A stretch of 64,000 nt of DNA from an uncultured Chloroflexia bacterium (GTDB taxonomy: Bacteria; Chloroflexota; Limnocylindria; Limnocylindrales; CSP1-4): NCBI GenBank assembly GCA_963813335.1, contig CAWEYL010000002.1:66923-130922 (forward strand), given 5' to 3'. Both the position numbers and the translations under genes were made by a program. This document shows positions 1-64,000 of the stretch, one piece after another (position 1 is the first letter of the stretch; each line of letters begins with the position of its first letter). The notes below the pieces were generated by a model that did not search any database, was not told where the DNA came from, and worked only from the letters and a program-made list of their open reading frames with translations.

Positions 1-358
1 AGGTCACGATCGCCCGCGCGACCGAGGCGGACAGCGGCGTATGCACCAGCAGCCGGCCGACCCTCGCCGACCCGGCCGCGGGCATGGCCCGGATCAGGCC
101 GCCCTGGTAGCCGACGATCGGGTCGGTCAGGCCCAGCTCGCCGGCGAACCGCATCGCGCTCGAGACCATCCGCCCGGTCACCAGGGAGACCGCGACGCCC
201 CGGGCCTTGGCGGCGCGGACCGCTTCGATCGTCCGCGTCCCGACGACCAGGTCGTCGCCCACCAGGGTCCCGTCGATGTCGAGGGCGACCAGGCGGATCG
301 GGAACGCCGGGTCGGCCCCGCGGATCGTCGCGGCCCGCGTGCCGTCCTGGAGGCTCAT
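1..358 (-). CDS. Cof-type HAD-IIB hydrolase (3' part outside the window)
   Basis: Manual translation from ATG 358: MSLQDG...IRLVALDIDGTLV (HAD motif I DxDGT)...VTGRM (motif II). ATGA overlap with the prmC stop. Not in the ORF track. Confidence 0.85.
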   Translation of the reverse strand, partial: MSLQDGTRAATIRGADPAFPIRLVALDIDGTLVGDDLVVGTRTIEAVRAAKARGVAVSLVTGRMVSSAMRFAGELGLTDPIVGYQGGLIRAMPAAGSARVGRLLVHTPLSASVARAIVT

Positions 359-1257
359 CGCGGACCTCGATCGATGACGGCCACCCGCGGCAGGCCGGCG
401 AGGTCCAGCTCGACGCGGCATGTCCAGCCGTCGAGTCGCGCCCCGACCGCCGCGACGATCGCCTCGCCCTGGTCCGCCCCGATCTCGAGCAGCGCGATCC
501 CGTCGTCGGCGAGGACCCGCGGCAACAGGTCCAGCAGGCGGCCGATCACCTCGAGGCCGTCCGCCCCGCCGTCCAGGGCGAGGGGCGGCTCGAAGGTCGT
601 GGCGGCCGGGAGCGCCGTCATCGCGTCGGCGCGCACGTACGGCAGGTTGGCGACCACGATGTCCCAGGCGCGGTCCTCCGCCGGCGGGACGAGATCGGCG
701 GCCGTGAACCGCAGCCGATCGCCGACGCCATGCGCCACCGCGTTCTCCCGCGCCAGGTCGAGCGCGTCCGGCGAGATGTCCACGGCCAGGATCACGACCT
801 CCTCGGCCGGGACGCGCCGTCGGCGCAGATCGGCGGCGATGGCGATCACGATCGCGCCGCTCCCCGTCCCCACGTCGAGGACCCGGAGCTCCTGGCCCGG
901 TATGCGCCCGCCGAGGGCCAGCCGCCGCATGATCTCCTCGAGCGCGAGGTCGACGAGACGCTCCGTCTCCGGGCGCGGGATGAGCGCCCGGGCGTCGACG
1001 GTGAAGGCGAGCCCGTGGAACTCCTTGATGCCGCGGATGTAGGCGACCGGCTCGCCCGCCAGCCGCCGCTCGAGCGCGGCCCGGAACGTGCCCTCCGCGC
1101 CGGGCCCCACCGCCGCGTCGGGATGGGCCGTGATGGTGGTCCGCTCGACCCCGACGGCGTGGCCCAGCAGCAGCTCGGCATCGAGGCGGGGGGTCTCCAT
1201 GCCGGCCGCGCGAAGGCGTTCGATGGCCTCGGCGAGCAGCGGCGCGATCGTCGTCAC
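355..1257 (-). CDS. prmC: Release factor glutamine methyltransferase
   Basis: RRLAGEPVAYIRG, ALIPRPETE, LDVGTGSGAI, NLPY; lies downstream of prfA. Confidence 0.95.
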   Translation of the reverse strand: MTTIAPLLAEAIERLRAAGMETPRLDAELLLGHAVGVERTTITAHPDAAVGPGAEGTFRAALERRLAGEPVAYIRGIKEFHGLAFTVDARALIPRPETERLVDLALEEIMRRLALGGRIPGQELRVLDVGTGSGAIVIAIAADLRRRRVPAEEVVILAVDISPDALDLARENAVAHGVGDRLRFTAADLVPPAEDRAWDIVVANLPYVRADAMTALPAATTFEPPLALDGGADGLEVIGRLLDLLPRVLADDGIALLEIGADQGEAIVAAVGARLDGWTCRVELDLAGLPRVAVIDRGPR

Positions 1258-1270
1258 CGGCGGACCGCGC

Positions 1271-3538
1271 TCAGAGCCGGATCGTCACGTCGAGGTCGCC
1301 GACCTTGCGAAGGACCTCGGCACTCGTGGTCCCGCGCCAGCGGTGGAACAGGAGGTCCACCGACGCCTCGCCGACGCGCAGGTTCGTCAGCGTCACGCGG
1401 CCGAGCCAGTCGGGGAGGCGCGGGTGGCGCAGCTCCAGCTCGCCCCGGTCCGCGTGCGCCCGCACGCCCAGCATCGTCGAGAGGAAGAGGAACGAGGAGG
1501 CCGCCGCCCACGCCTGCGGCGAGCAGGCGACCGGGTACGGGACGGGGATGTGCGCGTGCTCGCGGTCGAAGCCGCAGAAGAGCTCGGGCAGGCGGTACTC
1601 GTCGAACCGCTGGGCCGCCTCCAGGACCTGGCTGACCACGCGGTTGGATGCGTCGTCGAAGCCATAGCGCTTCATCCCGGCCGCGATCAGCGACGTGTCG
1701 TGCGGCCAGACCGACCCGGTGTGGTAGCCGATCGGGTTGTAGCCGGGCTGGTCCTGCGCGTACGTCCGGATCCCCCAGCCGGAGAACATCGTCGGCCCGA
1801 GCAGCCGGTCCACGACATCGGCCGCCCGCTCCTGGCTGACGATCCCGGTCCACAGGCACTGCCCGGCATTCGAGCCGATGGCATCGGCCGGGCGCTTGTC
1901 GCGGTCGAGCGCCAGCGCGTAGTAGCGCTGGTCCTCCACCCAGAACGCGTCCTCGAAGCGCTGGCGCAGCGTCTCCGCATCTGCTTCCAGCTGGGTCGCC
2001 AGCGACGCGTCGCCGCGGACGCGGGCCAGGCCGGCCAGCCGCCGCTTCGCGTCGAAGACATAGCCCTGGACCTCGGCGAGCGCGATCGGCGGCACGGCCT
2101 CCGCCCCGTCGCGGTCGCGGATGGCGTCGCTCGAATCCTTCCAGCCCTGGTTCAGGAGGCCGCGCTCCGAGCGGCGCTCGTACTCGACGAACCCGTCGCC
2201 GTCGCGGTCGCCGTAGCGGTCGATCCAGTCGAGTGCGGCCATCGCATTCGGCCAGAGTCGGTCCAGCATGGCCCGGTCGCCGGTCCAGTCGAAGGTCTCG
2301 CCGAGGAGGATCAGCCACAGCGGCGTCGAATCCACCGAGCCGAAGTACGGCGTGTGCGGCAGCTCGCCGGCGCCCGCCATCTCGCCGGTCCGCAGCTCGT
2401 GCAGGATCTTGCCGGGCTCGGCGTCGCGGCGGTCGTCGACCTCCGTAGCCTGGTAGGCCGCCAGCACGGACAGCGTCTCCACCGCGACCTGCGGCCGGAA
2501 GGCGACGGACTGGAACGACGCGATGATCGAATCGCGTCCGAAGAGGGTCGCGAACCACGGGACGCCCGCCGCGATGTAGCGCTGGTCCGGTCCGGGACCG
2601 TCGTTGACGAGCAGCCGCAGGTCGTTCACCGAGCGGTGCATCACGAGGTCGAAGAGCTCGTGGTCGCTGTCGACGGTCGTCGTCCCGTGCTCCCACGCTC
2701 GATACGCGGCGGCCCCCTCGTCGCCCGAGACGTGCGGCGGCTCGGGGAAGAGCGACGCCGCGTCCGGCTCGGCGGCGGCATCGGGCGGGGTGGGTGCCGT
2801 GTCCGCCCAGACCGTCCATTGCAGCTCGCCGACGGCGCGCGGCTCCAGGACCATGTTCCAGCGCAGCCGCACCGTCGCGCCGGTGTCGAGCGGATCGGCC
2901 GGCATCGCCGCGACCTCGCCGATCTCGGCGGCCCCCTCCGAGAACGCCACGAACGTGCTGCGCCGCACGCCGTCGAGGCCGTCGTAGCGGAAGGTGATGC
3001 GATCCGGGGTGACCGCCACGGGCAGGAGCGTCCCGCGGGTGGCGCGCGGATACCCGCGCACCTCGAAGATGTCGGCGTCGTCCGCCCCCATGTCGATCTC
3101 GACCGGGATCGTGACCTGCCGGCTCGCGTGGTTGACGATGCGGAGGCGCTCCTCGAGGGCCCCGTTCCCGATCAGCCGGTCGCGCGAGATCCCGATCGTC
3201 CGCCCGACGAGGTCGTCGAGCGGGTGGACCTTCATGTCCGGGTTGCGGTCGGCCGACGGGTTGGTCAGCTGGATGCTGCCGCGGTAGTTGCCGCCCATCG
3301 ACCCCTGGAGGAGCACCGGTCGCTCGCCGCCGACGTGGAGCACGGAGCAGGACAGCAGCCGCGTGTCCGTGCGGTACAGGCCGAGGCCCCGCGAATCGGG
3401 GTGGATGTCGCCGAACTGGTCCGTCAGCAGGTAGACGTTGCCGTGCTTGAGGACCTGGACCGAGCCGAGGTCGGTCGCCCGCGCGATCGGCCGGACGCGC
3501 GGCTCGATGAACCGCACGGCGGCGTCAGGCGGCGTCAT
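1271..3538 (-). CDS. Amylo-alpha-1,6-glucosidase / glycogen debranching family protein
   Basis: [64 protein letters not shown]. Confidence 0.9.
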
Positions 3539-4626
3539 CGGCGCCGGCGATGTCGTTGAGCCGGTCGGCCTGGTCGGCCATGACGAGCGCGTCGATGAGC
3601 GGGTCGATCTGGCCCTGCAGGACGCCCGGCACGTCGTGGACGGTCTGCCCGATGCGGTGGTCGGTGACCCGGTTGTCGGGGAAGTTGTAGGTCCGGATCT
3701 TCTCGGAGCGGTCGCCGGACCCGACCATCGAGCGGCGCGTCGCCGAGTCCGCGGCGCGCTGCTCCTGCTGCTTGAGGTCGAGCAGCCGCGAGCGCAGGAC
3801 CGACATCGCCTTGGCCTTGTTCTTGTGCTGGCTCTTCTCGTCCTGGATCTCGACCACCAGGCCGGTCGGCAGGTGCGTGATCCGGACGGCGGAGTCGGTC
3901 GTGTTCACCGACTGGCCGCCGGGCCCGGACGAGCGCTTGACGTCGATGCGGAGGTCGCGCTCCTCGTCGATCTCGACCTCGACCTCGTCGGCCTCGGGCA
4001 TGACGATCACGGTCGCCGTGGACGTGTGGATGCGCCCCGACGACTCGGTCGAGGGGACGCGCTGGACGCGATGGACGCCGCCCTCGAACTTGAGCCGGCT
4101 GTACGCGCCGTCGCCGGCGATCTCGACGATCGCCTCCTTGATCCCGCCGATGCCGGTCTCGTTGAGCGAGAGGACCTCGGCCGGGAACTTGTGGCGCGTC
4201 GGCATAGCGCAGGTACATCCGCAGCAGCTCGTTCGCGAAGAGCGCCGCCTCCTCGCCACCGGCGCCGGCCCGGATCTCGAGGATGACGTCGCGGTCGTCG
4301 TTGGGGTCGCGCGGCAGGAGCAGGACCTTGAGCTCCTCGAGCAGGCGCGTCTCGTCGGCCTCGAGCCGGTCGATCTCGTCGCGCGCCATCGCGTGCATCT
4401 CGTCGCCCGCGTCGCTCGCGTCGCGCAGCTCGCGCGCGCCGGCGAGCTCGGCCTGGACGGCCTGGAGTCGCCGGAACGCCTCGACCGTGGGCTCCAGGCG
4501 GGCCAGCTCCTGGCCGAGCCGGCGGATCTCGGAGGGGTCCGAGGTCACCTCCGGCCGACCGAGGTCGTTCTGGACCTCGTCGTATCGACGCGCGACCTCG
4601 GCCAGCTTCGCGTCGAGCTCGCTCAT
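3525..4626 (-). CDS. prfA: Peptide chain release factor 1 (one extra base near 4198, likely sequencing error)
   Basis: N-half MSELDAKL...[15 protein letters not shown]...MYLRYA in one frame. C-half [12 protein letters not shown] (PxT), [26 protein letters not shown] in the next frame. Confidence 0.93.
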
Positions 4627-5602
4627 GACCCCGACGGCGGGTCGCCCGGGGTCGGATGCCGCGGGCGGCGGGCCGGCTGCGCGGCCGAGCTGCATCGGCT
4701 CCCGCTCGAACGGGGTCGAGCCGTCCGGGATGGACTCGCCGTCGGCCTCGAGCGCCTGCTCCATCGACACGATGGCGACCTCGATCATGTCGTCGCTGGG
4801 CTGCTTGGTGGTGATCATCTGGACGAGCAGGCCCGGGTAGAGCAGGACCTTCACGACCGGGTTCTTGCGGTGGCGCGCCCCGAACTTGAGGAGCTCGTAG
4901 CCGACGGCGGCGATCACCGGGATCAGCACGATCCGGCTGAGCGATCATCACCGCCACGCTCTGCCGGCCGACCAGCGAGAACGCGAGGATCGAGAGCAGG
5001 ACCACGATGACCAGGAACTCGGTGCCGCAGCGCTGGTGGGCGGTCGGGTACTTGCGGACCTCGCCGACGGTCAGCGGGTCGCCGGCCTCGAGCGCGTGGA
5101 TCGTCATGTGCTCGGCGCCGTGGTACTGGAACACGCGGTGGATGTCGGGCGAGCGGCTGATGAGCACGAGGTAGCCGAGCAGCAGGGCCACCCGGATCAG
5201 CCCTTCGAACAGGTGCTGGACGAGGCCGTTGTCGACGCTCGCGGTGGTCACGCTCGCGATGAACAGCGGCAGCAGGAAGAAGAACCCGATGCCGAAGACG
5301 GCGGTGATGGTCAGCATCAGCGCGACGGACCAGCGGCCAAGCTCGAGGCCCTCGCCGCTGGCCTGCAGGTTCGCGCTGCGGATCAGCCAGCGCGTGCCGA
5401 CGACCAGCGTCTCGTAGAGGACGACCAGCCCGCGGACGAGCGGCCACTTCGACCACGGCTTCGCGTGGAACCCGGCATCGAGGCGCTCGGTCGCCCAGAC
5501 GATCTGGCCGTCGGGGTGTCGGAACGCGACCGCGATCGCGTCGCGACCGCGCATCAGGACGCCTTCCATGAGCGCCTGGCCGCCGTAGGTGTACGTGGGC
5601 AT
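4623..5602 (-). CDS. DUF1385 (YqhQ-like) membrane protein, with extra bases near 4940 and near 4650
   Basis: YGGQALMEGVLMRG, RVFQYHGAEHMTI, HQRCGTEF, GYELLK, QMITTKQP; typical rpmE-DUF1385-prfA/prmC context. Confidence 0.85.
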
Positions 5603-5691
5603 GTGCCGAAGTCTACCGGCCGGCCGGGAATCGGAACGGCGGGCCCGGAGGCCCGCCGTCGGTTCGTGTCCGGATGGTGGACGCGATGGGG

Positions 5692-5904
5692 CTAGCTGCG
5701 GACCTGGCGCTCGAGGCGCTTCTGGAAGCGCTCGACCTGGCCGGCGGTGTCGATGATGGTCTGCTTGCCCGTGAAGAACGGGTGGCAGTTGGAGCACACG
5801 TCGACGCGCAGCTCCGGTCGCGTGGACCCGACGGTCCACTCGGTGCCGCACGAGCCGCAGTGGACCTTGGCCTCGTAATACTTGGGATGGATATCGGGCT
5901 TCAC
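5692..5904 (-). CDS. rpmE: 50S ribosomal protein L31 (Zn-binding form)
   Basis: MKPDIHPKY...CGSC...[10 protein letters not shown]...GQVERF. Confidence 0.97.
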
Positions 5905-5979
5905 GGTGTGTACTCCTCCGAACGCCGTCCGTGCAGGGCCATGTGCCCCGCCGGTGGTCGCCGGCTCGATCCGGTCTGG

Positions 5980-6255
5980 CTAGGCGCTCGCCGTCGCGGT
6001 CTCCACCGCGTCGACCCGGATGCGCTTCTTGTCCTTGGTGGCGTGCTCGAACTTGACCTTGCCGGTGACCGTGGCGAAGACCGTGTAGTCCTTGCCGAGA
6101 CCCGTGCCCGGGCCGGCGAGGAAGGTCATGCCGCGCTGGCGGACGATGATCGAGCCGGCGGTGACGAGCTGGCCGTCGCCGGCCTTGACGCCGAGCCGCT
6201 GGCCGACGCTGTCGCGGCCGTTCTTGACGCTGCCGCCCGCCTTCTTGTGTGCCAT
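5980..6255 (-). CDS. rpmA: 50S ribosomal protein L27
   Basis: [23 protein letters not shown]...IIVRQRG; ATG at 6255 follows the rplU stop at 6261-6263. Confidence 0.97.
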
Positions 6256-6260
6256 CTCGT

Positions 6261-6954
6261 CTACTCGTCCTTCTTGGTGGCCGGGGCCTTCTTCGGCGCC
6301 TTGGCCGGAGCCTCCGCCGCGTCGGCGGAGCCCGCCTTGGCCGTCGTCTTCGGGGCCGCCTTCGCCTTGGGCTCGGCGGCGGGCTTGGTCGTCTTCGTCG
6401 CGGTCGCCTTGGCGGGGGCCGCCTTGGCCGTCGTCTTGGTCTCGGTCTTGGCGTCGGCCTTCGCCGGCTTCTCGGCCGTCGCGGCCTTGGCCTTCGGCTC
6501 GGCGGCCGCGCGTGCCGACCGCGAGCTTGGCGGCGAGCTCGGCGTCCTTGGCGGCCTGGGCGTCGGCGGCCTCGACGGCCTTCCGGCGCTCGGCCGATGC
6601 GGCGGCCTTGGCCTTGCCGTCGGCCTCGGCGGCGCTCTTGCCGGCGAGCACGATGTCGCTGATGCGCAGGACCGTCAGCTCCTGGCGGTGGCCCTTCTTG
6701 ACGCGGCTGCGCGCCTTCGGGCGGTACTTGAAGGAGATGAGCTTCGGGCCGCGGGTCTGGGTGACGACTTCGGCGCTGACCGACGCGTTCTCGACCACCG
6801 GGCGGCCGATCGCGGAGGTGTCGCCGTCGGCGACGAGCAGGACGCGATCAAGGGTGATCGTCTTGCCAGGCTCGACGTCGAGAAGCTCGACCTCGAGCTC
6901 GGTGCCGACCTCGACGCGATACTGCTTCCCGCCGGTCTCGATGACTGCGTACAT
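6261..6954 (-). CDS. rplU: 50S ribosomal protein L21 with long Ala/Lys/Pro/Thr tail (extra base near 6518)
   Basis: [14 protein letters not shown]...KKGHRQELT. Removing one G restores the tail ...[20 protein letters not shown]...[16 protein letters not shown] ending at 6261. Confidence 0.92.
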
Positions 6955-7081
6955 GGGTCCTCAGGGATCTGTGTGATGCGACGGCGGGCGACGCGCGTGG
7001 CGATCGGGTCGTCGGACATGGGATGACGCCCGGCAGGGCCGAGGCGCGGACCGCGAAGTCTACGGCTCCACGCACGAATGG

Positions 7082-7809
7082 TCAATCGTGAGGGGTGTCA
7101 CCCTCCCCGGACAGGATGACGCGTTCGCGCACGATCTCCTCGATCACGAGGTCGTGGCTGAGCTCATCGGCGAGGGCGGCGACGACCTCCTCGGGGCGCC
7201 CGTTGCCGAGCTGAGGATCGAAGCGGGTGCGCACGCGAAGCACGACCGCCGGCCCGCCATCGACCACCTCGATCGATTCGAGCAGCGGCCGAAGGTCGTA
7301 GCGGATGCTCGAACCGCCCTTGTCGCGGGTCCGGAACAGGCTGCGGGCCGCCGATGACCCGTGCCGCCGCACCCGCGAGCGCGGGCGCGTCCACTCCCCC
7401 GCCAAGCACGATCCGGTAGTCCGCCGCGCAGACCGCGGCCGCGAGCGCCGGCGCCCCGAGCCACACGTCGACGAGGTCCGTCAGCGACCAGCCCGGCAGC
7501 ATCGCGCCGACCACGGCCTCCCGGGCACGCCACGCCGGCCAGCGCTCGACGAGCACGACGTCCATCAGCTCGGCCTCGGCCGCCATCCCGACCGGCAGCG
7601 GCGCCGCGAACGCGACCGGCGACTTCGGCTTCGACCCGGCGCCCGCGCGCGCCAGCGGCAGCCCGACGGCCGCCAGCGCCGCCTCCCACGCCTCGTTCAG
7701 CTCGCGACCCGCCAGTCGCGGAGCGTCCGGGACCGCGCGCGAGCGTGAGCCGCCATCGCTGACGCGGCTCGGGGATCGCCGCGGGTGCGGGCTCGGGAGG
7801 GGGGTCCAC
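7082..7809 (-). CDS. Radical SAM-linked protein (DUF2344/TIGR03936-like), extra bases near 7730 and 7352
   Basis: Three frame pieces: QRWRLTLARG / WEAALAAVGLP...VAFAAPLPVGMAAEAELMDV / KGGSSIRYDLRP...NGRPEEV. Confidence 0.7.
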
Positions 7810-7829
7810 GTCTGGTAGTCTGCGGCACG

Positions 7830-9083
7830 ATGGACGACCCCGCCCGTCCCGCTCCGACCCCATCGACGGGGGCGCTGACGGGGGCCGCGACCGGCGACGC
7901 GACGGTCGCCCTCCCACCACCCCCGTTCCTTCGGCCCGCGGTCGACGGCGACGCCCCCCGCTTCGTGCCGGTCTCGCCGCGCGTGGTCGTCCTCATCGCG
8001 GCCGCGGCGGTCCTCGGTCTCGTCCTGTGGATGGCGCGCGACAGCCTCCGCCCGTTCATCGTGGGGCTGCTGCTCGTCTACCTGCTCGACGGGCCGATCA
8101 ACCGCCTGGCGCGCCGCGGCGTCCGCCGCCCGCTGGCGATCCTCATCGTCTACGTCATCGCCCTCGTCGCCTTCGTCGCCTTCATGGCGATCACGCTGAC
8201 CCCGCTCATCAACGAGATCCTGCGATTCGCGGCGGATTTCCCGCACCTGGCCGAGCAGCTGAACCAGCGCATCCAGGACCTGTCCGATTACTACTCGCAC
8301 CTGCAGATCCCGCCGGCCATCCGCGACTGGATCGACTCGCTGATCGCGGGCCTCCAGAACGGCCAGCCGGGTGCCGGGCTTAACCTGGCGCTCCTGCTGC
8401 CGCTGATCACCGGCGCCGGCAGCCTGATCGGCGCGATCTTCGGTTACGTGATCCTGCCCGTTTGGGTGTTCTACCTGCTCAAGGACCGCGCGGCCCTCGT
8501 CAACGCCTTCGACCGGGCGCTGCCGGCCTCCTGGCGGTTCGACACGTGGGTCCTGCTGCGCACCGTCGAGCGCGTCTTCGGCCAGTGGGTCCGCGGCCAA
8601 CTGGTCCTCGGCTTCGCGGTCGGGGTCTTGACGTTCGTCGGGCTGATCATCCTCAGCCGCACGGTGGACCCGATCTTCGGCCGGTACGCGATCCTGCTCT
8701 CGGTGATCGCCGGTGTCCTCGAGCTGCTGCCGATCATCGGGCCGATCATCTCGGCGGTCCCGGCGGTCCTGCTCGCGGCCACGGTCGGCATCGAGGCGGT
8801 CGTCGCCGCGCTGGTCCTGTACACGCTGGTCCAGCAGATCGAGAACAACTTCCTCGTGCCCAAGATCCAGGGCGACGCGACGGACCTCCACCCGGCGGCG
8901 GTCATGTTCGCGATCATCATGGGCGGGGCGCTCGCGGGACTCCTCGGCGCGATCCTGGCGCTGCCCATCGCCGCCGCGGGGCGGGACGTGTTCCGCTACC
9001 TCTTCCGACGCATGAGCCCGGACGACCCCGAGGCGCTCGCGGCGCTGGTCGCCAAGGTGGGAGCGACGCCGGTCGATGGCTGA
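7830..9083 (+). CDS. AI-2E family transporter
   Basis: Multi-TM protein; QWVRGQL, ELLPIIGPIIS, QQIENNFLVPKI, LHPAAV, GAILALP. Confidence 0.92.
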   Translation: MDDPARPAPTPSTGALTGAATGDATVALPPPPFLRPAVDGDAPRFVPVSPRVVVLIAAAAVLGLVLWMARDSLRPFIVGLLLVYLLDGPINRLARRGVRRPLAILIVYVIALVAFVAFMAITLTPLINEILRFAADFPHLAEQLNQRIQDLSDYYSHLQIPPAIRDWIDSLIAGLQNGQPGAGLNLALLLPLITGAGSLIGAIFGYVILPVWVFYLLKDRAALVNAFDRALPASWRFDTWVLLRTVERVFGQWVRGQLVLGFAVGVLTFVGLIILSRTVDPIFGRYAILLSVIAGVLELLPIIGPIISAVPAVLLAATVGIEAVVAALVLYTLVQQIENNFLVPKIQGDATDLHPAAVMFAIIMGGALAGLLGAILALPIAAAGRDVFRYLFRRMSPDDPEALAALVAKVGATPVDG

Positions 9084-9693
9084 GGGCTTCGACCCGTACC
9101 GGGTGCTCGAGGTGGACCCGGAGGCGTCCGACGACGCCGTCAAGGCGGCCTACCGACGCCTCGCCCGTCGATACCACCCCGACCTGGCCTCCGAGACCGA
9201 TGCGGCTGCGAAGATGGCGGTCGTCAATCGGGCGTGGGAGCTCGTCGGCGAGCCGGCGGCACGAGCCCGCTTCGACCGCGACCGACGCCTCGGCCGGGCG
9301 AACCCCGGCATCGAACCACCGACCCCGACACCCGCGCCGCCGCCGCGGCCGCGCACGCCCCCGCCGCCCGAGCAGGTCTCGAGCGACTGGACCTCGGGCC
9401 GGTCGTCGGTCGGCGGCACGTACGACGACTCCATGCGCGAGCCCGACGGGCTCGGCGCGGCCGGTCCCCCGCCCGGCCGGCCGTCCGGGAGCGTCCTCAA
9501 CTTCGGCCGCTACGCGGGCTGGTCGCTGGGCGAGATCGCGCGCAAGGACATCGAGTACCTGGAGTGGCTCGACCGGACGCCCATCGGGCGGCCGTTCCGC
9601 GACGAGGTGGACGTCCTGCTGCGCAAGGCCGGCCGCCGCGAGTCGTCGACGACCGAGGCGACGGAGCGCCGCGGGCTCTACCGCCGGCGTTAG
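9076..9693 (+). CDS. J-domain co-chaperone with C-terminal DUF3820-like module
   Basis: DPYRVLEV...YRRLARRYHPD; C-terminal LNFGRYAGWSLGEI...EYLEWL. Confidence 0.85.
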   Translation: MAEGFDPYRVLEVDPEASDDAVKAAYRRLARRYHPDLASETDAAAKMAVVNRAWELVGEPAARARFDRDRRLGRANPGIEPPTPTPAPPPRPRTPPPPEQVSSDWTSGRSSVGGTYDDSMREPDGLGAAGPPPGRPSGSVLNFGRYAGWSLGEIARKDIEYLEWLDRTPIGRPFRDEVDVLLRKAGRRESSTTEATERRGLYRRR

Positions 9694-9796
9694 GAGATCG
9701 CGAGTGGTGCCGACGACCTCTGGTCAGGGCCGCGCACGCCGAACCACGTAGCCGGGCGTATCGGTCAGCGGGCGGACGCCTACGACGACCGGGGCG

Positions 9797-10957
9797 TCAC
9801 CACTCGGCGCGGGTCTGCCGGATGTTCACGCTCTGGATGATCCCGAGGCCGATGGCCATGCTCACGAGCGAGGCGCCACCGTGGGTCACGAACGGGAGCG
9901 GGATGCCGGTGATCGGCATGATCCCCATCACCATCCCGGCATTCACCACGATCTGGAAGATGATCATCGATGCCATCCCGGCCGCGAACATCGTGCCGAA
10001 GGGGTCGCGCGACTTCCAGCCCGACGCGAGCACGCGCCAGAGGAGCAGGAAGAACAGGGTGAAGGCCACCATCACGCCGATGAAGCCGAGCTCCTCGGCG
10101 AGGATCGCGAGCACGAAGTCCGTGGAGCTGACGGGGAGGAAGTCGCCCTGGGCCTGCGTGCCGTTGGTCAGGCCCTTGCCGATCCATCCGCCGGAGCCGA
10201 CGGCGATCTGCGCCTGGTAGAGCTGGTAGCCGGCCCCCTTGATGTCCGGGTCGGCGTCGAAGAACGAGAGCAGCCGCTGCTTCTGGTAGTCGAGGAGGAC
10301 ATAGGTCCACGCGATCGGCACGAGCGCGACGATCGAGGCGGTCAGCAGGCCCAGCCACTTGAGGCTCGCCCCGGACATCCAGAGCATGCCGGCCAGGATC
10401 GCGGCGAAGACCATCGAAGTGCCGAGGTCCGGCTGGAGCATGACGAGCGCGAGCGGCGGGAGGATCAGCACGCACGCCCCAAGGATCGTGCGCAGCGAAT
10501 CGAGCTTGCCGTTCCGGGCTGACAGGTATTGCGCGAGCACGATGATCATCAGGATCTTCGCGAGCTCGCTGAACTGGAACGTGAACGGCCCGAGCGCGAT
10601 CCAGCGCGAGGCGCCGCCGACGCCATTGCCGATCGCGAGCGTTAGCACAAGGAGCCCGAGCTGGAGTCCGTAGATGGGCCAGGCGAGGGTCTTCAGCCAG
10701 CGGTAGTCGAAGGCGGTCGCCACGATGAAGGCGACGACGGCCAGCCCGGCCCACATCAGGCCACGGGCGAAGGTGGTCTGGGCATCGAGCGGCAGGTCGC
10801 CGCTCTCGACGCTGTTCGTGTAGGCCATCACGAGCCCGATAGCGGCCAGCAGGCCGGCATAGGTCGTCAGCTGCAGGTCGAAGGCGCGCCACACCGCCCC
10901 GACGGACTTGGCAGCCCAGTCGGTGACGCGTGCTGGCTCGGCTCGGATGACGCCCAT
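9797..10957 (-). CDS. rodA: SEDS peptidoglycan polymerase RodA
   Basis: GASRWI, FQFSELAK, QPDLGT, TDFVLA.LAEELGF, PITGIPLPFVTHGG; downstream of PBP2. Confidence 0.93.
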   Translation of the reverse strand: MGVIRAEPARVTDWAAKSVGAVWRAFDLQLTTYAGLLAAIGLVMAYTNSVESGDLPLDAQTTFARGLMWAGLAVVAFIVATAFDYRWLKTLAWPIYGLQLGLLVLTLAIGNGVGGASRWIALGPFTFQFSELAKILMIIVLAQYLSARNGKLDSLRTILGACVLILPPLALVMLQPDLGTSMVFAAILAGMLWMSGASLKWLGLLTASIVALVPIAWTYVLLDYQKQRLLSFFDADPDIKGAGYQLYQAQIAVGSGGWIGKGLTNGTQAQGDFLPVSSTDFVLAILAEELGFIGVMVAFTLFFLLLWRVLASGWKSRDPFGTMFAAGMASMIIFQIVVNAGMVMGIMPITGIPLPFVTHGGASLVSMAIGLGIIQSVNIRQTRAEW

Positions 10958-10962
10958 CGTCC

Positions 10963-12864
10963 TCAGTTGCTCTGGTAGAAGTTGCCGCGCTTGAGCAGGT
11001 CGAAGTTGCGGTAGTCCTTCTTGATCCCGTAGTGGAGCTGGAAGAAGTACTTCACGATCTCCGTCGCCGCGTTGCCCTTGGTGCGCGAGTCGTAGGCGAA
11101 CGCGAGCACGACGAGCTTGGAGTCGCCCTTGTCGAACGAGCCGTTGTACGGGTCCTTGGGCGTGAAGCCGATGAACCACGAGTGGAACGGCAGGCGCCCC
11201 TTGCTGTCACGGGTGCCGAACTCTGCCGTCCCGGACTTGCCCGCGATCTTGATCGGGAGGTCGACGAGGTTGTACGTGTGGCGGACCAGGACGACGTTGC
11301 GGGCCGCCAGGCGCATCGTCTTGAGGACGCCGGACGGCACCTTGAGCTTGTGGAGGAGGATCGGCTTGAAGGGGCGCACCACGGTCCCGTCGGGGCCGGT
11401 GACCTGGCGGACGACCTGCGGCTGGTAGAGCTTCCCGCCGTTCGCGAGCGCCGCGTACGCGTTGATCAGCTGGATCGGCGTGACGACGTCGTAGCCCTGC
11501 CCGATACCGGCCTGGTAGGTCTCGCCGGCGAACATCGGAGCGCCGAGCGTGGCCTGCTTCCATTCGTTCGTCGGGACGATGCCGGAGACCTCGCCGGGAA
11601 GGTCGATCCCGGTCGGCGCGCCGAAGCCGAAGTTCTTCGCCCAGTACCCGAGCCGGTCGCTGCCCAGCATGCCGGCCAGCTGGTAGAAATACGTGTCGCT
11701 CGAGTGGCCGAACCCGCAGTAGATGTCGCAGGGACCGAAGCCGCGATGGTTCCAGTCGTAGAACTTCGTCGCGCCGAGCGTGAGGAAGCCCTTGGTGGGA
11801 ACCAGGGTGGTGGCCTTGACCTTGCCGTCCGCGAGGGCCCCGGAACCCGTGACGAGCTTGTACGTGGAGCCGGGCGGGTAGTGGGCCATCGTGGCGTGGT
11901 TGAGCAACGGCAGGTTCGGGTCCTTCGCGAGGGCCTGGAAGGCCTTGGTGCTGATCCCGCGGGCGAACAGGTTGTTGTCGTACGTGGGGAGGCTGACCAT
12001 CGCGAGCACTTCGCCGGTCTGCGGGTTCATCGCGATGAGGACGCCGCGTTTCAGGCCGATCGCCTTCATGCCCCACTTGAGTGCCTTCTGCGCGTCCTGC
12101 TGCACTTTCGTGTCGATCGTCAGGGTCAGCGAATCACCTGGCTGGACCTGCGTGACGGTCTGGAGGACCTGCGTCTTCTGGCCCCGGGCGTTCCGCTCGA
12201 CGGTCTGGGCGCCGTAGACGCCGCGCAACTCGGTCTCGTAGGAGGACTCCACGCCGGCCTTGCCGACCAGGTCGTCGGGCAGATAGCCGCGCTCCTTGAG
12301 CAGCGTGAGCTGTTCGGCCGAGACGGGTCCCGTGTAGCCGATGATCTGGGACATCAGCGGTCCGTCGGTGTACTGACGGCGTGCCTCGACGACCACCTCC
12401 ACCCCTGGGAGCTGGGTGGACGACTCCTGGATCAGGCGTGCCGTGTCGGGGTTGACGTCCTCCGCGATGCGGACGAGGTCGAACGCGGACCCCGGATTGC
12501 TGTCGATCGCGGTGTTGATCGTGGCGGGGTCGATCTTGAGCATGGCGGCCAGCCGCTGCACGACCTCGGGCCGGAGGTCGACCGGGAGATCGGTGGGCCG
12601 GAGCTTCACGGCGAACGTGGGGATGTTGGTGACCAGCGCACGGCCGTTCCGGTCGTAGATCAGGCCGCGTGGCGACGGGATCTCCTCGACCACCGTCCGG
12701 TTCTTGGTCGCGAGGGCCGAGAACTGGTTGCCGTTGACGATCTGGAGGTAGAAGAGCCGCGCGGTCAAGGTGCTCATCGCGATGATCACGATCAAGCCGA
12801 AGACCAGGAAGCGCGAGAGCTGCTTCGCCGGTGCGGCGCGCTCGCCGCCGATGTACGAGCTCAC
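10963..12864 (-). CDS. mrdA: Penicillin-binding protein 2
   Basis: N-terminal TM, RGLIYDRNG, SxxK (GSTYK), SSDTYFY, KSGTAE. Confidence 0.93.
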   Translation of the reverse strand: MSSYIGGERAAPAKQLSRFLVFGLIVIIAMSTLTARLFYLQIVNGNQFSALATKNRTVVEEIPSPRGLIYDRNGRALVTNIPTFAVKLRPTDLPVDLRPEVVQRLAAMLKIDPATINTAIDSNPGSAFDLVRIAEDVNPDTARLIQESSTQLPGVEVVVEARRQYTDGPLMSQIIGYTGPVSAEQLTLLKERGYLPDDLVGKAGVESSYETELRGVYGAQTVERNARGQKTQVLQTVTQVQPGDSLTLTIDTKVQQDAQKALKWGMKAIGLKRGVLIAMNPQTGEVLAMVSLPTYDNNLFARGISTKAFQALAKDPNLPLLNHATMAHYPPGSTYKLVTGSGALADGKVKATTLVPTKGFLTLGATKFYDWNHRGFGPCDIYCGFGHSSDTYFYQLAGMLGSDRLGYWAKNFGFGAPTGIDLPGEVSGIVPTNEWKQATLGAPMFAGETYQAGIGQGYDVVTPIQLINAYAALANGGKLYQPQVVRQVTGPDGTVVRPFKPILLHKLKVPSGVLKTMRLAARNVVLVRHTYNLVDLPIKIAGKSGTAEFGTRDSKGRLPFHSWFIGFTPKDPYNGSFDKGDSKLVVLAFAYDSRTKGNAATEIVKYFFQLHYGIKKDYRNFDLLKRGNFYQSN

Positions 12865-13364
12865 CAGTCGACCCGGTCGCGCTGCGCACGACGATCGTGG
12901 ACCGAGACGGCGAGGGGCCCGACGATCGCGGCCAGGATCGCGTCATAGACGGCGCCCGGAAGCACGATCCCGAGCGGGTCGGTGATCGGAAGCGGCGGAC
13001 GAAGGGCTCCGACGAGCGTGAACAACATCATCGAATACGCGATGCTCAAGACGAAGGTGGCGATGATCGGTGCGAGTGGCCTGATCCGTGCGAGAAGTCG
13101 ACCGATGACGGCCGCACCGCCCACACAGAGGAGCAATGCGAACGCCGTCGACCCGAGGGGTCGGTCAGCCAGGACATCAAGTCCCAGCCCACCGACGAAG
13201 GCCCAAACCAGTCCCGGTTCGAGACCCACGACGATGGTGACGACGACCGCTCCCACCAGCACGAGGTGCGGCTGAGCGTCGCCGACGCGAAGATACGGTG
13301 TTCCTACGGTCAGTTCGAACAGGGCCGCCACTGTCGCACCGACTGCAGCGAGCAGCAGGGTCAT
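12861..13364 (-). CDS. mreD: Rod shape-determining protein MreD
   Basis: Small polytopic protein with QPHLVLV, WAFVGGLGLDVL..PLG; overlaps the mrdA start. Confidence 0.8.
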   Translation of the reverse strand: MTLLLAAVGATVAALFELTVGTPYLRVGDAQPHLVLVGAVVVTIVVGLEPGLVWAFVGGLGLDVLADRPLGSTAFALLLCVGGAAVIGRLLARIRPLAPIIATFVLSIAYSMMLFTLVGALRPPLPITDPLGIVLPGAVYDAILAAIVGPLAVSVHDRRAQRDRVDW

Positions 13365-13534
13365 GGAGCGTTCGATCCTCGGCGAGACGTCCGAAGGTCG
13401 CGCGCCCGCTGACGCGGCACTCGACACGATCGAAACGGCGGCGACGTCGCGGGCAGTATCCCACGGAGCGCTCGAAACGGGCAACGGCCCGTCTGACGGC
13501 GCCGGTTCACGGTCGGCGGCGCCGGTGCGCGGCC

Positions 13535-13550
13535 TGTTTCACGTGAAACA
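13535..13550. promoter_or_regulatory. parS centromere site
   Basis: Perfect palindrome TGTTTCACGTGAAACA matching the canonical parS, about 185 bp upstream of parA. Confidence 0.95.
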
Positions 13551-13691
13551 CCTCGTCGATCGTGCGGGGTCGTCCCGTCGAACTCCCGCTACCGTGGCAT
13601 ACCAGCGCAAGGAGCCGGCGATAAGCGCCGGTGCAGGACGGCATGGGACCCTGACACCAAGCGCCCTGAAGCGAGGTCCGAGGCCGTCCGA

Positions 13692-13700
13692 TGGTAGAAT
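13692..13700 (+). promoter_or_regulatory. Putative extended -10 promoter of parAB
   Basis: TG-G-TAGAAT 35 bp before the parA start. Confidence 0.55.
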
Positions 13701-13735
13701 CAATGACCGTGAGAGCGTTCCAGGCAGGTCACTGA

Positions 13736-14595
13736 GTGGGCCAGACGATCGCCTGCGCAAACCAGAAGGGCGGTGTCGGCAAGACCACGTCGGTGGTCAG
13801 CATCGCGAGCTATCTGGCCATCGCCGGTGACCGGGTCCTCGTCATCGACCTCGACCCACAGGGCAACGCCACCAGTGGGTTCGGCCTTGATCGCTCGCTC
13901 CTCGACCGATCGGTCTACGACGCGGTCATCGACGACCTGGCGCTCGAACGCCTGGTGATCGAAGGGCCGCTCGGCGTCGATCTGGTCCCGTCCTCGATCG
14001 CGCTCGCCGGAGCCGAGGTCGAACTGGCGCCCATCGAAGCCCGTGAGCGACGCCTCGCCCGCCTGATCGCCGATCTCCCGGCCAGATACGACCACATCTT
14101 CATCGACTGCCCGCCGTCACTCGGTCTGCTGACCGTGAATGCCCTCACCGCCGCCGATTCCGTGCTCATCCCGCTGCAATGCGAGTACTACGCCCTGGAA
14201 GGATTGACCCAGCTGCTAGCCACGATCGACCTCGTTCGAGACCACCTGAACCCCGCGCTCGCCATCGACGGCGTCCTCTTGACGATGTACGACGGCCGGA
14301 CGAACCTGTCCGCGGAGGTCGCGGCCGAGGTTCGACGCCATCTGGGGCCGCTCGTCTACGACACGGTCATCCCGCGCAGCGTGCGGCTCTCCGAGGCCCC
14401 GAGCCACGGCCAGCCGATCGCCACGTACCGGCCCGACTCCCCCGGTGCGGTCGCCTACCGGCGCGCCGCTGACGAGTTCCGCGAGCGCCACGCGAACCGC
14501 AGCGCCCGCCCGCCGATGCCGGTGATGGCCCCGCTGGGTGCGCCGCACGACGACGCCGACGGTTCGGTGGCCGTGCGCGAACCGGCGGTGGTGGC

Positions 14596-14599
<4 letters not shown>
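13736..14599 (+). CDS. parA: Chromosome partitioning ATPase ParA/Soj
   Basis: NQKGGVGKTT, DLDPQGNAT, IDCPPSLG, QCEYYALEG, VRLSEAPSHG. Confidence 0.96.
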
Positions 14600-17924
<3,325 letters not shown>

Positions 17925-17928
<4 letters not shown>

Positions 17929-18936
17929 GCACCGTGGCCACCCCCGACGCCGAGCCCATCACCACGCCGGCCGAAACGCCCGTCAGCGAGGTGACCGCCC
18001 GTGCCGTCGCCTTCGTCGCGGCCCGCAAGCCCGCCGCCGAGGCCCTCGGTGCCAGCCTTGCCGACGAGGTCAACGACCCCGACGCCTTTGCCGCGGCCCT
18101 GGTCGCCGGCCTGCGCTCGCTGGCCGACCCGGAATACCTCGACGGGGCCGCAGCGGGTGGCACCCGGCATCGGCGCCATCTACGGCGTCCGCTGGCCACT
18201 GATGGCGGCGATCGCCCGCGGCTTCCGCGGGGCGACCCGCGACGTGCGGCCGGCACCGGTCCTGTTCGTCGCCGACCGCCTGTTCCGCGAGGACCACCTC
18301 GAACCGCGCTGGTTCGCCTTCGGCCTGCTCGAGCGGACGCTCGGGCCGGATCCCGAGCGCACGTGGCAGCTCCTCCGCCGTGCCGCTCGCGAGGCGGACG
18401 ACTGGATCACGGTCGATACCCTCGCCCACCCGTACGGGCAGGGCATCCTCGCGGAGCCATACCGCTGGGCCGAGCTCGAGCAGCTGGTCTTCTCGCCGTC
18501 GCGCTGGGAGCGCCGCCTCGTCGGCTCGACGATCGCGACCATGCCCCACGTGGACCGCCGGCGCGGTCGCGATCCGGAGGTCGCCGCGCAGGCCATTACG
18601 CTCCTCGGGCAGCTCATGGGCGATGCCGAGCCCGACGTCCAGAAGGCCCTGTCGTGGGCCTGGCGCTCGCTGACGGCCGTGGACATGGGCGCCACCGTCG
18701 AGGCCCTCAGAGCGGAGACCGACCTCGCGGCGGCCAGCCACGACGGCTACCGCGCCTGGGTCATCCGCGACGCGCTCACCAAGCTCGACCCGGCCGTCGC
18801 CGAAGACCTCCGGACCCAGCTCGCGGGCATCCGCCGCCAGGCCGGGGCACCATCGACCTCCGAGGGCGCGCGCACCGCGGCCCGCTTCGGCGGGCTCCCG
18901 GATCCCGCCGCCTTCCCCGAACCGCCACTCACCTGA
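17925..18936 (+). CDS. AlkD-like HEAT-repeat DNA alkylation repair protein (extra base near 18147)
   Basis: IYGVRWP, DWITVDTLA, SRWERR, DAEPDVQKALSWAWR; N-part in a different frame from GTG 17925. Confidence 0.75.
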
Positions 18937-18962
18937 CCGATCCCTTCGAGGAGTAGCCGACC

Positions 18963-21528
<2,566 letters not shown>

Positions 21529-21535
21529 TGCCGGC

Positions 21536-22660
21536 GTGAGGGTCTTCGGCGAACGGGAGCAGCCCTTGTACGCGGACCAGTTCGAGATCTACTTCGGGAA
21601 CGCCAACCCGGACCTGGCACGCAAGATCTGCAGCTACCTCGGCACCCAGCCCGGGCGCGCCGAGGTGTTCCAGTTCGCCAACGAGAACATCTTCGTCAAG
21701 ATCCTCGAGAACGTCCGCGAGAAGGACGTCTTCCTCGTGCAGCCCACGAGCCACCCGGTCAACCAGTCGATCATGGAACTGCTGATCATGATCGACGCGT
21801 TCAAGCGCGCCAGCGCCGGCCGGATCACCGCGGTGATCCCGTTCTACGCCTACGGCCGCTCGGACAAGAAGGACCAGCCGCGCGTCCCGATCACGGCCCG
21901 CCTCATCGCCGACATGATCACCGTCGCCGGCGCGGACCGCGTCCTGACCATGGACCTCCACCAGGGCCAGATCCAGGGCTTCTTCAACATCCCGGTCGAC
22001 GAGCTGACCGCGGTCCACATGCTCTCGAACTACTACCGCTACAAGAAGATCGACGACCCGGTGGTGGTCACCGACCTCGGCTTCGCCAAGCGCGCTCGCG
22101 CGTTCGCGGAGCTGCTCGACGCCCCGCTGGCCATCATCGAGAAGCGGCGGGTCGGCAACCTCGACCGGGCCGAGCTGATGAACGTCATCGGCGACGTGCG
22201 CGGCAAGCGCGCGATCATCGTCGACGACGAGATCGACACCGCCGGGACGCTCGTCGAGATCGTCCGCGCGCTCGAGCGCGAGGGCGTCACCGAGATCTAC
22301 GCGTGCGCCACCCACGGCGTCCTGAGCGACCCTGCGATCGACCGCATCGCGGCCTCGTCGCTCATCGAGGTGGTCCTCACCGACTCCATCCCGCTCCCCG
22401 AGCGGAAGCGGATCCCCAAGATCACGACCCTCTCGGTCGCGCCGCTCATCGGCGAGGCCATCAAGCGCATCCACCGCGGTGAATCGGTCGGCGCGCTCTT
22501 CTCGAGCGAGGTCGCCCTGACCCAGGAGATGCTGCTCTGGGAGGACGGCAACGAGGGCCACATCGACACGCGCGAGGACGACGGTGCCGAGGGCGGCTCC
22601 GGCGACGACGGAGAGCCCTCAACAGGCGCCCTGCTGGGCGCGACCCCGGGAGACCGATGA
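21536..22660 (+). CDS. prs: Ribose-phosphate pyrophosphokinase
   Basis: FANENIFV, PFYAYGRSDKK, DLHQGQIQGFF, VDDEIDTAGT, CATHGV; start uncertain. Confidence 0.93.
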   Translation: MRVFGEREQPLYADQFEIYFGNANPDLARKICSYLGTQPGRAEVFQFANENIFVKILENVREKDVFLVQPTSHPVNQSIMELLIMIDAFKRASAGRITAVIPFYAYGRSDKKDQPRVPITARLIADMITVAGADRVLTMDLHQGQIQGFFNIPVDELTAVHMLSNYYRYKKIDDPVVVTDLGFAKRARAFAELLDAPLAIIEKRRVGNLDRAELMNVIGDVRGKRAIIVDDEIDTAGTLVEIVRALEREGVTEIYACATHGVLSDPAIDRIAASSLIEVVLTDSIPLPERKRIPKITTLSVAPLIGEAIKRIHRGESVGALFSSEVALTQEMLLWEDGNEGHIDTREDDGAEGGSGDDGEPSTGALLGATPGDR

Positions 22661-22908
22661 GCCTGCAGCTGCACCAGCCGGATGGCGAGGGCGGCCTCGA
22701 GCCGCGACCGGTAGACGACCGGCAATGGCGCGACCAGCTCCGCTCGACGCGCTGGGGGCGGCAGTTGCCCGGCGAGCGGCCGCCGGCCCTCAAGAACCCC
22801 GAGATGAAGCCGACGTCGCGCCTCATGTCGGTGGTGTTCTGGGCCGGCCTCGGGCTGCTGACGTTCGTGATCCTGTTCGTGGGGTACCGCACCGGCTTCT
22901 GGGGCTGA
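22657..22908 (+). CDS. Small membrane protein of unknown function (one C-terminal TM)
   Basis: ATGA overlap with the prs stop; hydrophobic VVFWAGLGLLTFVILFVGY; host-like codon usage. Confidence 0.65.
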   Translation: MSLQLHQPDGEGGLEPRPVDDRQWRDQLRSTRWGRQLPGERPPALKNPEMKPTSRLMSVVFWAGLGLLTFVILFVGYRTGFWG

Positions 22909-22957
22909 TCCCGCCCGGAGGGGGCCGGCGCCTCCGCCCCGTATACTTGGCCGTCCC

Positions 22958-25900
22958 ATGAAGTTCTTCTCCCGTTTCGTCGACTCGAACGACCGCGAGA
23001 TCCGACGCATCCAGCCCCTGGTCGATGAGGCGAACGCCCTCGAGCCCGAGATCCAGGCCCTCTCCGACGACGAGATCCGGGCGCGGTTCGCGGAGATCCG
23101 CGACGAGATCCGCGAGATCGCCATCCCCGAGGAGCCGTCCGAGGACGAGCGCACGCACCCGGACCTCGAGCGCCGCCGCGAGCTGACCAAGGCCCGCCGC
23201 GACCGCGAGAACGCGGCCATCCAGAAGGCGCTCGACGAGGTCCTGCCCGAGGTCTTCGCGATGACCCGCGAGGCCATGCAGCGGACGCTCGGGATGCGCC
23301 ACTTCGACGTCCAGCTCATGGGCGGCGCCGTGCTCCACCAGGGGAGGATCGCCGAGATGCGGACCGGCGAGGGCAAGACCCTCGTCGCCCCGCTGGCCGC
23401 GATCCTCAACTCGATGTCCGGCCGCGGCGTCCACGTCGTCACGGTCAACGACTACCTGGCCCGCCGCGACCCGCAGTGGATGGGCCCGATCTTCGCCTTC
23501 CTCGGGGTCAGCGTCGGGATGATCACCCACGACGCCTCGTTCGTCTTCGAGCCGGGCTTCCCGACCAACGACGAGCGCCTCGTCAACCTGCGCCCCGTGT
23601 CGCGGGCCGAGGCCTACGCCGCGGACGTCACCTACGGCACCAACAACGAGTTCGGGTTCGACTACCTGCGCGACAACATGGTCATCGAGCTCGACCAGCG
23701 GGTGCAGCGCGAGCGCAGCTTCGCGATCGTCGACGAGGTCGACAACATCCTCATCGACGAGGCGCGCACGCCGCTGATCATCAGCGGCCAGGCCGAGGAG
23801 TCGGCCGACCTCTACTTCACGTTCGCCCGGCTCGTGCCGCGCCTCAAGGAGCGGCGGTCCGATTGGGTCGAGGGCGATCCGCCCGACGGCGACTACTTCA
23901 TCGACCTCAAGGACAAGGCCGTCTCCTCGACCGAGGAGGGCGTCGAGAAGATGGAGGGCTGGCTCGGCGTCGAGAACATGTACGACGCCGACCCGCGGCT
24001 GGCCCGCCACTTCGAGCAGGCGCTGCGCGCGCACGCCCTGTACAAGCGCGACCGCGACTACATCGTCAAGGACGGCGAGATCATCATCGTCGACGAGTTC
24101 ACCGGGCGGCAGATGCCCGGCCGCCGCTGGAGCGAGGGCCTCCACCAGGCCATCGAGGCCAAGGAGGGCCTGCGCGTCCAGCGCGAGAGCGTGACCCTCG
24201 CGACGATCACGTTCCAGAACTACTTCCGCCTCTACGACAAGCTGTCCGGGATGACCGGCACGGCGATGACCGAGGCCGAGGAGTTCCACAAGATCTACAA
24301 GCTCGAGGTCGTGGCCATCCCGACCCATCGCGACATGATCCGCGAGGACGAGTCGGACCTGGTCTTCCGCGACGAGAAGGCCAAGTTCAACGCCCTCATC
24401 GAGGAGATCGTCGAGATGCAGGAGGCCGGGCGGCCGGTCCTGGTCGGCACGGTCAGCGTCGAGAAGTCCGAGATCCTCTCCACGATGCTCGGCCGGCGCG
24501 GCATCGAGCACCAGACGCTGAACGCCAAGTTCCACGAGAAGGAGTCCGGGGTGGTCGCCCAGGCCGGGCGCACCGGCGCCGTGACCATCGCCACCAACAT
24601 GGCCGGCCGCGGCACCGACATCCTGCTCGGCGGCAACCCGGCAGGCCTCGCCTCGGAGCTGCTCCACAAGCGCGGCCTCAACCCGGCCGAGGTGGACCCC
24701 GAGACCTACAGCGCCGCGCTCGCCGAGGCGAAGGCCGTCACCGAGGAGGACCACGTCCGCGTGGTCGAGGCGGGCGGCCTCCACATCATCGGCACGGAGC
24801 GCCACGACTCGCGCCGGATCGACAACCAGCTGCGCGGCCGCGCCGGACGCCAGGGCGACCCCGGCTCGTCGCGCTTCTACCTGTCGCTCGACGACGACCT
24901 CATGAAGCGGTTCGCCTCGGAGCGGGTCACCAAGCTCATGGAGCGGCTCGGCCTCGACGAGGACGTCGCCATCGAGTCGAGCCTGGTGTCGCGCACGATC
25001 GAGTCGGCGCAGAGCCGCGTCGAGGGCTTCAACTTCGACATCCGCAAGCGCGTCGTGGAGTTCGACGACGTCATCAACAAGCAGCGCGAGACGATCTACG
25101 CCGAGCGCGACAAGGTCCTCCACAACGAGGACCTGACCGAGACCGTGCGGGCCTTCCTCGACGAGGAGATCGACGTCCTCGTGGACACGGACCTCGCCGG
25201 CGACGACGCGGAGGGGTGGAACCTCGAGGGGCTCTCCAACGCCCTGCACGGGATGGGCATCACCGGCGAGGGGACCTCGCCCGACGAGCTCTGGGACGCG
25301 GGCGGCCGCGATGCCATCGCCGAGCACCTGCGCGAGCTGGCCGACACCCGCCTCGATGCCCGCTCGGCCGAGGTCGGCGAGGCCGACTGGTCGACCGTCG
25401 AGCGGCTCGTCCTGGTGCGCACCATCGACTCGCTCTGGGTCGAGCACCTGACCGAGCTCGACGACATGCGCCGCGGCATCGGCCTGCGCGGGTACGCCCA
25501 GCAGGACCCGCTCAACGAGTTCCGGCGCGAGGCCTACCGCCTGTACGAGGAGCTCCGGGGGCTGATCCGCCACGGGGTGGCGTCGACGATCTTCCGGGTG
25601 ACCGTCACCCACGAGCCGCCCCAGGATCCGAGCGGCGTGAACGCGTCGCTGGCCCAGGGCGCCGCGGCGCTCGCCGGCGGCGGGAACGGCGCGGGGACGC
25701 CGGCCGCCGCGGTGGCCACTGCCGCGGCCAGGGTCGCCGCCTCCGCGCCCGGCTCGGCCGTCCTGCGCGGCGGGCCCGCGGCACCGGTCGCCCGCGGCAT
25801 CACCGAATCGCTCGGCGACCAGCCGGTCGCCCCGGCCGCCGGGACGGGCGGGAACGGCTCGGGAGCGAGCGGGGGCGCCCGCCCGGGCTACACGCCGACG

Positions 25901-25975
25901 GGCGCCCGGATCGGCCGCAACGACCCGTGCTGGTGCGGATCGGGCGCCAAGTACAAGAAGTGCCACGGCGCCTGA
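22958..25975 (+). CDS. secA: Preprotein translocase SecA
   Basis: MRTGEGKT, DEVD, NMAGRGTDI, RGRAGRQGDPG, SEC-C GRNDPCWCGSGAKYKKCHG. Confidence 0.98.
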   Translation: MKFFSRFVDSNDREIRRIQPLVDEANALEPEIQALSDDEIRARFAEIRDEIREIAIPEEPSEDERTHPDLERRRELTKARRDRENAAIQKALDEVLPEVFAMTREAMQRTLGMRHFDVQLMGGAVLHQGRIAEMRTGEGKTLVAPLAAILNSMSGRGVHVVTVNDYLARRDPQWMGPIFAFLGVSVGMITHDASFVFEPGFPTNDERLVNLRPVSRAEAYAADVTYGTNNEFGFDYLRDNMVIELDQRVQRERSFAIVDEVDNILIDEARTPLIISGQAEESADLYFTFARLVPRLKERRSDWVEGDPPDGDYFIDLKDKAVSSTEEGVEKMEGWLGVENMYDADPRLARHFEQALRAHALYKRDRDYIVKDGEIIIVDEFTGRQMPGRRWSEGLHQAIEAKEGLRVQRESVTLATITFQNYFRLYDKLSGMTGTAMTEAEEFHKIYKLEVVAIPTHRDMIREDESDLVFRDEKAKFNALIEEIVEMQEAGRPVLVGTVSVEKSEILSTMLGRRGIEHQTLNAKFHEKESGVVAQAGRTGAVTIATNMAGRGTDILLGGNPAGLASELLHKRGLNPAEVDPETYSAALAEAKAVTEEDHVRVVEAGGLHIIGTERHDSRRIDNQLRGRAGRQGDPGSSRFYLSLDDDLMKRFASERVTKLMERLGLDEDVAIESSLVSRTIESAQSRVEGFNFDIRKRVVEFDDVINKQRETIYAERDKVLHNEDLTETVRAFLDEEIDVLVDTDLAGDDAEGWNLEGLSNALHGMGITGEGTSPDELWDAGGRDAIAEHLRELADTRLDARSAEVGEADWSTVERLVLVRTIDSLWVEHLTELDDMRRGIGLRGYAQQDPLNEFRREAYRLYEELRGLIRHGVASTIFRVTVTHEPPQDPSGVNASLAQGAAALAGGGNGAGTPAAAVATAAARVAASAPGSAVLRGGPAAPVARGITESLGDQPVAPAAGTGGNGSGASGGARPGYTPTGARIGRNDPCWCGSGAKYKKCHGA

Positions 25976-26331
25976 GTCTCTGAGGACGGCCGGGCGCGGC
26001 GAGCGCTTGGTCAGTCGCTCGACCGTGCTCCGGTCCTTGCGCCGCCCCGCATTCCAGCCATCTGACCCTCAGCCGGTCGCTGGTCACGCGTCGACCCCGA
26101 CCAGGCCTCCGGCCACGCATGGGGCCACGCCGCGTTCCTGTCAGCTGATGCTCCAGGCGGCCATCTGGCACGAATCCGGTGACGAAGGACCGCCTGGTGG
26201 TCATCTGCCGGAACGGCGATCGGCTCGGCTGGTGGAACAAGCGATGCCACCCGCTCGGGATTCCGACCCTCATCGCGTCGAGAATCCTCGATTCAGGCGC
26301 GTCCCGTGCGTGACCCGGACACATTTCCCTC

Positions 26332-26360
26332 TTGGCGATAGGGATTTGGCCCCGTATACT
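26332..26360 (+). promoter_or_regulatory. Sigma70-type promoter for the Cys-rich ORF and prfB
   Basis: TTGGCG (26332-37), 17 bp, TATACT (26355-60). Confidence 0.65.
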
Positions 26361-26456
26361 CATCCAAAACCTGTCGCGACCCCAGGACCGCGCGTGTTCC
26401 CCCGACAGGCCAGCCCCAGACGAGCCGCCCCTGCCCCGCGCTAGAGAGAGGGATCC

Positions 26457-26681
26457 GTGAAGCAGGTCGAGGAAGCATCGTTCGTCGATCTCATCGCCTG
26501 TGAGCGCGACTGTCGGTCGTGCAGTTACGCGGCCGCCCTCGATTGCGATGGCAATTGCGGCGTCTGCCCTCACAACGGCTACTGCCCGTGCGTGAACCCC
26601 GTCGTCGCGCGGAGCAAGACGGCGCTGCGGCTCATCGAGCTGCGCCCGCTCCTGCTCCAGGATCTGCAGGCTCGCAACTAG
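26457..26681 (+). CDS. Small Cys-rich protein (74 aa, 8 Cys, two CxxxCxxC motifs)
   Basis: GAGGG SD before GTG, upstream promoter, CERDCRSC...CDGNCGVC...CPC; stop TAG immediately precedes the prfB GTG. Confidence 0.7.
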   Translation: MKQVEEASFVDLIACERDCRSCSYAAALDCDGNCGVCPHNGYCPCVNPVVARSKTALRLIELRPLLLQDLQARN

Positions 26682-27787
26682 GTGGATCCGTCCGCCATCC
26701 GCGACCTGGCTGAACGGATCCGGTCGACCTCGGGGCATCTTTGACCTCGAGGGGAAGCAGGCCCGCGTCGAGGAACTCGACGCCCTGACCCTCGAGCCCG
26801 GCTTCTGGGACGACAGCCGGGCCGCCCAGAAGGTCACCCGCGAAATCGAGCGGCCTCCGCGAGGAGATCGAGACCTGGGCCGCCCTCGGCCGCCGTGCCG
26901 GCGACCTGCTCGCCGCGGTGGAGCTGCTCAACGAAGGCCCCGACGCCGAGCTCGAGGCCGAGCTGGACCGCGACGCGACCGAGCTGGACCGCGACTACGG
27001 CCGGGAGCGGACCGCGCTGCTGTTCTCGGGTTCGTACGACGACCGCAACGCGCTCCTCTCGATCAGCGCTGGCGCCGGCGGCACCGAGGCCACCGACTGG
27101 GCCGAGATGCTGCTGCGGATGTACCTGCGCTGGGCCGAGCGCCACCGTTTCTCGACCGAGATCCTCGACCAGCAGGAAGGCGAGCAGGCCGGCATCAAGA
27201 GCGCGACCGTCGCGGTGAACGGACGTCGCGCCTATGGCTGGCTGCGCGCGGAACGCGGGGTCCATCGGCTCGTGCGCATCAGCCCGTTCGACTCGCAGAA
27301 CCGGCGCCAGACGACGTTCGCGCTCGTCGAAGTGCTGCCCGAGGCGGAGGACGACGTCGAGATCGAATTGGACTGGGACGAGATCCGCGTCGACACGTTC
27401 CGCTCGCAAGGCGCCGGCGGCCAGCACGTCAACAAGACCGACTCGGCGGTGCGGCTCACCCATCTGCCCACGAACATCGTCGCGCAGAGCCAGAACGAGC
27501 GCAGCCAGACCCAGAACAAGGAGATGGCGATCAAGGTCCTCAAGGCACGACTCCTGGAGCGGGCGCTCGAGGAGAAGGAGGCCGAGGTGCGAGCGCTCAA
27601 GGGCGAGCACGTCGAGGCCGGGTGGGGGAACCAGATCCGGAGCTACGTGCTGCACCCGTACCAGATGGTCAAGGACCTGCGCACGGAACATGAGACCAGC
27701 AACACGTCGGCGGTCCTCGACGGCGACCTCGACGCGTTCATGCAGGCCGAGCTCGAGCGCGGCATCGGCGCCGACGACGCCGCCTGA
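26682..27787 (+). CDS. prfB: Peptide chain release factor 2 (programmed +1 frameshift at 26739-26745; extra base near 26854 likely error)
   Basis: GTG GAT CCG...GGG CAT CTT TGA C; then FWDD, GAGGTEATDW, VRISPFD (SPF), GAGGQHVNKTDSAVR, WGNQIRSY. Confidence 0.95.
26731..26745 (+). promoter_or_regulatory. RF2 autoregulatory +1 frameshift cassette
   Basis: CGGGG-CAT-CTT-TGA-C: internal SD-like G-run plus slippery CUU UGA C, in frame with GTG 26682. Confidence 0.92.
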
Positions 27788-28782
27788 TGACCGGCATCGC
27801 GAGCGCCGGGGCGGTCGGCGACCTGACCTACCGGCCCGTGCGCATCGACGAGCTCGAGGCATGCGCCGAGATCTGGCGGGTCTCGATCAACGACTACATC
27901 CGCCGCCTCGGACAGGCCGAGATCATGACCGAGACCGGGCCGCTGGTCCGCCTCTACCGCCACCTGGCGACGACCGACCCGGAGCGGTTCGTGGTCGCCG
28001 TGCGGGCCGGCGGGGCACCCGACGAGGACGAGGTCGTCGCCTTCGTCGCGTCGGTCGTGCGCGAGCGGCTGTGGTTCCTCTCGATGCTGTTCGTCTCGCC
28101 GGAGATCCAGGCGGCGGGCATCGGGCGCGCCCTGCTCGCCCAGGTGATGCCGCCGGGGGGCACCGCCGGCGATGCCGGCCCGATGACGATGGCGACGGCC
28201 ACCGACAGCGCGCAGCCCATCTCGAACGCCCTGTACGCGACCTACGGCATGGTGCCGCGCATGCCGCTCCTCGACGTCTCGGGGCTGGTCGCGCGACCCG
28301 AGGCGTTCGGCGCCCTGCCGTCGGGTGTCACGCCCGTCCCCTTCGAGGCGATCGCCGCCGGGCCGCCGGGCGGTGCCGGCCACCGCGAGCTGGCGGACGC
28401 CGTCGACGGCCTCGACCGCGAGGTCCTCGGCGTCGCCCACCCGCTCGACCACCGCTACCTGCGCAGCGAATCCCGACGGGGCTGGCTCTACCGCGGGCCG
28501 GACGGCGCCGCGCTCGGCTACGGCTACGCCACCGAAGCCGGGCGGGTCGGCCCGGTCGCCGTCCGCGACGCCGACCTGCTCGCACCGGTGCTCGGCCACC
28601 TCACCACGGCCGTCGAGCCGCGCGGCGCCTTCGCGCTGTGGCTGCCGGGCAGTGCCGATCGCGCGGTCGTGCCCGCGCTGCGGGCCGGGTTCCGCCTCGA
28701 CCAGTTCCCGATCCTGCTGTGCTGGGACCGCCCGTTCGCCGACTTCAGCCGCTACCTGCCGATCTCGCCCGGCCTGTTGTAG
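27787..28782 (+). CDS. GNAT-family acetyltransferase
   Basis: LFVSPEIQAAGIGRALL acetyl-CoA motif; second GNAT-like half with GRVGPVA. Confidence 0.8.
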   Translation: MTGIASAGAVGDLTYRPVRIDELEACAEIWRVSINDYIRRLGQAEIMTETGPLVRLYRHLATTDPERFVVAVRAGGAPDEDEVVAFVASVVRERLWFLSMLFVSPEIQAAGIGRALLAQVMPPGGTAGDAGPMTMATATDSAQPISNALYATYGMVPRMPLLDVSGLVARPEAFGALPSGVTPVPFEAIAAGPPGGAGHRELADAVDGLDREVLGVAHPLDHRYLRSESRRGWLYRGPDGAALGYGYATEAGRVGPVAVRDADLLAPVLGHLTTAVEPRGAFALWLPGSADRAVVPALRAGFRLDQFPILLCWDRPFADFSRYLPISPGLL

Positions 28783-28973
28783 CAAGCGCACCGGACCACA
28801 CCGGACCGGACCATCGTCCCGGTCCGCCGCTGACCGCCGTCACGTTTGCCGCACCCGTGGGCGGGTGATAGCCTCAGGTCACACGTGGCTCCCCTTGCCG
28901 TGCCCGCGGACGGAGTCCTGCCAGCCTGTGCCGGCGACGCCCGTCGCCGGCCGCAACGCCCGCGGAGCCGATC

Positions 28974-29750
28974 TTGACCCTCGCCCCAGCCTCGACCGCC
29001 ACGCGCACGCTGCGCGAACGCGTCCTCCGCCGCCCGACCGAGCAGGCGACCCAGGAGCGCGCGGTCCTCGTGCTGCACGACGTGACCATGCAGTACGACA
29101 ACGGCAAGGAGGCCCTGCGCGACGTCGACCTGGTCATCCCCGAGGGCGACTTCGTCTTCCTCGTCGGGCCGTCCGGGGCGGGCAAGTCGACGCTGATCAA
29201 GCTCCTCATCCGCGACGAGATCGCGACCAAGGGCGCGGTGGTGCTCGACGGCCAGGACCTCGCCCGGCTGCCGCGCCGCCAGGTGCCCAGGATGCGGCGC
29301 AAGATCGGGATCATCTTCCAGGACTTCAAGCTGCTCCCGACCAAGACCGTCTGGGAGAACGTGGCGTTCGCGCTCGAGGTGACCGGCACGCCACGGCGCA
29401 AGGTCACGCCCGCGGTCGACCGGGTGCTGGCCCTGGTCGGGCTGACCGCCCAGGCGCGCCAGATCCCCTCCCAGCTGTCCGGCGGCGAGCAGCAGCGCAC
29501 CGCGATCGCCCGGGCGCTCGTGCACGATCCGCGCCTGATCATCGCGGACGAGCCCACCGGCAACCTCGACCCGCTCATCAGCTGGGAGATCCTGCAACTG
29601 CTCCTGCGCATCAACGAGCTGGGCGTCACGGTCCTCATGGCCACCCACAACGCCGAGGTGGTCACCGCGCTCCGCCGCCGCGTCGTGGCGCTCGAGGAGG
29701 GCCGGATCATCCGCGACGAGGTGGGCGGTGCCTACCACCGCGAGGACTGA
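28974..29750 (+). CDS. ftsE: Cell division ATP-binding protein FtsE
   Basis: [33 protein letters not shown]; precedes ftsX; start uncertain. Confidence 0.93.
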
Positions 29751-29753
29751 GCG

Positions 29754-30644
29754 ATGATCTCGTTCGTCGTGTTCAGCCTGCGCCGCGCCTGGCAGGGGTT
29801 CTGGCGCAACGCCCTGATGAGCTTCGCGGCCACGGCCACGATGGTCCTGATGCTCATGCTCCTGGCCGGCTTCTGGATCATCCAGACCGGCCTGCTCTCG
29901 GCGCTCCAGTTCACCGAGCAGAAGGTCCAGGTCGTCGCCTACCTGCAACCGAACACCACCGACACCCAGGTCCAGGCACTCAAGGCGGAGATCGCGGCGA
30001 TGCCCGAGGTGACCTCGGTCGACTACGTGACCCGGGACGAGGCGCTGGCGAGGTTCCGCGCCTCGCTCCAGGCGCAGGGCCGCGAGGACCTGACGCGCTA
30101 CCTCGACTCCAACCCCCTGTATGCCAGCCTCGAGATCCGGATGGTCTCCGCCGCCGACGTCGCGGTCGTGAGCGAGCGCCTCGACCCGTCGAACGAGCCG
30201 ATCATCCGCAACGTCCTCAACCAGAAGGACTTCGTGGCCAACCTCGTGACGGTCACCGACATCCTGCGGACCGCCGGCACGATCGTGCTGCTCGTCGTGG
30301 GGATCATCGCGCTGTTCATCATCGTGAACACCATCCGCCTGGCCGTCGTGGCCCGGGCGGAGGAGATCGAGATCATGCGCCTGGTCGGCGCCTCGGACGC
30401 CTTCATCCGCTGGCCGTTCGTGTTCGAGGGCGCCTTCGTCGGCCTGCTCGGGGCGCTGATCACGCTGGGCCTGCTCGCCCTCGGCGCCGAGCCGCTGAGC
30501 GCGTTCATGGCGGACTTCTTCCGGGTGCTGCCGCTGCAGCTGGGCTCGCTGACCCGCGACCTGGTGCTGCTCGTCCTGGGCACCGGCATCGGGCTCGGCA
30601 TCCTGGGCTCGTGGGTCTCGGTCCGGACCTACCTCATCCGCTGA
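29754..30644 (+). CDS. ftsX: Cell division permease FtsX
   Basis: 4-TM layout, NTIRLAV..R.EEIEIMRLVGAS..FIRWPF..EG. Confidence 0.93.
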   Translation: MISFVVFSLRRAWQGFWRNALMSFAATATMVLMLMLLAGFWIIQTGLLSALQFTEQKVQVVAYLQPNTTDTQVQALKAEIAAMPEVTSVDYVTRDEALARFRASLQAQGREDLTRYLDSNPLYASLEIRMVSAADVAVVSERLDPSNEPIIRNVLNQKDFVANLVTVTDILRTAGTIVLLVVGIIALFIIVNTIRLAVVARAEEIEIMRLVGASDAFIRWPFVFEGAFVGLLGALITLGLLALGAEPLSAFMADFFRVLPLQLGSLTRDLVLLVLGTGIGLGILGSWVSVRTYLIR

Positions 30645-30769
30645 CCCCGCGGCCGCCCGCGACGGCCGCTCCGGTCGCGCTCGGCGGCCCCTTCCCGGGA
30701 CCGGCGCTATCCTTCACCACCCCCGACCGGAGACCCGTCCGGGCATGACCGCAGGATCGGCTGACCACG

Positions 30770-32113
30770 ATGCAACCTGACGCCCCCGACCCCGTCGCCC
30801 CCGACCCGGCCCACCCCGTCGTCGCCGACCCGGCGCCCCCGCCGCCCCCCGCGGCCTCCCGACGCTCGCTCGTGCTCTCGATGGCGATCGCGCTCGTCGC
30901 CGTCCTCGCCGGCAGCGGCCTGTTCCTGTCCGGCTACACGCTCGGCCAGCGGACCGCGTCGGAGCCCTCGACGCCGATCTCGGAGGCGGATGCGTTCCGG
31001 CCGTTCTGGGACACGTACCACACGATCACCGACACGTACGCCGGCGGTGACGTCGACCGCGAGGCGCTCATCCAGGGCGCGATCAAGGGGATGGTCGGCG
31101 CCCTCGGCGACCCGTACTCGTCGTACCTGACCGCCCAGGAATACCTCGCCTCCCTGCAGGGGATCAGCGGGCAGTTCGAGGGGGTCGGCGCCGAGATCTC
31201 AACGCAGGGCACGGACGGCGTGCAGGGCTGCGCGCCGCTCGGCCCGACCTGCCACCTGCTGGTGGTCTCCGCGCTCGAGGGCTCGCCGGCCGAGAAGGCC
31301 GGCCTCGCCGCCGGCGACCTGGTCCTGGCCACGGACGGCGGCTCGCTCGACGGGCTCACCGTGGACGCCGCACGGGCCCGCGTCCGCGGACCGAAGGGCT
31401 CGGTCGTGACCCTGACCATCGAGCGCGGGGCGGCCGCGCCGTTCGACGTGGCGATCACCCGCGACATCGTCCAGCGGCGCGAGGTGACCAGCAAGGCCCT
31501 CGCCGACGGGTCCGTCGGGTACGTCCGGCTCGCCGACTTCTCGGATGCGGCCGCGGCGACCCTGCGCGAGGACATCGCCGCCCACGTCGCCGCCGGCCGC
31601 ACGGCGCTGATCCTCGACCTGCGCGGCGACCCGGGCGGGTTCGTGACGGCGGCCCGCGCCGTCGCCAGCGAGTTCATCGGCTCAGGCGTCATCTTCTGGG
31701 AGCAGGACGCCCAGGGCGGCCAGCTCGCCACGCAAGCGCTCCCTGGCGGCGTCGCCACGGACCCGAAGCTGCGGATCGTGTGCCTCATCGACGGCGGCAG
31801 CGCCTCGGCCAGCGAGATCGTGGCCGGCGCGCTCCAGGATTCGAAACGCGCGACGCTGGTCGGCCAGACGTCCTTCGGGAAGGGCACCGTCCAGCGCTGG
31901 ACCGAGCTGACCGGCGAGGGCGGCGCGGTCAAGCTGACCGTCGCCCGCTGGCTGACCCCGGACAAGCGCTGGATCCACGGCGTCGGGCTCACGCCGGACG
32001 TCGTCGTCGACGTGCCCGCGGACACGCCCGCCGGGAGCGACCCGATCCTCGACAAGGCCCTCCAGGTGCTCGCCGCGACGGCGGCCGGCCCGATCCGCCT
32101 CGCCGCCGCCTGA
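30770..32113 (+). CDS. ctpA: S41 carboxy-terminal processing protease (PDZ plus catalytic domain)
   Basis: N-terminal TM, DPYSSY, LDLRGDPGG, SASASEI, TSFGKG.VQ, IHGVGLTPD. Confidence 0.9.
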   Translation: MQPDAPDPVAPDPAHPVVADPAPPPPPAASRRSLVLSMAIALVAVLAGSGLFLSGYTLGQRTASEPSTPISEADAFRPFWDTYHTITDTYAGGDVDREALIQGAIKGMVGALGDPYSSYLTAQEYLASLQGISGQFEGVGAEISTQGTDGVQGCAPLGPTCHLLVVSALEGSPAEKAGLAAGDLVLATDGGSLDGLTVDAARARVRGPKGSVVTLTIERGAAAPFDVAITRDIVQRREVTSKALADGSVGYVRLADFSDAAAATLREDIAAHVAAGRTALILDLRGDPGGFVTAARAVASEFIGSGVIFWEQDAQGGQLATQALPGGVATDPKLRIVCLIDGGSASASEIVAGALQDSKRATLVGQTSFGKGTVQRWTELTGEGGAVKLTVARWLTPDKRWIHGVGLTPDVVVDVPADTPAGSDPILDKALQVLAATAAGPIRLAAA

Positions 32114-32156
32114 GCCGCCCGACTGAGCCGCCGGCGCGACCGGGCACCGACGGGCC

Positions 32157-32185
32157 TTGCGCCTCCCGCGCCCATCGGGTACGGT
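32157..32185 (+). promoter_or_regulatory. Sigma70-type promoter of a small transcript
   Basis: TTGCGC (32157-62), 17 bp, TACGGT (32180-85). Confidence 0.6.
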
Positions 32186-32213
32186 TCTTGGGAACGAAAG
32201 GAGGTGATGTGCA

Positions 32214-32261
32214 GTGATCGACAGTAGTAGCTGCACCACCTCGCAGGAGATGGCCGTCTAG
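32214..32261 (+). CDS. Putative 15-aa peptide MIDSSSCTTSQEMAV
   Basis: GTG 9 nt after the GGAGG of AAAGGAGGTGAT; ends with TAG. Confidence 0.45.
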   Translation: MIDSSSCTTSQEMAV

Positions 32262-32290
32262 TCGGACACCCCTGTGGGTGGAAAGCTTTC

Positions 32291-32321
32291 GGACGCCGGC
32301 CCGCATGGGCCGGCGTTCGTG
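32291..32321 (+). terminator. Putative intrinsic terminator
   Basis: GGACGCCGGCCC-GCAT-GGGCCGGCGTTC hairpin with a weak U tail. Confidence 0.6.
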
Positions 32322-32379
32322 CGCCCGGGCCAGGCCCGCGGCCCATACTCCACCCCACGAGTCCCGAAGGAGCCATCCC

Positions 32380-32847
32380 ATGCGCGACGAGAAGACCGTC
32401 GCCCTCAACCGCAGAGCCCGCCACGACTTCACGATCGACGACACGTTCGAGGCCGGGATCGTGCTGACCGGCACCGAGATCAAGTCGCTGCGCGCCGGCA
32501 AGGCCAACTTGTCCGACGCCTATGCGCGCGTCGAGCGCAACGAGGCGTGGCTGATCGGCGCCCACATCGCGCCATTCGAGCAGGCCAACCGCTACAACCA
32601 CGAGCCCAAGCGGATGCGCAAGCTCCTGCTCCACCGCTCGGAGATCGACGAGCTGCTGGGGCGGGCCAAGGCCAAGGGCCAGACCATCGTCCCGCTGCGG
32701 CTGTACATCAACACCAAGGGCAAGGCCAAGATCGAGCTCGGCCTGGCCCGCGGCAAGCAGCTCCACGACCGCCGGCGCGACATCGCGGACCGCGACGCCC
32801 GCCGCGACGTCGACCGTGAGCTCGCGGACGCGCAGCGCGGACGCTAG
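32380..32847 (+). CDS. smpB: SsrA-binding protein
   Basis: NRRARHDF, EAGIVLTGTEIKSLR, RKLLLH, GKQLHDRR; AAGGAG SD. Confidence 0.97.
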   Translation: MRDEKTVALNRRARHDFTIDDTFEAGIVLTGTEIKSLRAGKANLSDAYARVERNEAWLIGAHIAPFEQANRYNHEPKRMRKLLLHRSEIDELLGRAKAKGQTIVPLRLYINTKGKAKIELGLARGKQLHDRRRDIADRDARRDVDRELADAQRGR

Positions 32848-32851
32848 GCGC

Positions 32852-33931
32852 GTGACGACGCCGCTCCCCGAGCGCCTGCGCATCGGCCCCGTCATCGAGG
32901 CGGTGGACGCCCATGCGGCGGGGGAGCCCGGTCGGGTCATCGTCGGCGGCGTCGCGGACGTCCCCGGCCAGTCGATGTTCGACAAGATGTCGTGGCTGCA
33001 GGCGAACCGCGACGACCTCCGCCTGCGGATGCTGCGCGAGCCACGCGGCTACCCGGCGGCGAACTGCAACCTGGTCCTGCCCTCGAACCATCCCGACGCG
33101 GACGCCGGCTACGTGATCATGGAGCAGGTCGAGTACCCCGGGATGTCCGGCACGAACACGATGTGCGTCGTCACCGTGCTGCTCGAGACCGGCCGGCTGC
33201 CGATGACCGAGCCCGTCACGGAGCTCACGCTGGAGTCGCCGGCCGGGCTGATCCGGGTCAGCGCCGAGTGCCGCGACGGCAAGGTCCTCGGGGTGACGTT
33301 CCGGAACGTGCCCGCGTTCGCGACCCATATCGCGGCGCCGGTCGAGGTCCCGCACCTGGGGACCGTCGTCGTGGACGTGGCCTACGGCGGCATGTTCTAC
33401 GTCATCGCGGACGCGGCGCCGTTCGGGCTGCGCCTGACCCCCGACGAGGGCGCCGACATCGTGCGCATCACCGAGATGATCAAGGCCGCCGCGAACGAGC
33501 AGCTCCCCGTGGTCCACCCGGAGCAGCCGGGGTTCGCCGGCATCACCATCGGCCAGCTGTCCGGGCCGGCCCACGATCCGGCGAACTCGCGGCGGAACGT
33601 CGTGACCGTCTCGACCGGGACGCTCGACTGGGAACGGCCGGCGACGTGGACCGGCGCCATCGACCGCTCGCCGTGCGGGACGGGGACCTCGGCCAAGATG
33701 GCCACGCTGGCCGCGAAGGGCGAGCTGCGCGTCGGGGACACGTTCCGCCACGAGGGCATCCTCGGGACGGTGTTCACCGGCCGCGTCGTCGAGGAGACGG
33801 CGCTGGGCCCGTACCGGGCGATCGTCCCGACCATCACGGGCCAGGCTTGGATCACCGGGTTCGCGAGCTACGTGGTGGACCCCACCGATCCCTTCCCGGA
33901 CGGGTTCACGGTCGGCGACATCTGGGCGTAG
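32852..33931 (+). CDS. Proline racemase superfamily protein (Ser/Cys active-site pair)
   Basis: DAHAAGEPGR, REPRG, YPGMSGTN, DVAYGGMFY, DRSPCGTGT. Confidence 0.9.
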   Translation: MTTPLPERLRIGPVIEAVDAHAAGEPGRVIVGGVADVPGQSMFDKMSWLQANRDDLRLRMLREPRGYPAANCNLVLPSNHPDADAGYVIMEQVEYPGMSGTNTMCVVTVLLETGRLPMTEPVTELTLESPAGLIRVSAECRDGKVLGVTFRNVPAFATHIAAPVEVPHLGTVVVDVAYGGMFYVIADAAPFGLRLTPDEGADIVRITEMIKAAANEQLPVVHPEQPGFAGITIGQLSGPAHDPANSRRNVVTVSTGTLDWERPATWTGAIDRSPCGTGTSAKMATLAAKGELRVGDTFRHEGILGTVFTGRVVEETALGPYRAIVPTITGQAWITGFASYVVDPTDPFPDGFTVGDIWA

Positions 33932-35148
33932 GCGACGACGGGCGCGGCGACCGGCACGGTTGACGCGACGGGGTCCGTGCTGGCCCGCCAGTAGAGCAGC
34001 ACGCCGGCAGCGGTCGACACCGAGCACAGCAGCAGCCCGGCCGTGACGTCGACCAGGCCGGCCTGGAGCAGCGCGCTCATCAGGAACGCCGCGACGATGC
34101 CACGCGCGCCGGTGATGGCGTTCCAGCCGGCCATCGCCGCGGCGCGCGCGCTCATCGGCGTGTTGTCGCTGACCACCGACGCGATGCCGACGTCGATCGA
34201 GGCACCTGCCGCGCCGCCCGCGAGAGCGGCGACCCACAGCACCACGACGCTCGGGGCGAACGCCACCGCGATGAGGGCCAGCAGGCCCAGGCTCGTGCCG
34301 AGGCGCATCGCGACCAGCGGGCCCTTGCGGTCGCTGATGGCACCCCAGGCCAGGAACGAGACGGTGGTCGCGGCCGCGGTCAGGATCCCGATGATGCCGA
34401 CGTCCGCCAGCGACAGGTCGAGCCGGTCGACGTAGACCAGCGCGTAGAGCGGGAGCGCGGCGATCAGCCCGCCACCGTAGAAGCCCTGTGCCAGGGCGAC
34501 CCGCGACAGGATCGGTCGCTCGCGGAGGGCGCGGACCGATTCCCGCGCCGAGAAGCCCGGCGGTCGCTCGGCCGCCTTCGCTTGGAAGCCGGCGTAGCCG
34601 ACGGCACAGACGACCCCGACCGAGCCGGCGAGCGCGACCGCCGTCGGGCCGCCCAGGCGATCGGCCAGGAGACCGCCGGCCAGTGCCGCGAGGGCACCGG
34701 CGGCGGCCCGGCCCGTCCCGAGCAGGCCGACGACCCGACCGAGCAGGCGGGCCGGGTACATCGCGCCCCACAGCCGCAGGTGGAAGGGACCGCCGAACGA
34801 GAGGCTGACCCAGAACACGATCGAGACGGCGATCATCACGGCCGCGGTCGGCCACACGTAGAGCAGGAGGAGCGATGCGGCGCCGGCGCCTCGGAGCAGC
34901 GCCAGCTGGCCGGGCGAGCGTGGTCCGAACCGCCCGGCGAACGCGCCGAGCAGGTTGGCGATGAAGGGTGCGGCGGCGAGCGCGGCGAGTCCGAGCGGCT
35001 CGAGGCCGCCGCGCCGGGCGATCGTGGGGAGCAGCGTCGTGACCAGCGCGACGCTCACGCCGACGCCGACGGCCGCGAGCAGGTCGAAGGCGAGATTCCG
35101 CCCGACCTCGCGCTGGGTCGGCGATGGGCGAAGCGATGGCCGGAGCAC
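33868..35148 (-). CDS. MFS transporter
   Basis: About 12 TM; GLLADRLG and GAISDRKG loop motifs. Confidence 0.8.
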   Translation of the reverse strand: MLRPSLRPSPTQREVGRNLAFDLLAAVGVGVSVALVTTLLPTIARRGGLEPLGLAALAAAPFIANLLGAFAGRFGPRSPGQLALLRGAGAASLLLLYVWPTAAVMIAVSIVFWVSLSFGGPFHLRLWGAMYPARLLGRVVGLLGTGRAAAGALAALAGGLLADRLGGPTAVALAGSVGVVCAVGYAGFQAKAAERPPGFSARESVRALRERPILSRVALAQGFYGGGLIAALPLYALVYVDRLDLSLADVGIIGILTAAATTVSFLAWGAISDRKGPLVAMRLGTSLGLLALIAVAFAPSVVVLWVAALAGGAAGASIDVGIASVVSDNTPMSARAAAMAGWNAITGARGIVAAFLMSALLQAGLVDVTAGLLLCSVSTAAGVLLYWRASTDPVASTVPVAAPVVAYAQMSPTVNPSGKGSVGSTT

Positions 35149-35328
35149 CGGGTACCTCGAAGCAGGCCCGCTTGGCCTGCGAGGTGAGCTGACGGGCTCG
35201 GCGTGGGTCTCGCCGTCGCGGACGGTCCGCGGTTCGCCCCAGGGTGGTGGGTCCCCCGTCCTCGATGAGGAGGTTCGGCCGTCGCCAATGCTACCAGCCC
35301 CGGCCGGCTCGCCCGTATGGGTCGTTGG

Positions 35329-35793
35329 TCAGGGGGCCGGGGCGACGGTCGTGGCGGCGCAGCCGGCGCACTGGCCGCTGATCGTGATGTGCGAGCGATC
35401 CACCACGAACGACCGTCCTTTGCCGAGGAGGCCGGCGATGGCGTCAGACTCGTCGCCGGAGAGCTGCCACGACGCCCCGCAGCCGCGGCAATGGAGATGG
35501 CCGTGCGCCTCGGTCGGCAGCACGTGGAACTCCTCGCGCCCGTCCATGCCGTGGTGGTGGCTGAGGTAGCCCAGCCCCTCGAGCACGTCGAGCGTCCGGT
35601 AGACGGTCGATGGCGTCGTCGTCGGATCGAACTCCCGGCAGCGCTCCACGAGCTCCGCGCCCGTCACGTGGCCGTCGCTGCGGCGGAGCACCTCGACCAG
35701 CGTGCGGCGCTGTGCCGTCCAGCGCAGCCCTTCGGCGTGCAGTCGATCGCGGACCTCGTCCCAGGCCGCCGTCTCGCCGTCGGTGGTGGTCAA
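35329..35793 (-). CDS. Fur-family metalloregulator
   Basis: GLRWTAQR, STVYRTL, HGHLHCRGCG, GQCAGC. Confidence 0.9.
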   Translation of the reverse strand: MTTTDGETAAWDEVRDRLHAEGLRWTAQRRTLVEVLRRSDGHVTGAELVERCREFDPTTTPSTVYRTLDVLEGLGYLSHHHGMDGREEFHVLPTEAHGHLHCRGCGASWQLSGDESDAIAGLLGKGRSFVVDRSHITISGQCAGCAATTVAPAP

Positions 35794-35802
35794 GGGCCGA
35801 GG

Positions 35803-36762
35803 TCAGATCCCGAGCGACGAGAGGATGTCGGGAAGGGCGCCGTCCAGCCCGAAGAGGAAGACCGACCCGACCACGAGGCTGAAGCAGCCGGCCACGCCGC
35901 CGATCGTCACGTAGATGCGCTCGCGGGTCTGGCTCGCGACGAAGCCGACCGAGCTGATGACCACGATCACGAGGTTCGAGATCAGCAGGCCGACGACGAA
36001 CGCGATGAGCATCGGGACGCCGAGGCCCGCGCTGGCGGCGCCGCCGACGGCCGCGATCAGCAGCACCTGCGTGCCGGTCTCGGCGCCGACGCCGTGGATC
36101 ATCCCGACACCGAACGCCGTCCGCGTGCCGTATGAGCTCATCTCGAGCGGCTCGACGTGCTCGTGGCCGTGCAGGCGAGCCTGCACCCGGCGCCAGGCGT
36201 AGCGCATGCCGTCGAAGACCAGCATCCAGCGGCTGCGCAGGCGGAACGACGTCCCGCCACGTGCGTAGCGATAGACCGAGTACAGCACCCACATGCCGAG
36301 CGCGACCAGGGTCACGCCGACGATCCGGCCCATGATCGGGTCGAGCCAGTCCGGCAGGACCGCGCCCAGCCAGAGGGCGGCGAGGCCGAGCACGATCACG
36401 ACCGCGCCGTGGCCGAGGGCGTACAGCGTCCCCAGCCGCACGGCTTCGACCTGGTCGGGGCCGAACCTCGCCGGGCGCACCGCCGGCATGGTCGACAGCG
36501 GGGCGAGGGTCGCGGTGCCCGGTCCCGTGTCGTGCGCCCGCATCTCGGCGGGGCCGCCGTGGCCGTGGTGGTCGCCGGCGATGGTCCGGTGCTGGTCGCC
36601 GTGCGCGGCCTCCGCGCTGCCGGCCGCCGCCGCCGTGCTGGTGATGTCGGTGATCGCCGCGATGTGGTCCCAGTCGATGCCGTGGCGCATGCCCAGGAGC
36701 AGCCCCGTCATGAGGATGCCGATGGACGCAGGGTCGAGCAGGGACGTGATGGCTGGCTCCAT
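35803..36762 (-). CDS. NiCoT/HoxN-like nickel/cobalt transporter
   Basis: LGMRHGIDWDHIAAI signature, His-rich loop, YALGHG, GMIHGVGAET; GGAGG SD. Confidence 0.8.
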   Translation of the reverse strand: MEPAITSLLDPASIGILMTGLLLGMRHGIDWDHIAAITDITSTAAAAGSAEAAHGDQHRTIAGDHHGHGGPAEMRAHDTGPGTATLAPLSTMPAVRPARFGPDQVEAVRLGTLYALGHGAVVIVLGLAALWLGAVLPDWLDPIMGRIVGVTLVALGMWVLYSVYRYARGGTSFRLRSRWMLVFDGMRYAWRRVQARLHGHEHVEPLEMSSYGTRTAFGVGMIHGVGAETGTQVLLIAAVGGAASAGLGVPMLIAFVVGLLISNLVIVVISSVGFVASQTRERIYVTIGGVAGCFSLVVGSVFLFGLDGALPDILSSLGI

Positions 36763-36811
36763 GGGGACGGACCTCCGGGGACAGGGACAACCGTACCGAT
36801 TCGGGGGCGAT

Positions 36812-36829
36812 GATGCAACTGATTGCATC
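36812..36829. promoter_or_regulatory. Putative Fur-family operator
   Basis: GATGCAA-CTGA-TTGCATC inverted repeat, AT-rich, 50 bp upstream of the transporter-fur operon. Confidence 0.6.
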
Positions 36830-36893
36830 TACGTTGCAGCGACCGATTCGGATCTCCGAGCGGCGGCGCGGGATCGGCGGCACACTTGGCCCG

Positions 36894-37388
36894 ATGTCCC
36901 CTCGTGGCACGGCCCGCCCGATCCTGACCCTCCCCGACGAGCGGCTCCGTTCGCCGTCGCTGTCCGTCAAGCTGCCCGACCGCGGGCTTCGCCGGCTCGT
37001 CGACGAGATGGTCGTGACGATGCGGCTGGCGAACGGGATCGGCCTGGCCGCGCCGCAGATCGGCGAGCCCTACCGCCTCGCGGTGGTGGAGGTCGCCAAC
37101 CAGCTCTTCGTGCTCGGCAACCCGACGATCGTGCGCCAGGGCGCCCCGCTCATCGACTGGGAGGGCTGCCTCTCGATCCCGGACCGTGCCGCGCAGGTCG
37201 CGCGGGCATCCGAGATCGTCATCGCGGCCGACGACATCGAGGGGCGCCACGTGCGCTACCGCGGGCGCGGCCTGCTCGCGCGGGCGTTCCAGCACGAGAT
37301 CGACCATCTGGCCGGTCGCCTGTATGTCGACCTCGTCGAACCGGAAGACGTCGTCGACACGCGCGAGCACCCGGTCCAGCCGGGCTGA
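36894..37388 (+). CDS. def: Peptide deformylase
   Basis: GIGLAAPQIG, EGCLS, QHEIDHL. Confidence 0.93.
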   Translation: MSPRGTARPILTLPDERLRSPSLSVKLPDRGLRRLVDEMVVTMRLANGIGLAAPQIGEPYRLAVVEVANQLFVLGNPTIVRQGAPLIDWEGCLSIPDRAAQVARASEIVIAADDIEGRHVRYRGRGLLARAFQHEIDHLAGRLYVDLVEPEDVVDTREHPVQPG

Positions 37389-37397
37389 AGCGGGGCC

Positions 37398-38643
37398 TTA
37401 GCGGGCGCGGAGCAGCCGGCGGAGCGGCCGCGGGACCGCCGAGACGTCCAGCCGCCGGGCTCCGTGGAACGCCCTGAACCTGGCCGCCCCGCGTCGCATC
37501 GCGGTCGCGAACGCCTCGTCCTTCCCGAAGGCCGGATCCTCCAGCCACAGCCCGTTGATGACGAGCGTGCCGGTCGCCCGGTCCAGGCGCGGGTCCACCC
37601 GTGCGACCAGCCGGTCGCCCCACAGGATCGGCATCGTGTGCGGTCCCCAGCGGCGCTTGTGGACCGGCGTGTAGATCTCCCACGTGTACTCGAACCCGAA
37701 GACCGTCTTCGCCCGGCCGCGGGCGCTCACCGGATCGAGCGGGGCGAGCCAGCGTGACCTCGTCCTCCGTCGTGGTCTCGAGCGGCGCCCAGGCGGCCGG
37801 CACCGTCCCGGCGTCGAGGCCGCGGAGCAGGTCCGCGTCCGAGCCGAGCGCCAGCTGCGTCCCGCTCCAGCCCTCCGCGCGGACCTCGACCAGGGTCCCG
37901 TCGGCGAGCCGGCGCTCCCGCCAGGCCTGGAGCTCGGCCGGCGCCACGGTCCGCTTCAGGGCCTGGCTGACGCCCTTCAGCTTGGACAGGCCTTCCCAGG
38001 CGACCAGCTTCGTGAGCAGGAAGTCCTCGGCGGCCTCGTCCGCGCTCTCGCGGATCAGCTCGGCCGGCGCGACGGCATCGGTCGGCGCATAGACGCGCTC
38101 GAAGCGCTCGCGACGGGTGACCATCGCGTCGCCGATGCGCCACAGGTAGTGCAGCGCGAGCGAGCTGTCCTTCCGTCCCCGGTAGTCGTCGACCCGCGTG
38201 CGCGCCTCTGCCGTGTAGTCGCGGTTGCTGATCTCGCCGCGCTCGCGCAGGGCGACGCGCATCTCCTCGATCGCGGGGCCGTGCTCGGCCGCCACCTCCA
38301 CCCAGTCCGCGTGGTCGCGCTCGCGGCGCATGATCACGCGCCAGTGGGGGAGCTCCTCCATCGGCCGGACGGCCAGCCAGCCGCCCCAGTCGAAGAAGCG
38401 GCGCTCGCCATACGTCAGGCGAGCCCAGTCGTCCTGGCGGTAGTCCAGCACCCGCGCGTGGAGCATGAGGTCCTGGGCGCGGGCGACCAGCACGAGCGGG
38501 TCCAGCTGCAGGTGCTCCATCGTCCGCATGGCCTCCGCGGCGCCCTCGAGGCCGCGCCAGCGCCGGCCCGGCCAGAGGCCCTGGCGCCCGAGGATGTAGC
38601 GACGCGCCGTGGCGTTCGAGATCTCGATCGTGTCGTGGGCCAT
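37398..38643 (-). CDS. YcaQ/AlkZ-like winged-helix crosslink-repair glycosylase family protein (extra base near 37750)
   Basis: LQLDPL..VARAQDL.L.AR, LAPLDP after correction, FGFEYTWEIYTP..KRRWG, ILWGDRLVAR.D. Confidence 0.85.
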
Positions 38644-38734
38644 GCCCGCATCGTACGGGCGAAGTCGCCCGAAGGTGGCACCTACACGGGTTCGGTGCTA
38701 GCATCCCGCATCCGAACCGGTGCGTCGGACCTGT

Positions 38735-39109
38735 GGGGATGTGTGGTTTCGACAGGGCTTGGCTACCGGGGAACGCGAGCCGAGGACGCCACTGGGCCTC
38801 GTAAATCAGGTGGCAAAAAGAAGTACCTGGCAACCGCCAGTCGACTCTCGCTCTCGCTGCTTAGGCAGTAGAGTGAGCGTGGAAGCTGCCTCCGCCTCGC
38901 GGGTAGTGGAAGCGTCACTTAGCGGGGCTGCGATCCGGACAAGCGTCACGTAGTCCGGAGTCAAGCCCGATCTAGGGGCACGTGACTGGACCGCCCGGCA
39001 GAGTGCCGATGCCCGTCCGGGCGGTCGACGACAAACCATCGGACACGCTCGTAGTGGTCTCCGGCGAAGGGTCCTGGACGGGGAGTTCGACTCTCCCCCA
39101 TCTCCACCA
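38735..39109 (+). ncRNA. ssrA: tmRNA
   Basis: 5' GGGGAT...GGTTTCGAC; 3' GGAGTTCGACTCTCC...ATCTCCACCA; tag frame 38829-38864 encodes GNRQSTLALAA*; smpB nearby. Confidence 0.97.
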
Positions 39110-39169
39110 ACACGCTGCGCGATGGGGTGCCCCCGCGGTACCGTCTCCTCGCGATGGAGTCCGATCCCG

Positions 39170-40417
39170 TTGGCCACCGATAGCTCGTCCCGGGTCTCGG
39201 GCGAGGAGCTCGCGCTGCGGCTGGGTGTCCCACCCGAGCGGGTCGAGCGACTGGGGGACGGCGCGACGATCGAGCGCGACGCCGACGGACTGTTCGACCT
39301 CGGCGACGTGCACCGGTTGCGCCTCCTCCTGGCATTCGAGGCAGCGGGCGTGCCGCTCGACGCGCTGGTCGAGGCGAGCCGCGGCGGGACGATCAGCCTC
39401 CGCTACTACGACCAGCTCCATCCGACGCCCGGGCCCCTGTCAGGGAACTCCTACGCCGAGTTCCGGGCGTCGGCGGGTCCGGACGGGGCGCACCTGCCGG
39501 CGCTGTTCGCGGCCCTCGGCGTCGCCGAGCCGGATGCGGCGAGCCCGATGACCGCCGAGGACGAGGCGCTCCTCACCGACATGCTCGCCTCGATCGCCGA
39601 GACCGGGTACCCCGACCTCGCCCTGCGCGCGATCCGGATGCTGGGCGACGGTGCCCGTCGCGCGGCCGATGGGGCCCTCGCGACCTATGGCGAGGCGGTC
39701 GGCCGGATCGGCGACTCGGTCGCCGGGCTCCCGGTGGACGACGTCTACGAGCGCGTGCTCAAGCCGTGGGGCCGGTTCGCCCGGCGGTCGAGCGCGTACG
39801 CAGAATGGCTCGCCGAGCGCCATCTCAGCCGGGCGATCGATGAGTACAGCGTGTCCGAGACGGAGCGCATCCTCGAGGAGGCCGGGTACGTCGCCGCCCG
39901 CCTCGAGTCGCCGCCCGCGGTCGCGTTCATCGATCTGACCGGCTTCACGCGCCTGACCGAGGAGCGCGGCGACGAGGTGGCCGCGGCGACTGCGATGCGG
40001 CTCGGCGAGCTGACCGTCGACACGGTCCGGCGCGGGGGCGGCCGGGTGGTCAAGCTGCTCGGCGACGGCGTCCTCGTCCGATTCGACGAGGTGACGGCCG
40101 CCGCCGACTCGACCCTCGACCTGCTGGCGGCCCTGGCACCGGCGGGGCTGCCCACGGGCCACGCGGGCCTCGCGAGCGGACCGTTGATCGTCCGCGACGG
40201 CGACGTGTTCGGCCGGACGGTGAACCTCGCCGCGCGGGTCGCTGACGCCACTCCGGACGGCCACCTCTACGTCCCGGCGACGGTCGCCTCGACGTTGCCG
40301 CGCGACCGCTTCGACCTCCAGCCGGTCGGAGGCGCCGTCCTCCAGGGGATCGGCAGTGTCGCGCTCCTCGATGTCGTGCGAGCCCCGGGCGTGGGGGCGA
40401 CCGTCAGGACGGGCTGA
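39170..40417 (+). CDS. Class III adenylate/guanylate cyclase with N-terminal regulatory domain
   Basis: AFIDLTGFT, VKLLGDG, DVFGRTVNLAAR; start uncertain. Confidence 0.88.
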   Translation: MATDSSSRVSGEELALRLGVPPERVERLGDGATIERDADGLFDLGDVHRLRLLLAFEAAGVPLDALVEASRGGTISLRYYDQLHPTPGPLSGNSYAEFRASAGPDGAHLPALFAALGVAEPDAASPMTAEDEALLTDMLASIAETGYPDLALRAIRMLGDGARRAADGALATYGEAVGRIGDSVAGLPVDDVYERVLKPWGRFARRSSAYAEWLAERHLSRAIDEYSVSETERILEEAGYVAARLESPPAVAFIDLTGFTRLTEERGDEVAAATAMRLGELTVDTVRRGGGRVVKLLGDGVLVRFDEVTAAADSTLDLLAALAPAGLPTGHAGLASGPLIVRDGDVFGRTVNLAARVADATPDGHLYVPATVASTLPRDRFDLQPVGGAVLQGIGSVALLDVVRAPGVGATVRTG

Positions 40418-40449
40418 GCGCTACCGCGCCGCTCACGCGGCGTCCAAGG

Positions 40450-41472
40450 TCAGCTGACGACGCGCGGGACCAGGACGACGCGCCGGTTCGGCTCCTCGCC
40501 GATCGACTGCGTGGCGACGCCCGCGTGGTCGCGCAGCGTGAGGTGGATCCAGCGCCGCTCGAGGGCCGGCATCGGCTCGAGCTGGAGCATCTTGCCGGTC
40601 TCGACGACCCGCGCGGCCGCCCGCTCGGCGAGGTCACGCAGCTGGCGCTCGCGCCGGCCGCGGTAGTCCTCGACGTCGACGAGGACGCGCGTCCAGGTGC
40701 CCATCTCCTTGGAGAGCATGAGGTTGACGAGGTGCTGGAGCGCCGAGAGGCGCTCGCCCTTGCGGCCGATGAGGGCACCGAGCGCGTCGCGCTCGTCGCC
40801 TTCGCCGACGACGTTCAGGCGGCTGGTCTCGCCGGATTCGACCTCGACCTTGACGGCGAACCCGAGGTGGGTCATCAGCTGCTCGAGGATCCGCTGCCCG
40901 GCGGCGAGGGCCTCGGGCGAGGCTTCGGCCGCTTCGAGCTCGGCGCGCTCCGCGGCGAGCGATCCGCGGGCGGCCGTCACCTCGGCGACCTCGGACGCGG
41001 ACAGGCCGCCACCGGCCTCCCGGCGCGGGGCGCTGTCGGGCCGCGGGCCGCGGTCGTCGCGGCGCGGAGGTCGGCTGTCCTGGCGCGGCGGGCGCGGCGG
41101 GCGGGCATCGGCCGCGGGGGCGGCGGCGACGGGCTGCGCTGGTCGGGCATCGCGCGGCGGGTAGGCGTCGCGCGGCGGCCGGTCGTCGTGGCGCGGCGGA
41201 CGGCTATCGGGACGCGGCGGGCGGTCGTCGCGCGGTGGCTGGGGCGGGAGCGGGGTCGACGCCGCCGCCTCGCGCTTCGGTGCGGCGCCACCGAGGGCGG
41301 CCCGCGGTGCGGCCACGATGCGGGCCGGTTCCGCGCCCATGCCGAGCACGCCGCGGCTGCCAGGGCTCAGCACCTCGAAGTCGAGGTCCTGGAAGTCGGC
41401 CCCGAACTCCTCGCGCGCCAGACGGAGGGCCTCCTCGACCGTCTTGCCGGTGAACTCCTTGTACGCACTCAT
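40450..41472 (-). CDS. jag: Jag/EloR (KhpB) RNA-binding protein
   Basis: Jag_N (GKTVEEA, RGVLGMG), KH (LIGRKGERL), R3H (ERRWIH). Confidence 0.93.
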   Translation of the reverse strand: MSAYKEFTGKTVEEALRLAREEFGADFQDLDFEVLSPGSRGVLGMGAEPARIVAAPRAALGGAAPKREAAASTPLPPQPPRDDRPPRPDSRPPRHDDRPPRDAYPPRDARPAQPVAAAPAADARPPRPPRQDSRPPRRDDRGPRPDSAPRREAGGGLSASEVAEVTAARGSLAAERAELEAAEASPEALAAGQRILEQLMTHLGFAVKVEVESGETSRLNVVGEGDERDALGALIGRKGERLSALQHLVNLMLSKEMGTWTRVLVDVEDYRGRRERQLRDLAERAAARVVETGKMLQLEPMPALERRWIHLTLRDHAGVATQSIGEEPNRRVVLVPRVVS

Positions 41473-41473
41473 G

Positions 41474-42643
41474 TCAGCGTCGTCTCCCTCGTCGGCCCTG
41501 ACGGCCCCGCTCGCGGGGGCGGATCGTCTTGTCGGCCGTCGTCTTCTTCTCCGCGTCGGTCAGGATGGCCGCGCGCTTGCCGGGCTCTGGTGGCGGTGGC
41601 ATGGCCACCGGGTATCGGGGCGTATGTCCCGTGGCGAACCCGGGGGTCCACCCACGGAGCGGGAACATCCCGCCCCAGCCCACGATCAGGTATTGCTGGA
41701 CGATCGAGAAGATCGTCGCGGTGATCCAATAGATGAACAGGCCCGCCGGCAGGAACCCGCCGTAGACCACGGACAGGAGCGGCAGGAGCAGCATCGTCTG
41801 GCGCGTGATCTTGGTGTTGGGGTCGTCATTGGCCGGGTCGCTGAGCGGCAGCATCATCCGCGACTGGACCAGCTGCAGGCCGGCCGAGATGATGGCCAGC
41901 AGGCTGACCCCGAAGCCGAAGATCGCGAACAGGTACGACGGCTTGCTGACGTCGAGGCCGCCCAGGATCGGGATGACCGTGTCGATGCACGGGCCGAGCG
42001 AGGCATCGGGGACGCCGGCGGCGTTCAGGTTGTTGCAGGTCAACGGGATGATCTGGTGGCCGAAGACGGTCAGCATCGCCGTCGGGTCGACGTTGGTCAG
42101 CCCGTTCTGGATGACCGAGTACATGATGAACAGGAGCGGCATCTGGAGGAGCAGGGGCAGGCAGCCGGCGAGCGGGCTGACGCCGCGCTCCTTGAACAGC
42201 TCCTGCTGCGCCACGCGGGCCTTCATGGCGTCGCCCTTGTAGCGCTTCTGGATCTCCTTGATCTCGGGCTGCAGGAGCTGCATCCGCCGCTGCGAGGTGA
42301 GCTGCCGCCGATAGAGCGGGATCACCACCGTGCGGACGATCAGGGTCAGGACCACGATGGCCCAGCCGATGGCCGCCGGCACGCCGAGGTTCTCGAGGAA
42401 CACGTAGACGCCGATCAGGATGATCAGCATCACCTGGAAGATCGGGTTGAACAGCCACGCGAGGAGGCTGAGCGGGTCGGCGCCGGGCTGGGCCGGCGTG
42501 AGCGGCGGGTGCGGCGTCGGGGTGGGCGCCGGGCTCCCGGACGCGCCGGGGGTCGCGGTGGCGCAGGCCGCGACGACCACGGCGAGGAGGGCGAGCAGCA
42601 GGAGCTGCGCCCACGGCAGGCGCCGCAGGCGGGACGGGATCAC
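41474..42643 (-). CDS. yidC: Membrane protein insertase YidC (lipoprotein-type N-terminus)
   Basis: LQPEIKEIQKRYKGD, GCLPLLLQMP, PAGLFIYW; lipobox-like VVAAC. Confidence 0.93.
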   Translation of the reverse strand: MIPSRLRRLPWAQLLLLALLAVVVAACATATPGASGSPAPTPTPHPPLTPAQPGADPLSLLAWLFNPIFQVMLIILIGVYVFLENLGVPAAIGWAIVVLTLIVRTVVIPLYRRQLTSQRRMQLLQPEIKEIQKRYKGDAMKARVAQQELFKERGVSPLAGCLPLLLQMPLLFIMYSVIQNGLTNVDPTAMLTVFGHQIIPLTCNNLNAAGVPDASLGPCIDTVIPILGGLDVSKPSYLFAIFGFGVSLLAIISAGLQLVQSRMMLPLSDPANDDPNTKITRQTMLLLPLLSVVYGGFLPAGLFIYWITATIFSIVQQYLIVGWGGMFPLRGWTPGFATGHTPRYPVAMPPPPEPGKRAAILTDAEKKTTADKTIRPRERGRQGRRGRRR

Positions 42644-42658
42644 GGGCGGGACGCCTCG

Positions 42659-42877
42659 CTAGCGGACGGGGTCATAGCCACTCCCACCCCACGGTTGGCA
42701 TCGGGCGATACGCCTGGCGCCCATCCAGGAGCCCTTCACGAGCCCGTACTTCGCGATGGCCTGCTCGGTGTAGTGCGAACAGCTCGGCTCGTAGCGGCAC
42801 GACGAGGGCAGCCAGGCGAAGACGACGCGGTAGAGCTTGATCATCGCGATCCCGAACCGCCGCCCGATGCCCTTCAC
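42659..42877 (-). CDS. yidD: Membrane protein insertion efficiency factor
   Basis: CRYEPSCSHY, RIARCQPWGGSGYDPV. Confidence 0.95.
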   Translation of the reverse strand: MKGIGRRFGIAMIKLYRVVFAWLPSSCRYEPSCSHYTEQAIAKYGLVKGSWMGARRIARCQPWGGSGYDPVR

Positions 42878-43206
42878 GAGTGAGTTCCTCCGAGTGCGCC
42901 GCCCCTGGCGAGGATGCGCTGCAGTGCCCCGACCAGCGTGTCGTGATCCGCCTTGACGATGGCGGGCCGGGCGATGATGAGGACGTCCCAGCCCGGCTGG
43001 AACGAGGGCGCCATCGCCCTGAGCGCCTCGCGGAGCCGACGCCTTGCCCGGTTCCGGACCACCGCGCCACCGAGCTTTCGCCCGGTCGACAGTCCGATAC
43101 GGGTCGTCTCGAGGTCCGTCTGCAGGAATCGGGCGGTGAACAGCGGATGGGACCTGGTGGTCCCGCCTTCTCCGATCGCCGCGAAATCCTGCGGGCTGGA
43201 GAGCAT
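42874..43206 (-). CDS. rnpA: RNase P protein component
   Basis: [23 protein letters not shown]; start uncertain. Confidence 0.92.
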   Translation of the reverse strand: MLSSPQDFAAIGEGGTTRSHPLFTARFLQTDLETTRIGLSTGRKLGGAVVRNRARRRLREALRAMAPSFQPGWDVLIIARPAIVKADHDTLVGALQRILARGGALGGTHS

Positions 43207-43241
43207 CACGAGCCGCGGCCTATCGGCGCCGCGCCCGGTCG

Positions 43242-43376
43242 TCAGGCCGTCAGCCGCTTTCGACCCCGTGCTCGTCGCGCGGCCAGCACACGTCGGCCCC
43301 CGGGGGTTCTCATCCGGGCGCGGAAGCCGTGCTCCTTGGCGCGATGGCGCTTCTTCGGCTGGTAGGTCTGCTTCAT
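43242..43376 (-). CDS. rpmH: 50S ribosomal protein L34
   Basis: Manual translation [44 protein letters not shown]. Confidence 0.97.
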
Positions 43377-43492
43377 CGGGGGTGTCCGGGATCCTCTCCA
43401 TCCGGCCTCGGAGCGACGTCGTCTTGTCGACCCCTAAAGGCACGCAAACGCGCCTGGCGCCCGAAAGCGCACGGCGCGTCGTCGTCCGCCGG

Positions 43493-43522
43493 ATGATACG
43501 GCCCGTTCGGAAGGAGTGTCAA
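43493..43522 (-). promoter_or_regulatory. rpmH promoter
   Basis: Minus strand TTGACA (43522-17), 18 bp, TATCAT (43498-93). Confidence 0.75.
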
Positions 43523-43605
43523 TCGCGGGCGGGCCCGCCGGTCCGGGCGATGCGCCACCGGCCGGCGGCGCGGCCCGGAGCCGTCGTCGGGGCGCCCACG
43601 CTCGC

Positions 43606-43622
43606 ATACCCCCAGGGGGTAT
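43606..43622. promoter_or_regulatory. Palindrome resembling a CsoR/RcnR-family operator
   Basis: ATACCCCC-A-GGGGGTAT, a perfect 8-bp inverted repeat with C/G tracts. Confidence 0.55.
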
Positions 43623-43634
43623 TGCAGGATCGCC

Positions 43635-43664
43635 TTGCGACGGCCCGACGGCCGGTGCTATCCT
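43635..43664 (+). promoter_or_regulatory. dnaA promoter
   Basis: TTGCGA, 18 bp, TATCCT with a TG extended -10. Confidence 0.65.
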
Positions 43665-43855
43665 CTCCGAGCCCTTCGGCGCCGGGACGCCTGCGGGACA
43701 CCCGGGGACCCCAACGATTCCGGGTCCCGGGGACGCAGCACTCCAGGCGCCGTGGCCACCTCGAGGATCGCTCTCGTGCCCCGGCTCCTTCGCCTCAGAC
43801 CCTGGCCAACGCTACCCATCCACGGCCCACATCTATCACAGGTCACATCGAACGA

Positions 43856-45250
43856 ATGGACGCGAAGCAGGTCTGGCGAGCGGCTCTCGGGGAGCTCCAG
43901 GTGTCGCTGTCACCCGCCAACTTCGAGACCTGGCTTCGTGACACCCAGCTGGTGGACGTCGACGACCAGCGCTTCCGGATCAGCGTCCCCAACGGGTTCG
44001 CCAAGGACTGGCTCGAGACCCGCTACCGCTCGCTGATCAGCCAGACGCTCGCGCGCATCGTCGGCTACAGCGTCCAGGTCGAATTCGTCGTCGCGACCTC
44101 GCCCGAGAGCGCCGCCCCGGCCGTCGACCGGATCGCCGCCGACCCGGGCGACTCGACCGCGTCGAGCGGGCCGTCGTCCCAGCAGGTCCGCGTCGAGCCG
44201 ACCCGCGTCGGCGGTGAGGGCGGGACGACCTTCATCAACCCGCGCTACACCTTCGGCAACTTCATCGTCGGGTCGGCCAACCGCCTCGCCCACGCGGCGA
44301 GCCTGTCCGTCGCGGAACGCCCCGGCCACGCCTACAACCCGCTCTTCCTGTACGGCGGGGTCGGCCTCGGCAAGACCCACCTGATGCACGCGATCGGCAA
44401 CCAGGTCATCGCCAAGTTCCCGCGCAAGCGCGTCGTCTACGCCACGTCCGAGAAGTTCACGAACGAGTTCATCACCTCGATCCAGCAGGGCAAGATCGAC
44501 GACTTCCGGGCGCGCTACCGGCGGATCGACCTCCTCCTCATCGACGACATCCAGTTCATCGCGGACAAGGAGCGGACGCAGGAGGAGTTCTTCCACACCT
44601 TCAACGCGATCCACGAGGACGGCAAGCAGATCGTGCTCTCGTCCGACCGCCCGCCGAAGGCGATCCTGACCCTCGAGGAGCGGCTGCGCAGCCGCTTCGA
44701 ATGGGGGCTGATCGCGGACCTGACGGCCCCGGACCTCGAGACGCGCATCGCGATCCTGCGCGCCAAGGCCGAGGAGGGCTCCCTGCCCATCACGTCCGAC
44801 GTGATCGAGTTCATCGCGCGGAAGGTCGTGAGCAACATCCGCGAGCTGGAGGGTGCGCTCAACCGGATCATCGCGTTCGCGAGCATGGGCGCGACCCCGA
44901 TCAGCATCGAGCTGGCCCAGGCCGTCCTCTCCAACGTCCTGTACAACCCGAAGAAGCGCCAGGTGACCCCGGAGCGGATCGCCCGCGCGGTCTCGGACTA
45001 CTACAGCGTCCCCATGGAGGCCCTCCAGGGCCAGAAGCGCGACAAGTCGATCGTCATGCCCCGCCAGATCGCGATGTTCCTGATGCGCGAGGAGACCGAC
45101 GTCTCGCTCCTGCGCATCGGTGCCGAGCTGGGCGGCCGCGACCATTCGACCGTCCTCCACGCCTGCGACAAGATCACCCGCGAGAGTGCCGTCAACGACG
45201 ACCTGCGCCGCGAGATCGCGGCGGTACGCGAGCTCATCTACGCCGACTGA
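43856..45250 (+). CDS. dnaA: Chromosomal replication initiator DnaA
   Basis: YNPLFLYGGVGLGKTHL, LIDDIQF, RLRSRFEWGL, GGRDHSTV. Confidence 0.98.
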   Translation: MDAKQVWRAALGELQVSLSPANFETWLRDTQLVDVDDQRFRISVPNGFAKDWLETRYRSLISQTLARIVGYSVQVEFVVATSPESAAPAVDRIAADPGDSTASSGPSSQQVRVEPTRVGGEGGTTFINPRYTFGNFIVGSANRLAHAASLSVAERPGHAYNPLFLYGGVGLGKTHLMHAIGNQVIAKFPRKRVVYATSEKFTNEFITSIQQGKIDDFRARYRRIDLLLIDDIQFIADKERTQEEFFHTFNAIHEDGKQIVLSSDRPPKAILTLEERLRSRFEWGLIADLTAPDLETRIAILRAKAEEGSLPITSDVIEFIARKVVSNIRELEGALNRIIAFASMGATPISIELAQAVLSNVLYNPKKRQVTPERIARAVSDYYSVPMEALQGQKRDKSIVMPRQIAMFLMREETDVSLLRIGAELGGRDHSTVLHACDKITRESAVNDDLRREIAAVRELIYAD

Positions 45251-45704
45251 TCGGCGGGGTCGCGGAGCGTCGCCACGGGCCTTCCACGGCCCGTTCGTGT
45301 GGATAACCGCACGGAATCCGTGGAAAACCCTGCCCGGTTGTGGACATCCGACCGGTCCGCTGGGCACGACGGCGGGCGCGCCGGGGGTCGCTGTGGAGGC
45401 CTCGTCGGCGCCGTCCACGCTCCGACCACCGTGGACTCCCCGCCCGGCCGGAGCATCTCCACACTCAGGCTCCGCTCGTCAACGTCCCCGGCGTGCGCGG
45501 CCACGAGGCGCCGTCCACCGGCTCCACACCATGATGAGGATGATGACGGGGTGAGAAGATAGAGAGAAGATACCCACGACCCACGCGCACGGCCCGGCCC
45601 GGGCATCGACCGGGCGATCCCCGAGGCCGCCTGGCCGTCCGCCACGTGGTCAAGCGAGCCCAGCCCGTAACGGATCCACCGACCGCTCTTGGAGTGAACC
45701 CGAC
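45251..45704. other. oriC (dnaA-dnaN intergenic region)
   Basis: Perfect DnaA box TGTGGATAA at 45298-306 plus degenerate boxes at 45280, 45319, 45339, 45392, 45454, 45511 and 45520; trinucleotide repeat and purine-rich tract at 45531-45572. Confidence 0.88.
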
Positions 45705-46823
45705 GTGAGACTCTCGGTCATGCAGGAGAACCTGGCCCGCGGCCTGTCCATCGTCAGCCGCGCCGTGTCCAGCCGCAGCACCCTGCCGGTCCTGGCCAAC
45801 GTCCTGCTCAAGACGGAGGATGCGGGGCTCAAGCTGACCGCCACGAACCTCGAGATCGGGATCACCTACTGGGTGCCCGGCAAGATCGAATCCGACGGCG
45901 CCACGACGGTCCCGGCCAAGCTGCTGACCGATCTCGTGAACTCGCTGCCCGCCGGCGACAAGGTCGACCTGGAGCTCACCGCCGGCGAATCGCTCCATCT
46001 CCGGAGCGGGCGGTTCGAGACCCACATCAAGGGCATCGACGCCGACGAGTTCCCGGCCATCCAGGCCGCCGGCGAGCGGCCGACGACGCGGGTGGCCCAG
46101 GACGTCCTGCGCAAGGCGCTCAACGAGACCACCTTCGCGGCCGCGAGCGACGAGGCGCGCCCGATCCTGACCGGCGTCCTGGCCCGCTTCGAGGGCAACC
46201 TCCTGACCCTCGCCGCGGCCGACAACTACCGGATCGCGGTCAAGACCATCGCGATCCTGGACGCGGTCCCGGAGACCAGCGTCGTCATCCCGGCCCGCGC
46301 CCTCAACGAGCTGGCGCGCGTCCTGTCGGACACCACCGACGCCGTCGAGATCGTCCTCGCCGGCGGCCGCAACCAGGTGCTCTTCCACCTCGAGGGCGTG
46401 GACCTCGTCAGCCGGCTCATCGACGGCCAGTTCCCGAACTACCAGCAGGTCGTACCGAAGGAGCACACGACCCGCGCGGTGCTCGACCGCGAGGAGCTGC
46501 TCCGCGCGGTGCGCCCGGCCGCCCTCATCGCCCACGAATCCGCGAACATCGTCAAGTTCCAGGTGGGCGGCGACGGCGAGGCCGGGATCACGGTCAGCGC
46601 CAACGCCGAGGTCGGCGACCACGTCGGGCAGGTGGAGGCCACGGTCGAGGGCGACGGGACGACCATCGCGTTCAACGCCCGCTATCTCGCGGACGTCCTG
46701 ACGAACGTCGATGCCGAGCAGTTCGCGCTCGAGCTCAACGGCCCGCTCTCGCCCGGGGTGTTCAAGCCGGTCGGCGACGACAGCTACGTCCACGTCGTCA
46801 TGCCCGTCCGGACGACCTCATAG
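45705..46823 (+). CDS. dnaN: DNA polymerase III beta clamp
   Basis: STLPVLANVL, ATNLE, ARPILTGV, AADNYR, SRLIDGQFPNY, VVMPVR. Confidence 0.97.
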   Translation: MRLSVMQENLARGLSIVSRAVSSRSTLPVLANVLLKTEDAGLKLTATNLEIGITYWVPGKIESDGATTVPAKLLTDLVNSLPAGDKVDLELTAGESLHLRSGRFETHIKGIDADEFPAIQAAGERPTTRVAQDVLRKALNETTFAAASDEARPILTGVLARFEGNLLTLAAADNYRIAVKTIAILDAVPETSVVIPARALNELARVLSDTTDAVEIVLAGGRNQVLFHLEGVDLVSRLIDGQFPNYQQVVPKEHTTRAVLDREELLRAVRPAALIAHESANIVKFQVGGDGEAGITVSANAEVGDHVGQVEATVEGDGTTIAFNARYLADVLTNVDAEQFALELNGPLSPGVFKPVGDDSYVHVVMPVRTTS

Positions 46824-48037
46824 CCGACGACCGGAGGGCGGACCGGCCGGACCGGACCGCGGCGACCCTGCTCGACTCGATCAGCCTGCTCGATCTCCGG
46901 GGCTACGAAGCCCTCGAGGCCGCCTTCGGGCCCGGGCCGCAGCTGATCTGGGGTCCCAACGCCGCGGGCAAGACCAGCCTCCTCGAAGCCATCGTGCTGC
47001 TCGCCTGGGGGCGTTCGCACCGGACGACCGCGGACGGCGAGCTGATCCGCTGGGAACGGGACCTCGCCCGGGTCGAGGGGCGCGTCGGCCAGGACGTCGT
47101 CGAGGTGGCGATCGTCCGCTCCGGGACGAACGGCAGCGCCGGCCGCAAGCGGATCAGGGTCAACGGGGTCGGGCGGCGCGTCGGCGCGCTCGACGGTCCG
47201 CTGCGCGTCGTGGTCTTCGCCCCGGAGGAGATGCTGCTGGTGGCCGGCTCCCCGGGCCTGCGCCGCGCCGCGCTCGACCAGCTCGCGAGCGCCACGACCC
47301 CGGGCCATGCGACGACGCTCGCGACCTACGGCCGGACCCTCCAGCAGCGGAACGGGCTCCTGCGCTCGATCCGCGAGGAGACCGCCAGCCGCGACGAGCT
47401 GCGCTTCTGGGACGGGACGTTCCTCGATGCCGCGGCCCGGATCGTCGAGGACCGGCTGCGGCTGCTCGACCGCCTCGGGGCGCCGCTCGCCCGGGCGCAC
47501 GCCGAGATCGCGACCGACGAGGCCGAGGCCGCCACGCTGGGCGTGCGCTACTCGACGAACGCGGCGGCGGCGCCGGGCGAGACCCCGCGGGAGGCGCTGG
47601 CCCGCCGGCTGGTCGAGACCGCCGACAAGGAGGTCTGGAACGGGGCGACGCTCATCGGCCCGCACCGTGACGACCTCGTCTTCGAGCTGGGCGGCCGCGA
47701 CCTGGCCGGCTTCGCGTCGCGCGGCCAGCAGCGGACCGCGATCCTCTCGTTCAAGCTGGCCGAACTGGACCTGCTGACGGAGCTCGACGGCCGGGCGCCG
47801 CTCCTGCTCCTCGACGACGTCTTCTCCGAGCTGGACCCCGACCGCCGTGGCCATCTCGTCCGGCGCATCGCGGCGCTGCCGCAGTCCTTCGTGACGACCA
47901 CCACCCTCGACGACCTCGACCCGTCGCTCCGGGCGATCGGCACCAGCTGGGAGGTCCGCGCCGAGGACGGGCGCGCCCGGCTCGTGCCTGCGCCGGGCCT
48001 CGCCGGGGCGGTCGGCGGCGTCCCGGGCGCCCCGTGA
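46820..48037 (+). CDS. recF: DNA replication/repair protein RecF (apparent non-canonical start)
   Basis: Walker A GPNAAGKTS lies upstream of the first GTG (46994); GPHRDDL, SRGQQRT, LLLDDVFSELD. In-frame ATA at 46820 overlaps the dnaN TAG. Confidence 0.93.
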   Translation: MADDRRADRPDRTAATLLDSISLLDLRGYEALEAAFGPGPQLIWGPNAAGKTSLLEAIVLLAWGRSHRTTADGELIRWERDLARVEGRVGQDVVEVAIVRSGTNGSAGRKRIRVNGVGRRVGALDGPLRVVVFAPEEMLLVAGSPGLRRAALDQLASATTPGHATTLATYGRTLQQRNGLLRSIREETASRDELRFWDGTFLDAAARIVEDRLRLLDRLGAPLARAHAEIATDEAEAATLGVRYSTNAAAAPGETPREALARRLVETADKEVWNGATLIGPHRDDLVFELGGRDLAGFASRGQQRTAILSFKLAELDLLTELDGRAPLLLLDDVFSELDPDRRGHLVRRIAALPQSFVTTTTLDDLDPSLRAIGTSWEVRAEDGRARLVPAPGLAGAVGGVPGAP

Positions 48038-48363
48038 CCGCGCGCCGCAAGCCGATGGTCCGCCTCGGCGACCTCATACCGGACGCGGCCCGCGCCCTGG
48101 GCCTGGAGGACGAGCTGCGCCTGTCCCGGGCGATCGCCACCTTCGAGGGCCTCGTCGCCGAGCGGGTGCCGCCGGCGGCCGGCGCGTGCCGGGTCGTCCG
48201 CCTCGAGGGGTTCGTGGTCGACATCGAGGCCGACGCCCCGATCGTGGCCCAGGAGCTGCGGCTGCGCTCGAGCGAGCTCCTCGGCGCGTTCGCGGCGGCG
48301 CCGGGCGGGATCGGCGTCCGCGAACTGCGGGTCCACGTCCGACGGCCGGGCCCCCGCGTATAA
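48034..48363 (+). CDS. DciA/DUF721-family protein
   Basis: Directly after recF; RLGDLI, VDIEADAPIVAQELRL. Confidence 0.7.
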   Translation: MTARRKPMVRLGDLIPDAARALGLEDELRLSRAIATFEGLVAERVPPAAGACRVVRLEGFVVDIEADAPIVAQELRLRSSELLGAFAAAPGGIGVRELRVHVRRPGPRV

Positions 48364-48486
48364 TCCGCGGCACCTGCCAGCCATCTCGGGGCGTACCGTC
48401 CCCGATCGAACCGGGAACGTCCGCTCGCTCGACCGCCTCGCGCACCAGGACAAGCACGAGGTCCCGCCCGACCACGAGAGGCCCGC

Positions 48487-50793
48487 ATGGCCGTTCGACT
48501 CCAGATGAAACTCGGCGTCGTCGCCGAACACGACCGACTCCCTGACTCGCCCGACACGCTCGTCGTCGTCGAGCCGAACGTCGGGTCGGTAGCCCGCTCG
48601 AAGGGCCTGCTCTACCTGCTCGTGACATCGCGGATCAGCTCGCGCCACGCCCTCGAGGCCACCCGCCTCGCGGCCGAGACCATCCGCAACGAGTACTACT
48701 ACGACGAGTCGGCCGGCATCCGCGTCTGCATCCAGAAGGCGATCTCGACCGCGAACAAGCGCCTGGCGCACCAGGCCGACCGCCTCGGCCTGAAGTCGAC
48801 CGACGGGAACGGCCCGATCGGCATCGGGCTGGCTGTCGTCCGCGGCAACGAGATGTACGTCGCGACGATCGGACCGGCCGAGGCCTACCTGATCCGCCAG
48901 GCGCGGCTCTCGACGCTGCCGGACCCGCACCGGGAGCGCGGCCTGCCGTCGGGCGACATCGAGCCGGACGTGTGGCGCGGCGAGATCTCGGTCGGCGATT
49001 CGCTCGTGCTGGTCTCGCCCAACGTCGTCGCCAAGCTCGGCCCGGACGAGCTGAAGGACGCGATGCTCACGCTCCACCCGCAGTCGGCGATGGAGCACCT
49101 CCACCACCGGTTCGTCGCCGACGGCGGGGCGGGCAGCGACGGGGCGATCGCGTTCGAGGCCGCCGAGGTCTCGGCCACCGCGCGCGGGCGCTCGCCCGTC
49201 CCGGTCAAGCCGCCGGAGCCGCTGGCCGGCGCCCCGGACCGCTCGCCGATCCCGCTCGCCGACAACGTCCAGGCGGCGGGGCTGGCCGTCAGCGCGGCCG
49301 CCGGGAGCGCCCGGGTGGCGGCCGGCGGCGCCGTCGGTCGTGTCGTCCACCGCCTTCAGGACCTGATGCCACGGCGCAAGCCCGCGTACCGGCGGGTCAC
49401 GCCGCTCGCCTCGCGCCGCGAGACCCAGCGCCGCGCCGCGCTCGCGCTGCTCGCCCTCGTCGTCGTGGTCGGCGGGCTCGGCCTCGCCGTGTACGCCTTC
49501 GGCGGGACCGGCAAGCAGGCGGCCATCAGCTCCGTCAACGCCGGCCAGGAGGCCCTCGACAAGGCGCGCGAGAACCTCGCCAAGGTCAAGGGACCCGGGA
49601 TCGACCTGGTGGCGGCCGACCCCGGCCAGGCGAAGACGCTCCTCACGGAGGCGTACCAGCAGCTCGACGCCGCCCAGAAGGCCAATGTCAGTGCCGCGGT
49701 CATCGACCCGCTCCGGCGGCAGGCGGTCGCCGGGCTCGACACGCTCTACGGCGTGGTCCCGGTGGCCTCGACCACGCTCTTCACGTTCAAGCCGGCGGAC
49801 GGCGCGCCCGCGATCGACCTGGGCGGCCTCGTCGTCGGTCCGGACGGCGCCCCGTACGTGCTCGACCGCTCGACCAAGACCGTGTACCGCATCGACCTCA
49901 AGAACAAGAAGGCCACCCTCGTCGCCCGGTCGGGCACGAAGGCCGCCGGCACGACCGTCGCCACGCCGAGGTTCCTTGCGGTCGGCGGGCAGGACGTGCT
50001 GATCCTCGATTCCAAGAACGTCCTGTGGCGCTGGCGGTCGTCGAACGCCACCGGCAAGGGCACGCTGGTCAAGGTCACCGTCCAGGGCGCCAGCTCGTGG
50101 GGCGACGACGTGACCGCCATCGGGACCTACCTGCAGGACGCCAGCCGCGGGCTGTACAAGCTGTACGTGGTGGACCCGTCGGAGCAGCAGATCCACGCCT
50201 ACTCGCCGGCGGCGGACGGCGGCGGGTTCCCCTCCAAGTCGATCCCCTGGCTCGCCACGGCGCGCGACGTGAGCGGCATCACCTCGCTCCTGATCGACGG
50301 CGACCTGTACGCCACCGACGCCGGCACCCTGGACAAGTACACCTCGGGCAAGGACAACGGCTGGAAGGCGAAGCCGCCCGGCGACGACCTGCTCCGCCCC
50401 GCCCCCGTCTACACGCTCTCGTCGGGGCCGAACCTGCCGGCGGACCGCGACAAGGGCGAGATCTACGTCTACGACGGCCCCAACGCGCGGATCGTCGCGA
50501 TCGAGAAGGCCAGCGGCGGGTCGAGCGGCGCCTACAAGGCCCAGTACCGGCTGGCTGGCGGGGACGCGGGCTGGGGGGACCTGCGCGGGATGGTCGTGAC
50601 CCCCGGCCTCCAGGACGCCCCAGGGAACGTGCTGTGGATCTCGGCCGACGGGCTCCACCAGGCCACGCTCGAGGCCGTCCCCGACGAGACCGCCAGCCCG
50701 TCGGCCAGCCCGTCCGCCAGCCCGTCCGCCGCGCCCACGGCGACCCCCAAGCCGACGAAGAAGCCGACCGCGAAGCCGACCAAGAAGCCGTAG
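48487..50793 (+). CDS. Single-pass membrane protein: degenerate PP2C-like domain, TM, beta-propeller-like ectodomain, S/P/T/K tail
   Basis: PP2C motif spacing without catalytic Asp residues; TM ALALLALVVVVGGLGLAVYAF; NHL-like blades (GAPYVLDRS, LYVVDPS, EIYVYDG). Confidence 0.7.
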   Translation: MAVRLQMKLGVVAEHDRLPDSPDTLVVVEPNVGSVARSKGLLYLLVTSRISSRHALEATRLAAETIRNEYYYDESAGIRVCIQKAISTANKRLAHQADRLGLKSTDGNGPIGIGLAVVRGNEMYVATIGPAEAYLIRQARLSTLPDPHRERGLPSGDIEPDVWRGEISVGDSLVLVSPNVVAKLGPDELKDAMLTLHPQSAMEHLHHRFVADGGAGSDGAIAFEAAEVSATARGRSPVPVKPPEPLAGAPDRSPIPLADNVQAAGLAVSAAAGSARVAAGGAVGRVVHRLQDLMPRRKPAYRRVTPLASRRETQRRAALALLALVVVVGGLGLAVYAFGGTGKQAAISSVNAGQEALDKARENLAKVKGPGIDLVAADPGQAKTLLTEAYQQLDAAQKANVSAAVIDPLRRQAVAGLDTLYGVVPVASTTLFTFKPADGAPAIDLGGLVVGPDGAPYVLDRSTKTVYRIDLKNKKATLVARSGTKAAGTTVATPRFLAVGGQDVLILDSKNVLWRWRSSNATGKGTLVKVTVQGASSWGDDVTAIGTYLQDASRGLYKLYVVDPSEQQIHAYSPAADGGGFPSKSIPWLATARDVSGITSLLIDGDLYATDAGTLDKYTSGKDNGWKAKPPGDDLLRPAPVYTLSSGPNLPADRDKGEIYVYDGPNARIVAIEKASGGSSGAYKAQYRLAGGDAGWGDLRGMVVTPGLQDAPGNVLWISADGLHQATLEAVPDETASPSASPSASPSAAPTATPKPTKKPTAKPTKKP
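50692..50790 (+). repeat. Coding tandem repeats (ASPS)x3 and PTKK/PTAK
   Basis: GCCAGCCCGTC(G/C) three times at 50692-50727, then AAGCCGAC repeats. Confidence 0.8.
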
Positions 50794-50805
50794 GGCCGTC
50801 CGGCC

Positions 50806-51528
50806 ATGATCCCGCTGCGCGACGCGAACCCGACGCGCCGGACGCCGCTGGTCACGATCGGGCTCGTCATCGCCTGCCTGGCGGCCTTCGCCTACGAGCT
50901 GGGCCTCCTCGCCAGCGGCGGCGAGCCCTCGCTCGACCGGTTCGTCACGGCGTGGGGCGTGGTCCCGTCCGAGCTCACCACCGCCTGGGCCAGGGGCGAC
51001 ATCCTCTCGCAGGAGACCGCCACGCTCATCACCAGCCAGTTCCTGCACGCCGGCTGGCTGCACCTGGTGGGCAACCTGCTCTACCTGTGGATCTTCGCCA
51101 ACAACATCGAGGACCGCCTGGGGCGCGCCGCGTTCCTGCTCTTCTACCTTGCCGGCGGGGTCGCGGCGGCGCTCGCCCAGGTCGCGGTGGCGCCGGGCTC
51201 CGACATCCCGACGATCGGCGCGTCGGGCGCGATCGCGGCGACCCTCGGCGCGTACATCGTGTTCTTCCCGCGCGCCCGGATCACGTCGCTGGTGTTCCTC
51301 GGCTTCTTCTACCAGCTGATCGACGTGCCGGCGATGATCGTGCTGGGCTTCTGGTTCGTGCTCCAGCTCATCGACGGGATCACCTCGATCGGCCTGGTCG
51401 AGGCCAACGGCGGCGTGGCGTTCTTCGCGCATATCGGCGGATTCGTCGCGGGCGCCCTGGTCGCCCGCCTCGTGCTCACCCTGGGCGGCGGCCCGGGCCG
51501 GCCGGCGGCCCCGGCCACCGTGGGATAA
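50806..51528 (+). CDS. Rhomboid intramembrane serine protease
   Basis: FLHAGWLHLVGN, IGASGA (catalytic Ser), AHIGGF (catalytic His). Confidence 0.93.
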   Translation: MIPLRDANPTRRTPLVTIGLVIACLAAFAYELGLLASGGEPSLDRFVTAWGVVPSELTTAWARGDILSQETATLITSQFLHAGWLHLVGNLLYLWIFANNIEDRLGRAAFLLFYLAGGVAAALAQVAVAPGSDIPTIGASGAIAATLGAYIVFFPRARITSLVFLGFFYQLIDVPAMIVLGFWFVLQLIDGITSIGLVEANGGVAFFAHIGGFVAGALVARLVLTLGGGPGRPAAPATVG

Positions 51529-51535
51529 TCGGCAC

Positions 51536-52096
51536 ATGCCGGACGACGAGCTGGTCGAGATGGTCGTCGAGAGCGTGCGCGTCCACATGCTGTCGAGCCG
51601 GCACGTGGTGATCCTCAAGGAGACCGGCCGCGAGCGCTACCTCCCGATCTGGATCGGGCCGTGGGAGGCGAGCGCCATCGCGATGAAGCTCCAGGGCCTC
51701 ACCCCGGAGCGCCCGCTGACCCACGACCTGTTCGTCGCGACCCTCGAGGACCTCGGGGTCTCGATCGACCGGGTGATCATCTCCGAGCTGGCCGAGGAGA
51801 CCTTCCACGCCCGCCTCATCGTCGCCGGCGTCGGCCGGACCGTCGAGATCGATGCGCGCCCGTCCGATGCGCTCGCGCTGGCCGTCCGGGCGGGCGTGCG
51901 GATCTTCGCCTCCGCGGCCGTGCTCGAGCAGGCCGGCCTCGGGGCCGACGGCGCCTTCGACGAGGAGGAGGGGGAGCCCGGGATGACGCTCGAGACGACC
52001 GGCGAGGGGCTGGTCGACCCGCGGCTCGACGTCTTCCGCGACTTCGTCAACTCGCTCGACGTGGACCCGGGCGGCGAGAGCCGCCGGGAGAGCTGA
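51536..52096 (+). CDS. Bifunctional nuclease (DUF151/BFN) family protein
   Basis: LPIWIG..EA, RPLTHDL, IDARPSDALALA. Confidence 0.92.
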   Translation: MPDDELVEMVVESVRVHMLSSRHVVILKETGRERYLPIWIGPWEASAIAMKLQGLTPERPLTHDLFVATLEDLGVSIDRVIISELAEETFHARLIVAGVGRTVEIDARPSDALALAVRAGVRIFASAAVLEQAGLGADGAFDEEEGEPGMTLETTGEGLVDPRLDVFRDFVNSLDVDPGGESRRES

Positions 52097-52104
52097 CCGG
52101 CCGG

Positions 52105-52899
52105 TCAACCGCCCAGGATGCTGGCCCCGCGGCGCAGCGAGCGCCGGCGGTTCACCCACATGTACAGCCGCAGGCGCCAGAAGTCGCGCACGGCCTTGGC
52201 GATGACCGACGGCTTGGCCCCGGTCGCGGAGCCGGCCGTGCGCGGGTAGTGCGGCACCCCGACCTCGGCGATGGTCCGACCCGCGGCACCCAGCTTGATG
52301 AGCAGCTCCGCTGAGAAGAACGCCCCGTCCGATTCGACGTGGATGCCCTCGAGCGCCTCGCGGCGGAAGAGCTTGCAGGCGCAGTCGACGTCGGTGACCT
52401 TGAGCCCGAAGAAGATCCGGTTGGCGAGCCGGTAGGCGCGCGCGTAGGCGGTCCGGATGAACGGGTCCGCGCGCTTGATGCGGAAGCCGACGACGACATC
52501 GGGCGCGTCCCCGGCCGCCAGCCGCTCGGTGAGCCGGCCGAGGTCGGCCACATGGAACTGGCGGTCGCCGTCGGTGAAGGCGACGAGCTCGTAGCGGGAC
52601 GCGGCGAAGCCCGAGCGCAGGGCCGCGCCATACCCGAGGTTGGTCGGGTGGTGGACGGCGCGCACGACGTCCGGAAAGCGGGCCGCGAGGTCGTCGGCGA
52701 TGGTCGGCGTCGCGTCGCGCGACCCGTCATCGACCGCGATGATCTCGAACGTCTCGGCGAGCAGCGGCAGGGTCGCCAGGGCCTCGTCGACCAGGCCTTC
52801 GAGGTTGGCCTCCTCGTTGTGGGCCGGGAAGAAGTAGGACAACCGGGCGACCCGGGCCGAATGCGTGATCTCCGTCGCCGGCATGGTTTCGGTGGTCAT
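52105..52899 (-). CDS. GT2 glycosyltransferase (polyprenol-phosphate sugar synthase-like)
   Basis: FFPAHNEE, VDDGSRD, NLGYGAA, TDGDRQF, DVDCACKLFR. Confidence 0.88.
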   Translation of the reverse strand: MTTETMPATEITHSARVARLSYFFPAHNEEANLEGLVDEALATLPLLAETFEIIAVDDGSRDATPTIADDLAARFPDVVRAVHHPTNLGYGAALRSGFAASRYELVAFTDGDRQFHVADLGRLTERLAAGDAPDVVVGFRIKRADPFIRTAYARAYRLANRIFFGLKVTDVDCACKLFRREALEGIHVESDGAFFSAELLIKLGAAGRTIAEVGVPHYPRTAGSATGAKPSVIAKAVRDFWRLRLYMWVNRRRSLRRGASILGG

Positions 52900-54461
52900 G
52901 GCGCCGCGCGGCGCCCCAGCACGTGCATCAGCGATCCGTCCTCCTGCGAGGTGAGCTCATCGATCTCGTAGCGGGCCTTCAGCTCGGCCAGCTCGCGGGG
53001 GTCCTGGCGCATCACATAGACCGGCCGGATCCCGAGGTTGGCGTCGATGACGTCGGTGAGACTCCCGAGGCCCTGGTCGAGGCGGGTCCGGTCGTCGACG
53101 ATGAAGATATCAGGCCGCCGGCCCTCGACGATCTGGGCGTACCAGAGCGGCGTGGAGTAGCTCCACCAGCTGACGACCATGGCGCCGGGCTCCATGAGGT
53201 CGAGCGCCCGGTCGGTCCAGGCGGCGGCCTTGTGGTCGCCGCTGAGGTCGATCGTTGCATAGGAGTTGCGTGCCGCGAGCAGCGACGGCGCCACGAGCGC
53301 GATGGCCACGAGCAGGGCGACGGCGGATCGCAGCGTCGGGCGGTGGCGCAGCGAATCGCTCGTATCGACCCCGACGGCATCCACGAGCAGCCCGCCGAGG
53401 ATCGCCAGCCAGGTCCACGCCATCAGGACCGGACCGAGGTAGTAGCGGGTGATGTCCGCGTTGACGTACGACGACGCGAAGGCGCAGGTGATCAGCACCG
53501 ACGTCCCGGTGAGCAGCGCATAGCGCGGCCGGCGCATCGCCGTCACGACGAAGGCGACCGGGATGAGCGGCGCGAGGATCCCGAACTCGGCGACCGTCAG
53601 CCGGACCAGCGCCGCGACCTTGCCCCCGATGTCGCCGAACGGGTCCTGCAGGCTGCCCTGGAACTGCTGCGCCAGCGCCACATACCAGAAGCCTTCCCAC
53701 GTCTCGGGATGGCCGTAGACGAGTGGCGCCCGGAAGGGGCCGCCCCGGAGCGGCAGCTCCAGATAGACGATGGCGATGGTCGCCACCAGCGCGACCACGC
53801 AGGCGAGGATCAGGCGCGGCCGGCGCAGGATGCCCGGATCGACGGCCAGCACGTACAGGCCGACCGGGACGGCCAGGAGGAGCGTCAGCGAGTGGTTGCC
53901 GACCGCGAGCCCGAACACGATCGCCGCGCCGACCAGCCAGCGGTCGGCGCGCGGGTCCGCCGCGGACCACGAGCGCCCCTCGCCGCGCACGCGGTCGTCC
54001 CAGCCGACGAGCAACCGAAGCAGGATCGCGACCAGCGCCAGGTGCAGGACGTGCGGGTCGGCATGGGTCCCGATCGACCACGCGAGCGGGGTGAGCGCCA
54101 GGGCGAGCCCGGCCGCGACCCCGATCGCGAGGGACCGCGTCAGCGCGCGGACGAGGTCCACCGTCACAGCGGCCGCCACCCCGAGGCAGACCGCCGAAAG
54201 GAGGTTCATCCGGAACGCGGGATCGCCGAGCGGCTGGAAGACCACGGAGGCGAGCCAGCCCAGCAGGACGTAGGTCGGGAAGCCCGTCGGGTGCGCGGTA
54301 CCCAGCAGCGGGCCGACGGTCTGGAACTCCCCGGTGTCCCAGAACGCCACGCCGGGCAGCAGCGCCAGGCGCGCCAAGGCGAACGCCACGACGCCGACCG
54401 CGAGGGCCGGCGCCAGGTGCGAGGGGTCCGCTCGACGACCCTGTGCTACGCTCAGATCCAC
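52896..54461 (-). CDS. DUF2723 (TMEM260-like) GT-C membrane protein
   Basis: FWDTGEFQ, LGTAHPTGFPTY, FRMNLLSA, GLAVGNH; start uncertain. Confidence 0.8.
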   Translation of the reverse strand: MDLSVAQGRRADPSHLAPALAVGVVAFALARLALLPGVAFWDTGEFQTVGPLLGTAHPTGFPTYVLLGWLASVVFQPLGDPAFRMNLLSAVCLGVAAAVTVDLVRALTRSLAIGVAAGLALALTPLAWSIGTHADPHVLHLALVAILLRLLVGWDDRVRGEGRSWSAADPRADRWLVGAAIVFGLAVGNHSLTLLLAVPVGLYVLAVDPGILRRPRLILACVVALVATIAIVYLELPLRGGPFRAPLVYGHPETWEGFWYVALAQQFQGSLQDPFGDIGGKVAALVRLTVAEFGILAPLIPVAFVVTAMRRPRYALLTGTSVLITCAFASSYVNADITRYYLGPVLMAWTWLAILGGLLVDAVGVDTSDSLRHRPTLRSAVALLVAIALVAPSLLAARNSYATIDLSGDHKAAAWTDRALDLMEPGAMVVSWWSYSTPLWYAQIVEGRRPDIFIVDDRTRLDQGLGSLTDVIDANLGIRPVYVMRQDPRELAELKARYEIDELTSQEDGSLMHVLGRRAAP

Positions 54462-54490
54462 CTTCCACGCTCGTGCAGGAGCCGTTCCCG

Positions 54491-57400
54491 GTGACTGGCC
54501 CCGCATCCGGTGGGTCCGAGCGAGGCACAGCAGCGCCGTCGCGGTCGACCGGGACGCAGGGAGCCGTCGGCGCGGTCCTGGTCGTCCTCGCGCTCGGGCT
54601 CGCCCTACGACTCATCATCGCATACCTGCTCCCAGGGTCCGGTCTTCACAACGACCTGGGAGCCTTCCGATTCTGGGCGGGCGAATTGGCGGCCCACGGC
54701 CCGTGGGGCTTCTACGACCGCGACTTCCTCCACGACTACACCCCCGGCTACATGTACGTCCTGTGGCTGGTCGGGCTCGTGGGCCAGGCCTTCGGCGGTG
54801 TCAGCGTCGAGCTGATCAAGGTCCCGCCGATCCTGGCCGACCTCGCCATCGGCTGGCTCGCCTGGTCGATGATCCGCGAGCTCGGCGGCCGCGAGCGGAT
54901 CGCCCTGGCGGCGGCGTTCGTGGCCGTGGTCAACCCGATCAGCTGGTTCGACAGCGTGGTCTGGGGCCAGGTGGACTCGTTCGGCGTCGTGTTCATGCTG
55001 CTGGGCCTGCGCGAGCTCTGGCGCGACCGCCCGGAACGCGCCGCGTTCTGGACCGTGGTCGCGGCGATCATCAAGCCGCAGCTCGGGATCCTCGTCCCGC
55101 TGGTGGCGATCGTGACCATCCGGCGCGCCCTCCGACCGAAGGGCGGCTACGGCGACGAGGCGGCGACCGGGCATCCGCTCCGGATCGTGACGACGGGCGT
55201 CGTCGGCCTCGGGACCGCGATCCTGATCGCCCTGCCGTTCGGGCTGACCCCGATCGGCCTCATCCAGCAGCTCCTCACCGCCGGCGGCACGTACCCGTAC
55301 CTGTCCGTCAACGCCTTCAACCCATGGGCGCTCATCCCCGGCGACACGGGCTACAGCCTGGCGAACAGCGGCCTGTGGGTGTGCGACCTCCCGCTCGGCG
55401 CGGACGCCTGCGGATCGGGCACGGCCGTCTTCGGCGTCGTCCCGGCCATCCTCGTGGGGACCGCGCTGCTGCTGGCGGGGATCGCGGCGGTGCTGGTCGT
55501 GGCCTGGCGGCGGCCGGACCGGCTGACCCTCCTGGTCGGCCTGGCGGTGCTGTCGCTCGCGTTCTTCGTGCTGCCGACGCGCGTGCACGAGCGCTACGTC
55601 TACCCGTTCTTCGCGGTCGGGATCATCCTCGCGGCGATCTCGCCGCGCTGGCGGCCCGCCTACGTGGCGATGAGCCTGGGCCTGCTCGCGAACATGTACG
55701 TCGTGCTGGTGGTCCTGATCCCGGACAACCCGTCGATCGTCGACTGGCTCGGGATCGGCTGGTCGCTCAAGTCCGAGCCGGCGATCGCCGCCGTGGCCCT
55801 CATGTTCAGCGCATTCTTCGTCTGGGCGATGCTCCAGCTGCGCGCGAGCGCACGCGCGCGCCTCGCGGCGGATCTCGACGCCGCCTCCGAGCGTCCGGTG
55901 GACGTGACCGGCCCGCCGCTGACCCCTGACGTGCCCGCGGCGCCCCGTCAGCCGGGCACATCGCCCGCCGCCGTGCCGCCCGCGGCCCTGGTCGCTCCCG
56001 CCCCCGCGACCGTCGCGCGGATGCCGACCTGGTCGCGCCGGCCGTCGATGGGCGAGCTGGGGCTGGTCGGCTGGTTCCGCCAGCGCCTCGGCGAGCGGCC
56101 CATGCGCGCCGACCGCAGCCGGTCGCTGACCGGTGAGCGCGGCGGCCGCCTCGACCGGCTCGACCTGTGGTTCCTCGTGGTGCTCGTGGTCGCGACGATG
56201 ACCCTGCGCACGTTCCGCCTCGCCGAGCCGTATCAGATGCACTTCGACGAGGTCTACCACGCGAGGACCGCCACCGAGTTCCTGCAGGCGTGGCGCTACG
56301 GGCTCTCCCACGACATCTACGAGTGGACCCATCCGCACCTCGCGAAGTACGCGATGGCCGTCGGCCTGGTCCTGTGGGGCCAGGACGAGGTCAAGGCGAC
56401 CAGCGAGCTGGGCGTGCCGGTCGTGGCCTCGGTGGTCGAGCCACGGCGGATCGACGAGAGCGTCGGCGACGGCCGGGCAGGCGAGCGCCTCCACGTGGCG
56501 ACCGGCAGCGAGATCCGGACGTACGACCTGCGGACCCGGGCCCTGATCTCGACGATCCCGGCCCCCGGCGTGACCGCGCTGGCCATCGACGAGTCCGGAC
56601 TCAAGCTGGTCGTCGGCTATGGCGATGGGCGCGTCGCGACCCTCGACCTGACGGCCATCGGCCCTGACGCGGCGGCCGCCGGCGTGGCGCCGGCCGACCT
56701 GGTGACGGTCAAGGGGTCCGTCGATCTCCTGTACGCCACCGGTGACGGCTCGACCCTCGCCGTGGGCGAGGGCGACCACCTCGACGTCGTCGATCTCACG
56801 AGCGGCACGATCGTGGGCGGGACGGACCTCGCCGGGCTCGTCGACCTCGCGGATGGCGGCAACGGCGCGGCCATCGTGGCCACGGTGGGCGACGTCCCGG
56901 ACCCGTCGGCCGCGGCGTCCGTGCTGGCCGAGCTGCTCGACGGGAACGCCGCCGACTACGAGGCGCTGCTTGCGAGTCCGGGACCCACGGTCGTGATGGG
57001 CTCGCCCGGGAACAAGGAGACGCGCGACAAGGTCGAGGCCGCCATCGGCGACGGCCGGCTGGCTGGGATGGCGGTCCAGGACCTGCCGCGGATCGCGGCG
57101 GCCACGACGGCCGGCGTCACGTTCGTGGATCCGGCGACCGCCTCGACGATCTCCACGGTCGTGCTGACCGGTGGCGCGCACGGCCTGGCCTACATGTCCG
57201 GCGTGGACGACCCGAAGCTGTACGTGACCTCTGGCGACGCGGCGGCGCCGACCTACCACGTCATCGCCATCGCCGGCGACAAGGCCGTCGCCGGGCCGAC
57301 CGACCTCGGCACGCACCCGCTGCCCGGCCTCGGCACCAAGGTGCTGTACGACGACGCGAGCCAGATGATCCACATCCTGGGCCACGCCCCGACGACGGCG

Positions 57401-59785
57401 GGCACCTTCGAGCCGCCGCCCGCGACCGGCCCCGACCCGGCGTGGACCGTCTACGTCGTCGAGACGCACGGGGGCGACGAGTCTCGCGGGAGCGCGGTCT
57501 TCGCCGACGCCCGCCTCGGGGCGGGCTTCGTCCCCGTCGCGTGGGCGGCTGACGTGAACGCCGACTACCCGTCGACCGATCGCCAGGAACTCCTGGTCTT
57601 CGACGGCTCCGGCTCGATGTCCTCGATCGACATCGGCTCGCACGCCTTCGCCTGGCGTCTCCCCGGGGTGATCGCCGGCGCCCTGACGGCCCTCTTCCTC
57701 TATCTCCTGATGCGGATCCTGTTCCGCCGCCGGCTGGTCGCGGTGCTGACCGGCCTCTTCGTGCTGGTCGACGGGATGTTCTTCGTGCAGTCGCGCATCG
57801 GCATGAACGACGTCTACGTCGGGCTGTTCATCGTGGCCGCCTACACCTTGTTCGCGGCGGTCTGGACGGGCTGGTGGCGGGCGAGATGGGCGTTCTGGGC
57901 GGCGATGCCGGTCATCGGGGTGCTGCTCGGGCTCGCGCTGGCGAGCAAGTGGGTGGCGCTCTATGCCATCGGCGGCCTCGCGCTGCTGATCCTCGCGCGG
58001 AGCGCGCTCGGTCGCGTCGTGGCCATCCTCGGCCTGATCGCGCTGACCTGCGTCCTCGGCTACATGGCCATCACGGTGCCGCAGGACGCCGGCATCGGGA
58101 ACCTGACGTTCCTGCTGGTCATGGTCGCGCTGACCCTCGTAGCCGTCGTCGTCGCGGTCCTGCACCCCGTCGCCTGGACCGACGAGGAGATGCGCTTCGC
58201 GGTGCTGGCCCCGACCGCCCTCGGGGTCGCGATCTTCTTCGGCGCGCTCGGGCTCGGGAAGCTCGACGCCGAGGTCGTGATCGCGGGCTTCGCGGCGACG
58301 CCCATCCGGGTCGCCCTGCTGCTCGCCCTGACGTCGCTGGCGATCTACGTGGTCTTCGCGCTGGCGGGGCGTGCCGGCTGGGGACCGATGGCGCTGCCGC
58401 CCGGACCGGCGGATCCCGCCCGGCGCCTCGAGCCGCCGGCGCCGCCCGCCGAGGGCTGGCTGCGCCCGGGTTCGGCCCTCGGCATCCCGGTCGCCTGGGC
58501 GGCCATCTGCCTGCTGGCCATCCCGCTCGCGGTCTACGTCGTCTCGTACATCCCGTGGGCGCTGGTGGAGGGCCACCGGATCACCTCGACCTGGCCGCCG
58601 GGCCACACGGGCGAGACCTTGCTCGACCTCACCGGGCGGATGTACGGCTACCACAACGGCCTGACCTCGCCGCATCCGGCGTCGTCGCCGTGGTGGGCGT
58701 GGCCGCTGAACCTCAAGCCGGTCTGGTTCTACCAGGAGGGCCTCGCCGCGGGGACCGCCGCCGCGATCTATGACGCGGGCAACCTCGTCATCTGGTGGAT
58801 GGGCGTGCCGGCGCTGCTGTTCGTGAGCGTCATGGCCTTCCGCCGGCGCAGCCTGGCCCTGAGCCTGATCGCGATCGGCTTCGCTGCCCAGTGGATCCCG
58901 TGGGCGCGCATCGACCGCGCGGCGTTCCAGTACCACTACTACACGGCGTTGCCGTTCGTGGTCGCGGCCCTGGCCTACTTCATCGCCGAGCTGTGGCACG
59001 GCGCCTCGGCGATGACCTGGCGGCTGGCCCGCCTGGCCGGTGCGGCGGTGATCATGCTGCCCGCCGCGATGTGGATCTTCAGCCGGCCGCTGTGCGCGAT
59101 CGTCGGGGTCGAGTCGGTCAACCCGGGCTCGCAGGCGTGCCCCGCGGTCATCCCGAGCTTCGTGCTGACCGCGCGGACCGCCGGGCTGGCCATCGCCACC
59201 GTGGTCGGCCTCTTCTTCCTGATCCGCGCGATCATCGCCGTGGGGGACGCCGAGGGCGATGGCCTCGACCGCGACGCCCTGCGCTCGTTCGGGCTGATCG
59301 GGCTGCTGGTGGGCGGCGCGCTGGTCCTCGCCTCGCAGCTGCCGGACACGCCGATCCTGACGCTGACCAGCGTGCCGGTCGAGCCGATCGTGCTCGTCGC
59401 GGCGATCCCGCTCGCGTACCTCGCCCTCGGCGTGATCGCCGGCATGGACCCCCGGCGCTACGTGATCGGGTTCCTGACGGCGGTCGTCGGGTGGTTCGTG
59501 ATCCTGTATCCGAACATCGCCGCGCTGCCGCTCCCGTCCGCGCTGGTCAACGCCTACCAGGGCATCCTGCCGACCTACCTGTACGCGTTCCAGTTCCCGG
59601 TCAGCAAGATCGACCGCAACCAGCCCATCGCCTGGTCCGCTGCCCAGCTCGGCCTGCTCTCGCTGGCGGTGGTCGTGACCTGCCTGGTCGTGGCCTACTC
59701 GGCGTCGGTCTGGCGGCTCTCGCTGGCGACCGGCGAGCCGGAGGCGGGCGAGACGGACAGCCTCGCGCGGACGGGCGGCGCCTGA
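54491..59785 (+). CDS. Giant fusion: GT-C mannosyltransferase-like domain plus PMT-like domain with a large soluble insertion
   Basis: N-domain DYTPGY, NP..WFDSVVWGQVDS, IKPQ, SVNAFNPW, PTRVHERY; PMT motifs FDEVYH, HPHLAK, QSRIGMND, ASKW, HPASSPWWAWP, YHYY; AGGAG SD before GTG 54491. Confidence 0.8.
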   Translation: MTGPASGGSERGTAAPSRSTGTQGAVGAVLVVLALGLALRLIIAYLLPGSGLHNDLGAFRFWAGELAAHGPWGFYDRDFLHDYTPGYMYVLWLVGLVGQAFGGVSVELIKVPPILADLAIGWLAWSMIRELGGRERIALAAAFVAVVNPISWFDSVVWGQVDSFGVVFMLLGLRELWRDRPERAAFWTVVAAIIKPQLGILVPLVAIVTIRRALRPKGGYGDEAATGHPLRIVTTGVVGLGTAILIALPFGLTPIGLIQQLLTAGGTYPYLSVNAFNPWALIPGDTGYSLANSGLWVCDLPLGADACGSGTAVFGVVPAILVGTALLLAGIAAVLVVAWRRPDRLTLLVGLAVLSLAFFVLPTRVHERYVYPFFAVGIILAAISPRWRPAYVAMSLGLLANMYVVLVVLIPDNPSIVDWLGIGWSLKSEPAIAAVALMFSAFFVWAMLQLRASARARLAADLDAASERPVDVTGPPLTPDVPAAPRQPGTSPAAVPPAALVAPAPATVARMPTWSRRPSMGELGLVGWFRQRLGERPMRADRSRSLTGERGGRLDRLDLWFLVVLVVATMTLRTFRLAEPYQMHFDEVYHARTATEFLQAWRYGLSHDIYEWTHPHLAKYAMAVGLVLWGQDEVKATSELGVPVVASVVEPRRIDESVGDGRAGERLHVATGSEIRTYDLRTRALISTIPAPGVTALAIDESGLKLVVGYGDGRVATLDLTAIGPDAAAAGVAPADLVTVKGSVDLLYATGDGSTLAVGEGDHLDVVDLTSGTIVGGTDLAGLVDLADGGNGAAIVATVGDVPDPSAAASVLAELLDGNAADYEALLASPGPTVVMGSPGNKETRDKVEAAIGDGRLAGMAVQDLPRIAAATTAGVTFVDPATASTISTVVLTGGAHGLAYMSGVDDPKLYVTSGDAAAPTYHVIAIAGDKAVAGPTDLGTHPLPGLGTKVLYDDASQMIHILGHAPTTAGTFEPPPATGPDPAWTVYVVETHGGDESRGSAVFADARLGAGFVPVAWAADVNADYPSTDRQELLVFDGSGSMSSIDIGSHAFAWRLPGVIAGALTALFLYLLMRILFRRRLVAVLTGLFVLVDGMFFVQSRIGMNDVYVGLFIVAAYTLFAAVWTGWWRARWAFWAAMPVIGVLLGLALASKWVALYAIGGLALLILARSALGRVVAILGLIALTCVLGYMAITVPQDAGIGNLTFLLVMVALTLVAVVVAVLHPVAWTDEEMRFAVLAPTALGVAIFFGALGLGKLDAEVVIAGFAATPIRVALLLALTSLAIYVVFALAGRAGWGPMALPPGPADPARRLEPPAPPAEGWLRPGSALGIPVAWAAICLLAIPLAVYVVSYIPWALVEGHRITSTWPPGHTGETLLDLTGRMYGYHNGLTSPHPASSPWWAWPLNLKPVWFYQEGLAAGTAAAIYDAGNLVIWWMGVPALLFVSVMAFRRRSLALSLIAIGFAAQWIPWARIDRAAFQYHYYTALPFVVAALAYFIAELWHGASAMTWRLARLAGAAVIMLPAAMWIFSRPLCAIVGVESVNPGSQACPAVIPSFVLTARTAGLAIATVVGLFFLIRAIIAVGDAEGDGLDRDALRSFGLIGLLVGGALVLASQLPDTPILTLTSVPVEPIVLVAAIPLAYLALGVIAGMDPRRYVIGFLTAVVGWFVILYPNIAALPLPSALVNAYQGILPTYLYAFQFPVSKIDRNQPIAWSAAQLGLLSLAVVVTCLVVAYSASVWRLSLATGEPEAGETDSLARTGGA

Positions 59786-60936
59786 GGGATCTCGGCATGG
59801 AACCCGGCCGGGAGCTGGCCGCCCGCGGCGAGCCGGCGGATGACGAAGCCGTAGTACTCCTCGACCTTTGCGGTGACCCGCGGCCAGCTGAAGTCCTCCG
59901 CGCGGAGGCGGCCGGCCGCCCCCATCCGCTCCGCCAGTCCGGGCTCGTCGAGGACCCGCGCGATCGCCGTCGCGAGCTCCTTGGGCTCATGCGGCGGCAC
60001 CAGCAGCCCCTCGCGGTCGCGCCGGACGACGCCCTTGTAGCCGTGGATGTCCGAGCAGACGATGGGCGCCCCGGCGGCCATGGCCTCGAGCAGCACGATC
60101 CCGAACGATTCGCCGCCGGTCGCGGGTGAGACGAAGACCCGCGCGGTCCGGTACAGCTGAGCCTTCTCGGCGTCGCTCACGCGGCCCAGGAATTCGACGC
60201 CCTGGAGGCCCCGTGTGGCGACGTAGCGCCGCGCTTCGCGCTCCTGCGGCCCCGAGCCCACCACCAGCAGCCGCGTGTCGTAGCCGGTCTTGCGCAGGAT
60301 GCGCTGCGCCTTCAGCAGGTCGAGCAGGCCTTTGCGCGGCTCGTGCCGCCCGACGAACAACAGGTTGGGGGCGTCGTCCTGCCAGCGGGCGATCGGCACC
60401 GCGTTGGCGAAGCGGGCGATGTCGACGCCGTTGGGGATGACCTTGTAGTCGCCAGGGAAGAACCGGTCGATGAAATGCCGTGCCGCTGCGCTGACGGCGA
60501 TCCGGCCGTGGAGGCGGGCCGCGTGGCCGCGCATGGCCCGGCTGCCGAGCTCGTACGACGGCGAGAAGCCGGCGTAGGCGTGGAACGTGGCGACGTTGAC
60601 GCTGGTCGACTCGCGGAGCAGGAAGAGCGACAGGAACGGCACGAACGGCTCGTGGAAATGGAGCAGGTCGAACTGCTCGCGCGCGAGCAGCGCACGGACC
60701 TGGCTGATGTAGCGCGGCGAGAAGGTCAGCGTCCCGACGGACCCGTTCGTCGGCATCGAGAACCCGACGCCGATGCGCAGGATGTCGCCTTCCGAGGACC
60801 GCTGCGGGCCGTGGCTGGCGGTGATGATCCGGACGTCGTGGCCGCGCTGGCGGAGGTTCTCGTACAGGAACCGGACGTGCTGGGCCACGCCGCCCGCCTC
60901 CGGGTAGATGTACGGGCAGACCAGGCCGATCTTCAT
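59695..60936 (-). CDS. pimA: GT4 glycosyltransferase, PimA-like phosphatidylinositol mannosyltransferase
   Basis: MKIGLVCPY..GGVAQHV, HFHEPFVP, VATFHA, GRHEPRKG, GGESFGIVLLEAMAAG; downstream of PatA-like and ino1 genes. Confidence 0.75.
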   Translation of the reverse strand: MKIGLVCPYIYPEAGGVAQHVRFLYENLRQRGHDVRIITASHGPQRSSEGDILRIGVGFSMPTNGSVGTLTFSPRYISQVRALLAREQFDLLHFHEPFVPFLSLFLLRESTSVNVATFHAYAGFSPSYELGSRAMRGHAARLHGRIAVSAAARHFIDRFFPGDYKVIPNGVDIARFANAVPIARWQDDAPNLLFVGRHEPRKGLLDLLKAQRILRKTGYDTRLLVVGSGPQEREARRYVATRGLQGVEFLGRVSDAEKAQLYRTARVFVSPATGGESFGIVLLEAMAAGAPIVCSDIHGYKGVVRRDREGLLVPPHEPKELATAIARVLDEPGLAERMGAAGRLRAEDFSWPRVTAKVEEYYGFVIRRLAAGGQLPAGFHAEIPQAPPVRARLSVSPASGSPVASESRQTDAE

Positions 60937-61802
60937 CGCGGGCCGGCGTCGAAGCGGGGCGGCCTGGCACGGCCGCCCGGGTAGCCGTGGTCGCGACCGG
61001 TGCCATCGCGGCGGAGCCGGCCGATGAGCTCGTCGCGCGCGTCGCGGCGGCGCTTGCGCAGCTGCTCGCCGAACGTGCCGAGCTGGCCGGTCGCGCCGTG
61101 GAACGAGCCGTGGTGCTCGGTCGTGCCTGCCGCGAGCGACGCGCGCAGGTCCGCCGCGGTCCGCCCCTCGAAGGACGTCCAGCCGATGCCGATCGCCGCG
61201 AGCGCATGGGCGTCGCTGTTGCCGACATGGGCCAGGCCGTGCTCGTCGGCGAAGCGGACCACGGCCTGATGGCGCGGACGTCCGAGCGCGGTCGGGTTGA
61301 AGGTCTCGATCGCGTCGGGCCGGAAGCGCGGGTCGGGGTCCTCGATCAGCCGGCGGAGCGCGAATGCCTGGGCGCAGAGCGGGTAGGGCACCAGCGGATG
61401 GGCCGGGATGGCGATCCCGCCGGCGTCGTGGACGGCCGCGATCGTGGAGCGGAGCGAGCGGTACGAGCGGACCGGCGCCTCGAGGTAGAGGGCCAGGAGG
61501 TGGCCGCCAAGGGTCGTCACCTCCTCGCCGACGATCACCTCGAGCGCCAGGCCGCGGTCCTGCGCCAGGGCGCGCGCGGCGAGCGCCGCATCGATGCGCT
61601 CGTGGTCGGTGATCGCGATGACGTCGAGCGTCCCGCTCGCGGCCACATGGTCGAGGATCTCGGTCACCGCGGCGGTCCCGTCCGAGGCGACCGTGTGGAT
61701 GTGCAGGTCGGCGCGGCCAGGACGGACCGGCTCGGCAGCCGTCGGCTCCACGGCCGTCGGTCGGTCGAGCGCCTCGGCCGGGTCGGGTGTCGCGCTTGTC
61801 AT
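60933..61802 (-). CDS. PHP-domain phosphoesterase
   Basis: DLHIHT..SDG, ITDHE, GHLL, AHP, GNSDAH. Confidence 0.88.
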   Translation of the reverse strand: MTSATPDPAEALDRPTAVEPTAAEPVRPGRADLHIHTVASDGTAAVTEILDHVAASGTLDVIAITDHERIDAALAARALAQDRGLALEVIVGEEVTTLGGHLLALYLEAPVRSYRSLRSTIAAVHDAGGIAIPAHPLVPYPLCAQAFALRRLIEDPDPRFRPDAIETFNPTALGRPRHQAVVRFADEHGLAHVGNSDAHALAAIGIGWTSFEGRTAADLRASLAAGTTEHHGSFHGATGQLGTFGEQLRKRRRDARDELIGRLRRDGTGRDHGYPGGRARPPRFDAGPR

Positions 61803-62734
61803 GCCGCGTCCTCGAGGTCCGGCCAGATCGGGAAGAAGACCGCCCACCATTGCTCGGGAGCGTCCTCGATGATCCGCTCGAACTCGGCCGCCAGCGCCGT
61901 CATGGTCCCCTCGACCCGCTCTCGCCGCGTCCCCGCCTCCGGGACCTGCACCGCCGCGAGGCGTCCACGATAGCGCCCGATGCCCGCCCGCCGGACGCCC
62001 ACGACGTACGCGGGCGCACCGCTCTCGACGGCCAGCATGGCCGGGCCGAGCGGCAGCCGGGCCGGCGCCCCGAACAGCTCGACCGGCATCCCGCCGCCGG
62101 TCAGGTCGCGGTCACCGACGAGGCCGACCGGCGTGCCGGCACGGAGCGCGGCGAGCAGCTCGCGGCGGGCCTCGCGGAGCCCGACGATGCGGATCCCCAC
62201 CGCGCCGCGGGTCCGCACGAACCAGGCCTGCAGCGCCGCGTCGTCGATGGTCTCCATCGGCGCGACCGCGCCGCCGATCCGCCCCGCGAGGAAGAGCGCC
62301 GGCAGCTCGATGGCCCCGAAATGGAGTCCGATGAAGATCATCGCGCCCTCTGTCGCGAAGGCCGCGTCGACGACCTCGGGCGTCTCGACGATCAGGCGTC
62401 GATCGAGATCGCCCGGCTTGATCGCCGGCGTCCGGGCGACCTCGAGGTAGTAGCGCGCGTTGTGGCGGAACGCCGAGCGCACGAGCCGCTCGAGGGCCCG
62501 CGGGTCGGTCGCGGCCGCGCGGACCACGTGTCCGCCGCGCCCGCGCTCGTCGAGGGCGACGCAGACGCGCCGCAGGTTTCGCCGCGCCTGCGCGGCGCGC
62601 TCGGGCGCGAGCCGGTACCAGAGGTCGCCGGCGGCGATCGCCAGGCGGACCTGCGGACCCTCGGGCAGGTGGCAGGCGAGCCACGACGCCGCCATGAGGG
62701 CCTCGGCCCGGAGCCGCCGGCCGACCGTGCTCAT
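61799..62734 (-). CDS. Lipid acyltransferase (PatA/LpxL family)
   Basis: YARYY-like HNARYYLE, HFGAIE, LVGDRDLTGGG.PVELFG...LPLGPA, PEQWW..PIWPD. Confidence 0.85.
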   Translation of the reverse strand: MSTVGRRLRAEALMAASWLACHLPEGPQVRLAIAAGDLWYRLAPERAAQARRNLRRVCVALDERGRGGHVVRAAATDPRALERLVRSAFRHNARYYLEVARTPAIKPGDLDRRLIVETPEVVDAAFATEGAMIFIGLHFGAIELPALFLAGRIGGAVAPMETIDDAALQAWFVRTRGAVGIRIVGLREARRELLAALRAGTPVGLVGDRDLTGGGMPVELFGAPARLPLGPAMLAVESGAPAYVVGVRRAGIGRYRGRLAAVQVPEAGTRRERVEGTMTALAAEFERIIEDAPEQWWAVFFPIWPDLEDAA

Positions 62735-63786
62735 CCGCCGGCTCCGCCGGCCGCGGGGGCGCTGGGGCCAGGGTCCGGGCGCCCGGCCTGCATGGCCCTG
62801 GCCCGCTGCTCGAGCTCGGCGCTCTCCTCGGCCGTCGCCGGCCAGATCGGCTTGAAGTTGTACCACTGCTCCGGCGCCGAGCCGACCGTGACCTCGAGGG
62901 CATCGGCGATCGCCTGGGTCGCCCGTTGCAGCTCCGCGGGGTCGGACGAGGCCACCTCGATCGGCGCCGACCACGACAGCTTGAAGGTGTCGTCGGCCTG
63001 CCGTCGGATCGTGACCGGCAGGATCCATGAACCGGTCCGGGCCGCGAGGGTCGCCGGACCGGCGGGCAGCGTGGTCCAGGCGTCGAACAGGTGCACCGGG
63101 ATGCCGTCGGGCCGATACCCCCAGTCGACCAGCAGGGCGAGCATCTCGCGCCGCCGGAGGACGCCGTAGATCTCCCGGAGGTTGCGCCACGCGATGATCG
63201 TCGCGCCGCGTGCCTCGCGCTCCTCGCGCAGGAGCTCGAAGAGCTCCGGGAACGCGGAATCGTCGGCCAGCGCACTGATCGGCATCCCGTGCCGGGCGAT
63301 GGCCGCCATCACGGCGTCGTTGCTGCCGACATGGCCGACCGTGAAGATCAGCCCACCCGGGGCGTCATCGGCGATGCGCAGCAGCCCGGCGACGTCGATG
63401 GCGGTGACCATGCTCGCCATCTCGTCGGGCGTTCGCGTGGGCAGGCGCATCAGCTCGACCAGGTAGCGCCCGTACTCGTGGTAGGCGCGCAGCGCCAGCC
63501 GGCGGACCCGCGGGTCGTCGGGCGGCAGGCCGAGGACATGCCCGAAGTTGCGGTTCGACCAGCGCCGCTTGGAGGGCCAGGCCAGGTACGAGCCCTGGGC
63601 GGCCGTGCCGACGACCTCGCGGGCCAGTCGCTCTGGGACGACGGCGGCCACCCGCGTCGTCGCCTTGTACGCGAGGACCGCCAGACGCTCGACGACGCGG
63701 GGGCTGGTGCCCCCGCGTCGGTGCGGAGCCTCGAGTCGGCGCTCGCGGGGAGCGCCGTCCGTCGTTCGGCGTTCGGCTCCGGTCAC
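62731..63786 (-). CDS. Second lipid acyltransferase (PatA/LpxL family)
   Basis: EYGRYLVE, HVGSND, LLVDW, VHLFD...LPAGPA, PEQWYNFKPIWP. Confidence 0.85.
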   Translation of the reverse strand: MTGAERRTTDGAPRERRLEAPHRRGGTSPRVVERLAVLAYKATTRVAAVVPERLAREVVGTAAQGSYLAWPSKRRWSNRNFGHVLGLPPDDPRVRRLALRAYHEYGRYLVELMRLPTRTPDEMASMVTAIDVAGLLRIADDAPGGLIFTVGHVGSNDAVMAAIARHGMPISALADDSAFPELFELLREEREARGATIIAWRNLREIYGVLRRREMLALLVDWGYRPDGIPVHLFDAWTTLPAGPATLAARTGSWILPVTIRRQADDTFKLSWSAPIEVASSDPAELQRATQAIADALEVTVGSAPEQWYNFKPIWPATAEESAELEQRARAMQAGRPDPGPSAPAAGGAGG

Positions 63787-64000
63787 TTCGCCGCGGCGGT
63801 CGCGACCTGGGCCTTCGTGCCGGCGAGCTTGCGGTACGTCCGCTTCGCCAGCTTCTCGGTCCCGACCAGGGTCTCGTCGTCCTCCCCGCGGATGAACGCC
63901 TCGACCCGGTTGAACGCGATGTCGTCGTGGATCTGCTGCGGCGGGCTCTTCATGAAGTAGCTCGACGGCGCGACGAGGGTGCCCTTCAGGCCGCGGTCGA
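63783..64000 (-). CDS. ino1: myo-Inositol-1-phosphate synthase, C-terminal end (partial)
   Basis: Manual translation DRGLKGTLVAPSSYFMKSPPQQIHDD.AF..VEAFI; SSYFMKSPP is the MIPS C-terminal signature. Confidence 0.85.
   Translation of the reverse strand, partial: DRGLKGTLVAPSSYFMKSPPQQIHDDIAFNRVEAFIRGEDDETLVGTEKLAKRTYRKLAGTKAQVATAAAK

Follow-up and report, generated by a model that had tools for sequence, protein, structure and literature searches.

The small RNA upstream of smpB

The spacer ahead of smpB in this genome contains a 15-codon reading frame whose ribosome-binding site matches the 3′ tail of 16S rRNA over 13 nt, which raises the question of what so long a Shine-Dalgarno (SD) sequence is doing there. 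An original prediction for the window, by which we mean the whole 64,000-nt stretch of DNA that was analysed, had proposed an unannotated transcript of about 130 nt with its own promoter, either a small RNA or a mini-mRNA, a proposal that the promoter and the conservation of the family now support. We confirmed that a small RNA of about 130 nt with a locked long SD and a tiny ORF lies ahead of smpB, a gene of ribosome rescue, and that it is real and conserved. Its parts are listed here.

32157..32162, + strand: −35 box TTGCGC, with CTTGC unchanged across all 25 genus sequences
32180..32185, + strand: −10 box TACGGT, 17 nt past the −35 box, in 24 of 25 genus sequences
32193..32322, + strand: inferred transcript of about 130 nt, drawn from the limits of conservation and contigs of one RNA library
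32196..32208, + strand: extended SD GAAAGGAGGTGAT, with its 5′ GAAAG a free toehold and its 3′ part locked
32201..32242, + strand: lock hairpin H1, formed by GAGGTG..GTGCAGT with GCTGCAC-CACCTC and carrying the start codon and first codons in its loop
32214..32261, + strand: small ORF (sORF) MIDSSSCTTSQEMAV, with a GTG start, 15 codons and a TAG stop at 32259-32261
32243..32276, + strand: Helix 3 (GCAGG.../...CCTGT), enclosing the small stop-codon hairpin
32245..32249, + strand: second SD-like motif AGGAG, 9 nt ahead of the stop codon
32254..32256 with 32263..32265, + strand: stop-codon hairpin, CCG pairing with CGG and TAG in the loop
32267..32281, + strand: CACCC/GGGTG hairpin of the centroid structure, whose GGGTGG is an alternative partner of the anti-SD
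32290..32319, + strand: intrinsic terminator hairpin of 13 bp (32290-32302 with 32307-32319), loop GCAT, followed by TTCGTG
32366..32847, + strand: smpB, with its own SD GAAGGAG at 32366-32372 and ATG at 32380; Pfam SmpB, 198 bits

The predicted promoter, SD, GTG, ORF, pairings and terminator are all present where they had been placed. The SD had been described as the exact complement of the 16S 3′ end over 12 nt; against the genome’s own tail, GGATCACCTCCTTTCT (G000:C1:280803), the complement runs to 13 nt, made up of the 12-mer AAAGGAGGTGAT at 32197-32208 and the G that precedes it. The inferred 5′ end of the RNA falls about 3 nt ahead of this perfect SD. The terminator hairpin is also present, with 13 bp in the fold instead of the 12 bp first given, and a GAAAGCTTTC palindrome that had also been listed turned out to be specific to this genome, being absent in other members of the genus. 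Within the window the 12-mer is unique even at one mismatch (0.04 occurrences expected; a match in 4 of 100 shuffles), and the 2.54-Mb assembly contains it at three sites: as the complement of the 16S end, in one other ribosome-binding site and in the element. This rarity in both window and assembly places the SD beyond chance. The fold of the element has a z-score of −3.2, with 1 of 200 shuffles as stable.

Our promoter call draws on the conservation of its boxes, without support from a scanner. Among the 25 sequences of the genus alignment, L022 carries TAAGGT at the −10 box; each of the five Limnocylindria families has a TTGNNN box at this distance, and boxes of the TANNNT or GANNAT type occupy the −10 place in the other Limnocylindria families. 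A simple sigma-70 and terminator scanner returned 0 sites at the element, a null result that is uninformative because rules for an A/T-rich −10 box and a T-run are unfit for a genome of 72% G+C. By sequence comparison, the conserved stretch opens at GAACGAAAGG and closes past the terminator.

Contig cover from one metatranscriptome agrees with the predicted 130-nt RNA. The contigs begin at 32193-32199 and end at 32322, and two of them run straight past 32322 into adapter-like letters, presumably the start of an Illumina adapter; they stem from a single run, with 0.04 of the sampled words, and as such cannot prove RNA ends, strand or abundance. Summed word depth was 31,378-36,866 over the bins of the element versus 0-143 over the flanking bins, where contig depth cannot rank genes, uncovered parts prove nothing and the sum may pool related species that share the core.

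Distribution in Limnocylindria

A DNA search recovered the element in each of 24 genomes of the same genus, and in the genus alignment its nucleotide conservation exceeds that of smpB and extends past the stop codon of the sORF. A covariance model built from 28 sequences (R1) matched 145 of the 151 genomes of the order, with 27/27 genera and 97/98 high-quality genomes represented. Across the class Limnocylindria, R1 matched 142/151 genomes (f1 44/44, f2 6/6, f3 41/49, f4 49/50, f5 1/1), a tally that, like the R2 tally for the phylum given below, takes in a few unpublished genomes, whose sequences we left unused. The search for homologues with a conserved SD, stem and ORF, which the original prediction had suggested along with a count of copies per genome, thus found them class-wide, mostly as one full-length match per genome. 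Second strong matches were seen in two genomes (G022 and G009), on other contigs of fragmented assemblies.

A scan for the 21-nt 5′ core in its Limnocylindria-type pattern, with one genome per species, returned at least 118 stretches. Four contigs labelled as other phyla show the same order of peptidase, element and smpB, with SmpB 68-84% identical to that of the window, and look mis-binned.

Might the ORF and hairpin of the element have arisen by chance in a G+C-rich spacer, or might the element simply be the tail of the upstream peptidase gene, with its 3′ UTR and terminator? G+C-rich spacers do fold well and the simple scanner found nothing here, but presence across class and phylum with compensatory changes, promoter boxes that are the element’s own and conserved, and the retention of the element in f3, where the upstream S41 peptidase gene is missing, all run counter to such an origin. 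Conservation already contradicts this explanation, and we give it practically no credence.

Structure of the RNA and the SD lock

Pairing is conserved across the class. In 87 distinct Limnocylindria sequences, which are kin rather than independent and were aligned by fitting to the model in a way that favours structure, 96.6% of cells were paired compared with 87.4% in shuffled alignments, and 0 of 500 shuffles reached the observed value. Pairs changed on both sides in 17 of 30 cases, and pairing fell to 35-63% when the partners were slid by 1-3 columns. The pairs of H1 are kept in 96.6-97.1% of cells, and this helix also covaries at the level of the phylum, for example as GAGGTGATGCCT/AGGCATCACCTC in f27. 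Helix 3 has changed on both sides in 5 of its 7 pairs, and the terminator shows compensatory changes in 10/12 pairs with 98.7% of cells paired.

The hairpin-locked SD and the ORF of the original prediction were both upheld across relatives. As in SD-sequestering control elements, the conserved fold pairs both the SD and the start codon. Averaged over 86 sequences, pairing probability was 0.16 for the toehold and 0.69 for GGAGGTG, and at least 5 of the 7 SD bases were paired in 62 of the 86 minimum-energy folds; the C-rich anti-SD stretch was itself paired in the folds and not exposed. The partner that closes the lock is an anti-SD within the ORF in f1, f2, f4 and f27 (in f27 as a perfect helix of 12 bp) and a stretch past the stop codon in f18 and f8. 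What is conserved is the principle of an SD lock, with a partner that is family-specific.

The calculated energies put the duplex of the SD with the 16S tail at −23.4 kcal/mol, compared with −12.4 for the SD of smpB itself, and the lock at −19.7 kcal/mol (5′ part alone). At the other end of the sORF, the stop codon lies within a hairpin loop in 75/86 minimum-energy folds, and an SD-like tetramer precedes the stop by 6-18 nt in 85 of the 86 sequences; this second SD-like motif is GGAGGTG in f3, f6, f8 and f18. We also folded 12 representatives under constraints that put a ribosome over the start codon, codon 5 or the stop codon, for four modelled states. With a ribosome modelled on the SD and start codon, the freed CCACCTC paired anew with a G-rich stretch further downstream in 8 of the 9 representatives of f1, f2 and f4. 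The RNA is therefore modelled here as having two states, which would differ in whether the anti-SD pairs with the SD or re-pairs downstream. The steady-state fold hides the SD, and most molecules may never be translated.

The sORF and its peptide

All 177 unique Limnocylindria elements of full length have an ORF of 13-28 codons (contig ends truncate five more), and the range widens to 13-31 codons when other families are included. Start codons swap between GTG and ATG (L084, L088). From start codon to anti-SD there are 29, 32 or 35 nt, an in-frame spacing without exception, in 127/127 sequences of the f1 and f2 types and 18 nt in 23 sequences of the f4 type, a count in which 27 sequences without anchors are unclassified. 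Within the span of the ORF, the other two frames hold 198 and 163 stop triplets.

This openness, together with perfect spacing between SD and start codon, might be expected of a functional micropeptide, 13-31 residues long, rich in Ser, Cys and Thr and perhaps metal-binding or modified, for which the RNA fold would only tune synthesis; an N-terminal D-S-S and a Cys do recur across classes. The composition of the peptides was not matched by constraint on their residues, however. Entropy per codon position was 0.48, 0.47 and 0.46 in 75 sequences of the 16-codon class, so that third-position variation is not in excess, and the purifying selection on amino acids that would mark a small protein or a dual-function sRNA was not found. 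Indels of ±1 nt occur in 5 of 21 f3-type sequences, which end at a UGA inside a conserved GAGGTGA. The recurring residues, C-T-T-S and T-E-V, are those encoded by the anti-SD and the second SD-like motif, and the Cys is absent in several members of f4 and f3. Searches with ten of the peptides gave 0 NCBIfam matches and 0 Pfam matches above cut-off. Nor does the setting resemble that of a ribosomally made and modified peptide (RiPP): the neighbours are S41 peptidase, SmpB, BirA, GreA, MoeA and MreB-like genes, with no maturation or export genes among them, and 13-31 residues without a separate leader do not give the leader-plus-core layout. A micropeptide as the product is accordingly very unlikely, and the Ser/Thr/Cys-rich precursor that had been suggested at the outset did not hold up, given the lack of amino-acid constraint, the frameshifts tolerated in one family and the absence of maturation genes nearby. 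The accompanying view that the peptide is unlike a type I toxin did hold, the peptides being polar by eye and rich in Ser, Thr, Cys, Asp and Glu.

Because the ORF is always open and yet carries no third-position signal and, in one family, tolerates indels, we conclude that selection probably acts on a ribosome passing along the RNA and being released safely whatever the frame, and not on the peptide.

Transcription of smpB in Limnocylindria

In 34 of 34 Limnocylindria loci examined, smpB lies directly downstream of the element on the same strand. The gap between terminator and smpB start codon is often 19-40 nt, with 19-30 nt in the shortest cases, and in f4 smpB lacks an SD, a conserved GACCGATG standing in its place. 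Since such gaps are too small for a promoter, we infer that smpB is reached by reading through the terminator in Limnocylindria. In L081 (family f4), the tmRNA gene then follows smpB. We tentatively regard the element as the 5′ end of the smpB unit, or of an smpB-ssrA unit in at least one f4 genome, a view that forms part of the reading favoured below and that we hold at somewhat under even confidence. In the window, ARAGORN reported no tmRNA at 38000-39800, whereas Rfam finds one.

These arrangements bear on the suggestion, made in the original prediction, of a gated leader that controls read-through into smpB. One half of that suggestion stands, in that smpB is always next in Limnocylindria and often has no room for a promoter; the other half is weakened by the want of an antiterminator and by the occurrence of the same RNA family beside other genes elsewhere in the phylum. 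Set out as a translation-dependent attenuator, it would have read-through depend on the leader being translated, or on a ribosome pausing at the Ser/Thr/Cys codons or the UAG, and smpB, in some genomes ssrA as well, would in this way be adjusted to translational stress. The Limnocylindria loci do have a same-strand sORF with an SD upstream and a terminator between ORF and gene, in the classical order of promoter, SD, sORF and terminator, and the stop codon falls 27-34 nt ahead of the terminator stem. Stop usage is also unusual: TAG ends 110 of the 177 sORFs, TAA 54 and TGA 13, compared with 66% TGA in the long ORFs of the genome. Outside this set, the sORFs of f18 and f12 end in TGA, which counts against this explanation. 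Leader codons are likewise unconserved: we found no conserved run of regulatory codons in the sORFs, whose peptides vary and whose codons for Ser, Cys and Thr fall on elements of RNA pairing. In the constrained folds the terminator formed in all four modelled states in 12/12 representatives and no antiterminator appeared in any of the 12; because its terminator stays intact throughout, the element is not a classical attenuator. In other classes, moreover, the element precedes birA, greA, mreB or moeA, or faces a convergent gene. Overall, we consider control of smpB by attenuation unlikely. The folds, with no antiterminator among them, offer so far no structural basis for a regulatory effect on smpB.

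Relatives elsewhere in Chloroflexota

R1 also matched in other families of the phylum, where 15 of 20 fetched loci share the layout of 5′ core, sORF and terminator; the matches at L227, L234, L236, L240 and L241 proved spurious on inspection. A sequence-only model of the 42-nt 5′ end (R2) matched 111 of 151 phylum genomes at E up to 0.1, and 39 of 136 non-Limnocylindria genomes fell below 1e-4 as counted from the table; weak R2 matches (E above about 1e-3) may be ordinary ribosome-binding sites and were left out of membership. In 23 of 24 further loci the SD core is followed 8-10 nt later by the start codon of a 15-31-codon ORF, with a terminator behind it; in the other one a contig end interrupts the element. 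The layout is thereby seen in at least 13 families outside Limnocylindria. The phylum searches with R1 and R2 found none in several families, for example f14, f19 and most of f21 and f22. The letters that are invariant across the phylum are AGGAGGTG, a TG two bases later and the TG of the start codon, which makes the SD and start region the sole phylum-wide invariant sequence; viewed for a ligand-binding core of the riboswitch type, the stretch from stop codon to terminator varies between families.

Outside Limnocylindria the downstream gene is a different one. None of 20 loci had smpB within the flanks that were fetched, and the commonest downstream gene was a short biotin-protein ligase, birA (confirmed by Pfam in 6/6 tested), often followed by greA and lysS, both read by eye. 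Other downstream genes were greA (f17), moeA (f35), an MreB-like gene (f8) and a hydrolase, and in f38 a convergent Fic/DOC gene comes next. Comparing L235 with L237, the element is flipped in orientation within the same mreB-birA gap. A convergent ORF in L224 gave a sub-threshold Pfam match only and was not used. Because of the orientation flip and the convergent gene of f38, a role in cis cannot be the general function of the family. These gene neighbourhoods show the RNA family to be autonomous, its use as an smpB leader being a trait of Limnocylindria.

An autonomous family of this kind might consist of trans-acting or dual-function sRNAs that work by pairing with other RNAs or by binding a protein, in which the sORF would be a safety device for attracted ribosomes and the adjacency to smpB would be inherited, with passive read-through. 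Retention across the phylum whatever gene lies downstream would fit this, as would the flip between L235 and L237, a strong terminator in all modelled states, the unconstrained peptide and nucleotide conservation that is higher than in smpB and reaches beyond the stop codon. Less easily accommodated are the restriction of the phylum-wide invariant to the SD and start region, the variation of the 3′ domain between families and the pairing of the C-rich anti-SD, which leaves it unexposed; there is no known target, and CsrA, the obvious GGA binder, occurs in only 3/61 class genomes. We regard an sRNA of this type as possible but doubtful.

Two specific partners were tried and rejected. A CsrA/Rsm sponge was set aside, as Pfam CsrA matched in 3 of 61 class genomes, the genome of the window not among them; among 14 control genomes the same search was positive in three, E. 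coli, B. subtilis and T. maritima. Pairing between element and tmRNA was no better than expected, with a duplex value of −103.6 versus a shuffled mean of −109.

Comparison with known RNAs

The element fell below the gathering score of every Rfam family, the scan that the original prediction had named as a check on its novelty. In the window only the tmRNA and a c-di-AMP riboswitch reached their gathering scores, with sub-threshold matches (E up to 10) at the element, and across 12 related loci only the tmRNA did so. The nearest of these was the CC2171 sRNA (RF01867), at 18.0 bits and E 0.092 versus a gathering score of 75, with only the SD and terminator aligned. The consensus of CC2171 likewise has a 5′ GAAAGGAGGUGAU, a GUG a few bases on and a terminator at its end, but it belongs to Alphaproteobacteria, a different phylum, and differs in its middle part and length; the likeness would be an analogy at most, not membership. 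Passages of one report describe CC2171 as an expressed small RNA of unknown function (10.1101/2022.01.24.477521). We found nothing on the element in the papers searched, an incomplete collection. Unmatched in Rfam, Pfam and NCBIfam, the RNA family appears to be undescribed.

Several well-studied systems share parts of its design. The trp, his and thr attenuators place a promoter, an SD, a short ORF with an unimportant peptide and a terminator before the gene, and their terminated leader accumulates; unlike them, the element has no antiterminator or run of regulatory codons, its SD is locked and its downstream gene is variable. SD-sequestering hairpins and toehold switches lock the SD and start codon beside a single-stranded toehold, and a stronger complementary strand opens them. 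The presumed trigger of the element would, in contrast to toehold switches, be the 16S rRNA tail in place of a small RNA, temperature or a ligand, and in contrast to SD-sequestering hairpins the element is an independent gene and not the 5′ UTR of a protein gene. SgrS/SgrT and RNAIII/hld are short, terminator-ended RNAs with a translated small ORF, a conserved functional peptide and a defined base-pairing seed, of which the conserved peptide and the seed were not found in the element. In control of the arfA type by trans-translation, a small ORF with a hairpin device is tied to ribosome rescue; the ORF of the element differs in having a stop codon and an unconstrained peptide and in lying upstream of smpB itself. 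We rate the element as belonging among locked-SD, leader-type small ORF RNAs.

A possible ribosome-gated mini-mRNA

The explanation that we favour, though with a little less than even confidence, is an autonomous, ribosome-gated mini-mRNA that would report or buffer free 30S subunits and, in Limnocylindria, head the smpB unit. We infer the gate from sequence and energies, and the cellular role in turn. A free 30S subunit alone would open the lock, nucleating on the toehold and then displacing the lock strand, an opening that the energies would allow, the duplex of SD and 16S tail being worth −23 kcal/mol and the lock about −20. The SD may be unusually long because it would need to compete with the lock. 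Once freed, the anti-SD would re-pair with the downstream G-rich segment, and one short round of translation would end ahead of the terminator, whatever the frame. In this way the RNA could read out or buffer free ribosomal subunits. The ribosome-capturing decoy of the original prediction is compatible with the data and comes near to the mini-mRNA that we prefer.

A more specific version would make the element a natural ribosome-sensing RNA, a toehold-gated decoy that is triggered by the 16S tail and couples idle 30S subunits to transcription of smpB/ssrA; we hold this to be distinctly improbable. A protein hibernation factor (Pfam Ribosomal_S30AE) was found in the genome of the window and in 105/151 phylum genomes. 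Some families have both this factor and the element, others either one or neither, without clean complementarity, which leaves a role in parking subunits unsupported.

An RNA and sORF family carried by nearly all Limnocylindria and widespread in Chloroflexota accounts for a spacer conserved beyond the neighbouring protein genes. In annotation it can mark where the smpB transcription unit of Limnocylindria begins. Should the gate operate as proposed, it would be a natural case of translation controlled by strand invasion from the ribosome’s own rRNA tail, and it would add a new link between ribosome availability and trans-translation; were the ribosome-sensing version true, the regulatory principle would be one undescribed for any RNA family. 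Cultured Chloroflexota with the birA-linked version would be direct test systems. Limnocylindria are, to our knowledge, represented solely by metagenome assemblies, and the record titles of the core-scan matches are, among the matches listed, all those of MAGs.

Stop and early codons of the sORF

Among the 177 unique elements, the complete distinct sequences of the small RNA from Limnocylindria, the short ORF (sORF) ends in TAG in 110, TAA in 54 and TGA in 13, whereas in the window's own genome TGA accounts for 66% of the stops of long ORFs. TGA is used as the sORF stop in families f18 and f12. The codons that follow the sORF start (window 32217-32229 and homologous positions) often read GAY AGT AGT, in which AGT is a serine codon expected to be rare at a genomic G+C content of 72%. 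Because this motif is seen repeatedly across classes, selection may be acting on its nucleotide sequence.

The Shine-Dalgarno sequence and the smpB start

The 13-nt perfect Shine-Dalgarno (SD) sequence of the element occurs in identical form before only one other gene in the assembly, which lies outside the window at G000:C1:1071301 (contig position in the window's own genome) and encodes a protein of 64 residues. In family f4, represented by loci L079-L089, the terminator of the element and the start of smpB are separated by 26-40 nt, and smpB itself has no SD, with a conserved GACCGATG preceding the gene.

Placement of the element in other families and records

In family f8, the element sits between birA and a divergently oriented MreB-like gene, and its orientation in one genome (L235) is opposite to that in the other (L237). 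In each of four genomes from family f32 (L228, L229, L230 and L232; about 6 Mb each), 250-700 nt separate the element from the end of a contig, suggesting a possible repeat beside it, for example an rRNA operon. A Limnocylindria-type locus, consisting of the peptidase gene, the element and smpB, is also present on four contigs (L119, L120, L153 and L164) that are labelled Alphaproteobacteria, Zixiibacteriota, Steroidobacteraceae and Saccharimonadales. The SmpB proteins of these four loci are 68-84% identical to that of the window, and the contigs are probably mis-binned.

Other features near smpB

Two further structured RNAs in the window were matched by Rfam:

35160-35290, minus strand, c-di-AMP riboswitch (RF00379, 65.5 bits)
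38735-39109, plus strand, tmRNA lying 6 kb downstream of smpB (119.5 bits)

The riboswitch is directly upstream of an ORF of 426 residues (33868-35148, minus strand), the product of which looks, when its sequence is inspected by eye, like a multi-pass membrane protein. ARAGORN reported no gene over window positions 38000-39800, although the Rfam tmRNA match falls there.
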